Shown here one piece after another: positions 1 through 64,000 of a stretch of DNA of 64,000 nt (within the stretch, counting starts at the first letter, position 1; every line of letters starts with the position of its first letter). Below the pieces are notes generated by a model that worked only from the letters and a program-made list of their open reading frames with translations, searched no databases and had not been told where the DNA came from. The translations under genes were made by a program, and so were the position numbers. The DNA is from Octopus vulgaris. Taxonomy: Eukaryota. The stretch covers positions 112,034,001 through 112,098,000 of the forward strand of contig OX597818.1 in the NCBI GenBank assembly GCA_951406725.2. Direction: 5' to 3'.

Positions 1-115
1 AAAGAGCAGTCACTGTAAATTCAGTATATAATATCCTTATAGAATGTATTTAACTAAAGGTTTATATGTATGTATGTATTATGTATATATATATGTGTAT
101 ATATATATATATATT

Positions 116-157
<42 letters not shown>

Positions 158-1288
158 GTATGTGTAAGCATATAGGTCAGTTGACCTGGAGGCCAATAAA
201 CAAATACATAAAGAAGATATTTAGAAGTACTTACTACAAGATGTGGCAGCGAACTGGAATCTGTTGAGATTATATTTTATGAGTTACAATGGTGAAACCG
301 AATCCAATGCAACAACACTGAATGTATATCCTGTTATTGAATAGGTAGGTACTGTGAATGTAAATGTGAACAGTTCATCGCAAGTATAGTAGTAAGCAGG
401 AGAGTCGTCGCTGAAAACAATGATACGCAAAGTAATAGATTTCTTCGATTTTTAGCGCAATATCAAAAGTCAGTTTAGCTGACTTTGTGTCTGTCTTTAG
501 GAATGCTCAAAAGACCACGTGCGTACAGTCATGTAAGATAATGAAAATTGCAATTATACGATATTCAAACATAAATGGCATGAAGCCACTGCCGAGGACA
601 TACATCATTACATGGTTCAGTCGGAGCTGGATTAGGTAATTGATGGTCAGTTTGTGTTTGCTTGGATACAATATACAATTTAACGAGACGTTGGCTCGTC
701 CGACTGCTTCATCTAAATCTCGTTACCATTAGAAACAATTTATCACAATTTATAGTATTTTTTTTCTTTTCGATATTTTGTATTATGGACAACGTCATAT
801 GAAATGCAATTCCTTTTATTGGCTTAAGAAGTAAACCGTTAGTTAGCATCTCGATATATTAGAAAGTGCAGTGAAAAATTCTTCAAATCAACACACTGTT
901 TCTTACAAATTAGAAGGCAAAACAAAAAAACCTCAAAACAACACGGGATGGTCACAGATAGAACGTCTTTGATCGTAGATTTGATAGGTTGAAACAACGA
1001 GAACAAAACAAAAGCCAACTTTATTTCAATTTTAGCATCCGACAGTCGATAGATCAAGTACCAGTTGCGTATATAAGCGTACATGTGTGTATACATTAGG
1101 ATTATACGTATATTTGTGAGTGGAAGGGTCTATATGATTCTGTGTACTTGTATATATGTATACTTGTATATATGTATAAGTAAGGTTATATGTGCATATA
1201 TGTATCTAAGATGAATCTATTCACCGTGAGACGGTAGTGAGAGGGACAAACGCTCACACACACACACACATATATATGTGTGTGTCTC

Positions 1289-1368
<80 letters not shown>

Positions 1369-1775
1369 CAACCTTCAACAGAGTAACAGACATGTATGCA
1401 ACTTGAAAAGCCACATATCAGTACATAAACATACGTTTACCTGTCTATCTATACACATGTACACACACACACAGACACGATTACAGACTTACCTGAATAC
1501 TCACGTACATACATAAGAACATACGTACATACGTACATACATACATACTTACATACATACATATATGCGTATAGGCATGCACACATGCATGCGCATGTAC
1601 ATATATGCATACGCACATACATGTACACATACATACATATATACATACATACATACATACATAGATACATACTTACATACATATATACACACATACATAC
1701 ATAGACACACACACACATACATACGTACATATATATCATGAACGAACTGTTACTTTCTCAGATGCAGTATGGAAT

Positions 1776-1826
1776 TTTGTCAGTGAAGAGGTCGCAGTCT
1801 CAAAGCGACGAAAATATTTTGACAAA
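1776..1826 (+). ncRNA. Hammerhead-ribozyme-like motif (minimal type I) with a variant core, probably from a Penelope-like terminal repeat
   Basis: TTTGTCA-GTGAAGA-G-GTCGC(AGTCTCAAA)GCGAC-GAAA-ATATTT-TGACAAA: 7-bp stem I, 5-bp stem II, palindromic stem III; core is GTGAAGA rather than CTGANGA. Confidence 0.55.
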
Positions 1827-2349
1827 TTTAATTTAAATGATGAAATGAATCTAACGGTTTTTGTGTGGTTCTTAAACGGCTTATAAACACCTTCCACGCT
1901 GCAATTGTTTATATATATATATATATACATACACACACACACAGGCACACACAAATATGTGCGCATGCGTGTTTGTATGTGTATGTATGTACATATACAT
2001 CTCCGCACATGTTTTTCGAACCTTAAAGGGTCGCACATATCGAGAAACTACGAGTAGTTGTGGAGTATCTTTTGAGGAAGAAAAAAGATCTTCTAAATGC
2101 ATTGGGTACCTATAGATTTCAACCCCACGTGCACACACACACACACTCGCACACCTTCTCACACATGCACACACATTAACATACGCACACACATATGTAT
2201 CTGTCTATTTATTCGCATGTCTGTATATGCCGTATGCTTAAAAAAATATCGAATCTCAAACACAAAAGTATATGGAAATAATCGTGGAAAACATAATGGA
2301 AACACTTGGAAAACAAGATATACTCTCAAGTATTGAAGCAGAAAAACGT

Positions 2350-2352
<3 letters not shown>

Positions 2353-2437
<85 letters not shown>
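2353..2437. repeat. (GA)n microsatellite
   Basis: Direct reading. Confidence 0.97.
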
Positions 2438-2438
<1 letters not shown>

Positions 2439-3109
2439 AAATGAAAGAGAGACGGACAGAGGGTGATGAGAGAGACTTTAATGATAAGATACCGTATATT
2501 TATTTAATGTGTATAATAGGTATTTTCGTTGAAATTATCCGTCAAAGTGTCATCACTAATGTTACATTTCTGAAATATGTTACTACGTGACATGTTTATC
2601 ATTTACTCTACAGAAATGATTTTTATAAGATGTTTTAATGGCTTAATTCATTGAATCACTGTGTGGTTCATATTTATTTTCTTCGCAGTCAACTTTGTGT
2701 CAGAAATCCGATAATTAAAGCGTACTTCGGTGAAATGAGGTGGAATTAATGTTTCATATATGTGTGTTGGAAAGAATCCAGTGCAGTCATGCTATGCAGA
2801 AGTGATAAAGACGAGATTACTTGCTACGTTCACGTTTGGCATTCATTATTCGAGGGGCGCGTATTATACATTTCTATTCACATCTATAATGCTTGCCATG
2901 AATATTAAATTCTTTGTAATATTTGACTTCTAGCTTATTTTATCGACCCTATCGGAAGGATAGCAGGCCAAGCTGATATCCGTGAAATTTGAAATCAAAT
3001 TAAACAGACGTTATTCACGATAGATTCAGTCAATGTAATATCAGATTACCACAGTTTCGACCAGATCATCAGATGCTCTTATACAACACGGGTGACAACG
3101 TGCTTCCAA

Positions 3110-3390
3110 TACTGCCTTGATTTGCCACTCTTTTCCCTCTTGACCCAAATTACTTGAATAAAAGCCTTCCAAGGGTCCGAAATATCTGTTAGATACCACT
3201 CAGTAACTGCAAGGGTCCACCTGTTGTCTGTGAACCTTGTGACATGTCCGGCCTAGCGGAACTTGTGATTCCGGTACTCTACGTTCACATCGTCCACTCC
3301 GCTCCGTTTCAGAATGATCTCATTTGGAATGTACTCTCTTAATGATATTTCAAACATGATTCTTTACATGAACATTTGCGTCGCAGCCTA
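3110..3390 (-). mobile_element. RTE-clade LINE 3' coding remnant
   Basis: Minus strand reads RIMFEISLREYIPNEIILKRSGVDDV...FR*AGHVTRFTDNRWTLAVTEWY, matching the RTE C-terminal W-AGHV-R--D-RW motif; contains stops. Confidence 0.75.
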
Positions 3391-4558
3391 TTGATATTCT
3401 ATACTCTTAATATTACTACCATGTAATGTACCAGTAATATATTGGTATTTCTTCATTGAGCTGTAGTATTCCCCGAAGAAATAAGTTTTTGTGCTGAAGG
3501 AATGAAATCAACTCATTGAAACTAATGGCGCATATCTAGAGTAAGATGTAGTTCGTAAAACGTTAACCTTAAGCGTAATAGATTTGTACTTCGCAGCGGC
3601 TTGTAGATGGTATAACATAGCATATGTTTGTATATTCGGATATATTTATGATAGTAGAATGTCTTTTATCTGTCGAAAGAATAGATAAAGTGAAAAACAA
3701 TCACCAACAGAATGTGAAAACAGAATTAATGCAAAAGACTACGTTCGGCAGTTATTCATTTGACGAACACCGCAATTTGTCACAGAACTGAGACGTAATA
3801 ATTATTGTGTCAAACTTGTTGATCTTCAGGGCATTTCGTGTTTTAAACAAGAAAGATGAGAATACATTTAGAAGATTTAAAAGACTTTTAATATGGAAAA
3901 TATTTACACAGCCTTCTGTTTAACGAACAAAACACTATATTTCCCTAAAAGCATAGCATTCTCTTTAAGAATACTGCTTTCTCCAGCAGAGAAATACTTC
4001 ACCTATTATTGAAGAAAATCGTTAAAAGCACTTTCTTGCGTATTCGACTGATGTATATAACAGTAATGTAATTTTAGCTCGTTTCTTTCATTAAAATAGA
4101 TATGTGCAAACCGATAATTAGTATATCAATTTCATTTTCAATTTTTGATTATTCTTCGCTACTTTAAAATATTTTGGTTCAAAATTAATCTCTTAGAAAT
4201 AGGCTTCGTATTTCTGTCCCAAATGAATTTGAATTGTATTTACTAAAATAGCACAAATTCAAATTTTCCTTTGTTGTCTATTTTTAAGTTTACTGATCAA
4301 TGAAGATTAAAATGTGCTTTTGTAATTATTTCTAAACCAGTCGGATTTGTATTTTATATATAAGAAACGGTAAATCTTGTAAATGATTTACCTAAAGAAA
4401 ATGTATCTGTTTGTATTCCACAATCACACATTCAGAGATTTGTTCGTTTTCTCTATTAACTAAGAGAACATATGAATCCATGAAATTATTACAAATAGAT
4501 AAACATACATACATACATACATATAGACATACATACTTACATACATACATACGTATAT

Positions 4559-4713
4559 GGTGGCCTGTGTGTTAAAAAGCTTGCTTCCTAACAACATGGT
4601 TTCGGGTTCAGTTCCACTGCGTGGCAACTTGGGCAAGTCTCTTCGTGTATAGCCTCAAGCCAACCAAAGCTTTGTGAGTGGATTTAGTAGAGGAAAACTG
4701 AAAGAAGCTTGTC

Positions 4714-4745
<32 letters not shown>

Positions 4746-4872
4746 ATGTATATATGTTTGTATATATGTATCTATGTATGTATCAATTGATAACCGGTGT
4801 TGGTGTGTTTATGTACACGTAACTTAGAAGTTCAGCAAAAGCATCCGACAGAATAAGTACTAGGCTTACAAG
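4559..4872 (+). mobile_element. SINE family 1 (tRNA-derived, CORE-like), diverged and 3' truncated
   Basis: B box GGGTTCAGTTCC, CTTGGGCAAGT core-like motif, internal (TA)/(TG) tract; homologous to 55666..56109. Confidence 0.85.
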
Positions 4873-5640
4873 TGCCCGGGGGCAATTATACAGTGAATTT
4901 TTTAGGGCTTATACATCTAATTGTTTCCTATCCTTCCTTTATACCGGTTCCCATATGCTGCTCATATCTGCACTCGGTCTGCTCAGAAGGTTATTATGTC
5001 CTAGCATATGTGCTGCTTATCTTAGTTTTCGTATTTTCCGGTGTTGTTCTCTGTCTATTATTCTAATTTCATGTCACAGGGGGGGGGGTAGTCTTCATTT
5101 TCCCATACATGATCAGCTATACCCGATTTATCAATATCTCTTCGTGTCACAGCTTTGCGATGTTCTACCCTTATTTTGAGGGGGCGACATGTTTCGCCTT
5201 TGTATAACCTACCACAGCTGCATAGGATGGAGTACAGGCAGATTTTGGTTATTTTCTCTTCTATTGGTGGTTTTGCTCGAAGGAGATATTTGCGAAGTGT
5301 TGTATTACTTTTGAATAGTGTCCTGATGCCATATGGGCCGCATGCATTTTGTATCTTTTCGGAGAGGCCTTTTACAAGGGGTAGACTGACTGTGGACAGT
5401 TTTTGGCCTCGTGCTCTCTCTTCTTCATAATTGGAGTGGATAGTATACTTTTGGGATAGTTGTTGCATAAGAGATCGTTATTGAGCTTGATCGTTTCTTC
5501 GTGGTGTGTATCACGATTGCTACTTATATTCTTTGTACAATGTTCTAGGAACTGAGCAATCCCTCTCTTTACACTGTATGGATGGTAGGAATTGAAGTTT
5601 AGGTATCGTCCTGTAAAGGCCGGTTTGCTTAGCCTTAACG
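4873..5640 (-). mobile_element. Penelope-like element fragment: RT thumb, linker and GIY-YIG endonuclease (degenerate)
   Basis: TGRYLNFNSYHPYSVKRG, LPLVKGLSEKI, LYSILCSCGRLYKGETCRPLKIRVEH, SGIADH, RKL-EAAHML; frameshifted. Confidence 0.88.
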
Positions 5641-5669
5641 CTTGTTGTCTCTTTAACAATAATATACAT

Positions 5670-5719
<50 letters not shown>

Positions 5720-5725
<6 letters not shown>

Positions 5726-6180
5726 ATATAAAACATGGGACAAGAACGCGAAACATCAAGACAGTTAGATGATACACAGAAGAGACAAGAAAAAACAAGG
5801 ACGGGTCATTCGGATTTTTCTTTCCTCAGTCGAGTTCCAGATTATCTTTACAATTTCGACTGCTTATACTCGAGATTACTCCAATCTGGCCAGCCCCAAG
5901 GAAAAACTAAGCTAAGAGCATTAGATTCCTTGGAAGAAAGCAGCGAATGTATACGAAAACAAAACGGAAGAAAACAAAGAAATGTTACACAAATACAAAT
6001 GCAAATAACAGGACGTAACAACGGGTATCTTTTGACTAAGGACGAATTAAATTAAGCTGGTGTGTGTGTAAGAGAACAGGCATGGGGAGGAATTAAGATA
6101 TTGCATGGATGGTAGTCGAACCAAGAAAGAAAGGTCAGGCTTGGCCGAACACCGGTCACGTGGAGAGAGAGGAAAGAGAG
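5720..6180. repeat. Unclassified interspersed repeat; partial inverted homolog at about 58360..58515
   Basis: ATAACAGGACGTAACAACGGGTATCTTTTGAC..AGCTGGTGTG..CGGTCACGTG resembles the reverse complement of 58360..58515. Confidence 0.45.
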
Positions 6181-6511
6181 GTAGAGTCAGAGGGAAAGAA
6201 ATATTAGAGAGGGACGAGAAAAAAAGAAAAGGGACAGAGTGAAGTGAAAAAGGATGGAAGGTGAGAATGAAGAGAAAGACAAGAAATGTGAAAGAGGGAG
6301 AACGAAAGAAAGAAGAGTGGAAAGAAGGAAGTAAGTGTGAAGGGGCTGATAGAAAAAAAGAAAAAAATGAAAGAATAAGAGAGTGTATAAAATTTAGGTA
6401 TATACATATGTACTTACATATAAGAGACCAAAGTGTACGTCCGCCGCCATATACACATAAGCATAAATAAATAAATAATGTAAAACGCAATGGAAGCATT
6501 GTTATATTAAA

Positions 6512-7024
6512 CTAGCAGTATCGCCCGGCGTTGCTCGGGTTTGTAAGGGAAATAACTATATAAGCATTTTTAGAGAGTTACTTCCCTTATAGATGCCAAT
6601 TCGGGCTTTCTTAGCCATTTCTGTTTTGGTGTCTTCAAGCCATGAAGGCGTTGTTCTAAAAGAACGCTGGTCTCCTTGACAACGCTTTACGACGTTGATT
6701 TCCTTACACTCCCTTCCCCACAGCTTCACGAGGGAGGGAATAAGGGGGAGAAGCAAACAGGTGCAGGTGTGACCATGGACACCAACTCCGCCGCCATCAA
6801 CACACGAAAAATTATGCATTAAAATGGAATAAAAAATTATGTTAAATTATTTTTAACATCGTAGACTCATCGTAGACGCGCGCTAATACTCAGACGGGCT
6901 CGATATGAATCACGACTATAAGATACCCGAATTTGGTTAAACTGCACCGCAAAATGTGGGAGTAGTTAGGAATCTAAATCGAAGGGGACAGACACTCACA
7001 CAACTACAGTTTTATATATATAGA
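6512..7024 (-). mobile_element. Non-autonomous Helitron
   Basis: On minus strand begins A|TC (TCTATATATATAAAA), ends with GC-rich hairpin CCCGAGC-AAC-GCCGGG then CTAG|T; inserted in an AT dinucleotide, no TSD. Confidence 0.85.
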
Positions 7025-7549
7025 TTAGTGTTGTATATATCATATGCAACACATATATAGTATCGAAAACGGTGAAACTGCGATATTAATGCCAAGAAAG
7101 CATAAAAAGGTTAATATTGTTCAAAATACGGAAATAGATCAGTAGTCGACGAAAAGTGTTTGTCAGCACCGGTAGATTTGCTAAATACGTATTAGGCTTC
7201 TTTCAGCGTCATCAGATTCAGACAGCCAATAACAACACGTGCCATGGCAAATTTAGCCAATACTGATAAAAAAATCAACATAAAACAAAAACAACAAAAA
7301 ATAGTCATTAATATACTACTGGTGTCGCAATTAACCAGTAGAAATAACTATTTTGCCATAACGTATTTTCAACCTATATCCCCGACATTTTTTTTATTTT
7401 TCATTTTGTTTCTGATTTCCGTTTTTGATCAGAATCTGTTTCCCAGATTTTCATATGGATCAGAAATGTTTGAATTGCTGTGTATTATTTCTTCATCTAG
7501 GTGGGGGGAGGGGGATAAATCAGAAAAAATGTGTTCAACCGATTTGTAC

Positions 7550-8460
7550 CAATTTATTCACGCTCGTAAAACAGCACACCTTTGACATAAATGCTAAGCG
7601 AGTGATCTGCAGGTGATGGTTGATACATCATAACTGTCATCGTTGTACATATTATTGACCTAAACTCATCACATGCCATAGCGAGGCTGTCAATCAGCAT
7701 CTTCCAGCCGATATCAGAGTAAGTCAGTGAATCACTGTCATCTGCATGTAACAAACATTATAGCAATGAGATTCTGGTTTGGCAAGAGACCGACTGATAT
7801 AAAAATTTTCCTTTTCTTCAATATGTTACACAAAGGCCAGAATATATTTTGAAGAGAATTTCTTTGAGTACGACACTGAAGAAATTAGAGTCGAAAGGAA
7901 TATTTCATTCTGTTTTACACCGCTCCCAACAGAGGTCAACTCCAACTGTTCACCGTTGAAGAAAGTATCTGCTTTTATGCTGTAATGTAACGATCCTGTG
8001 ATAACCACAAACCCTTCTAGGCAACTAAGCTCCGTGAGTATCCCCTGTTAAGCATGTCGAAAGTTTTATGAGATCCATAAAACACTGACACAGAGGCTTT
8101 GGGATCCGAGGGGCTGTAGAATCCGAGAAGCTATATATATCCTTGCTATAGTTCTACAATTAGGGCGCCATTCAGACAGGACTGACGGAGCCACGGAGAC
8201 GAGCAAACGATTAAGAAAACACTACGGATGCATTTACCAACAAAGGATTTCAAAAAACATTCCGTCGCAGTTACCATATAGTATCTTTGACTCTTTGTAG
8301 AGGAAACGAAGAATGCCATCGACCAGATTTGTGAGGTTGTACGTTGTACCTACCAGCCATATTTCCTGGAATACGGTAAACAGGGAATCTGAAGCTCCTT
8401 TACCAATGACCCTTATCAATTCAGGCTGAATATCATCTTTTCCTACTGCTTCTTTTATCT
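7550..8460 (-). mobile_element. RTE/BovB-like LINE reverse transcriptase relic
   Basis: GKDDIQPELIRVIG, GVKQNEIFLSTL, LHADDSDSLTYSD...LAMACDEF...TVMMYQP resemble RTE RT motifs (GVKQGCVLAPTL, LFADDCAL); heavily disrupted. Confidence 0.7.
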
Positions 8461-8770
8461 TTGTATTTCACAGGTATCTCTCATCGGACTACGACCATAC
8501 TGGGGCACCGCCTTCAAGAATTTTAAGCCTTGTACATTCTGCCTGTCTCTTATCCTGGACTACTAAGTTTCGAGGACATAAGTACACCAAATCCGCCTGT
8601 TAAGCGGTGGTGGGAGACAAACCCAGCCATAAAGACGTGTGCGTGCGTGCACACGTCTTTATGGCTCGGGCATCCGTAGTGTTTACAAACATTTGCTTAA
8701 GGTATCACGTTGTAGGACTGAACACGGAACCATGTGGTTTGGAAACAAACTTCTTACCAGCCAATCACGC
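8460..8770 (-). mobile_element. SINE family 1, diverged copy
   Basis: GACCATACTGGGGCACCGCC and GGACTGAACACGGAACCATGTGGTT match family 1 reverse complement. Confidence 0.7.
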
Positions 8771-9064
8771 TTTTGTATTGATGCTTAAAGAACAAATATG
8801 TTCACAAGACAATGAGATTAATGTCACTGGTTTCTTCCAGTATTAGTTATTTACATGGAAGAATATAGATTTTCTACTGGAGATGACGTCAAGACTAACA
8901 GAATATGCGTGATAACTGATACAGAATGTCATAAATATGCGTTGTGGATCTGAAATGATGATCTGTAAATTAGTTGTTATTATTCACAATCGACCATGTT
9001 TTAATGTATCAAGCGGTGAGACATTTGACTAATATTTTTGGCATTCAACAGATAAACAGAAATA

Positions 9065-9290
9065 TCTTTTGTCTTTTACTTATTTCAGTTAATGGACAGC
9101 GGCCATGGTGGGGCACCGCCTTAAAGGCTTTACTCGAATAAAGGGACCACCATAGATATTTTTTTTTGGAAGTCTGTCACTTAACCGGCCTTTTACGCCG
9201 AACGCCTAATTTACAGGTACATAAACAAGCCAATACCGCCAGTGAGACGATCGTGACAAAGACTAAGACAAAATACCGCACACACACACA
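9065..9290 (-). mobile_element. SINE family 1, 3' half, diverged
   Basis: CTTTTACTTATTTCAG..GCGGCCATGGTGGGGCACCGCC. Confidence 0.7.
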
Positions 9291-9787
9291 CACGCACACA
9301 CATACCTGTGCATATATATATACATGTACATACATATATATATATATGAAATATATCTGAACAACGAGAAGTCGCTTAATATTATTGAGAGAAAGTCATT
9401 AAATGGAGATTTAGTTGAGAGAGGGTTTTGCGTGCCAGAAACGATGTATTTGCGTGCCATGTGTAGCACACGTGCTAGGGGTTGCTCACCCTTGTGTTAG
9501 ATCATCTAACCGCAGACATACTACATTGTATTGTAACTGGAATGTCTTTGACTATAGACACAGATCGATAAGTACCATTTTTAGAAAAAGTAAGGAAAGA
9601 AAATGAGCAGATATGACAATGCTCTGAAAGGAAAATATATTTAAAAATGATAAGGATAAAAGAACACATTATTATTTATGAATTCATGTATTTACAAAAC
9701 AAATTATAAGGAAACAAATATATTACATTTAAGAAGTATGCATTCAAAATATGGAGGAAAATTGGTATGTATGTATATAGGCATGTG

Positions 9788-9881
<94 letters not shown>

Positions 9882-10274
9882 TGTTAGTGTTTGTGTGTGT
9901 ACTCGTCGGATATGTTAGCTGAGAAACACAACTACAATATACGTAATGGGAATGAATAGACGACTAACCTGTTGGTTGTTATCGTTGCAGCCTATTCAGT
10001 GATGTAATATTCCGACCGGTGAGACATTTGACTCTAAACATGGTTGGCAATGAATACGAATAAGAAACGTGATGAGTAAATATAATATCAATTCACCAGA
10101 AATATTGCAAACGTCAGTATGTTAATATCATTTGGATGGCTTACTTTGTATAAAGTCATATATATGTATATATATATACCTGTGTGTGAGTGAGTATATA
10201 TATATATATATATTGTTGAATTTTAACTGGTGTAGCCGCATCTATCTATCAATTAATCACACACACACACACAT

Positions 10275-10335
<61 letters not shown>

Positions 10336-10361
10336 TATATAAATGTATAATTTATACATAC

Positions 10362-10393
<32 letters not shown>

Positions 10394-10395
10394 AT

Positions 10396-10442
<47 letters not shown>

Positions 10443-10466
10443 CATATACATATATACACACATATA

Positions 10467-10829
10467 CTCTCTCTTTTACTCTTTTACTTGTTTCATTCAT
10501 TTGACTGCGGCCATGCTGGAGCACCGCCAGTACTTATTCTATCGGTCTCTTTTGCCGAACAGCTAAGTGACGGGGACGTAAACACACCAGCATCGGTTGT
10601 CAAGCAATGCTAGGGGAACAAACACAGACACAAACACATACACACACATATATATATACATATATACGACGGGCTTCTTTCAGTTTCCGTCTACCAAATC
10701 CACTCACAAGTCATTGGTCGGCCCGAGGCTATAGCAGAAGACACTTGCCCAAGATGCCACGCAGTGGGACTGAACCCGGAACCATGTGGTTGATTAGCAA
10801 GCTACTTACCACACAGCCACTCCTGCGCC
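10467..10829 (-). mobile_element. SINE family 1, young copy with an internal deletion
   Basis: Near-identical to 55666..56109; lacks the segment between GCACCGCC and AGTACTTATTC. Confidence 0.93.
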
Positions 10830-11391
10830 TTTATATATCTATATATTTTATAAATGTATATATACTTATCCACTCATATACTTATATATATACATATACA
10901 TATACCTATGTACACACACACACATATATATAAATACATACATATGACTATGTTTGCGTCCATGCATATATCTGTACACAATTTCCAAAGGTTTTGACAT
11001 CAAGTGTTGCAAATAAACATGGACACCATAGAGAGAGACATCGACAGTAACAGCTGAAGGAGAACACGAGTGATATGCTTCTTTCCAGGGAAAGATTAAT
11101 CACTTCGCTGATAGCACACTGAAAGGGGAGACATCCCGGTCATAGCTGAATCGATTCGCTAACAGGACGTAGTAATAATAAGTCATGTATATATATATAT
11201 ATATATATATATATTATGCATGATTTCTGCAATACAGAGCGAGAGATTGCAGTAATTTACAAATTTACAGCAGGAATTTCCACGTATACACACACACACA
11301 CGCGCGCGCGCGCGAGCGCACACAAGCAGCCACGCACGGATACACAAAAACATACACATATACGAATATATATATATGTACATATAAGTAT

Positions 11392-11431
<40 letters not shown>

Positions 11432-11438
11432 ATACATT

Positions 11439-11476
<38 letters not shown>

Positions 11477-11606
11477 CACACACACGAACACACACAAACA
11501 TACACACATACGAATGTATATATGTACATATGTGTATGTCTATCTATCTATATATATATAAATATAAGTATACATATATACACATATATGCACACGCACG
11601 CACACA

Positions 11607-11650
<44 letters not shown>

Positions 11651-11899
11651 TATATTTGTTATTAGCATTGGAAGCAATATTTCTTCAGACTAGGTTTATA
11701 CAGCATGATAATTTATCTTGGCCGTATAGGTAGGACAATCAACGACCGAGTCATGCCTAAAGTTTCGCAGATGGAACCTAATTTTGGGTATGAAAAATGA
11801 GAAAGGGTCTTCAGTAATGTTCAAGATTTTGTTGAATTTACTATAGTCAAGCGTTCTGTAGCATTGAGATTACATTTGTGACCTCGTCCGTTATATTGG

Positions 11900-13090
11900 C
11901 AGGCCTTGTTTGAGGCTATTTTAGAAAATATGTTCTGGATGTTCTTTACCTTAATTCTGACCGAAGTGCGGCGTGTAGCATACTTGTAGACACTGCCAGT
12001 CGTTCCGAAGGTTAAACGCCACCGAGTTGCATTGGGAAGGCAAATATAGCTAACTATGACGTTATTTATTTTGAAGGTCTTGTGGTATTCATATGATTAT
12101 GGAAAGTGGGTGTTATAAATTTCAGGAATTGTCAAGCTATGTTTGAAGTCACGTGCAAAATATTTACAAAGATGAATTTAAAAATCATAATTAGTACTAA
12201 CCATAAAAAAGTCAATTTACTAGATATTAATATGCGCAGGCAAATACAAACCTGTTCACCATGAAGACAATTAGTTGAAAGCATTAAAATGAATGTTTCT
12301 CATCTATTCTCTGATGAAGTAATCTTCAAAATCCACAACCTCATATTATAAAAACGTATTACCCAGATCCAACATTAAGATCAATGTAAAATATACTGAG
12401 CCCAACGTAGTCACAAAAAGCCGCAGATATAGGATTATCCTGTGGTATACTTCTCGATATAGATTTATTGTTATTGTTATTTATTGATATAGTTATATTG
12501 TTCCTGAAGCTTATAGTCAGCCACATTTCACGTTCAAATAAACACCACGATATCTTTAAAAAAATACCATTATAATAGCTTTCGTTGCTTCTTCATTATA
12601 AGAGCTGTGATCTGTAGCTATGAGAAAAATAGTACGAGAAACTCCCCATATTGCTCATGTAAGTGTAGATTTTCCGATAACTGTCACCGAATAAAGAGCT
12701 GAACAGAAAAATACTCGGAAAAAGAGCTGGCTTAGAAAATCCCCCTCACACACATAGACAGTACAATGAAAGTTTACATCAGAATGACTGGAAATCCTGT
12801 CAAGGAAAGATGCATGCAGTGCTTAGCATCGTCAGAGACAAAAATAAAGCTACGGAGCCGACTGGCATGGATCCTAAATAAACTCGAATAAAATAGGCAA
12901 ATATCCAAAATAAACTCGAATATCGTAGCCAAGACCAGCTAAAATTATGGATGAGGCCGTAGATGAAATCCCGGCATTACTAAGAATCAAAATATCATGA
13001 AATCAACAGCTAACCACTTGAACATTAAAGAGTATTCTTTCTCACATGCTTGCACGAAGATGAGTTCAATCTGCAACTGATAGAGTCATG
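11900..13090 (+). mobile_element. Highly degenerate Penelope-like RT/GIY-YIG relic (second lineage)
   Basis: Scattered motifs in the expected order: LKIIISTNHKKVNLLDI, IILWY, CKCRFSDNC, VYIRMTGNPVKER, TCLHEDEFNL. Confidence 0.5.
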
Positions 13091-13130
13091 ATAAATTGGG
13101 AGAGATATAAGTTTCATATACATAGGGAGC

Positions 13131-13131
13131 A

Positions 13132-13210
<79 letters not shown>

Positions 13211-13274
13211 ACTACTACTACTACTACTACTACTAATAATGATGATGATGATGATTATAATAATAATAATAATG

Positions 13275-13306
<32 letters not shown>

Positions 13307-13308
13307 TA
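13131..13308. repeat. Compound (CTA)n(CTG)n(GAT)n(TAA)n microsatellite
   Basis: Direct reading. Confidence 0.95.
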
Positions 13309-13582
13309 ATTGACAAAGAAAGCAACGATGCTGGATCATAGATATAGCATAGGTATAGCATGCCCAGCTGACAACAAGGTATGCGATAAGGGAGAAAGAA
13401 AAGTCGATAGATATAACAGGTTAGCTTGGGAGTTTAAGCAGTTGTGGTCGATGAAAAAGGTAGTAGCAGTACCAATAATTGTCGGAGTTCTGGGAATTAT
13501 GAGTAAAAATCTTTAGAAGCACTCTTCTTCTTCTTCTTCTTCTTCTTCTTCTTCTTCTTCTTCTTCTTCTTCTTCTTCTTCT

Positions 13583-13615
<33 letters not shown>

Positions 13616-13635
13616 CTTCTTCTTAGTCTTCTTCT

Positions 13636-13689
<54 letters not shown>

Positions 13690-13713
13690 TCTTCTTCTTC
13701 CTCTTCTTCTTCT

Positions 13714-13754
<41 letters not shown>

Positions 13755-14116
13755 TTCTTCTTCAATTTTCTTTGCACAGCTTACAACGCTGGGGAGGTAC
13801 GACGGTGCCAGCTGTTCAATACAAGGGAACTAAGGTAACACCCCTTATTTTTCGAGCACCATTCAGAGTATTCGAGCGGTTCGGTTCCAAGAAGTACTGT
13901 TTTTTTGCAGGTTCTCCATCCTTATTGCAGCCCCTATGTACATGGAACAAATAGGAGCTGCAATAAAGGTGGAGCATTTGCAGAAAACAGCACTAATATT
14001 AACCGCTCGAATACTCCGGATGGCGCTCGAAAAGTAAGGGGTGTTACCTTAGTTCACAGGTAGTGAACAGCTGACAACGTAGGAGCTGTGCAAAGACAAT
14101 AAACTGATAATAATAA
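13309..14116 (+). mobile_element. R4/Dong family C 3' fragment (RLE domain plus 3' UTR), interrupted by an antisense insert at 13519..13941
   Basis: IACPADNKVCDKGERKVDRYNRLAWEFKQLWSMKKVVAVPIIVGVLG-SKNL resumes after the insert as YMEQIGAAIKVEHLQKTALILTARILRMALEK*; preceded by a TAA array and followed by a short TAA run. Confidence 0.85.
13523..13937 (-). mobile_element. R4/Dong family C 3' end with (GAA)n tail (TTC array 13523..13763)
   Basis: 13764..13937 matches 16960..17128 with about six substitutions and a 5-bp duplication. Confidence 0.88.
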
Positions 14117-14299
14117 CGGCAATAACGGGAAACGTAAGAAACTTCATTCTGTCATGAAGGGGAACAAAAAATTTGCAACTGAGTTCATGCATAATACCCA
14201 GGTTGAACAACATGTTGGAAATGCCGCATACTGACCAAGTATAAAGATCTTCTATGTTTTGCTTAATGTATGTATTCTCATGCATGTCGTTACATATCT

Positions 14300-14610
14300 A
14301 GACATGCTCATGTATAACTTCGATAACTTTCATAGGTTTCGGCCAGTATAGGCCCAGGCCATGTCTAACTTATTAATAGCAGCACCTGGTTAAGTCTTAT
14401 AGTCATATCTGGGGCACCATAGCCCACTCTAACAAAGAGTTATTATTGTTGGAGACATTTCCGATTGTAGGGGGTTGGTCTGGGATTTTTTGAAGAAATT
14501 TGTCCAGTGAACGTTTGAATTTTATGGGATGGATTGGATCTGTGGTCTTCGAATTAGCTTTCTCCTTTCTGGATTTGAGATTAATTTCTCAAGATTGGTA
14601 TTTAGGCGGT
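14300..14610 (-). mobile_element. CR1/L2-type LINE 3' remnant
   Basis: Minus strand reads IKFKRSLDKFLQKIPDQPPTIGNVSNNNNSLLEW, like the FK--LD-FL--IPDQP C-terminus of CR1-group LINEs. Confidence 0.65.
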
Positions 14611-14734
14611 GTGTTACACATGTATGTATGTATGTATGTATGTATGTATGTATGTATGTATGTATGTATGTATGTATGTATGTATGTATGTATGTATGTG
14701 TGTGTGTATGTTTGTGTGTGTGTGTGTGTGTGTA

Positions 14735-14766
<32 letters not shown>

Positions 14767-15136
14767 TGTGTGTGAGTGTGTATGTGTGTGTGTATGCATT
14801 TACGTATATGCGTGTATGTTTAACTGACGTATCTTAATATCACATGAGAAATTTCTGCTGAAAAATTAATATTTATCTAACAGAAAGCAAACCACAAAGA
14901 TTACTGTAGCCAAGTAAGTCATAAGTGAGTGTTTATTCTTCCCTTGAACACAACACAGACACATAGACATACACCCACCTACACGTGCGCTCATGCATAC
15001 CCACATGCAAACACGCACACACGCACAACAACAAAAATATTTCATGTCTACTCTTCCAGACAAAGGATAAAAAAGAACGAAATAACATTTTACCTTCTGT
15101 CTAGTAATATTGATTTGTAAAAAGGTCATAACTGAA

Positions 15137-15201
<65 letters not shown>

Positions 15202-15245
15202 CAACAACAATAATAATAATAAAAATAATAATAATAATGATGATG

Positions 15246-15316
<71 letters not shown>
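15137..15316. repeat. (TAA)n array with CAA/GAT variants
   Basis: Direct reading; 5' flank of an R4/Dong copy. Confidence 0.95.
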
Positions 15317-15324
<8 letters not shown>

Positions 15325-15335
15325 ATATTATTATA

Positions 15336-16164
15336 AAAAGAAATAGACAAAGAAAAAAAAAAAGAAATAGACAAAGAAAAATTCCAGCAATGGTTGAGAA
15401 GCTCGGACTCAAAGCAGAGACAGAGGGATTTTTAATTGCAGCACAACACCAAAGCCTCCCCACCAGAAATTACCAAAAACATGTAATGAAAAGAAATATA
15501 ACAAGTAACTGCAGAATATGTGGAGATGGACAAGAAACAATAAATCATATTATCTCTAGCTGCCCAGTCCTGGCTAAGAAGAAATATATTCACAGACATG
15601 ACAGAGTTGGAACCTACATACATTGGAAGCTATGCCAATATTATGGAATAACAACAGAAAAAAGATGGTATAGGCACACACCAGAAAAGGTCACAGAAAA
15701 CGAGAAAGAAACCATACTCTAGGATATGCCGATACACACAGATAGAGAAATTAAGGCCAACAGACCAGATATAGCTGTCAGAGATCATGAAGAAAAAATG
15801 CTTTCTAATTGATGTATCAATACCGGCAGATGACAACGTGTCTCTAAAAGAAATGGAGAAACTCTCAAAATACAAAGATCTGGAAATAGAGGTAACCAGA
15901 ATGTGGAATCTAAAAACAGAAACAATTCCTATCATAGTAGGTGCATTAGGCATGATAAAAAAATATTCAAACAAATACATAACAAAAACACCAGGACTTA
16001 CAAACACATATAACATACAGAAAATTGCACTACTAGGCACTGCACACATCCTACGCAGAACACCTTCCATACAATAACCAACAGAGCATCACAACAAATC
16101 ACAGCACATACCCAAGGCACACAGATCTGCGCTCGGTAGTGAAGTGAAAGAAAAAATAAAACTA

Positions 16165-16168
<4 letters not shown>
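15336..16168 (+). mobile_element. R4/Dong family B, 5' truncated (CCHC plus RLE plus 3' UTR) between TAA arrays
   Basis: GLKAETEGFLIAAQ, CRICGDGQETINHIISSC, RHD, RPDI, LIDVSIP, KLSKY, ALLGTAHILRR; followed by (TAA)n 16168..16233. Confidence 0.93.
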
Positions 16169-16235
<67 letters not shown>

Positions 16236-16237
<2 letters not shown>

Positions 16238-16530
16238 GCAGTGGCAGAAGATCAACATATCACCATGAAAGAAAGAGAAACGGTTGATAAATATGGAGAC
16301 CTGAGAATTGAGACCGCTAAGATGTGTTAGCTACGAGAGTGAAACATAAACGTTATCCCTATTGTTATCGGAGCATTGGGTTCAATACCACCCAGTCTGA
16401 AAAAAAAAAACTTCTGAAAACCTTAGAAATATCCTACAATCTAGGTGTATTGTAATAGACGGAATTACTTGGAACTGCACGAATATTGTGTAAAGTACTG
16501 TCTGTCAGAGGTCCTTGTGACTTGACAAAC
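16236..16530 (+). mobile_element. R4/Dong family D RLE C-terminal relic
   Basis: AVAEDQHITMKERETVDKYGDLRIETAKM..VIPIVIGALGSIP..LLGTARILCKVLSV with stops; starts right after a TAA array. Confidence 0.8.
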
Positions 16531-16587
16531 TGTACAAACCCCCGGTAAAACTGCGGTATGAGAAAATTCCAAAAGATGTCACCAAAT

Positions 16588-16831
16588 ATGAGAATTGTAA
16601 AATCTTGAGGGTTGTACTTATCCAGTGCGATCACCTGACCAGACAGGAAACCAGGCATTGTTGTGGTGAATTAAAAGAAAGAACATGCATGATAATCAAC
16701 AGAGCATGTCCCGGTGACAACAGGATCAATGTGAAAGAAGAAAAGATAATGCTATGACGATTTAAAGTGGGAAATACGAAGGTTGTGGTCAATGAAAAGA
16801 GTGGACTTGTTACCAATAGTAATTGGTGCAC
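16588..16831 (+). mobile_element. R4/Dong family E RLE relic, broken at the TTC array
   Basis: ENCKIL..IQCDH..RKPGIVVV..CMIINRACPGDNRINVKE..YDDLKWEIRRLWSMKRVDLLPIVIGA. Confidence 0.8.
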
Positions 16832-18045
16832 TCTTCTTCTTGTTCTTGTTCTTCTTCTTCTTCTTCTTCTTGTTCTTGTTCTTGTTCTTGTTCTTCTTCT
16901 TCTTCTTCCTCCTCCTCTTCTTCTTCTTCTTCTTCTTCTTCTTCTTCTTCTTCTTCTTCAATTTTCTTTGCACAGCTTCCAACGCTGGAGAGGTACTACG
17001 GTGCCAGCTGTTCAATACAAGGGAACTAAGGTAACACCCCTTATTTTTCGAGCACCATTCAGAGTATTCGAGCGGTTCCAAGAAGTACTGTTTTCTGCAA
17101 GTTCTCCATCCTTATTGCAGCTCCTATTTGTTCCATGTACTTCTCAAAACTTTTAGTCAGTGTTCCCAGGACTCTGACAATTATTGGTAAACTACCACCT
17201 TTTTACAGCGACCACAACTGCTTAATCTCCCAAGCTAACCTGTTATATCTATCGACTTTTCTTTCTTCCTTATCTCATACCTAGTTGTTGCCTGGGCATG
17301 CTATATCTATGATCCAGCATCGTTTCCTTTCTTTCTCAATTAACACTAATGTTTGGCTTCCTATTCTCTATCTCATGTCCCACTGAACCATGAAATCCCA
17401 TAGGATCTTTGTATTATCATTTTCTCGTCGTGTCTTCGGGTTTATGATCGTATCACTATTTTGCTCTGCCAATGGACAATCCTTGCTATATTGTCACGAT
17501 GTTTCTTATATTCTTTCTGGGCTACTAGCATATATTGACTGGTAATGTGCCATACGGTTTCACCATTTTGTCCGCAAATTCTGCACTTATCACTTTCTGA
17601 TGTGTTGTCTATTCTGTATTTTATGTAGTTTGTTCTTAGTGATTGCTCTTGGGCAGCACAGATTAGAGCTTCTGTTTCCAGTCTTGAATCACTTTTAGTC
17701 ATCCACAGCCATCTTTTTTCTCTGTCGGTCTTATCCTCAACATCTGTATCAAATTGTCCATGCATTCTTTTCTTTACCCACCTATTTTCAGTTTCATTCA
17801 TTTTCAATTGCTTGTATAGCGCTTTATTTTTGCAATCTTTCATCCTGTACAAGCCTGGTCTTCTTACTCCTTGTAACAGCGGTTCTGTGGCATTTTTACA
17901 AACCATGCTACGTTGTTTTCTTCTGCTCTAATACTGTTTCGCATCCAATAAGTCTTCTTCCCCTTCTTTTTCTTGGTATATACAGTCTGTTTGTGTTACT
18001 TTTTGGGAGCAGTGTTCCATATCTAGTTAGCAACTTCCTTGTCTA
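16832..18045 (-). mobile_element. R4/Dong family C, 5' truncated, with (GAA)n tail (TTC array 16832..16959)
   Basis: TRKLLTRYG..PKSNTNRLYIPRKEG, MHGQF, ETEALICAAQEQSLRTN, CRICGQNGETVWHI, KILWDF, LQKTVLLGTARIL. Confidence 0.92.
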
Positions 18046-19541
18046 CAAAGTCTACGAAGGGATTATCATACGGATGAACCACCTAGAATCCTGAGCACAC
18101 AATATTTGCCAATTTTTTGTTGTCACATTACTAGAAGTTCAAACTATGTTTAGTTTACCTTTTGCTCTGGTGAAATGACCTTTTTTTGGTTGATGACAAA
18201 GCATTCATGGAACTTGCTCTACAATTCTCATAAAAGATAAAGTTTGCGTCGCTTTCTAAATGGGTAAGAGATACTTAGGTGTTTCTACTTATCCGTTTAT
18301 GTCAGGAGATAGATGTCAAACACTTACCCTGCCATAGTCTGTTCCTCTCCAGTGCATTTGTTCCGTTCTCTTGTTTACTTAAAATAGCTATTACCAGTCG
18401 TAAGATATTTTATTTTTAGTAACACATCCGCCCACTTACGCTCAATCACTAGCGGCCATTATCAGGAAATTACTCAAAACGTCTCACTATTGACAGGCAC
18501 CAATCGTTTGCTTCCTTATTCCATCTTGTCCAAATTGACAATATGTTTTCTATTCTCCCTGTTTTCGGATGAAATTGTACCATCGAAAACCGATGCTCTG
18601 GAAGGTGTTGAGTTTTATGTACGACGAGATTTTGTGTCTCAGCGCCATTAGATTTTGTAGTTTTCGACATTTGAATCCACCTGTAGCAAGCGATGCAGGA
18701 AAAGTGGATAATCGAATCTTATATATCAACATAATTGCAGCTGTTAACGTGTTAAATAGAGAGAAAAGAGACGTCAAAATTAGGAAAAACATGAGAACAG
18801 TGAAAAAATTATAACATTATTTCTCAGTTTATATCACTGGATAAAATATAGATACAATTCCCAATTTATGTAAAACGCATTTCTACATAGAGTCGACCAG
18901 AGACACTCACTACAACATGTTCGTCTGAAGCCAGTTACACAGACTAACATTCCAGGCTCATAAATATCGTACACATACACACACATACACCATGCATACA
19001 TATACATAGAAAAGTCGATTATTCTGAAGTATTCTAGTTTCTCATATCGGTATGTTTGTCAAATCGAATAAATATTGTAACTGATGCAGTGATATCACTA
19101 TGCAACGTACGTATATTTGTAGAATATCCTGCGATAACGAAAATGCATTAAGTTTATTATATACCTAACAGCATGAATATGCCATGCATGTTTCTCATTA
19201 AAATGTTATAACACTGAAGGTCAATATGGAAGCAGGAGAGTAAGGCAGTATGAAAGCAATTCTATTATACAGATGTTCTCAAAATATCTCCTGATACCAT
19301 AGTTCAACTTGCTAGAAAGAGAACCAGGATATCCTTCGAATAAAAAAATGAAGTCTTAAATAGCAGAGGTACATCAAGTAACGCTTTTTACTATGGGCAC
19401 AAGTCCTACAACTTTTGTGGGAGAGGACTAGTCGATTACATCAACCCCAATACAGTTCTATATTTAAAAGACGAGGAATTATGTACATTATTTACATTAT
19501 TTACAATTGACGGATATTTTGTCCTCATCTTGTTTGTTGTT

Positions 19542-19587
19542 AACACAACGTTTCGGTTGATATACTCTACAAACTTCATCAGATGCC
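19542..19587 (-). ncRNA. Hammerhead ribozyme motif, degenerate stem II
   Basis: Minus strand GGCAT-CTGATGA-A-GTTTGTAGAGTATATCAACC-GAAAC-GTT-GTGTT; core intact, stems mutated. Confidence 0.55.
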
Positions 19588-19650
19588 TTGGGGAAATTTC
19601 GAACCTGGGTTCCCATTCCTAACGTATTTTCGATGTTGTTGCTGTTGAGG

Positions 19651-19742
<92 letters not shown>

Positions 19743-19785
19743 GAAATGCCTTAGGAATGAGAACCCAGTTTCGAAATTTTTCCAA

Positions 19786-19831
19786 GACACCTGATGAAGG
19801 CTGGAGGGTATATCAGCCGAAACGTTGTGTT
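19786..19831 (+). ncRNA. Minimal type I hammerhead ribozyme
   Basis: GACAC-CTGATGA-A-GGCTG(GAGGGTATAT)CAGCC-GAAAC-GTT-GTGTT: complete core, stem I and II pair, palindromic ACGT stem III, GUU cleavage triplet. Confidence 0.8.
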
Positions 19832-20039
19832 AACAATAAACAAGATGAGGACAAATATCCGTCGAATGTAAATAATAAATTCTTACTTATTTTATCTAGT
19901 CCCTAAAAGATGAAAGGAAGATGACAGACGACCTGGGGTAGACATGAATTCCCAAAGTGAAGACGGACGAAATGCCTCTAATAATTTTTCCCGGCAGGCC
20001 AACGGTTCTCCTCACTCGCCGCTTTAATAGGCGCATTTA

Positions 20040-20210
20040 ATAATTCTTTCTATTATAGGCATAAGGCCAGAAATTTTGGAGGAGGGGGCTAGTCGATTAC
20101 ATCGATCCCGAAAGGATAAAAGGCAGTCGACCTCGGCGGAATTTGAACTCAGAACGTAGCAGCGACGGGCGGAATAGCGCTAAGTGTTTTGTCCAGCATG
20201 CTAACGAATA
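20040..20210 (-). mobile_element. SINE family 4 copy
   Basis: GTCGACCTCGGCGGAATTTGAACTCAGAACGTA (B box GAGTTCAAATTCC on minus strand). Confidence 0.8.
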
Positions 20211-20788
20211 GGTACATTTAATAATGAGATCCTACCTACAATGTTTCTGAAGAGGTACATTTAATGTCTGTTTCCAATTTTTGGCACAAGGCCCGCAAGT
20301 AGTCGACACTGCGCTTGAAAACAAAACAGGATATGTAAATATTTACTTTAGAGGACTAATTTAGCAAAGGTAACTGGGAAACAAAAAGCAAGAACAGCCA
20401 AGCAAACAACATCACTCTAGTAGACAATGTTTGAGAGTTTGAGATTCTTCTCTCCAGCAATGTAAAAGCAAGACATGGAATTATATTTAATATGCGTACA
20501 GTGGCAAGAGATGCAGAGTATGAGCTCCTTCAGTATGTTTCCACTCCAGCGTTTTAATAATTTAGCAATATTCATAGGCATCGTACTTGGGGAATCAAAC
20601 GAGTGCCACATAGCAATTTGCATGAGCCGAACGATATCTGGAACATCGTATTGTATATTTTTTCCTTCACGATTGCATTGATCAGAAGCATTGAGCTAAA
20701 GTATTTGAGGATGAACAACGAGTCATTATACTAACAGAGAGGAAGTAAATATATATCTATATATACATACATACATATATATATATAT

Positions 20789-20847
<59 letters not shown>

Positions 20848-21004
20848 ATATAATAAAAGGGTAAATAATTTTTTCGATGGTTTTTCAGACACCCAACAAT
20901 TATTTACCGGTAGATTTCGGTATGTAAATATGACTTTTAGCGTCATGAACTTCTGCAGAGTTCAGTATATATATATAGTATATAAGTAAAAGGGCAGGCA
21001 AGAT

Positions 21005-21135
21005 GTTGCTCTGCCGCATACCGAAAGAATTAGAAATAGCAGTCAGAGACTGTTTATTTCCATTTTCTTGTAGAAAATGGAAATAAACAGTCTCTGACTG
21101 CTATTTCTAATTCTTTCGGTATGCGGCAGAGCAAC
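21005..21135. repeat. Perfect inverted repeat, 64-bp arms, 3-bp spacer
   Basis: 21005..21068 is the exact reverse complement of 21072..21135; flanked by (TA)n. Confidence 0.93.
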
Positions 21136-21141
21136 CTGTTA

Positions 21142-21186
<45 letters not shown>

Positions 21187-21188
21187 CA

Positions 21189-21267
<79 letters not shown>

Positions 21268-21939
21268 AATATGCATATTATATATGCATGTATGTATGTA
21301 TGTATGTATTTCACTGCAGTAAAGACTGGAACCATCCATGAAAAAGATTTATGAAAGTCACGATACAAAATCCTACACAAACACCGAAAAGAAAACACAA
21401 ACAAAACGCGCTGCTTTCCCGCTATGTCAACGTTCTCGACTGCTTCCTTCGCTCAGATCGAAGAAAACCGAAAGGAGGAAGCTGCAGAAATGCAGAGGAC
21501 AAGCCTGGTGAGATCACAAATATATAATGAAAGATCAAATGCTACATTTACTTAATTTGAATTCTTAACAAGGAAGCAAACATGAAAGAAGATACTATAA
21601 ATGAGAGATTAGAGCTGATCGGATGCAGCAAGTAATTTCTCTTAAATCCTTAGAATACGCTGTCTTAGACAAGTGAGACGCAAAGCTCAAAACATTTCCT
21701 CATGTGGGAGGAAACAGAAGAACAAAGTTAAACATTTACAAAAAGTAACTCACACATACGCACACACGCACTCAATTATACAGACACACACACACACATA
21801 TATATATATGCTCGAAATGTAAAAGACTTTCTCACCTTCTCGAGCGTTAAACCTGTTTGTTGTTTACACACCTGTCTTCGTCTGATGATTTTTGTAAATT
21901 CCAACTATATATATATACTATATATATAAATATATATAT

Positions 21940-21977
<38 letters not shown>

Positions 21978-22016
21978 GTATATAAAATATAAATAATGAT
22001 ATATATATATCATGAA

Positions 22017-22062
<46 letters not shown>

Positions 22063-22250
22063 ATATTTTGTTATATATATATATTTACATATATATTTAC
22101 ATATATATTTTTTACTCTAGCTCTCTAGTTTCAGCTCAGAGCTGCGGCCATGCTGATGCACCGCCGTTTTGCTACATTGTTACTACTAAGAGCCTCCTCT
22201 AATATATGGTACTTGGTGCAGAATAAATAGATAAATAAATATATGTATAT

Positions 22251-22431
22251 ATAGGAGAGGAAAAATTGTAATAAGGCAGAACTCTAAATTGAAAGTAAAT
22301 TTTAATAAAAATGGGTGTATGAAAAATTAAAAAAGAAAAAAATAATAAATCAATGGGTGTATTCATACACCCATTTTTATTAAAATTTACTTTCAATTTA
22401 GCAGTCTGCCTTATTATAATTTTTCCTCTCC

Positions 22432-22433
<2 letters not shown>
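22251..22433. repeat. Imperfect inverted repeat (about 70-bp arms) within (TA)n
   Basis: ATAGGAGAGGAAAAATT..AAAATGGGTGTATGAA versus TTCATACACCCATTTT..AATTTTTCCTCTCCTAT. Confidence 0.85.
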
Positions 22434-22483
<50 letters not shown>

Positions 22484-22492
<9 letters not shown>

Positions 22493-23490
22493 CGGTGAAT
22501 AAATTGTCTTAACAGATGTATTTACCAAAATTATATAAAATATCTTGAAATAGTAAAGAGTAAGTTTATTCAATAAAATTGCTATTGGTTTCAATCACAG
22601 TCCCCAAGAAATTCCTGTAACTCTTCTGGATTGTCTCCTTGTTTAAGTTGGAGAATACTGCAATAATCCTTGCCCTCCGTCCATATTTGTTGTTCCATGG
22701 AGGTTTGTTGGTCTCCCGCTCAACTGCACCCAACACATAATAATCAAGGGGATCGCAGTCTGGGGAGTTAGGTGGCCAGATGTTAGGGGTGACGTGGTTG
22801 CAGAAATTTTCTGACAGTCATGACTGCGTTATCCTGATTGTGTGGTATGGTGCAGAGTCCTGTTGCCAGACATAGGGTCTTCCAGCAACCACCCACTTGA
22901 TTCAAGGCAGTACTACCTCCATTAGGCACTTGATGTAGGCCTCCGTGTTGAGTCTGAGACCGTGTGGGAAGATGAATGGAGACATAACGTCGCCATCACT
23001 AGTGATCACTCCCAACACCATAATGTTGACTGGGTATTTGATTTTTATCACTCTCGGTACATGTTTTGAGGACACGGCGAGCGAGCTGTTGTGATGAGGT
23101 TTTCACCATCTGATCCTTCCAGAAAATTTTCTCGTTTGAGTAAAAACCAAAGCAATTTCGGTTGGAGGAGATGCTTCAGTTTGTTAAAAAGATTCGTAAC
23201 ACGGGCTTTCCTCTTGTCCTTGATGGCTTGAGATAAAAATTGACCCTTTCTCATTTTGTATGAGGAATACCGAATGTCTTCATGCACTAACTGATAGGAA
23301 ATTCAGACACTGCCACGTCCCTGATTGACTTGGAGGGATCGTTGTCAATTATGGCCTGGATCTCACCAAGAAATTCAGGAGTACTTGCCTTATCAGAAGG
23401 ATCAGAGAGAGTTTCCGAGCTGCCATACCTTCCTATTCACTATAAGACTCATCCAACTCTTTCCGAATCTTCGGAACTGTCATCAGATTG
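22484..23490 (-). mobile_element. Tc1/mariner superfamily DD37D (maT) transposon relic
   Basis: Minus strand: IMVLGVITSDGDVMSPFIF, YVWQQDSAPYH ... WPPNSPDCDPLDY with 37 residues between the second and third Asp; internal stops. Confidence 0.88.
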
Positions 23491-23499
23491 ACACCCAAT

Positions 23500-23775
23500 T
23501 TTGCGACGGAAACTGGAAGAAGCTCCTCGTGTATATACATATATGTATATATGCGTATGCGCATGCGCGCGCGCGTGTGCGCTTGGTTGCGCGTGTTTGT
23601 CCGCAACCGTTGTCAATCTGTTTATGTCCCGGTAACTTAGCAGTTCCGCAAAAAAGACCGATGAAATAAGTACCAGGCTTTACAAAAAATTAAAATCACC
23701 GGGGAGCAATTCATTCGCCTGAAATCCTGCAAGTCGGTGCCCCAGCATGGCCGTAATCTAATGACTGAAACAAGA
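23500..23775 (+). mobile_element. SINE family 1, 3' portion, diverged
   Basis: GACGGAAACTGGAAGAAGC..GGTAACTTAGC..GGTGCCCCAGCATGGCCG. Confidence 0.75.
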
Positions 23776-24032
23776 TATAAGTCAAAAGATTATATATATA
23801 CGAAAAAGCACCAAAATCAGAAAGTGATTCTGTATTTAGAGTTCGTTCACCACTTCTATATACATACGCGCACATGCAATACCTCTGTTTGTATGTATAC
23901 ATAATTATATGTATATATATATATATACATATTCTCTATATATATACGTAAATATAGGAACATATGCACACAAACACATACATATATACTCAAATATACA
24001 TATCTACACAAGTATCTATATATATATATATA

Positions 24033-24251
24033 TTACTCTTTTACTCTTTTACTTGTTTCAGTCATTCGACTGTGGCCATGCTGGAGCACCGCCTTTAGTC
24101 GAGCAAATCGACCCCGGGACTTATTCTTTGTAAGCCCAGTACTTATTCTATCGGTCTCTTTTGCCGAACCGCTAAGTGACGGGGGACGTAAACACACCAG
24201 CATCGGTTGTCAAGCAATGCTAGATGGACAAACACAGACACACAAACACAT

Positions 24252-24302
<51 letters not shown>

Positions 24303-24464
24303 TACGACAGGCTTCTTTCAGTTTCCGTCTACCAAATCCACTCCCAAGGCATTGGTCGGCCCGGGGCTATAGCAGAAGACATTTGCCCAAGATGCCACGC
24401 AGTGGGACTGAACCCGGAACCATGTGGTTGGTTAGCAAGCTACTTACCACACAGCCACTCCTAC

Positions 24465-24467
<3 letters not shown>
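24033..24467 (-). mobile_element. SINE family 1, full-length young copy
   Basis: A box TGGCTGTGTGG, B box GGTTCAGTCCC, internal (TA)n(TG)n, GAGTAAAA tail repeats. Confidence 0.95.
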
Positions 24468-24519
<52 letters not shown>

Positions 24520-24847
24520 AAATATATATGTATATATATTTATAGACATGCATACATTTATATAAACTCATACACACATATATTGTGCTTATATATCTGT
24601 GCTTGTGTATGTTGGAAGAAGCGAACAGCGCTATCTATAAAGATCTGTGATGCTATATTTATAGTCGAAACGCTCAACACAGAACTAACCTCATAGAAGT
24701 AGAAGCAAAGGAATAGCAAAAACCAACATATTTATGTTATTTAAAAATATTCTCTTCCAATCATATTTATTCTGTTGAAGCTTGGAAAGTACATCAGACT
24801 TGGTAGGGAAAGTAGTATAAATAGCGTTCGGTTGCATACACGATATG

Positions 24848-24896
<49 letters not shown>

Positions 24897-24985
24897 CGTG
24901 CGTGCGCCCGTATTTATATATATGTGTATATAAAGTTAAACTTACTTGGAAATGTCTGCGTAGCGTTCAATCAAATAATAATATA

Positions 24986-25035
<50 letters not shown>

Positions 25036-25139
25036 CGGGAAGCTTTATGAAAATAGACAAAAGACGAAGGCAGGTGGAATACAAACAAACAATTGTATAT
25101 AAGAATTTATCAAGAATTCATTATTCATATATATATATA

Positions 25140-25390
25140 AGGAGTGGCTGTGTTGTAAGTAGCTTGCTTACCAACCACATGGTTCCGGGTTCATTCCCAC
25201 TGCGTGGCACCTTGGGCAAATGCCTTCTACTTTAGCCTCGGGCCGACCAAAGCCTTGTGAGTGGATTTGTTAGATGGTAACTGAAAGAAGCCCGTCGTAT
25301 ATATGTGTATATATATGTGTGCGCGTTTGTGTGTCTGTGTTTGTCCCCCCAACATCGCTTGACAACCGATGCTGGTGTGTTTACGTCCCT
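25140..25390 (+). mobile_element. SINE family 1, 3' truncated
   Basis: GGAGTGGCTGTGTTGTAAGTAGCTTGC head through GTTTACGTCCC. Confidence 0.92.
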
Positions 25391-26574
25391 TAGGAACCAA
25401 CAGGCCTGCATCTACATTTAAATGACATGGAATTTACTTCTTGGCCGAATCCAGAAATGGTGGCGGTGTCTTCGTCTCTCTCTCTCTCTCATTTCTCCAT
25501 CTGCACGTATATACGCAGACATATACCAATAAACATTTAAGGGACTCAAACAGTGTGATATGCACATATGTACATACAGGCACTCAGAGACCCACACAAA
25601 TATGCACGTATACACGTATATGTACACACATGTATGTCGAATGTACATGTGCGTTAGTATGTTCTTCGCCTTATTCATTAATTTTGTTCATGTATGTAAA
25701 CAAAATCTGATGTGTAGTAGAATTTTTCTACCACGTAGCCATTTTCCTTCTCTGACAAACAGATAAATGCTCTCTGTAGGCCTCAGGAAGAATTTTGGGG
25801 GAGAGTTATTTCCTTTGTACCCAAGTCTCCTCTCCACATCACTGAGGACGATCGCCAATTTGGTTCTTTGCTGCTTACCACCCATGATTACTCAAGAATG
25901 CAAAGAAACAGAGAAGGTATCACAATACCTCTTGGCTAACCTTCTCGAGCTTTTGCAATGCGCCACACTTGATAGCAGTGCTTTTATCAAGCCCGAAAAC
26001 ACGAGAAGTTGAGTCTTGGCGGATTTTGAACTCACAGTATAGAGATTTGGAAAAATACCTTTTGGTATTCTATCCAACACAATAACGATTTATCCATTTC
26101 GCTGCCTTAATTTTACAATATTATCAGAAATATGGTTCAAGAAATTCATGCGGACATCATTGATTCCTGCACTTTCCAAAGTTTCCTTGGGTATTCCTGT
26201 AGGCCCCTAGCTATGCAATAACACGAATGTATGCAATATTTTTCATCAGATTGGAAATACTTGTATCATACGTCTCTCGTAATCGGAGATATAAGAGATA
26301 GATTAGATTTTGCTATCCGTTTATCTTGTCTGCTTTGCAATATGTTTTTGATTGACTATCAGATATGTTTTAAGCTAATATATGGATGGAATTTAGGCGA
26401 TCGAAATATTCGTACTTAAATTCATACTTAATTATCAGACATTAGAAAATTGCTGTCCATATGGAAACAGCACACATCTGTTGTTTTATTGTCCCCTTGT
26501 TCATATAAGGAGTATCCGTAGTTAAATATGATGATGAAAAATATATCAAACAAAAATGTAAATAGAAGATAATA

Positions 26575-26775
26575 ATGGTTTTAAATTTTGTCACAAGGCC
26601 AGCAGTTTGTGAGGAGAAAGAGAGGTTGATTACATTGATTTCAATCCTTAACATATATTTATTTAATCGAACCCAACAGGTTAATAAGACGAAGTCAACC
26701 ACGGTCGAACATAAAGACAGACGAAACCCGCTTTGCATTTTCTTGGACGTGTAACGACTCAGTCAGCTTGCCGCC
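26575..26775 (-). mobile_element. SINE family 4, diverged
   Basis: TTTTGTCACAAGGCCAGCAG..GATTACATTGA..AAGTCAACC..CAGCTTGCCGCC. Confidence 0.6.
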
Positions 26776-28184
26776 AAACTGTTCTTTTTAATAATGTAGC
26801 TTCGAATTTACCATCTTCGAAGACAATACCCAGCTATGTCTCTATCCTGTGGAATACTTAAATATACCATAGAAAATTACATCTTAAGGATTTTGAAACG
26901 CGAAAGTTCCTAATTCCATAAAAAATTTGCCATTAAGGCATTACAAGAGTAGCTGCGGGCTGGACATATACATAGATGAGGTGAATGATGAAATAAGGAC
27001 GATTTTGATGAAAGAAAGCCAAAAAACGCCTGCCGATATTCTTCTTCTCTAAAACATTGTTCTTGTTTTTTTACAGAATAAACAAAGCGAGGTATTGAAC
27101 CTCTCACAACAGTTTTTTTTATAGTTTTTGGACTTAATAGTCCATTACAAATATTAACATGCAAAAAATATTCAATATACAATGAACACTAGTCCATTTA
27201 CAAATGAGGCGCTGGGCCTCTTACACTCACGTGAAAGTTCCTAATATCAACTGGAAACTATATCAGGAGATACCTGAATAGAAAAAGAAAAGGGGAAGAG
27301 CGATCTTTCAAGTATGTTATGAAATAAAATGGTATCTGTAATATAACAACTACGAAAAAAAAAGACATAAACTAGTGCTCAAGGCGTAGATGATATAATA
27401 CATGTTGGACGTGATTCCCTTCCATTTGAGAGACAAGTTTTTATGATATCCAAGGTCTGTTAGATACTTCTAGGTTTCACAAAAACACAGTAAAGATATA
27501 TAGCGGGGTTTTATGCTGATATTTACGCCGGATATTTGTGAAGTGTATTAACATTGACAAGCACAGTAGCCCATCTAGTATTTCTGACCAATACAGTATC
27601 AAGGTTATAATTTTTATCTAACAGCATGTGTTGGCTGCAAGATAAATTCTAGAATGAATGTGTTAGTGAAGCCGTTAATCTCTAAAGATGTAATTGAAAA
27701 TGTCAAATTTGGTTGTGTATACGCGGAAGAGATTACATCTGATCGGTAGCCATTGCAAAATGTCATGTACATATTATTTTACAGTTTTTTTTTTGTCTGA
27801 TGTTGCTATAGCAACATATACAAATACTATGTAGAGAGGACAGTCTTGTAATAAACATTGAACAAAAAATACTACTGATATCTAACTACATTCACAAGAT
27901 ACAATGTGAGAAGATATGGAATTCAAGTTTTGGCGCAAGGCCGGCAAGCTCAGGTTACGGGCTCAGTTATAGCGATGCCGCTAAGCATTTATTGGTAATA
28001 GGCTGACAATTCTGCCACTTCGCTGCCTTAACAATACGAGAACATATTGTTGACAGATTTCCATAAAACAGTATATATTTATGCAGGGTCAATATAGTTG
28101 TTAGGACGGAGACCAAACTTTATATGTGGTTGAAAAGAGCCGGTGAGGCGTCTGTAGATACAAGTGAAATTGGCGTCACAATTT

Positions 28185-28603
28185 GGACGACAGGAGTGGC
28201 TGTGTGGTAAGTAGCTTGCTTACCAACCACATGGTTCTGGGTTCAATCCCACTGCGTAGCACCCTGGGCAAGTGTCTTCTACTATAGCCTCAGGCTGACC
28301 AAAGCCTTGTGAGTGGATTTGGTAGATGGAAACTGAAAGAAACCCGTCGTATGTATGTATATATATGTGTGTATGTGTGTATATGTTTGTGTGTCTGTGT
28401 TTATCCCCCCAACATGGTTTGACAACCGATGCTTGTGTGTTTAAGTTCCCGTAACTTAGTTGTTCAGCAAAAGAGACCGATAGAATAAGTTCTAGGCTTA
28501 CAAAGAATAAGTCCTGGGGTTGATTTGCTCGACTAAAGGCGGTGCTCGAGCACGGCCGCAGTCAAATGACTGGAACAAGTAAAAGGGTAAAAGAGTAAAA
28601 GAG
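28185..28603 (+). mobile_element. SINE family 1, full length
   Basis: A and B boxes, CCCTGGGCAAGT core, internal microsatellite, GAGTAAAA tail. Confidence 0.95.
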
Positions 28604-28839
28604 ACAATCATTGCTGGATTTTGTTACTAAATGCTTCTGATAAACTGAAAGACAAATATGCTTTACAAAATAGACTAATATCAAAATCGTTCTGAATAAG
28701 GAAAAGTGAAAATATGTAATAATGATTAGTATAATTTATGTTCATATTTGTGTAAATTTTTATGCGAATATATTGTGTCTTTGGAACATATTTTAGGGAA
28801 ATGGATTGAAATTTAAAAATGAAGAAAGAAGAATCCTTT

Positions 28840-29235
28840 ATCCTTTATCTTTTATTGTTCACTTGTCCTAGTCATTAGACTGTGGCCTTCTGGGGCGCCG
28901 TCTTGAAAGAATCAACCTACACAAATCTACTTCAACACATATTTTTAAGTCCAGTATACTTTCCATCGGGCACATATGCCGAACCGCTAAGACAAGGGGA
29001 CATAAACGAACGAACATCGCTTGTCAAACGTGGGAGTGGAGACAAACACAAACACACATACACCATATATTCAATGGGCTTCAACTCATTTTTCTAGCAA
29101 TCAGATTAGGGTCACAAGGCTTTGGTCGGTCCGAGGTCATAGTAGAAGGCATTTGGCCAAGATGCCACGCAATGGAACTGAACTCCAATCTACCCGGCTT
29201 CAAACGCGTTTCTGGGTCATACAGACATACTTATA
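28840..29235 (-). mobile_element. SINE family 1, diverged
   Basis: GCCGAACCGCTAAG, CACAAGGCTTTGGTCGG, CCAAGATGCCACGC. Confidence 0.78.
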
Positions 29236-29624
29236 CCTAATATCCAAGCAAATAGCTGTAGAGATTTGACAGAACTGTTATACCTAGAAATATTCTTTGC
29301 CTCTCTCTCTCTCTCTCTCTCTCTCTGCTCTAAAATTCAATAGTTTCTAAGGTCGACATTGTCATTTCTCCCTTCAGAATCGATAAATAAATCATTAACC
29401 CTGTACTGAATCGATTCTTCCTCCCTAATTATTTTCCCCCTTGAAAAAAAAAATATCGCTGTATTTAACTGGAGAGTGGGGTGGATTCCTCAGAGCTAAA
29501 AACACCAAAGACGTCTTTACGACGGTAGCCCTTCGATTTATTAGGTATTTGAATGCTTAAGCGAGGAAGTGGCTGCATAAAACCCCTGAAGGGCCTTGTT
29601 GGTGTGAAGCACTATCTTTCAACT

Positions 29625-30020
29625 TTGATCTTTTACTTCTTTCACTGATTTCCCTGCCGCCTTGCTGGGGCACCATTTTGGAGGATTTCAGTCGAATGAC
29701 TCGACCTTAGATCATTTTGTTCTTCACAGAAAATGACTTATTCTATCGGTCACTTATTCCGAACTGCTAAGTTACCAGTACGTAAACATACCGACATTAA
29801 GAGGTGACGGGAGACTAACACAGATACAAAGACACACACACATACACACAAACACACTGACATGTATATATTCGAAGGGATTCTTTCAGTTTCCTTCTAT
29901 CAAATCTACTCACAAGTCTTTTTTCGGCTCGAGTGATCGTAGAAGACACCTGCCGAAGGCGCCACTCAGTGAGACTGAACCCGGAACCATGTGGTTGGAA
30001 ATATTTTACCAATTAGAGCA
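29625..30020 (-). mobile_element. SINE family 1, diverged
   Basis: GCTGGGGCACC, TTCTTTCAGTTTCC, GACTGAACCCGGAACCATGTGGTT. Confidence 0.78.
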
Positions 30021-30070
30021 TGCGATCTTTTCAGCAATTATATATAATCAGATTTTAATACTCGTAACTG

Positions 30071-30672
30071 TTATTTACATTATTTACATTTGACGAATAT
30101 TTGTCCTCATCTTGTTTGTTGTTAACACAACGTTTCGGCTGATATACGCTCCAGCCTTCATCAAAGTGGAGACCAACTCCCCCTGTGGGATGATGTTAAA
30201 ATAATAGACAGAGAACACCACTGGAAAATACGAAAACTAAAAGAAGCAGCACATATGCTAGGACACAACAATCTCTTAAGCAGACCGAGTGCAGATATGA
30301 GTAGCATATGGGAACCGGTATAAAGGAAGGATAGGAAAATACTAGATTTATAAGCCCTAAAATTCACCTCAAAATTGCCCACGGCATATGGTGTCGTGGT
30401 TGATAGCGCGGGCTACTAACCCCAAGATTCCGAGTTCGATTTAGGCAGTGACTTGAATAATAATAATAATAATAACATCGCAAAATAACTTCTTTCACAG
30501 AAACAGCTTTAAGCACTTCATCAGTAAATAATTAGAACCCAGGTTCGAAGGCTGGAGGGTATATTAGACGAAACGTTGTGTTAACAGGAAACAAGATGAG
30601 GACAAATATCCGTCAAATGTAAATAATGTAAATAATGTACATAGTTCCTCATCTCTTAAATATAGAACTGTA
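30071..30672 (+). mobile_element. Penelope-like insertion: inverted partial pLTR (30071..30163), GIY-YIG C-terminus (30164..30345), tRNA-like head, pLTR
   Basis: PLWDDVKIIDREHHWKIRKLKEAAHMLGHNNLLSRPSADMSSIWEP matches 4873..5100 in reverse; the two ends are inverted copies of the 19451..19876 repeat. Confidence 0.88.
30383..30452 (+). promoter_or_regulatory. tRNA-like sequence with Pol III A and B boxes inside the Penelope 3' region
   Basis: TGGTGTCGTGG (A box), GGG-CTACTAA-CCC anticodon-like arm, GAGTTCGATT (B box) at tRNA-like spacing; not a complete cloverleaf. Confidence 0.62.
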
Positions 30673-31322
30673 TTATCATAACTATTAATCTAACCTTTAC
30701 AATGTTTACATCTATACGGGATATGCACATTGTCTCACCTTATACTTGAAAGAGGAACCTTCGTTTCTAACAAACTATCGGTGATTAAACACTCACATCG
30801 GCTAAATGGATATGGCTAGTTTTAGTTAGAAGTATCCAGCTAGAAGTTAGCAAATGATGATGGGGGTCAAGCCAATGAGAAAAAGGGATCATAATGTAGA
30901 TATAAATATTGTAAGAACATGCAATGTACACTTTAAATACGAAGGTATTAGTCAGGTAAAATATAAGACATTGAAACACTTAATAATGCAACCAATAATA
31001 TACATAATTCATCGCATTTTTAAGACCCTAGGATGTCATTACCAAGGGGTAAATTTTGAAGATCAATGATCTGTGTAGAGACTTTCACAGTATGAGTTTA
31101 ATTGTATATCGGTTTAGATGAAACAAACAGACACGCTCATCTAATCTGAATTTTGTTCCAAAGCATCAGAAGGAAGAATTTGAAATCGGTGGTTAATATT
31201 CCTTTTTAGCTATCAATTATTTACTGATGAAGTGCTTAAAGCCGTTTCTGTGAAAGCGTGTTGTAAACTGATAGAAGTGGTAATCTCTAAGAGCAACGTT
31301 AATCCATCACAATTTAACATAC

Positions 31323-31373
<51 letters not shown>

Positions 31374-31684
31374 TCACATAACAGCATGTACGATCCAGCA
31401 GATATAAATGCAAAACCGAATACGATTGCTATACATCCTCATACAAGCGCAGGTGCTTACAATCACCCCCATATTAAAGCCATTAATACCGAAATCTTTT
31501 GAAGAAAATGCTTCAAGTGATTTCAGACCGTTGATAAATTTCACATTAATTTTGAAGTTCACATACGACCTAGAAGTGTGTCTGTGTTGCTCGCTGTGCT
31601 AGAAATAATGGTGAAATTTTCATCATATATTGTAGCTTCTTCAAAATAGATAAACTGAGTTAGTGCTGTATCGGAATACACAAT

Positions 31685-32145
<461 letters not shown>

Positions 32146-32547
32146 ATTATTATTATTATCATTATTAACATTTTTATTGCTCTTGTTGTTGTCCATCGTA
32201 ATGTTTATGTGCGTGTTTGCTTTCGTTTAAGATTCCTTTTTTAAAAATATTTGTTCGGAGTACTTGCCAATAAAAATTTAGATTCCTGTGGGTGTTAGCC
32301 ACGATAGCCAGAGGGTGGACGAAAAGGAAATCCTTTTACAAACTTCATATTTTATTTGCTTTCACATTTTAACGCTATTTTTTACATCGAAATGTCAAGG
32401 AGAGAAACAGTACGATGCGCTAAGCAACAAAACGAAACGAATACAACACTGTACCGAACAACTATGAAGACAGAAGATAATTATATTTCGTATTTCCTCA
32501 TATCAATGAACAATTACTACAAAACTAAAAGAAAAAAAATTGAACAG

Positions 32548-32956
32548 GCGCCGGCAAGAAGTTTGCCTCCCGACCACTGGGTTCCGGGTACAGGCCCACT
32601 GCGGAGCACTTTGAATCGGTGCATTATGAGTGGATTTGGCAGATGGAAATTGAAAACGCCCGTTGTATATATATATATATATATATATATGCACAAGTGT
32701 GTGTGTGTGTGTGTGTCTGTGTGTGTGTGTGTGCATGTGTGTGACTTTGTGTCTGTGTTTGTCTCTTACCACCGCTTGACAATGTGTCGGCTTGTCTACG
32801 TCACCGTGACTTAGCGGTTCGGCCATAGAGGCCAATAGAAAAAATCCCGGGCTTTAAAACAATTAGTACAGGAGTCGATTCATTCGACTAAAATATCATG
32901 AAGCCCGTGCCCCGGCATGGTCGCAGTTTAATGCCTGAAACAAGTAAAAGATAAAA
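32548..32956 (+). mobile_element. SINE family 1, diverged
   Basis: GGTTCCGGGTACAGGCCCACTGCG, GAGTGGATTTGG, CTTAGCGGTTCGGC, GAAACAAGTAAAAG. Confidence 0.8.
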
Positions 32957-33049
32957 TTAACGAAGACCTAGAAAAATAAAGCAAGAATAAGGAATATTTC
33001 GCGATACATTTAGCAGAATATGAAATTATTTCCAACATTAAAAGAAAAA

Positions 33050-33372
33050 TCTTTCGGGGTCGATTAAATAAGTACCAGTTACGCACTGGGGTCTATATAA
33101 TCGACTTAATCCCTTTGTCTGTCCTTGTTTGTCCCCTCTAGGTTTAGCCTCTTGTGGGCAATAAGGAAATAAGAAACGGTAGCACGCCGGGCAAAATGCT
33201 TAGCGGTATTTCCTCTGTTTTTACGTTCTGAGTTCAAATCCCGCCGAGTCGACTTTGCCTTTCATATATTCGGAGTCGATTAAATAAGTGCTAGTTATGC
33301 ATTGGGGTGGATGTAATCGACTTAATCCCTCCCCCCCCAATCTGCCTTTGTGGCAAATATTTGAAAGCGTTA
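33050..33372 (+). mobile_element. SINE family 4 head-to-tail dimer
   Basis: 3' half plus tail then a near-complete unit starting AAACGGTAGCACGCCGGGCAAAATGC. Confidence 0.8.
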
Positions 33373-34189
33373 TTATATCAACCATTGCATCAGATTTAAT
33401 CGTCCATCAACAAGATGGAGGATTAAATCTGAAAATAACCCCGTCAAGAATGATAAGGTCTCGCAAATATACATTATGCACAGACATCTATATACTACTA
33501 AGAGAAGCGAAGCCATGACATTCATTTTTAATACATACACGGACAAATAAATGCAGAGAGAGACATCCTCCGCCATTCACACGTATTTAATGAATGTCTG
33601 CATTCCTGCATTTAACGAATCAAAAACAAAGTTAATTTATTTCGTTTGCACGGAAATCAACTGCACATTTTTCGTCTGTATAATAACTAATTTCTTCAGT
33701 GTATCTTTAAAATTATCAATAATAATTCATATTTTTACATAGTTCTGCTTTTCACTATTTAATTCTCTGGTTACTTCACCTCTTCCTCTCAGTTTTTCTA
33801 CATATATATGTGTGAATGTGTGTGTGTATGTGTCTATGTGTGTGCGTCTGTATGCTTGTGTACTTGTGCACGTAGATGAGTGCAAGACACGCGCCATTTT
33901 CCTTATATGTTCTGATACACCGAAACACACCCGTTAACACTTTTGAGTGTATAGTAGGTAGCTTAACAATATTCCAATTTCATTTGGCGAAAAACTTTAG
34001 TGAGCGCTTGATTATCAATCTGTCGTTCCCATATTTGAATAAAAACATTTCACTAATAAAATCGCAGGATTAACATATAAATGTTTTGTCTTGATGGGCT
34101 GCAACAAATATTGTGCTTAATAACACAGATTATTTTCTTGTCAGTTGTTTGATCTGAATCCTTCGGATATGTGTCTTGCTGGCTGTCGA

Positions 34190-34563
34190 TCTGCACATTT
34201 CTATTTATGAGCAGGAGTAGTAGGGGAGCATTATAGCCATATGTTTTGAAGGGTTTTTTGGGGCTTGAATAATTCACTCCTAGAAGCATGGCTGTTTTGT
34301 TCATCATGTTTAAACAATCCTTCTGAGCAGGATGGGCCACTCGACTTCAAGAAACTCCTAACTAGGCCCCATCTGCTAAGAGATGCCTGTTTATCTTGAT
34401 GTGAAATCATCATGTCGCACAGATATGGTTGTGATACATGTTTCCGGTGTAGCTTTATCGGATGTGTAGTCATGATGGGTATATTACGTTTCGTATATTT
34501 GTTCCCTAGCATCACTTTGATGGCGTCTGCTGCTCTCTCACTTAATAATAATAATAATAATAA
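34190..34563 (+). mobile_element. Family F: non-coding TAA-tailed retroposon 3' end (probable LINE 3' UTR)
   Basis: Collinear with 45454..45810; both end GCTCTCTCACT(C/T)AATAATAAT. Confidence 0.72.
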
Positions 34564-35117
34564 TGTCTTCTACTGTAGATAGGAATTTAAAAGGGGCTGG
34601 TAGTAGTAGAGACAGTGATTCGAGATTTTCTTTTAAATCTGAATTCAGATTATCGTGTAAAATGTTTTGTTTTCATTCGGTTTGCAAACAACCGCCATCA
34701 GAAATATTTAATCGTCTGCTATATTATCCTACTATAGACATACTTCTCACCTATTTCTCGATAAATTTTTCATTGAAGCAGACAATCTTTGTAGTGCCAT
34801 ACCTTCACCGCACTTTGATCTTTCTCCAGAGTTGACTAATATCCAGAATTTTCTTTTGATTTGCAACACTCGCAAAATATGATTTAATGTTGTTTTTACT
34901 ATGGCAAATGTTTGTTCTTTCCCTTCTGAAATTTGTCTGCCTCTGTTTATAACTGGAATCGTTTGTTTCATTGTTTCAATGTTTCTAAAATCGATTTTCC
35001 AGTTTTTAAGTGTCTTTTTTGCATGTTCGCTACTTGCACAGTGGTAAGTAGCCTTCTACTCTGATTATATAGAATCATCACAAAGCAAACCAGAATGGAT
35101 ACTTGCCAGAAATAGGT

Positions 35118-35280
35118 ATAGGCGAAGATGTGGCTGCGTGGTAAGAAGCCTGCTTCGCAGCTATATTTTCAGGTTCAAGCACAGTGTTGCATCTTGGACA
35201 GGTGTCTTCTACTATAGCCTCCAGCAGACCAAAGTCTTGTGAGTGGATATGGTTCACGGAAACTGTAAGAAGCCCGTTTT
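35118..35280 (+). mobile_element. SINE family 1, 5' half
   Basis: GTGGCTGCGTGGTAAG..GTGTCTTCTACTATAGCC..GAAGCCCG. Confidence 0.8.
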
Positions 35281-35556
35281 TATATATCAGATCTAGCTCC
35301 TCACTAGTTTAGTGATTGAACTCAATTTAGGAACAGAAGACTTTTAAACCAAAAACCCATAAGCTTCATTCTTTCAAACAGAAGAAGGAATAATGAAATG
35401 GTTCAAATTATGGTAAAGACCACTAACTGATTAACACAACCAAAGCTGCGGGCTTGGGGCGGATCAAGAAAGATCCGAATGTGGCTTAGATTGATCACCA
35501 AAAGATGTGAGAAAGTATGATTTAGATCTTGAATCTGGGAATATTAGCCGTGAGTT

Positions 35557-35838
35557 GTGAAGGCGCATGGCTTAATGGTTAAAGGTATTCTGATCATAAT
35601 CGTGACGTGGTTGTGTTCTTGAACGAGACATTTTATTTCACGCTTCTCCATTCAGCTTGAAAAACGAGTTTTACTTGCAATTCAATGGGACTGGTTTTGT
35701 CAATTCTCTTAGAATTGCGTTAAGTGTATGCGTGTCTGCGGAGTGCTCAGCCACTTGCACGTTAATTTCACGAACTGGCTGTTCCATGGATCGAATCAAA
35801 TGGAACACTCGTCATGGTAACTGACAGAGCGCCAGTTA
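35557..35838 (+). mobile_element. tRNA-derived SINE sharing its 3' module with SINE family 3
   Basis: GGCGCATGGCTTAATGGTT head; GGAGTGCTCAGCCACTTGCACGTTAATTTCACG matches the reverse complement of about 47720..47760. Confidence 0.75.
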
Positions 35839-36026
35839 TTAGCCATGTGTGGGCCAGATCACTAACAAACATAAATTAAATACTTCATCAGTATGCGATT
35901 AAGAATATGAAAGTGGAAATGAAAGGGAATTATAAAACCTAACCTATTTCTGACCGAATAAACATGTCATGTGCTGATTCCCCATTTTCCAGTTTTTTTT
36001 TCCTGCCTGACGCTTACACATTAGAC

Positions 36027-36109
36027 AAGTGGTTCTTATTCTGAGGTCCGTGGAACCCTGGTGGTCCGTAAAGGTTATAGTGGGGGGTCCGTGACATAAA
36101 TTCAAGATT

Positions 36110-36164
<55 letters not shown>

Positions 36165-36250
36165 AAGATAGGCATATTAAAAGGGGCCCGTGAGAAAGCC
36201 CATTTAAATGAAAGGGTTAGAAATCACCGTGAAAAGCTTGGGAATCACAG
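36027..36250. mobile_element. hAT (Charlie-like) MITE
   Basis: Degenerate TIRs AAGTGGTTCTTA / TTGGGAATCACAG, subterminal GGTCCGTG repeats, 8-bp TSD CATTAGAC / CGTTAGAC. Confidence 0.7.
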
Positions 36251-36355
36251 CGTTAGACCAACATGTGAAAGAGGAGCGACTTTAGATACAAACGTCATGG
36301 AACGATTATCAATAAGCTCGTGTATATAGCGGACGCCAGTTGAACGCTACAGATG

Positions 36356-36412
<57 letters not shown>

Positions 36413-36413
<1 letters not shown>

Positions 36414-36552
36414 CTTTTCTCATTTACTTATTTCAGTCATTTGACTGTGGCCATGCTGGAGCACCGCCTTTAGTCGAGCAAATCGACCCCAGGACTTATT
36501 CTTTGTAAGCCTAGTATTTATTCTATCGGTCTCATTTGTCTAATCGCTAAGC
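36413..36552 (-). mobile_element. SINE family 1, 3' end
   Basis: CAGTCATTTGACTGTGGCCATGCTGGAGCACCGCCTTTAGTCGAGC. Confidence 0.9.
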
Positions 36553-36556
36553 TTAC

Positions 36557-36780
36557 CGGGCGATGTGTGTGTTTATGAGCAAAACACCTAAGCTCCGCAG
36601 AAGGTAATAGCGAACTTCTGCTGACTCTTTCGCCACAACTTTCACTCCCTCTTTCCTCCTGCATCTTGCAGCTCACCTGCGACGGACCGGCGTCCAGTCC
36701 AGGTAGGGAACTTATACGCCAAAGAAACCGGGAAACCGGCCCTTATGAGCCAAGCGTGGCTCGGGAAGGAACAAACAAAA
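36557..36780 (+). mobile_element. SINE family 2, 5' truncated
   Basis: Collinear with 62958..63193. Confidence 0.88.
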
Positions 36781-37589
36781 GAAAACGGCTACTAAGATAC
36801 TTGAGTTCTTTCATCTGGTGAGCTATTAGGTTGCTTTCTTGTCCTTTCATTTCATCTGGAGAAACAAAATCTATTGAAATACTGCCGTAGCTTTTACAAA
36901 ATGGCTGCCGCTTGCAACGTTTTTTTGCTGGAGTATTAGTACGCTGCTACAACTGCGGCTGCTCTTATTATTGTATCTGATGGCTCTGGAAGCTTCAGTG
37001 AAAGTGTTAGTGGTAGTAATGAGAGACGTCAACTCAATCTTGTTTTTTAATGGTGGTCAGCAGAATGAAATAGAAAAGGTTTGAGTGGTAGCTGTAGCAG
37101 AGATGACATTTGTAAATGTTATTTCAGTGACTTTTCCCTTACCATCGGCGATAGTGGCAAAATTGCTGTCGTTATTGTTATTGTGTTTTTTCTCCTTAAT
37201 CATTTGTGAGGCTGTTGTCATTGTCGTTAGTCTCATTCCGTGACCGCTGCAGCCGACATAGTTTTCGTGTTGAAAAGAAGGAAATTGATGTTATTTCTAT
37301 GTTTGTCGTTGTGGTTCATTCCTGTGCGTTGTTGTTGCTAGAATTGTCTGAAAAATTTTTTTTAAACCAACTTTTTTCTTTTGTTTAGCAAAATCACTGC
37401 GGCAGACGATATTTTCGTGCTTTTACTGCTATCAAACTCATAATATCAGAATCATTGACATTTATTTTAAACCGTTTATCTGCCAAGTGCAGACGATGGT
37501 GGAAAGCCGTAGTGTTTCATTTAATTAAAAGAATACTGAGGATTTTAAATAGTTCTTCGATAATGTTTGAAACAAAACTTACCGGTTAT

Positions 37590-37792
37590 GCTTTAAAATT
37601 TTGGCGTATGGCCAACAGCTTTTGAAGGGAGGAGGAACTCAGCTTACGTTGCATCCAGAGCATGACTGGTATTTATTTATCGACTCTAAAAAGAAGAAAA
37701 GCAAATGTCAGCCTCAGTTTAATTTGCACACATAACTTAATGACAGATAAAATACCGCCAACGATTTTGTCCGGCATACCAACTTACCGCCT
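37590..37792 (-). mobile_element. SINE family 4, diverged
   Basis: TTTTGGCGTATGGCCAACAGC..GACTGGTATTTATTTATCGAC..AAATACCGC. Confidence 0.6.
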
Positions 37793-38825
37793 TATATTAT
37801 TATTTAATAATAAAAATATTGATAGTAATCTGGGATAAAAGGAAAAATATAAACATGACACGGGTTTCTCTGAGGAAGCTTGGGTGCTGGGATCACTATA
37901 AGATCAGCTTTTGGAGAAATGTACAATACACAAGTTTATAGAAAATGTTTAATACGGAAAATGTATATCGGATCAGTTGCCGCCAACAGAGAAAGGACTG
38001 TGTCCTTAAAAATCCAACCAGCCTGTGGTGGTAAACCTTGCCAATGGTTTGATTACTGACTAAAACACTGGTTGGCATGAAAGCTTTCATTGACCGGATA
38101 AACCAAAACTATGACCCTCCATATACACCAACCCAATACCGTAAAGCTAAAAGAAGGCAAAAACGAACTTGGGAAGAACACAAGAACGTGCTAGATGCCC
38201 TGTTATACTGCAATGTACTTTCAATTGAGGGGGTCGTATAAAGAATATACATAGTTAAACTGGGGGCAGTAAAAGCTATAACAATAGGCCGAATATGAAT
38301 TGCAATAAATTCGTTAATATTCATATAGTAAATAACCTGTTGCCTGATATGGATATCAAAGACATTCAAATATATGTTTAACCCAATATTAATTCAAACG
38401 ATGAAAATAATAATCCAAAATATTGTTCCATGGTAGAAGTGGAATTTAGTACGAAATAAACCAAATTGAGGCCGTCAACGAAATAGTCACTGATGAGGAT
38501 CTAATTGAGTGATTATAGTGGAAGTGGAGATATAGATACTGAACTTGACAATCTAAACGAAAAGTTGTATTGGAGGTGGGTGAATATCAAACATACTGAA
38601 TTAAGGGAGATTGAAACTCACTGAATCACCTTGTCTCTGTTGCAGTATCAATAGCCCGGCCCTGTGGCACTGTTTGGTGTCCATGTAAAGAGAAGCAGGA
38701 AAACAGCATGGCAAAGGAGAATTAGAAATAGAATTAATGAACTTAGAACCTATTTTGAATTACTCAAGAACATTAAGAGCAAAGTAAAGTTTAAAGGACC
38801 AACTCTAAAAAGTTGTAAAGAATAT

Positions 38826-39194
38826 ATCGTCGTGGTATTTCCTCGGTTGCGACGACGAGGTTTCCAGTTGATCCGATCAACGGAACAGCCTGCTTGTGGA
38901 ATTAACGAGCAAGTGGATGAGTGCTCCACAGTCACGAATACCCTTAACGTAGTTCTAGGGGAGACTGATCGTGACACAGTGTATGGCAAGGCAGGCCCAT
39001 TTGAAGTACATGTACAACAGAAGCAGGAAGAAAGAGTGAGAGAAAGTTGTGGTGAAAGAGTACAGCAGGGTTCGCCCCCCACTCACCTGCCGGAGCCTCG
39101 TGGAACTTTAGGTGTATTCGCTCAAAAAACACTCACAACGCCCTGTCTGAGTCGAAACCGCGATCCTATGACCACTAGACCATTGCGCCTCCAC
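38826..39194 (-). mobile_element. SINE family 3
   Basis: Minus-strand head GGAGGCGCAATGGTCTAGTGG..GGTTTCGACTC; collinear with 47657..48018. Confidence 0.85.
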
Positions 39195-39454
39195 ATAGAA
39201 ATAAGGCATAAAAAGGATAAGTGAAATGGATTGCGTAATAAAAATAAAAACAAAGAAGCAAATGATCTAAACCAAAGCTGCAAGTGTAAGGAGGTGGGGT
39301 GCGCTACAGAAAGGATGAAACACGTTGAAGGTTAGCAATACAGCAAGAGCTGATAAATCGCAGAGTTTTGGAAATCAGTCTGCTGCTCTACCAAGGAACA
39401 CAATCGTAATGCTCTCTGAATTCATCAACAAGTCAGAGACACTTAAACTATTAG

Positions 39455-39665
39455 TCCCAAATTCTGGCACAAGTCCAGCAATTTCGAAGGAGGTGATACA
39501 TTGATTACATCGACCCTAGTTCTCAACTGGGACTTATTTTATCGACTCTGAAAGAATGAAAGGCAAATGAAACTTCAGCGGGATTTGGGACTCAGAACGT
39601 AAGACAGAAGAAATACCGCTAAGTATTTTGCCCTGGGTGTTAACAGTTCTGTGATCTCGCAGCTT
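39455..39665 (-). mobile_element. SINE family 4
   Basis: GGCACAAGTCCAGCAATTT..GATTACATCGACCC..GAAAGGCAAA..CTCAGAACGTAAGAC. Confidence 0.78.
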
Positions 39666-40514
39666 AAAAGATACTCAACTTATTACAAACCAAATATAGT
39701 AAGATATCTTATAATAAGGATTGCATCGAGAAAAATCTACGAAATGAAATTCACTTGGAAAAAATATAACCTCAAATTTCTGTCCGAAAGGTCTCCCGTA
39801 ATCCCACAAGAGTCTGACTCATCTGAACAATAACATTAGGCATGGCCCTTGGAAAATCCCTCCTTGGCTAGCAGATAGAGTAATTTAATCTCCCAAAAGA
39901 TGAAACTAATGGCCCCCACCGCCAAAATATCGGTTAATAGTACTAACATCTATCACAACCCTTCCTGATGGATAACAAAATACTCCCCAACGAACAGAAA
40001 GGATTTAATCGGGATTCATATCGATATAAAGACCAGGTTTTAATCAATAAAATGATATTAGAGAATTACCATACAGAGTACAAAAATCTTTCTATTGCAT
40101 GGATTGATTACAAAAAAAAATAGCGTGTGATAGCCTTCCCCATATTGATATTGTGAAATACTTGGAAATCTGTAAAATCGCATCGGTGATTTTCTGTCGA
40201 TGCACTTGGAGAAAATTCTATATCGGGATTGAGAAGCAGGAATTGTGAATGATAAAAACTAACATTTTGAAGGTGATTCTGTATCACCTATCGTCTTTTG
40301 CATGTCTTTCATTCCGTTAAGTAAGTTGTTAAATGACACAAGACATGGATAGCGAGTAAGCTAAAAAAAAAAACACCTTTACAGAGATGATCTAAAGTTT
40401 TCTGCAAATGGTGACCGACCACTGCAACAGCTTTGGACTTTAGTAATAGATGTCCGGACCGTTTAACATCTAAGCGTCTGAGATTTATAAAGATGAAACA
40501 TTGTGATGATGCTG

Positions 40515-40562
<48 letters not shown>

Positions 40563-40567
40563 GTAAT

Positions 40568-40978
40568 AGATATAGTTGTCAAAGATCATGAAGAAAAAAA
40601 ATGCTTTCTAATTGATGTATCAATACCGGCAGATGACAACATGTCTCTAAAAGAAATGGAGAAACTCTCAAAATACAAAGACCTGGAAATAGAGATAACT
40701 AGAATGTGGAACCTGAAAACAGAAACAATTCCTATCATAGTAGGTGCATTAGGCATGATAAAAAAATATTCAGACAAATACATAACAAAAACACCAGGAC
40801 TTACAAACACATATAACATACAGAAAATTGCACTACTAGGCACTGCACACATCCTACGCAGAACACTTTCCATACAATAACCATCAGAGCATCACAACAA
40901 ATCACAGCACATACCCAAGGCACACAGAGCTGCGCTCGGTAGTGAAGTGAAAGCACGCTATAAAAATAAAACTACTGA

Positions 40979-40979
<1 letters not shown>
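40568..40979 (+). mobile_element. R4/Dong family B, short 5' truncated copy between TAA arrays
   Basis: DIVVKDHEEKKCFLIDVSIPADD..ALLGTAHILRRTLSIQ* plus 3' UTR ending AAACTACTGAATAATAAT. Confidence 0.93.
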
Positions 40980-41526
<547 letters not shown>

Positions 41527-41557
41527 CGCTTTATAAACTCTCAAATAATAATAATAA

Positions 41558-44500
41558 CCGCTTCATAAACTCTCAAATACAAACCAAAATAAAAAACAAA
41601 TCCAAATTGGCAACTATGTAACAAATGAAATAATACGAGAATTAAAACCTGATTTTACTGAGTTAAATGAAATTATTTACGCTTCTGCTAGGGCAATTGA
41701 AACCAGCTGTATGCCCCCGAAAAAACAAAGAAAACAAAACCTGGGAAGAAATCAAACCTGGAGAAGTAAAATTGAAAAAGAGATTGAATTTATGAGAGGG
41801 GAAATATCAATATTAAATGAACTAATATGTGGAAATGATGTAAGATCCAGAACAGAAAGAAAGATGAAGAGAAAATTTGGATCCTCACCAAGAGAAGAAC
41901 TGATATCAATAAAAGAAACGCTGAAACAAAAAGTCCAAGCAAAAGCCCAAAGAATACGAAGATTTGAGAAGAGAAACAAGTTTTACAAGCAAAATAAGCT
42001 GTTCACATCCAATGCCAAAAAATTCTACAGAGAAATAGGGAAGGAGAAAGTAACCGTTAAAGACCCCCTCCCATGGAAGAAGTTCAACACTTTTGGAAAA
42101 GGATTTGGAGTGACAAGAAGACGTACAACATAAATGCAGACTGGATTATACAAACTGAAGGATCCTACCAAAATTTACAACAACAAGCATGGGAAGACAT
42201 CACAATAGCAGACCTAAGAAAGGCACTCACGAAGGCCCATAATTGGAAATCCCCCGGTAAAGATAGGGTGCCGAATTTCTGGCTCGCATCGCTCCCGTGC
42301 GCACACGGTAAGCTAGTTCAGCTGCTCAATGGAATTATGGGAGACCCAAAGAAAACACCTGAATGGTTAGCAAGTGGCATTACTTACCTACTCCCAAAGA
42401 ATAACAGAAACCAACCTTCCAAAAAACTATCGGCCTATAACCTGTCTATCCACCACGTATAAAATCCTAACATCTATCCTGGCGGAGAAAACATATGCAT
42501 TCATGGAGAAGAACGATATTTTCCCCATTGAACAAAAAGGGTGCCGCCGAGGCTCTTACGGATGCAAAGATCAACTGCTAATCAATCGTATGATCCTTGA
42601 GAACTGTCACAACAAGCGCAGAAATCTCAGCACCGCATGGATTGACTATAAAAAGGCCTTCGACAGTATACCGCATCCATGGATCTTGAGATCGCTGGAC
42701 ATCTTCAAAATTTCCCCTGTGATTTCAAACTTTCTGAAGCACAATATGTCGTTGTGGAATACGAATCTCCAATTATACCACTCTAATGGAGTACTTGCCT
42801 CAGAAAATATAAACATCAACTGTGGAATTTTTCAAAGTGACTCACTTTCACCTTTAATATTCTGCATAGCCCTAATACCCCTTACAAGTGAATTAAACAG
42901 AACAAGGTATGGGTATAAAATTGCCAATAAAAAAATAAGCCATCTATTTTATATGGATGACTTAAAACTTTATGGTAAAGACAATAATGAACTTGAAGGC
43001 CTATTGCGCACCGTGAAATCATTCAGCGATGACATCGGGATGGAGTTTGGACTTGAGAAGTGTGCCAAGGCCACTTTCCAGAAAGGGAAAGTGAAGACCA
43101 CAAATTCAGTCGTGTTAGATGTTGACACAGTCATAAGAGAGCTTGAGCAAGAACAAACATACAAATATTTAGGGATAAATGAAGGCTCTGGTATTCAGCA
43201 TGCAAGCATGAAAGAGAAAATCAGGAAGGAATGTTATAGGAGAGTTCGTGCAGTCCTGAAATCTGAACTAAATGCACGTAACAAGGTGTTAGCTATAAAT
43301 TCCCTAGCAGTTCCAGTTGTTACTTATAGATACAATGTGTTGAACTGGAATATGAGTGAAGTAAAGAATATAGATAGAAAAATACGCAAGCTGCTGAGTT
43401 GTAATAGGATGCACCACCCAAAGGCAGACGTAGATAGCCTTTACCTTCCCAGAGCCCAAGGAGGTCGAGGCCTGATCCAATTTGAACTAGCTTACAAAAC
43501 AACCACAATTGGACTGGCCAAATATTTCGAAATATCGAATGACTGGATGCTAAAGCTCGTGGAAAATCACGAGAGACGAAAGAAGCTTCATTCTATCATC
43601 AAGGAAAGCAAAAAATTTGCTATTGATCTCGTGCAGGAAACCCAAACTGAACAACCCGAGGGAAGTACGGCAACTATTGTTGCAAAGAAGGTGAAAATGA
43701 TGGCAATGAAAAAAGCGCACGAGCAATTGGCTGATAGGTGGGAGGAGAAACCTCTGCACGGCAAATATGTGACCCGCAGCAAACAAGCTGATGTTGACCA
43801 GAAGCAAACCCATCAGTGGCTGCGGAGCTCAGGGCTAAAAGCAGAGAGCGAAGGTTTCATCCTGGCTGCTCAATACCAAAGCCTATCAACCCGGAACTAC
43901 CAGGCCAATGTGATGAAAAATGGAGCAGACCCAAAATGCCGATTCTGCAACGACATGATTGAAACAGTGGACCACCTAATCTCTGGATGTAAAGTCTTAG
44001 CACCAGTGGAGTATAAATTAAGACATGACAGAGTTGGCCAATATCTCCACTGGCTAATAAGTCGGCATTACAATATCAAAACTGCCGACAAGTGGTATAA
44101 TCACCACCCTGAGGCTGTAACTGAAGGAGAAAATGTAACCATTCTGCGGGACTTTCCAGTACATACAGACCGAACCATCAAGGCCAATAAACCAGATATT
44201 GTTGTGAAAGACCAAAACAATAAAGTTTGCTTATTGATCGACATGAGCATCCCCTGTGATCATAATATCTCAGCGAAAGAGTTTGACAAGCTCAGAAAAT
44301 ATAAAGACCTACTCATTGAAATTGAGAAAATGTGGCATCTCAAGGCGGTTACAATACCAGTGATCGTAGGAGCACTAGGAATGATCAAGAAGGGAACCGA
44401 AAATTATATGAGAATGATCCCTGACTTACCATCCCTGCAAGAAGTGCAAAAGATTGTCTTAACTGGTACATCACACGTATTGAGAAGAGCATTGTCGATG

Positions 44501-44686
44501 TGAGAACTGTTGCTGCTCATGCATTTTAATTTAACTTAAAAAAAAAAAAAAAAAATAACGAACTACTGAGTTTGGTTTAATGGCCTACCAATATACACTA
44601 TGAGTTTCTTTGCCCTAGGAGTCGGGAAGACACTCGGCAAGAAATGGAAGAAAATTTGAAAGAAGAAAAAAAAAAAAAAAAAAAAA

Positions 44687-44688
<2 letters not shown>
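41558..44688 (+). mobile_element. R4/Dong family A non-LTR retrotransposon, long 5' truncated copy with poly(A) then (TAA)n at the 3' end
   Basis: Three overlapping frames (41711..42133, 42073..42462, 42374..44503) form one R4-type protein; TAA arrays on both sides. Confidence 0.95.
42374..44503 (+). pseudogene. Reverse transcriptase + CCHC zinc knuckle + restriction-like endonuclease ORF (709 aa open segment of a frameshifted ORF)
   Basis: NYRPITCL, EQKGCR, WIDYKKAFDS, GIFQSDSLSP (normally QGD), LFYMDDLKLY, YKYLG, CRFC-x8-H-x4-C, RHD, KPDIVV..LIDMSIP..KLRKY; upstream frameshifts near 42065 and 42405. Confidence 0.93.
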
Positions 44689-44727
<39 letters not shown>

Positions 44728-45394
44728 GTGGAGTATAAATTAAGATATGACAGAGTTGGCCAATATCTACACTGGCTAATAAGTCGGCGTTACAATATCA
44801 AAACTGCCGACAAGTGGTATAATCACCACCCTGAAGCTGTAACTGAAGGAGAAAATGTATCCATTCTGTGGGACTTTCCAGTACATACAGCCCGAACCAT
44901 CAAAGCCAATAAACCGGATATTGTTGTGAAAGACCAAAACAATAAAGTTTGCTTATTGATCGACATGAGCATCCCCTGTGATCATAATATCTCGGCGAAA
45001 GAGTTTGACAAGCTCAGAAAATATAAAGAACTGCTCATTGAAATTGAGAAAGTGTGGCATTTCAAGGCGGTTGCAATACCAGTGATCGTAGGAGCACTAG
45101 GAATGATCAAGAAGGGAACCGAAAATTATATGAGAATGATTCCTGGTTTACCATCCCTGCAAGAAGTGCAAAAGATTGCCTTAACTGGTACATCACACGT
45201 ATTGAGAAGAGCATTGTCGATGTGAGAACTATTACTACCCATGTATTTTAATTTAACTTAAAAAAAAAAATGAACGAACTAGTGAGTTTAGTTTAATGGC
45301 CTACCAATGTATACTATGAGTTTCTTTGCCCTAAGAGTCGGGAAGACACTCGGCAAGAAATGGAAGCAAATTTGAAAGAAGAAGAAAAAAAAAG
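44728..45394 (+). mobile_element. R4/Dong family A, second 5' truncated copy (RLE plus 3' UTR)
   Basis: ORF 44728..45225 nearly identical to the C-terminus of 42374..44503; TAA arrays on both sides. Confidence 0.95.
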
Positions 45395-45453
<59 letters not shown>

Positions 45454-45454
<1 letters not shown>

Positions 45455-45810
45455 TCTGATCACGAGCAGAAGTAGTGGGGGAGCATCATAGCCATGTGTT
45501 GAGAGGGATTTGGAGTGGTATGAATAATTCACCTTTGGAAACATTGCTGTTTCGTTCAACAGGCTTAAACAACCCTTATTCATGGACCTTTTGATCGGGA
45601 TGGGTACTCGACCAGAAGAGAATTCTAACAGGGCCCCACCTGCAAGATCATGCACTATTTATCTTGATATGAGATCACCTTGTCGTGCACATATGGTTGT
45701 GATGCTTGTGCCTAGTGTACCCTTCGCAGATGGGTACTCATGATGGGTATAATGGGCTTCGTATATTTTACCCCAGTGCCACTTTGATGGCATGCACTGC
45801 TCTCTCACTC
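45454..45810 (+). mobile_element. Family F non-coding TAA-tailed 3' end between TAA arrays
   Basis: Collinear with 34190..34563. Confidence 0.75.
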
Positions 45811-45898
<88 letters not shown>

Positions 45899-45899
<1 letters not shown>

Positions 45900-46340
45900 C
45901 AGATAGAGAAATTAAGGCCAACAGACCAGATATAGTTGTCAGAGATCATGAAGAAAAAAAATGCTTTTTAATTGATGTATCAATACCGGCAGATGACAAC
46001 GTGTCTCTAAAAGAAATGGAGAAACTCTCAAAATACAAAGACCTGGAAATAGAGGTAACTAGAATGTGGAATCTGAAAACAGAAACAATTCCTATCATAG
46101 TAGGTGCATTAGGCATGATAAAAAAATATTCAGACAAATACATAACAAAAACACCAGGACTTACAAACACATATAACATACAGAAAATTGCACTACTAGG
46201 CACTGCCCACATCCTACGCAGAACACTTTCCATACAATAACCATCAGAGCATCACAACAAATCACAGCACATACCCAAGGCACACAGAGCTGCGCTCGGT
46301 AGTGAAGTGAAAGCACGCTATAAAAATAAAAATAAAACTA

Positions 46341-46345
<5 letters not shown>
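45899..46345 (+). mobile_element. R4/Dong family B, short 5' truncated copy between TAA arrays
   Basis: DREIKANRPDIVVRDHEEKKCFLIDVSIP..RRTLSIQ* plus the same 3' UTR. Confidence 0.93.
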
Positions 46346-46371
<26 letters not shown>

Positions 46372-47656
46372 CGCTAGTACTCTAAATTAAAAGGCAATCT
46401 GTAAATACGGCAAGATAAATGCTTTTGAAAACTTCCAATTAATATTACGATCTACAATGCTTTCTGGAGAGGATTAAACCAGAGCCAGTAATACGATGTA
46501 AAAGACTTTCTACAGCGAAATTAGCTCTGTGTGTGTTGACAAAATAAACCCTTATTATCATATATCCAATTTTAGTTATTCTTTCTCTACAATATTGACG
46601 CAGACATTTAGACGGCTGTATTAATTGGTTCGGAATGGCACTGTCTGTCTGTATGTCTATGTTTTCTTTATCTAGAGAGATGTACAATATAAAAAAGAAA
46701 ACAGTCAAACAAAAATGCTAAATGGTGTTTTTCATATTTTCACTAATATTTGCTGATTGTGGTTTTGCTAATATCTTTTGTTTCCTTCGCCACGGAGAAT
46801 TCAGATCATCTGCAGAATTCTCAATGAATCTCTTATAGCTTCTATTCTCATGACACTTTCGGTAATTTCCTTTATTTTCAGACTTGTGATAATGGAATCT
46901 ACCATTGTTCCAAATTTTGCTTTGTGTTGTAGATAAAATATTTATATTGATTCTGGTTTCCTTATATAAGTACTCGAGAGGTTGTTTTCTCCACTCTCGC
47001 TGGCACTTCGTCCTTCATAGCTAAGGTGTGCTTTCGCGAGCTACGCATTTTGAAAAAGAAATATTTATCTCAGCTTTGATACAGACTAATTTCTTTTTTC
47101 TGACGCCATTTCTATTACTATAGAAATTTATGAAGAATCGCTTTGTGCATTAGTTTCATTTTATACTGAAATGCCAGAATTATTATGTCACATTTGCGTA
47201 ACTCCATCTTTCAGAAAATAACTAATTGCTACTTTTAACAACACAATTGTAAATTGCCTCCCTTGATTTCACAGGACATTAATTAGTTTGAAGTCCAGAG
47301 TTATGCATATAGCTCTTGTGAAGGTTTTGACTATAAGTGCCCAAGCTGAAGTTGATTTTTCGTAATTTTTATTTCTTTATAAATGTCCACTATCAGAGCC
47401 CGGAAATTTCACAGCAGATACCTACACGCTTTTCCACATCTCGTCGCTATGTTGCGTCCAGCATTATAGTCTGGCACCAGCTACAATCCTTAGGCATTCT
47501 TCCCAAAACAATTGCGTTCTGGAATCTTCTCCTTACTCAGACCATTGTGTCGTATTAAGTGGTCACAACTTCAAAATCATATTGTCGATATAAAATTCAC
47601 TGGCTTCCGAGGTCATGCAAAAAACTCTGCCAGGAGCCGTAACCTTCCTCCAGAGG

Positions 47657-48018
47657 TAGTCGTGGCACTCCGTCAGTTACGACGACGAGGGTCCCAGATG
47701 ACCCAATCAACGGAATAGCTTGCTCGTGAAATTAACGTGCAAGTGGCTGGGCACTCCACAGACACGTGCACCCTTAATGTAGTTCTCGGTGAGACTCAGC
47801 TTGACCTAGAGTGTGACAAGACTGACCCATTGAAATACATGTTCAACAGAAACAGGAAGAAAGAGTGAGAGAAAGTTGTGGTGGAAGAGTACAGCAGGAT
47901 TCGCCACCATCCCCTGTCGGAGCCTCGTGGAGCTTTAGGTGTTTTCGCTCAATAAACACTCACAACGCCCGGTCTGTGGGTCGAAACCGCCCTAAACACT
48001 GAGCCATTGCGTCACCAC
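47657..48018 (-). mobile_element. SINE family 3
   Basis: Collinear with 38826..39194. Confidence 0.85.
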
Positions 48019-48336
48019 CCCAGACGTAGTAGGTAAAATAAAACAGCAATATTCGTCAGTTTATTTAGTTTTAACTTTAGATTTCCCTTGTTTAACAGAT
48101 TTGTCAAACCTGATCAGCAAATGAAATTTAACCGCAAGTTTCGTACACATGATACAGAATAGTAAACAAAATAAACAAATAAAATGAAATAATTAAAATT
48201 AGTTAAGTACTTAATATATAATCAGTTAGGAATTCTTGCAGAATACCCAAACTTGGTTAAGCCTGTATATTTCGAAGTAGGATTAAGCGAACCGGATTTA
48301 TCTAAATTTAATAAAAACCAAAAATCATACCCACAC

Positions 48337-48401
<65 letters not shown>

Positions 48402-48969
48402 ATTATTTTAGAAATAATTCCCGGATAATATAACGGAACGATTCTCTAAATTTTATATCCGACCAATTTGCAAAATTTTACAATTATTTCAATTGATCTA
48501 TTCGTATAATTTTCTCTTCAGCTTTCGTAACTGCTGTCTTCTCCTTGAATACTGCTGAAACACACGGACTACGCATGACTGACTTTCAGTTTAGGATTGA
48601 ATGTTTTCGCATTTGCTGCTTCACGACCCAGTGATCTTTCATACACATACACACGCACATACATACATGCACATACATACATACATACATGCATTCATAC
48701 ATACGTACATACATACATACATACATACATACATACATACATACATACGTACATGCATGCATGCATGCACACATGCATACATACACCATAAACATTTGTA
48801 GCAGTGTTCGTATGAGATTGTGATGCGCTTTCAACTTGTAACATGGAAATCTTTCTTCATTCTTATTCCAGCGTCGTTTAATATTTCCTCTCTTTCGAAA
48901 TTTAAATGTGAAATATGTATAATTATGTATGTATGTATGTCTGAATGTATGTATATATGTGTATATATA

Positions 48970-49017
<48 letters not shown>

Positions 49018-49654
49018 TATGTATATAGATTTATATATAGATGCATACATACGTGCCTACATACAGGCGCGCGTACACAAACGCACACGCATAATCTCCC
49101 ACCATATTTGAAACTGTTTAATCTCTTCTAACGATATGTTTTACCAAACAAGAACTTTTACTACTGACATTCGTTCGATTTCTACTGACAAAGTATATGC
49201 TTTGTGTGATCTATAATTGCTGCTGTATGCGGTTGCACACACGAAGCGAGGCAGACCAGAGCGAAAATAATGCTCGCAAGAAGGAGTGCTATCGCTTTCT
49301 GTGCTTTGTCATAAATTCTCTGAAACTCTGACAGAATCATAATGACGACACGAACGAAGAAGTAGGGAACTATGTCGCACACCTGGAGTTTACGCCTGCC
49401 AAGAATAACCAAACAATGATTGGCATTAAAACAAAGCATTGATGACAAGTATTTTGAAGAATGTGACTGGCCAGTTTTATTATGATTTGTAGCTGCAACT
49501 TGCAGTCATGAGATTTTAGTGATAGCTGATAACAACGCTCTGTAACTGAATGGATATTTGTTGTAGTATAAAGAATGCTTATACGATGTAAAACCTTTCG
49601 TGACACCTGATACCAGAAGTGTAGCTTGTCACGATGCTTCTCGTGAAACAGGTT

Positions 49655-49850
49655 TCATATTTTGGCACAAGGCTAGCAATGTCGAGTGAAGGAGTAAGTC
49701 GATTATACACACCCCAACGCTCAACTTGTACTTAATTTAACGACTCAGAAAAGGGGTAAGTCAAAGTAAATCTCGATGGAATTTGAATTCAAAACATAAA
49801 CTTTGCATTTTTCGCGGCGTCCAACTCATTCTATCAGATTGCCGTCTTAT
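49655..49850 (-). mobile_element. SINE family 4, diverged
   Basis: TTTTGGCACAAGGCTAGCAA..AGTCGATTA..GGAATTTGAATTC. Confidence 0.65.
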
Positions 49851-50603
49851 TCTTCTTGTGAAATAGCCGACGTTTTGTCAGCGACCTAATTTCGGAAAAA
49901 CTATTTTAAAAATTAATACAGGTTTGTTAATTTGTAGGAGAACTATACACTTTGTTTTTGAGCTGCAAATCAATCATGAAGCGATCATATTGTGCTTAAA
50001 GTTATATTTTCTGGGGCAAGCAATGTCGGAAGTATGAGACAAGTATCTCCATTGACTTTCGTTTGAGCTTCTTCACCGTAGCTGATATGATATAATATCA
50101 CAGGTGGGGTAACAGTCTTTCTCTTTCGTGTACAATGACTGAAAATAGTAAAAACCAAAAGTAACAGAGGCAATGCTAAGAATTATCCTGGAAGGCAAAA
50201 GAGAAGCGTTGCGATTGTGGCGAACAGAGAAAGATTGAGGAGAGTAGAGAGTGATATAAGCCAAAGCAAAAGGCCAGGACAAGATGCAAATTAAATGAAT
50301 AACGAATGGCGGGAAAAAGGATATAAGGACGAAGCAAGACCACTACAAGCATAAGCGGAACTCAAAGAAAACAGTATACAAAGAATGATGTATACTGTTT
50401 TCGAATGATGGTGAGGGGCAGTGGCGCACTGGCCAGATTGCCAGCTTGCCCGATGGCATGTATGTCCCTGCGCAATTAGAATCCATATATGGAGGCCCAT
50501 GTTAGTATCTCAAGTTTGAGAATTTTTTATTCACTCCTGGGAGAATGCATTAATTTATTTCAGCCTGGCTGTGATTGTAGAAAGTTGAAAAGAATACTTT
50601 AAA

Positions 50604-50998
50604 CAGGAGTGGCTGTGTGGTAAGTAGATTGCTTACGAACTACATGGTTCCGAGTTCAGTCCCACTGCGTGGCACCTTGGGCAAGTGTCTTCTACTCTAG
50701 TCTCAGGCCGACCAAAGCCTTGTGAGTGGATTTGGTAGACGGAAACTGAAAGAAGCCCGTCGTATATATGTATGTGTGTATATGTTTGTGTGCCTGTGTT
50801 TGTCCCCCCAACATCGCTTAATAACTGGTGTGATTACGTCCCCGTAACTTAGCGGTTCGGCAAAAGTGACCAATAGAATAAGTACTAGGCCTACAAAAGA
50901 ATAAGTCCTGGGGTCGATTTGATTCGACTAAAGGCGGTGCTCCAGCATAGCCACAGTCAAATGACTGAAACTAATAAAATAGTAACAAAAGAGTAAAG
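50604..50998 (+). mobile_element. SINE family 1, full length
   Basis: A and B boxes, CCTTGGGCAAGT core, tail repeats. Confidence 0.94.
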
Positions 50999-52049
50999 AA
51001 AAGAAAAATTAAATGATAGCATTGTGGTTGCGGGTGGGTCCCCTTGTTGTAGCGGGTGAATCCTCTTAGTCTCCTGGCAACGAATATCTTTAGACCCAGT
51101 CCGGTACTGGTGAGGAGTGTTGAGAAGAATGAGACTTGCCCATTTACAAATGCATAGTTTTACCGACATAGAGAAATTTAAGTGTATACGAATATATACA
51201 GGTATATATATTTATGCAGTTCCTAATCATTTATTCATTACAAGAAGGGAGTAAAAGCGAAAGAATTAGATTTATCTCCCCTGAACGCAATTGAAATCTC
51301 AGCGAAAACACATAGAGTCGTATCAGTGCCTGTGCACACTTTCATCAGTATACTTCGACAGAAAACGGTTTAAATACACACACGCACACACATACACACA
51401 CATACACACATACCTGTTGAAACGTAAATGCAAAATTATATACACACATAAATACACAAACACACACGTGAACACAGTAGAAACAAAGAATGAACAAGTA
51501 AACAACTGGTCTCAGTTTAGAGCATGGAGTTTATGTATGTAACGGTGTTTTCTTTGTTTCTTTCTACTCTACATGTATCCGCTCAATGCTAATCAACTTA
51601 TAGCCGTTCATTGCTAGGCAACTTCAAAACCGCTCTGGTTTAGTTGTAGTTCAAGTTAGAGTTTTAGGTGATAAGTGAACCAGAGCACTTATTGTATATA
51701 CAATTCAAAACGAAGCTCAAATCTGCCTTTTATTCTGTCGGGGTCAGTGAAGAAAGAGGCAACACAGGATTGCAACGCTCGACAAGTGGTAGAATCAGTA
51801 GAACATCAGACCTCTTTTTGTTCCGTTTTTTAAGGCCCTGAGTTCAAATTCTTCCGAGGTCATCAACAAAAAACTTTCAAGAAAGAATGTTTTAAAATAA
51901 CTTACAAAAGTAAGATTCCCATGAGAGGCAAACTTCGAATGTTCCGCCAAAAGTGGTAGAGAGAGTATTTGTGTTACAGGCGGCACAGATAACTTTAAAT
52001 ATCTAGAAACTAGTTTCGAGAAAAGTAAAAATAAAGAACTTTTTATAAC

Positions 52050-52355
52050 AATGGCCAAATGGTTAAGATGTTGCACTCATGATCGCTAGATTGTGTGTTC
52101 AATTCCCAGACCGAGCAGCGTGTCCTATTCTTGAGCAAAAACTCTTCATTTCATGCTGGTCCACTTCATTCAGTTGTAAATGGTTAACCCTAAAATGGAT
52201 TAGCTTTTCTGTCAGAGGAAATGTTGGCTTCTGGGTGTGGTAGCGGTGCTGGTGGTGGCGGGGGCATTATTCGAAAGCTAAAACGATGCAAAGCGCATTG
52301 TGACCAGCGATGTAGAACAACATCTGACAGTCTTGTCATTCATGTGATCACGTGA
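52050..52355 (+). mobile_element. tRNA-derived SINE with CORE-like domain and a distinct 3' module
   Basis: ATGGCCAAATGGTTAAG..GTGTTCAATTCCC, TTCTTGAGCAA..ATTTCA..TTCAGTTGTAAATGG. Confidence 0.6.
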
Positions 52356-53008
52356 TTATTACTGATATAAATGGCGACGCTAAAGCGTTGGTATATTGGT
52401 TATATTACTCAACCTGTCATGATTGAAAAACAGAACTACGAATTGCACAGGTCAAACCGATAATTCTTTATGAAACCGATTCCGAATACACAAAACATAA
52501 AATACAATCAACTCGGAGGAAATTCCCACTAAGTGAACATTAAAAACTTGCCGTAATAGCAAATTCACACTATTTCCTTTAAATAAATGTTCAAAGGACG
52601 ATCCTGAATACCTCAAAGAGAAGCAAACACGTTTTGTCAACAAATTTTCTACGAAACTAAACACATAACAATTATTAAAGAGACAAATAATAACGATGCT
52701 TGGCAATAAATTTATATGCATCACACTTTGAAATCATGAAAAGTCTGGAACGGATCAAAGCCCTAGATCTATAGGAGAGACTGTGTTCTGTTTCAACTTA
52801 ATCTAATTCAGTTGATTTTATTTCACTGACAGCGATTTCTTTATTAATAAACCGTTTTATCTATGTTTTCTTCTGACCGTTAACTTTTATAAATTTATCA
52901 ATATGTAACGTACACTTCCAAAGATTTTCTTTCTACCTATCAAACTAACTACTTACACACACGTACTAATAAACACATACTCAGACTCACACACACACAC
53001 ATACTCTC

Positions 53009-53054
<46 letters not shown>

Positions 53055-53728
53055 GCACACACACGCACACACACACACACACACACGCAAACACACACAC
53101 ACACTCATCTTGAGGTGTACATTTATTGATAGCAGGCTCTTGTGTTCTACGACGTAAGTTTTCGCTACTGGTCTAAAATCACAGGCAGAAAAAAGGCATA
53201 GAACAGAGATCTTAATGCCGTTAGCGGACTGTCGTGTTAAAACCCCGCTTCTGTTTGAGGTAGCATTGCAATCGTTCAAAGACAGGGAGGAATTTCTCCA
53301 TCTATTGATAAACAGCAATAATGTAGTTCGTATTAATAACAGCTTCAGAATGCCTCATCATTCATCAACATTGTGCTTTCTTTTTACACATAAAATTACA
53401 AACAGGAATCTTTTATTGTTTGCTCAGAGACAGGCGTGCCAAATATCTTGTACTTTTCATGGGTGTGTTACATATAAAGGCACACAAAGTTAATTTGATT
53501 GCTGTTACTACATTTACTCATTGTATATAAATTACATCCCGAAAAAGGCTGCAGGACACAGAAAATTTAAAGAAAAAGAATGTGTGTCGGTTCACAAACG
53601 ATTAAAAAGTGGTCTATCAATGAGAATTTCGTATATATATGCACATACATACATATGTACATACGTACGTACATAAATACATGCATACATACACATACAT
53701 ACACACATAATTAAAAAAAAAAATAATG

Positions 53729-53771
<43 letters not shown>

Positions 53772-53777
53772 TAATAG

Positions 53778-53992
53778 TATTTCTAATTTAGGCACAAGGC
53801 CTGCTACTTTAAATGGAGGGGCTTAGTTGATTACATCAACCCCAGCACTTGACTGGTACTTATTTTTGGACCTCAAAAGAATGGAAGGCAAAGTTGACCT
53901 TGGCGAAATTTCAAAATAGAAAGTGGAGAGCCAAACTAAATGCTGCCAAGCATTTTGTTCAGCAGACAAACAATTCCGTCAGTTTGCCATCT
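53778..53992 (-). mobile_element. SINE family 4 abutting a (TAA)n array
   Basis: GGCACAAGGCC..GATTACATCAACCCCAG..GAAGGCAAAGTTGACCTTGGCG. Confidence 0.75.
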
Positions 53993-54898
53993 AATAATAA
54001 CAATGAGGATGAGACAAAAGGAAAGAAAAAACAAAAGAGAAGTAGGGTAAAAAAAATAAGTGGGAGAACAATAAAAAATGAAAAAGAGACAGAATAATCT
54101 AGATAAGAATTATTTAAAAATTCCTCAACGAAAAGAGATCTATTTCATCAAAAGCATAGGCACGTAGAGCAAGAAAACAAAAAGTCAAAGAGTTAAGGTG
54201 TGGAATTATTAGAGATTCATTATAATATTACTGTTAGACTCCAAATAGAATGAATTTTGCCAACGCGTTCTAGTTTGCAAACGTTTACGCACGTATATCT
54301 GGACATAAATTCATGTCGGTTTAAATATAACATCTTGTAAGAGATGCAGATTTATTTACTTCTAAAATGTCATACAACTATGATATTATAACTTACAATA
54401 TTTATTACTTATATCATTCGAAGTTTACATTATTGTCAAATGGAATCTGAGAAAGTGTTCTTGCCGAGCAAATTGCATGAAATATGGCTAAATAATTCTG
54501 CTGGTCCGTATTTGTTTTAGATACACAGCTATCAGTATATATTTAGATATTCTCAGGCGACCATATTCTGTCAAGTCGTCAGACGAGATTCTTTCTCCTT
54601 AATGTTCGTGTTTTCATTGTTATTTATTATTTTAGTATGCTCATCTTTTAATGACTCGTAAAAGCTCAGAGGAGCTTTGCAGCTATATCTTTTACATCTC
54701 GAGGGCGCCTTAAACCGAAAACACATTTATTAGCATGAGTAGAGAAATGATGGAAATTATTGATTTTCTGCAGTCTAAATGCATTTTCCATATTATATAT
54801 ATTTTCACATAAATATGACAAACATCTTTAAAGTCTCAGCATGTGTGCTAGCGCGAATTAGATCATTGAAACATAAAGCGTCCTCCAATTATCTTTAT

Positions 54899-54918
54899 AT
54901 CATCATTATTATTATTAC

Positions 54919-54999
<81 letters not shown>

Positions 55000-55087
55000 T
55001 ATTATTATTACTATTACTACTACTACTATTATTATTATTATTATTTATTATTATTATTATTATTATTACTATTACTACTACTACTAC

Positions 55088-55132
<45 letters not shown>

Positions 55133-55175
55133 TACTACTATTATTATTATTGTTGTTGTTGTTGTTGTTGTTGTT
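54899..55175. repeat. Compound (TTA)/(CTA)/(TTG) array
   Basis: Direct reading. Confidence 0.96.
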
Positions 55176-55665
55176 ATCCTTATTATTTGCATATCAGTTT
55201 TATTTTGCAAATAACTCTCTCTTTTTCTCGCCCGCTCACTCATAAACACATTCATAATCACACACGTATCTTCGTATTAATGCGAGCACTGTCAAAAGTG
55301 ATGTGCTATTTCGACGACCAGGATTTTCACTTTGGATTTCAAACAATTTATGTTGTGAATGCGTTATTCTTATATATACATTCACGTATTATATTTGGAA
55401 AATGTCTGAATTACAATTTATAACTTTCTAGAATAGAAAATCTCTCAGCACTTGTTGTTGTGAATGGAATTATTTCCCATTTACGTTACACGTTGAAACA
55501 GAAAATATATCACGTCTGATAAGTTGCTGAACAATTACAAATCTCAGATTTCCACTGTATTTCAATATCAGCCACATATCAAGTATGGCGATTCTACTTG
55601 AGTCTGAAACGCGCTTGATATATTACAAAGAAATGCAAATTAGCATACAATGTTTCAAACCCAGA

Positions 55666-55830
55666 GGCGCAGGATTGGCTGTGTGGTAAGTAGCTTGCTA
55701 ACCAACCACATGGTTGCGGGTTCAGTCCCACTGCGTGGCATCTTGGGCAAGTGTCTTCTGCTATAGCCCCGGGCCGACCAATGCCTTGTGAGTGGATTTG
55801 GTAGATGGAAACTGAAAGAAGCCTGTCGTA

Positions 55831-55894
<64 letters not shown>

Positions 55895-56109
55895 TGTGTC
55901 TGTGTTTGTCCCCCTAGCATTGCTTGACAACCGATGCTGGTGTGTTTACGTCCCCGTCACTTAACGGTTCGGCAAAAGAGACCGATAGAATAAGTACTAG
56001 GCTTACAAAGAATAAGTCCTGGGGTCGATTTGCTCGACTAAAGGTGGTGCTCCAGCATGGCCGCAGTCAAATGACTGAAACAAGTAAAAGAGTAAAAGAG
56101 TAAAGAGAG
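55666..56109 (+). mobile_element. SINE family 1, full-length young copy (resembles CORE-SINEs such as octopus OR2; assignment tentative)
   Basis: TGGCTGTGTGG A box, GGTTCAGTCCC B box, CTTGGGCAAGT core motif, internal (TA)n(TG)n, GAGTAAAA tail. Confidence 0.95.
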
Positions 56110-57059
56110 CTATTTAAGGACACCTGCGTCAACAGTGAATGTTGCGTCTCTGACCTCATTCCAATTAAAATATTCGTGTTTTGTTACCACTCAATAACGA
56201 ACGGATTGCAGCAACATCACTAAGCAAATACAGACGCGTCTACCCCAATGAAAACGATGTAAATGTTTGTATTAACAGACGCAATAAACAGAACGTTAAC
56301 AGCAAATTAGAAATTAATATATAAGACTAGAAAAATATTTCCTTCGATTAATTTGCTTAACCTGTATACACTTATCTTTCTGATATATTTATTATTGTAA
56401 AGAAACTTAAGACCAGTTCAAATATATCTGAGAGATACTGGAATTCGTAAGAGTATTTTCATTGTAGTTTGTCAGGGAGAGAATGTCTTCTACAAGACAA
56501 AGAAATGGTTTTACATAGCGCCCTCTATCGGGCAGATGGAATATTTTTGAAGGCATTTAGTTGTTCCTCAGCACCAGATATCAAAGAAAGGAAAATCTGG
56601 CTTTGTTATAATCGAAGTTTCCATTATAAGAAATCTGTTCATTGAGTGACAGCGCAGTTTGACCACCAGTCTGGAACCAGGTTGTGACTAGATGCGCCAT
56701 CTTCTCGCTGGGAATAAACAAAGGAAGCTTCGTGCGCATGTACAAAGATGTATGTTTTCTAGCTATCCATCTGTCTATCCGCCTGTCTCTTTGATTGTCT
56801 GTCTTTCTGTCCGTCCGTCCATGTGTCTCTCTGTCTGTCGATCCGCCCGTCCACTCGCCCGTTAGTCGTTCAATCTATCCGTCTAAATGTCTGTCTACGA
56901 ATCTATTCATTCATCCATCCATCTCTCGTTCCATTCAGCCCTCCTTCTCTCCTTCCCTTTATCCATCCACGTTATCCATCAATCCAAATCCGTCCGCTGC
57001 GCGCGCGCATCTGTCTGCCTGTCAGTCTGTCCTCCTATCTATCTCTGTTTATCGTTTAT

Positions 57060-57450
57060 CTTCTGATTATTTTCATCATTAGACTGCAGCCATGCTGGAA
57101 CATCGCCTCGAAGAATTTTAGCCAAATGAATCGATCCTGATACTTATTTATTTAAAGCCTATTCTACCTATTCTATAGTTCTCTTTTATCGAACAGCTAG
57201 ATTATCACGGGATGGAGACACGCCAACACTGGTTGTCAAGAGCTGATAGGGACAAGCGCACACACGTACGTACACACGCACATACACATACAAGGTGGAC
57301 TTATTTCAGTCTCCGTCCATCAAATTCACTCACAAGACTTTTGTCGGCACTAGGATGTGGTAGGAGATACTTGCCCAAAATGTCACGCTGGTACTGGGCC
57401 CAGGACTATGTAATTGTGAAGCAAACTCCTTAGCACACAACTACCCCTAT
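57060..57450 (-). mobile_element. SINE family 1, diverged
   Basis: GACTGCAGCCATGCTGGA, TTCACTCACAAG, ACTTGCCCAAAATG. Confidence 0.78.
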
Positions 57451-58514
57451 ACACACACACACACACACACACGCACACACACACATACACACACACGCAC
57501 ACACACACACATAACCGCAACGATAAGGTGTAATCAGTGGTCACCAATGTAACAGTAATGATATTCGATGCAGTCGTGGGTCGCCAATGTTGTACAACTT
57601 GGGAAGGTGAAGTTGTACAACTTAAGACACACCGTCATCCATTCGATATTTATTTTCCAATCATTCTTGACCGAACAGATAAAAGTCACAACTATAGTAG
57701 CACCGTTCTAGAAAATTCCAATAGTCTACCTGGTAACATACAGTCTAACGATTTCTTTTTCTGGCGTTAGTTTATGATCTGAGATATTGCGGTGAGCCTC
57801 GTTGTTACTCAAATAGATGAGATGAAAGAGACAGATTCTGTGACATAAATAATTCTAAAAAATGCTTATATAATTCTATGTAGGCACATGTACAGTCACG
57901 CGCCTGTATATCTATTGTACATGAATATATTTACATTTATGTGGGTGGGTTTATGCATTGCGTAGGCTTTAAGGTATGGATGGAGTGAATGAAGCATTCA
58001 CATTCTATGATTAACATTCGAAGACAAATATACACAGAAAAGCCGTAGGGAAAGACATAGTGACTAGAACCAGCAGATTATTGGCGCGCAAGAAGTCCAG
58101 GGACACTTTTGTTCGTATGGATGAAGTAGCTATGCATGTAAGTGAGAATGAATATAAATATTCATATACCCACACACACACACTCACACACGATGTATTA
58201 TATATAGGCGAAGGTGTAAGAAGATTGCTTCCCAACCACATGGTTCCTGTCTCTCTCTTTTTTCTCGCCACCCCTTGATTCTTCCATCTACACTCTCTCT
58301 CGCTCGCTCTCTCTCTTCCCCCCTTAATCCCTTTGTTCTTCTTTTTCTCTCTATTCTCTTCTCACGTGACCGATGGCCGACTGTTAGCCCATTTGCTTTT
58401 GACCACGGTCGCTGTCACATCGATAACCTTCCTCTGACGTAAGGCTTAATTCCCTACACGCCAGCTGAATTCATTTCTTCTCCAGTTGAAAGACGCCTGT
58501 TGTTATGTCCTGTG

Positions 58515-58604
<90 letters not shown>
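58515..58604. repeat. (TTA)n array forming the 3' flank of the minus-strand family B element
   Basis: Direct reading. Confidence 0.96.
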
Positions 58605-58607
<3 letters not shown>

Positions 58608-61150
58608 TAGTTTTATTTTTATAGCGTGCTTTCATTTCACTACCGAGCGCAGCTCTGTGTACCTTAGGTATGTGCTGTGATTTGTTGTGATGCTCTGATG
58701 GTTATTGTATGGAAAGTGTTCTGCGTAGGATGTGTGCAGTGTCTAGTAGTGCAATTTTCTGTATGTTATATGTGTTTGTAAGTCCTGGTGTTTTTCTTAT
58801 GTATTTCTCTGAATATTTTTTTATCATGCCTAATGCACCTACTATGATAGGAATTGTTTCTGTTTTTAGATTCCACATTCTGGTTACCTCTATTTCCAGG
58901 TTTTTGTATTTTGAAAGTTTCTCCATTTCTTTTAGAGACACGTTGTCATCTGCCGGTATTGATACATAAATTAGAAAGCATTTTTTTTCTTCATGATCTC
59001 TGACAACTATATCTGGTCCGTTGGCCTTAATTTCTCTATCTGTGTGTATCGGCATATCCCAGAGTATGGTTGCTTTCTCGTTTTCTGTGACCTTTTCTGG
59101 TGTGTGCCTATACCATCTTTTTTCTGTTGTTATCTATAATGTTGGCATAGCTTCAAGAGTATGTAGGTTCCAACTCTGTCATGTCTGTGAATATATTACT
59201 TCTTAGCCAGGACTGGGCAGCCAGAGATAATATGATTTATTGTTTCTTGCCCATCTCCACATATTCTCCAGTTACTTGTTATATTTCTTTTCATTACCTG
59301 TTTTTGGTAATTTCTGGTGGGGAGGCTTTGGTCTTGTGCTGCAATTAAAAATCCCTCTGTCTCTGCTTTGAGTCCCGAGCTTCTCAACCATTGCTGGGAT
59401 TTTTGTTTGTCTATTTCTTTTGCGTTTAGTTTAGTCCAGTATTTAACATGAAGGGGCTTTTCTTGCCATCGTTTTATCATGGTTTGTTGCTGTTCTATTT
59501 TTAGTTTGGATTTCATTTGTTTTATAGTTTTTGTTGTTTCTTCTTCTTCTTCTTCTTCTTCTTCTTCTTCTTCTTCTTCTTCTTCTTCTTCTTCTTCTTC
59601 TTCTTCTTCTTCTTCTTCTTCTTCTTCTTCTTCTTCTTCTTCTTCTTCATATTTATTAGGTGGTATGATTTCTTGTTTGTATTTGTCAGCTTCCTTAAAT
59701 ACTGAGAACAGTTTTTTGTTTTGCTCGTGTTTTGTCGCTATCTGGATCAGTTTTCCTTCCTTCTGAAGTAGATATTTTTGCAGTCCTATGGTGGTTATTT
59801 TATAGTAGTTTTCCAGCTGTATAAGGCCTCTACCACCTTCTATACGTTGTATATATAGTCTTTCTATGTCAGATTTTGGGTGATGCATCCTAGATCCTGT
59901 CATTATTTTCTTGTTTTCCTATCTATTTTGGTCAGTTCATTTAGTGTCCAGTTAAGGATATTGTAGCTGTAACTTATAACTGGGACAGCTAAAGTGTTAA
60001 TACCTATTATCTTGTTTTTAGCATTGAGCTCTGTTTTTAGTATTGATCTAACTCATCTATAATATTCTTTTTTATTTTCTCTTTCATTTGTGTGTGTTGT
60101 GTCTTATCTAGTTCATGGATTCCCAAGTATTTGTAAGTTTGGCTTTGGTCTAATTCTTTTATTTTATTGGTCTTATTTAGTGTGATGTTGCTACTCTTAA
60201 CTAGTTTTCCTCTTTTCATGGTTACTTTGGTGCATTTTTCTAATCCAAATTTCATATCTATTTTTTTGGTAAATACATGAACTGTCTTTAATAGTGTTTC
60301 CAGCTGTTTGTCATTTGCAGCTTATAGTTTTAGGTCATCCATATATAAAAGGTGGCTGATCGTTTTGCCGTAACATTTATATCCGCATCCAGTTCTATTT
60401 AGCATATCAGATAGAGGTGACAGTGCCAAGCAGAAAAGGAGTGGAGAGAGCGTGTCTCCCTGGAATATTCCTCTTCTAATGGTGATGGCTTTGGTTTTCA
60501 TGAGTCCCTCTTTTGTTTAGAACTGTAGCACTGTTCATAGAGTGCCCTTTGAATTTTATAATCGTTGGTGCTACTTTGTTAATGGCTAGTGTTTCGAGGA
60601 TCCATGTGTGGGGTATGCTATCAAACGCCTTTTTGTAGTCGATCCAGGCCATACTGAGGCCTTTCTTCTTTCTGTGGCTGTCTTCAGTTATGGCTTTATT
60701 AATCATTAGTTGATCTTTACACCTTTATGAGCCTTTGCGGCATCCTTTCTGCTCTTCTGGAAACAGGTTGTTTTCGTCCAGGTGCTTGTTCAACCTTTGC
60801 AATATCACTGCAGTAAGTGCCTTGTACATAGTAGGGAGACAGGTTATTGGTCTGTAGTTTTCTGGTTTTGCTGTCTCATTTGATTTGGGAATTAAGATGG
60901 TTTTCCCCTTCGTGAGCCATTCAGGCATTGTCTCTGGCTCTGCTAGTATGCTGTTAAAGTTTTCAGCCAGCTTTTTGTACATTCCTGTTAGATATTTCAA
61001 CCAGAAGTTGGGGATCTTGTCATGCCCAGGTGCCTTCCAGTTGCTTAGTCTTTGCAGTGCCTGGGTGCCCTCTTCAGTCGTTATGGGGGTCCAAAGTTAC
61101 TCAGATGCTGAGTTTGTTGTTTTAATACTCCTTTTTTTTGCTGTATCCAA
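58603..61150 (-). mobile_element. R4/Dong family B, long 5' truncated pseudogenised copy (RT, CCHC, RLE)
   Basis: NWKAPGHDKIPNFW, NYRPITCL, EEQKGCR, WIDYKKAFDS, GIFQGDTLSP, LLYMDDLKL, YKYLG, GLKAETEGFLIAAQDQ, PDIVV..KLSKY; multiple frameshifts and stops. Confidence 0.94.
59539..59649. repeat. (GAA)n expansion inside the family B ORF (poly-Glu, in frame)
   Basis: ORF 59196..59903 reads through the tract. Confidence 0.95.
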
Positions 61151-61257
61151 ATTTGAGCGTAATCGGATGGAGCATGCCCGAGAACCTAGAAGACACACAC
61201 ACAGAACAGATTTTATATAATGGATCAATTAATTTTATTATTTATATATGTATAAAT

Positions 61258-61412
61258 ATGCGATGGGCTTCTTCCAGTTTCCGTCTAACAAATGCATTCA
61301 TAAGGTTTTGGTCTGCTCGAGGTTATAATCGGAGGAACTTGTCCAACTTGCCACGAACCCAGAACCATGTGATTTGGAAGCAAGCTACTTACCTCACAGC
61401 CATGCCTGCACC
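61258..61412 (-). mobile_element. SINE family 1, 5' half, diverged
   Basis: GGGCTTCTTCCAGTTTCCGTCTA..CAAGCTACTTACCTCACAGCCATGCCTGC. Confidence 0.75.
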
Positions 61413-61891
61413 TAATCAACTAAACATTTTCATACACATTTCATATTCGTACGTAGAATTAAGTTCACTCCCATAGCACTAAAATATCACTTTACACCAG
61501 TTTTGTCCATGAATGACCCCCTTAAATACCGACGATCCTTATAACCGTTACTGAGCTTAATTATAAATCTCATTTTCTTCATTTCCTTCGTAGTTTTCAT
61601 TTCATTTCTCTTAAATCAAAATTCTTCCTCGATCGTCTGTAGCGACGTAAAAACATTTTCAACCAACAATTACCTTTTCATCTAATAATTTCATTTTTAT
61701 AGAAAATTAAATTACTTAATCATCTTTCCAGTTTTAGAGAATCCATTCACTCAGACATTCCAATCTCTTTCTTTTTTTTGCTATAAATTCCATCAACTGA
61801 ACTAATAAGCCTTCCGCTTGTAAAGTTCGTACAAGGCGAAACGTGATTCGTGATCATTTAAGAGGAATTGTATTCATTTTCCTGCAGTCCA

Positions 61892-61964
<73 letters not shown>

Positions 61965-62888
61965 ATTATTGTATGTATATATATCTATATGTATGAAAGC
62001 GTGTAGAGTGAGTGAGAGACGGCATGAGAAAGAGAGTAGAAATGGAATGCGAGGAACGGAAACGGATAACTTTTAGCAAACCTATTATAAAATTCAACTT
62101 TATCATTCAATAAATTTTAGCAGTCTCTGGTGATTAGAAATATAATTATTTTAACCATACATCGTTAATAATTCTTGAAAACAGTTGCGTGTATTCTTGT
62201 ATCTCTTTTTCCAAATGTCAGAGTCCAAACAATCCTGAATTTATGGTGAAAATGACGCATTTTCAATTTATATCTTCAATAATCATGAATCATCATATCA
62301 GAATATTTTAAATATTTGAAAATATTGGTTAACAAGACGCATTTAAATTTAAAATGAACGGATACTTATGAGAAAAATATAACAAATATATTTTGACAAT
62401 TTTAATATCATCAGACGTAGACAAAGTTAACACAGAGAACGTTGGCGGTGATGACGTCATCGATTATTATGTTGATGGTGACGTCATTCGATCATTGTGT
62501 GTATGATAATGAATGTGATATTATTACAGAATAAGTTATTTAATATTTGCTTTCACTGCAACAATTGCACACTGCTGTGCCTTGGATATTTGCATTTTTT
62601 TATTCTGTTATTACATTCCTGAGATTTCTCTGTGTCATATATGTGCTGTGTTTAAAACTACCACATACTATATTTATCATTATCTCTTTTTATTATCACC
62701 CCCCCAGGTACATTGTCTGTGACGCTTTATAATATTTCTATCATCACTTTTTCTGTAGGTGTTTCATAAAGATGGCAACATTATTTTATTGTGTGTACGA
62801 AACCTCGAATACTGTCTTGTCTGATCATAATTTGTAATACGGCGTTGTCGTGCAGGTTTGAGATCATTATATTGTATATCAGCGTCTG

Positions 62889-63194
62889 TGGAGGCACATG
62901 GCCTAGTGGTTAGAGCAGCAGACTCGCGGTCGAGGGGTCGCGGGTTCGAATCTCAGACCGGGCGATGTGTGTGTTTATGAGCGAAGCACCTAAGCTCCAC
63001 GCGGCTCCGGCAGAAAGTAATGGCAAACCTCTGCTGACTCTTTCGCCACAATTTTATCTCACTCTGTCCTCCTGCATCTTGCAGCTCATCTGCGACGGAC
63101 CAGCGTCTCGTCCAGGTGGGGAACCTATACGCCAAGGAAACCGGGAAACCGGCCCCATGAGCCAGGCGTGGCTCGAGAAGGAACAAACAACAAA
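62889..63194 (+). mobile_element. SINE family 2, full length, with target-site duplication
   Basis: TGGCCTAGTGG A box, GGGTTCGAATC B box, CAA-rich tail; 13-bp TSD ATATCAGCGTCTG (62876..62888) / ATATCATCGTCTG (63195..63207). Confidence 0.92.
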
Positions 63195-63699
63195 ATATCA
63201 TCGTCTGCTTTAAATAGATTTTGCCAATAACTAACTAATAGCAATATGTGTTTTCTTATACCAAATATCCATGTTTACCTGCGTTTTTAGTGTTGGGAAA
63301 CACTTGAACTATCTTCGCTGACTTCGGGAACCCATTATGCATCCCTTTACCTTTAAAATTTTGACGAGATATTTGAATAAAAGAACAGCAACTTTCAGAT
63401 TAGACACGTTTTATAAAGCATAATGTCTCCCTGTCGAAATGGAATTAGAAGGTATTAAGCATAAGATAGAAAAGTCAGTAGGGGATAATGGAAAATCTGA
63501 AGTTAATGTAATTGAAAGAAAAAGAGAGACAGGTACACAAGCTATTGCATTGAAGAAGATAATAAGTTGGGGAAAAGCAAAAATGCAAAATTAGGAATGT
63601 GGTGGAATTACCGGAATGACAACGTGAGGCAAGGTCTTAAAGTACCCTCAGCAAAATTGAAATGAGATATCTGAAAACCCTTGAGAATATAATGGTAAA

Positions 63700-63880
63700 A
63701 ATGCGAAAGTATTTGAAAATATTTTAGGATATGTTTCAGTTAATTGTCTTCTGGAGATAAATGACCTATGTGAAGCCGCTGCAGAAGTGGTAGCAACAGA
63801 TGCTGAAGAAAACCTTAGATGAAAGTGACGTATAGAAGATACCATCAAAAGATTAAGAGGGAGTGGATTCTACTACAGTG
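63700..63880 (+). mobile_element. Possible degenerate R4/Dong N-terminal relic
   Basis: LLEINDLCEAAAEVVA...*K*RIEDTIKRLRG parallels family A ELNEIIYASARAI...WRSKIEKEIEFMRG. Confidence 0.4.
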
Positions 63881-64000
63881 GTGTATGCAAAGGAAGTTGT
63901 TAGACGCATAAAAATCCAATGATGTATTACCAGATGTAGGGTGAAGTAGAAAGTATTTGACTTATATGTCGGGCAAAAATGGTATCCCTAACGGGAAAGC

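Follow-up and report, generated by a model that had tools for sequence, protein, structure and literature searches.

A tRNA-like sequence in the genome of Octopus vulgaris proved to be a constant part of an abundant Penelope-like element (PLE) family, in which it opens the pseudo-LTR (pLTR), an architecture that is apparently undescribed. In the openly accessible full-text literature we found no PLE with a tRNA-derived head. From the placement of the head, the ends of the copies and the composition of the sense strand, we lean towards the view that the whole element would be a Pol III unit and that the same masters would have given rise to its short, SINE-like copies.

A broken copy of an abundant Penelope-like family

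Several pieces of the family lie in the window, which is the whole 64,000-nt stretch of DNA analysed (Table 1). We re-examined 30071-30677, and the parts that a sequence-only reading had named there were all found where it had placed them; the insertion is a typical PLE insertion and a broken copy of an abundant family. Its inverted arm stops one base into the hammerhead core, as that reading had described, and the deletion it had noted between two GAA was confirmed, with 23 nt including the catalytic core gone before 30547. One premature stop interrupts the C-terminus of the ORF, and the spacer is broken up by a 42-nt insert. The source of this insert is unique DNA 700 bp downstream; it took the place of some of the spacer and has the look of a repair insertion templated locally. 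Relative to the family majority, the A box carries 2 changes and the B box has lost 1 nt. Because its A and B boxes are mutated and its hammerhead core is deleted, this copy is dead, and interest rests in the family.

The claim that the copy at 19.5 kb keeps the TAA junction was also correct, the TAA-to-spacer junction being found on its inverted arm. The fragment at 4873, said to end just where the head would start, does end at the head, its exact end lying about 4 nt into it. A second near-consensus B-box-like motif occurs in the spacer just before the hammerhead, at 30541-30549 and at 19769-19781.

Table 1. Pieces of the Penelope-like family in the window and their component features.
Feature	Position	Strand	Remarks
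Third family fragment	4873..5630	-	RT thumb and GIY-YIG region
Second family insertion	19449..19880	.	Pair of head-less arms, back to back on either side of a TAA/CAA run
Intact minimal hammerhead of the 19.5-kb copy	19786-19831	+	
Inverted arm, 3' element end	30071..30163	-	Hammerhead lacking its first core base, followed by a tail that has no ~30-nt extension
Last ~60 codons of RT/GIY-YIG ORF	30168..30353	+	True stop 30351-30353
29-nt spacer	30354..30382	+	Final ~26 nt repeat the head 5' end in inverted, imperfect form (hairpin)
tRNA-like head (tentatively tRNA-Arg), start of pLTR	30383..30455	+	A box 30389-30399, B box 30432-30443
TAA run	30456..30474	+	Length differs between copies
Spacer	30475..30546	+	In the family carries the first in-frame ORF ATG (pLTR position 115)
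42-nt insert	30492..30533	-	Inverted copy of 31215-31256; in no other locus
Minimal hammerhead remnant	30547..30582	+	Helix II, GAAA, palindrome; predicted cut after 30577
Tail	30583..30677	+	With the ~30-nt extension, plus 7 nt that begin the body of the next monomer

The head is a constant part of the family and resembles a tRNA

When loci were sought with the ORF end alone, the head was present, whole or in part, at the expected place in 27 of 29 other loci. A foreign GIY-YIG protein used as the seed recovered 30 loci, all of this family, and in 27 of them the head stands behind the ORF stop; two of the 30, L365 and L366, look like one duplicated site. The head is thus constant between ORF and hammerhead, as the sequence-only reading had supposed. 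Its presence at the same place in both sets rules out that a single SINE, with a target duplication of its own, had inserted into just the copy at 30071-30672, an event for which nothing speaks beyond the look of the head and to which we attach almost no credence. The loci L173 and L174 (C17, 68.1 and 79.4 Mb) are a segmental duplicate, about 97% alike over 5 kb; L002 and L006 therefore do not represent independent insertions.

A check of box conservation turned out in favour of the earlier idea, both boxes being intact in the family majority; under a strict pattern, both are kept in only 21 of 61 sampled heads. The two boxes are spaced as in a tRNA, and both the acceptor and the anticodon stem have decayed. 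ARAGORN, run on the window and 24 loci, did not call the head a tRNA, and Rfam called neither a tRNA nor a hammerhead in the window (E<=1) or in 9 loci (gathering). The best alignment of the head is with a genomic tRNA-Arg(TCG) (z = 8.0), within a comparison set of 35 distinct tRNA sequences, taken from 30 genomic loci, that covers few isotypes, and the assignment to tRNA-Arg is tentative.

Searching the 2.8-Gb assembly for exact 20-mers gave 6,611 matches for the hammerhead core, 3,917 for the head and 794 for the ORF end, with 0 for reversed controls. Since 5 insertion sites were met in 20 evenly spaced 10-kb stretches, the copy number is, roughly, in the tens of thousands. The ratio of ORF-end to head 20-mers (0.20) exceeds the share of sampled heads that reach that far (4/61), probably owing to head-less ORF pieces and uneven decay.

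Anatomy of the monomer

Long copies yield a monomer of 2,652 nt, consisting of a 269-nt pLTR, measured from head to tail end, and a 2,383-nt body. The order within the pLTR is head, TAA run, ATG, minimal hammerhead and tail. The family majority holds one open frame of 835 codons, which runs from the ATG at pLTR position 115 across the hammerhead and tail and stops 29 nt ahead of the next head. As the first in-frame ATG precedes the ribozyme (L253, C6 121.09 Mb, minus strand; L321-L350), the ribozyme sequence lies in the reading frame. The next in-frame Met after the spacer ATG is codon 101. A variable tail duplication of 9 nt keeps the frame, and 5 of the 8 measurable copies are in frame.

The RT domain is recognised by Pfam RVT_1 (E 1.2e-9 on L172), and the frame contains the motifs DKG, GSP and YVDD; a PDB search gave only weak RT matches. 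The C-terminus is of GIY-YIG type with the CCHH residues present (CxC..YxGxT at 732, His in the region of 753 and 770). Pfam GIY-YIG was found in 0 of 4 of the family's own pieces. The window piece is 39% identical (E 5e-10) to the GIY-YIG region of a metagenomic PLE (L351), which itself matches Pfam GIY-YIG at E 1.6e-4, just under the cut-off. No linker zinc finger was seen by eye.

The pLTR stands directly in front of the ORF N-terminus in 27 of 30 N-terminus-seeded loci, and the copies are partial tandems forming pLTRs, with inverted 5' arms. That the inverted arm always comes from the first pLTR was ruled out by ORF ends, which often occur in both arms (L022, L038, L048, L050). The 3' ends are bimodal: among 86, 44 lack the ~30-nt tail, 41 have it and 1 runs on; PLE 3' ends with or without the tail are described in a portion of the earlier literature (PMC8557442). 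By its ORF, GIY-YIG region, pLTR and minimal hammerhead, the family is an EN+ Penelope-like element.

The intact hammerhead at 19786-19831 has the core, a bulged A, a 6-bp helix II, the palindrome and a 5-bp helix I, and fits the minimal type of Cervera & de la Pena 2014, which excerpts of that paper report to be without activity in monomeric form and weakly active when dimeric (PMC4209133). None of 27 pLTR-bearing full-length copies has its 5' end at the predicted cut and short copies retain sequence beyond it, so that ribozyme cleavage is putative in this family. With a ribozyme of the minimal, dimer type and no 5' ends at the cut, the self-cleaving RNA that had been proposed was not borne out in the form in which it was put.

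Copies that reach the head mostly end at its start, and short copies form no lineage of their own

The top-similarity head loci, 28 of 29 of which lack the ORF, are ranked by similarity, and position-ordered samples were therefore used instead. Among the first 61 of the 3,917 head-motif sites, all on C1, 56 end within -26..+22 of the head's first base and 5 reach further; copies with head and hammerhead and without the ORF, for which a count had been proposed, are thus the commonest head-bearing form. The first 57 of the 6,611 hammerhead sites comprise 26 that end 3' of the head, 6 that end inside it (one of them probably double-counted), 21 that end at -19..+14 and 4 that reach the ORF. Hence 21 of the 25 copies reaching the head start end there, against 23% expected from the loss rate of the spacer (binomial P 2e-10). 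In four full-length copies the 5' pLTR extends to the head start; three of them also stop there (+4, -2, -7), and the fourth, L336, continues for 170 nt beyond the head, into the end of the ORF. An alignment effect accounts in part for ends between -8 and -26, since the 26 nt preceding the head form a decayed inverted copy of its beginning.

Short and ORF-linked copies (40 versus 20) share the same majority and are equally diverged in their 3' part (5.7% versus 5.7%, P 0.87), with no diagnostic position setting them apart; such differences as occur in the head fall in the 20-mer used to select the copies. Because majority and divergence are shared, there is no separate SINE or retrozyme lineage. 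A single direct pair (L122) was found among the 57 hammerhead sites, the others being single or inverted.

The dominance of short copies that start at the head could also mean that the head is a Pol III promoter for short RNAs only (about 250-400 nt, to a flanking T-run), which the PLE machinery would copy like a built-in SINE, the coding RNA being made by Pol II or host read-through. This explanation, close to the idea of the sequence-only reading, agrees with the median distance of about 290 nt between head start and first TTTT (61 copies) and with Pol III products usually being short (PMC10886601, in part). The short copies, however, have no lineage of their own, and T-runs missing over 2.4 kb of ORF body would be left unexplained; we regard it as unlikely.

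In a second alternative, the head would be a passive fossil, left by a single capture of a tRNA-derived SINE head, together with a 5' inversion, at the 3' end of the PLE. Its hairpin would stop or fold back the RT and so pile up 5' ends, transcription would be by Pol II, and the T-poor strand would be a compositional quirk. The decayed inverted copy before the head fits this account, as do the many copies joined head-to-head at the head-start palindrome, the RNA-seq data without a discrete RNA and the general depletion of TT. Against it, predicted folds at the head-start hairpin are no stabler than shuffles (z -0.8 to +0.4), the A and B boxes have been preserved despite loss of the acceptor and anticodon stems, the head sits exactly at the promoter end of the pLTR, and a T-run deficit is found only in the head-bearing family of the four tested. 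We hold this account to be rather unlikely.

The sense strand is free of TTTT

The sense strand of the family majority, built from 18 long copies and with 30 N-terminal copies, has 0 TTTT in 2,652 nt, a count made after the Pol III idea was formed. Two head-less PLE families of the same genome, whose ORFs are equal in length and T content, have 8 and 10, and the metagenomic head-less PLE (L351) has 4, in line with their synonymous-shuffle means of 7.4, 10.8 and 5.3. In the head-bearing family, 3.3 would be expected from such shuffles (P 0.015). Part of PMC8466645 names TTTT and TVTTT as the shortest motifs that terminate Pol III in mammalian cells, and under these mammalian rules the family has 1 against 5.6 expected from synonymous shuffles (P 0.009), one weak terminator-like TVTTT remaining in the 30-copy majority; the three head-less controls have 9, 15 and 10. 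Their pooled rate leads to an expectation of 12.2, for which the probability of at most one is about 7e-5 by hand calculation, the controls being three only, with proteins 30-38% identical, and the test against the family's own composition being modest (P about 0.01).

Individual copies carry about 0.8 TTTT per kb, against 3.4 and 4.9 in the head-less families. TT is depleted generally in the head-bearing family (observed/expected 0.80 versus 1.18-1.40 in controls), and A-runs are slightly low too (P 0.055). It is because T-runs are missing that we extend the putative Pol III transcription to the whole ORF rather than to a short RNA alone.

RNA-seq reads reflect read-through

Three raw RNA-seq runs, of which about 6% was read, were compared with a family stretch (L006:1050-1900) and gave thousands of family reads; the same stretch is present in DNA runs under five organism labels. 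Depth was equal in both directions, 74-79% of placed reads continued into unlike sequence, and no pile-up of read starts or ends was found in the three runs. These reads are read-through within host transcripts and a discrete RNA is not supported, in ordinary cDNA libraries that lose short or non-polyadenylated RNAs and possibly come from related species. In one of the runs, loose read ends at -7 carrying an inverted head came up repeatedly. The family, about 6% diverged, looks inactive. The commonest classes of RNA change were A>G and T>C, at 35-45 and 29-41 places compared with 21 and 13 in contigs, an excess compatible with A-to-I editing of inverted arms, the reference being one diverged copy.

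A candidate Pol III unit with a tRNA-derived promoter

The head sits exactly at the promoter end of the pLTR. Drosophila Penelope has an internal, LINE-like promoter in its pLTR, as part of PMC2377424 describes, a position that the head occupies in the octopus family. If the whole element is indeed a Pol III unit, Pol III would load on the head of the upstream pLTR, start about 6-7 nt before it and, meeting no terminator, run about 2.9 kb through the ORF and the second pLTR. The RT/endonuclease would then prime at the pLTR tail, and target-primed copying back to the RNA 5' end would carry the internal promoter along. The second head could be the source of short head-to-tail copies, or else they could arise when the long RNA is primed at its first pLTR.

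Host Pol II read-through transcripts could be the source of the protein, and translation of an uncapped RNA is the weakest link of the Pol III reading. A bolder version would have the Pol II promoter swapped for a captured tRNA head, the 2.65-kb sense strand purged of terminators, and one uncapped Pol III RNA serving as both template and message, translated from the ATG upstream of the hammerhead and on through it; we consider this possible, if doubtful. Counting against whole-element Pol III transcription are hairpin stalling or fold-back as another cause of the pile-up of ends, L336, and RNA-seq that gave read-through only. So do the modest T-run test with its three distant controls, the general shortage of TT, the one remaining TVTTT and the mere 21 of 61 heads with both boxes under the strict pattern. 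Pol III is, moreover, considered insufficiently processive to serve autonomous elements (PMC10886601, in part).

The promoter-ribozyme cassette of the sequence-only reading makes better sense as a pLTR promoter serving the next monomer, with Pol III putatively passing through the ORF. More broadly, what survived of that interpretation is the constant head of an autonomous PLE with intact boxes; a separate SINE/retrozyme lineage, self-cleavage and restriction to a short RNA were not supported.

Relation to known elements

As in the canonical EN+ PLEs Penelope and Poseidon, to the extent that these are covered in portions of PMC4209133, PMC8557442 (Craig et al. 2021) and PMC2377424 (Schostak et al. 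2008), the octopus family has an RT followed by a C-terminal GIY-YIG in one frame, partial-tandem pLTRs with inverted 5' arms and a ~30-nt tail at one end, and a minimal type I hammerhead with bulged base and palindrome, and its putative promoter is likewise positioned in the pLTR. Unlike them, its pLTR opens with a tRNA-derived A/B-box head, its sense strand has no T-runs, and its first in-frame ATG precedes the ribozyme, which lies in frame. The Penelope promoter, by contrast, resembles TATA-less LINE (Pol II-type) promoters and has an intron (PMC2377424, in part). Among octopus repeat papers, the parts seen of two give Penelope only as counts (PMC13282606, PMC8967140).

Schistosoma Sm-alpha/Sj-alpha also have a Pol III-type promoter followed by a hammerhead but, in the account excerpted from PMC6765202, are non-coding tandem repeats with a cleavage-competent ribozyme, whereas the octopus cassette is the terminal repeat of a coding element and carries a minimal ribozyme. 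Animal non-LTR retrozymes (Cervera & de la Pena 2020, PMC7229834) are likewise short hammerhead-bearing retro-copies; according to sections of that paper, their hammerheads are of the classical type I and they give plentiful circles 170-400 nt long. The octopus family differs in its minimal ribozyme, mostly single or inverted copies and ORF-bearing parent. The minimal ribozyme and the one direct pair in 57 sites speak against membership in the retrozyme/Sm-alpha class, which calls for a classical type I hammerhead with helix III in non-coding repeats arranged in direct tandem.

TRIMp3 elements (Cassandra, Helenus, Ajax; Kojima 2024, PMC10886601, in part) share a small-RNA-derived Pol III promoter in the terminal repeat. 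Those elements are LTR-type, non-autonomous and no longer than about 1.3 kb, whereas the octopus family codes for RT/GIY-YIG; this coding capacity and the pLTR tandem ends rule out TRIMp3 membership (non-autonomous LTR, PBS and PPT).

Like tRNA-derived SINEs, the family has a tRNA-Arg-like A/B-box head, 5' ends at the head and thousands of non-coding copies; unlike them, its short copies share majority and age with ORF-bearing copies and have PLE-type ends. A tRNA-derived SINE as a non-autonomous lineage of its own is ruled out by the lack of diagnostic columns and equal divergence (40 versus 20 copies). Octopus SINEs of tRNA-Arg origin, OK, OR1 and OR2, were reportedly described by Ohshima and Okada in 1994, and the short form may already be catalogued as a SINE.

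In the usual division, as set out in part of PMC10886601, autonomous non-LTR elements use Pol II and short passengers such as SINEs and Cassandra-type TRIMs use Pol III; non-LTR retrotransposons are stated there to use Pol II, and the autonomous partners of TRIMp3 must do so too. This split would, if true, be broken by a PLE whose promoter derives from a tRNA and whose ORF lacks terminators. Such a PLE would also reveal one way in which an autonomous parent gives rise to its own SINE-like copies, and would provide a genome-wide signature, a tRNA head with T-run avoidance, for further cases. Both promoter use by PLEs and the role of their hammerhead become testable in one small construct.

Other elements

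A metagenome scan returned one PLE relative (L351), which has no tRNA head. It contains an intact 736-codon PLE ORF (L351:68-2275, metagenome contig Ga0209082_1002543), whose RT is 38% identical, and a hammerhead-like variant downstream of the ORF. Family B (L271-L295, from L106:5600-6080) is a younger PLE with copies 96-98% alike, a 775-codon frame and a hammerhead-like motif with a non-canonical core, and it ends in TA repeats. Family C (L296-L320) also has TA repeats at its end and is without the canonical hammerhead core. LINE fragments lie in the window at 41558-44503, 15132-16077 and 58702-59918, one with a 710-codon open frame, and are presumably RTE-like; a LINE fragment has 6 TTTT runs in 2,946 nt. 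At L226 (C12:25.27 Mb), seven tRNA-Cys-like genes, some with altered anticodons, lie within 3 kb.
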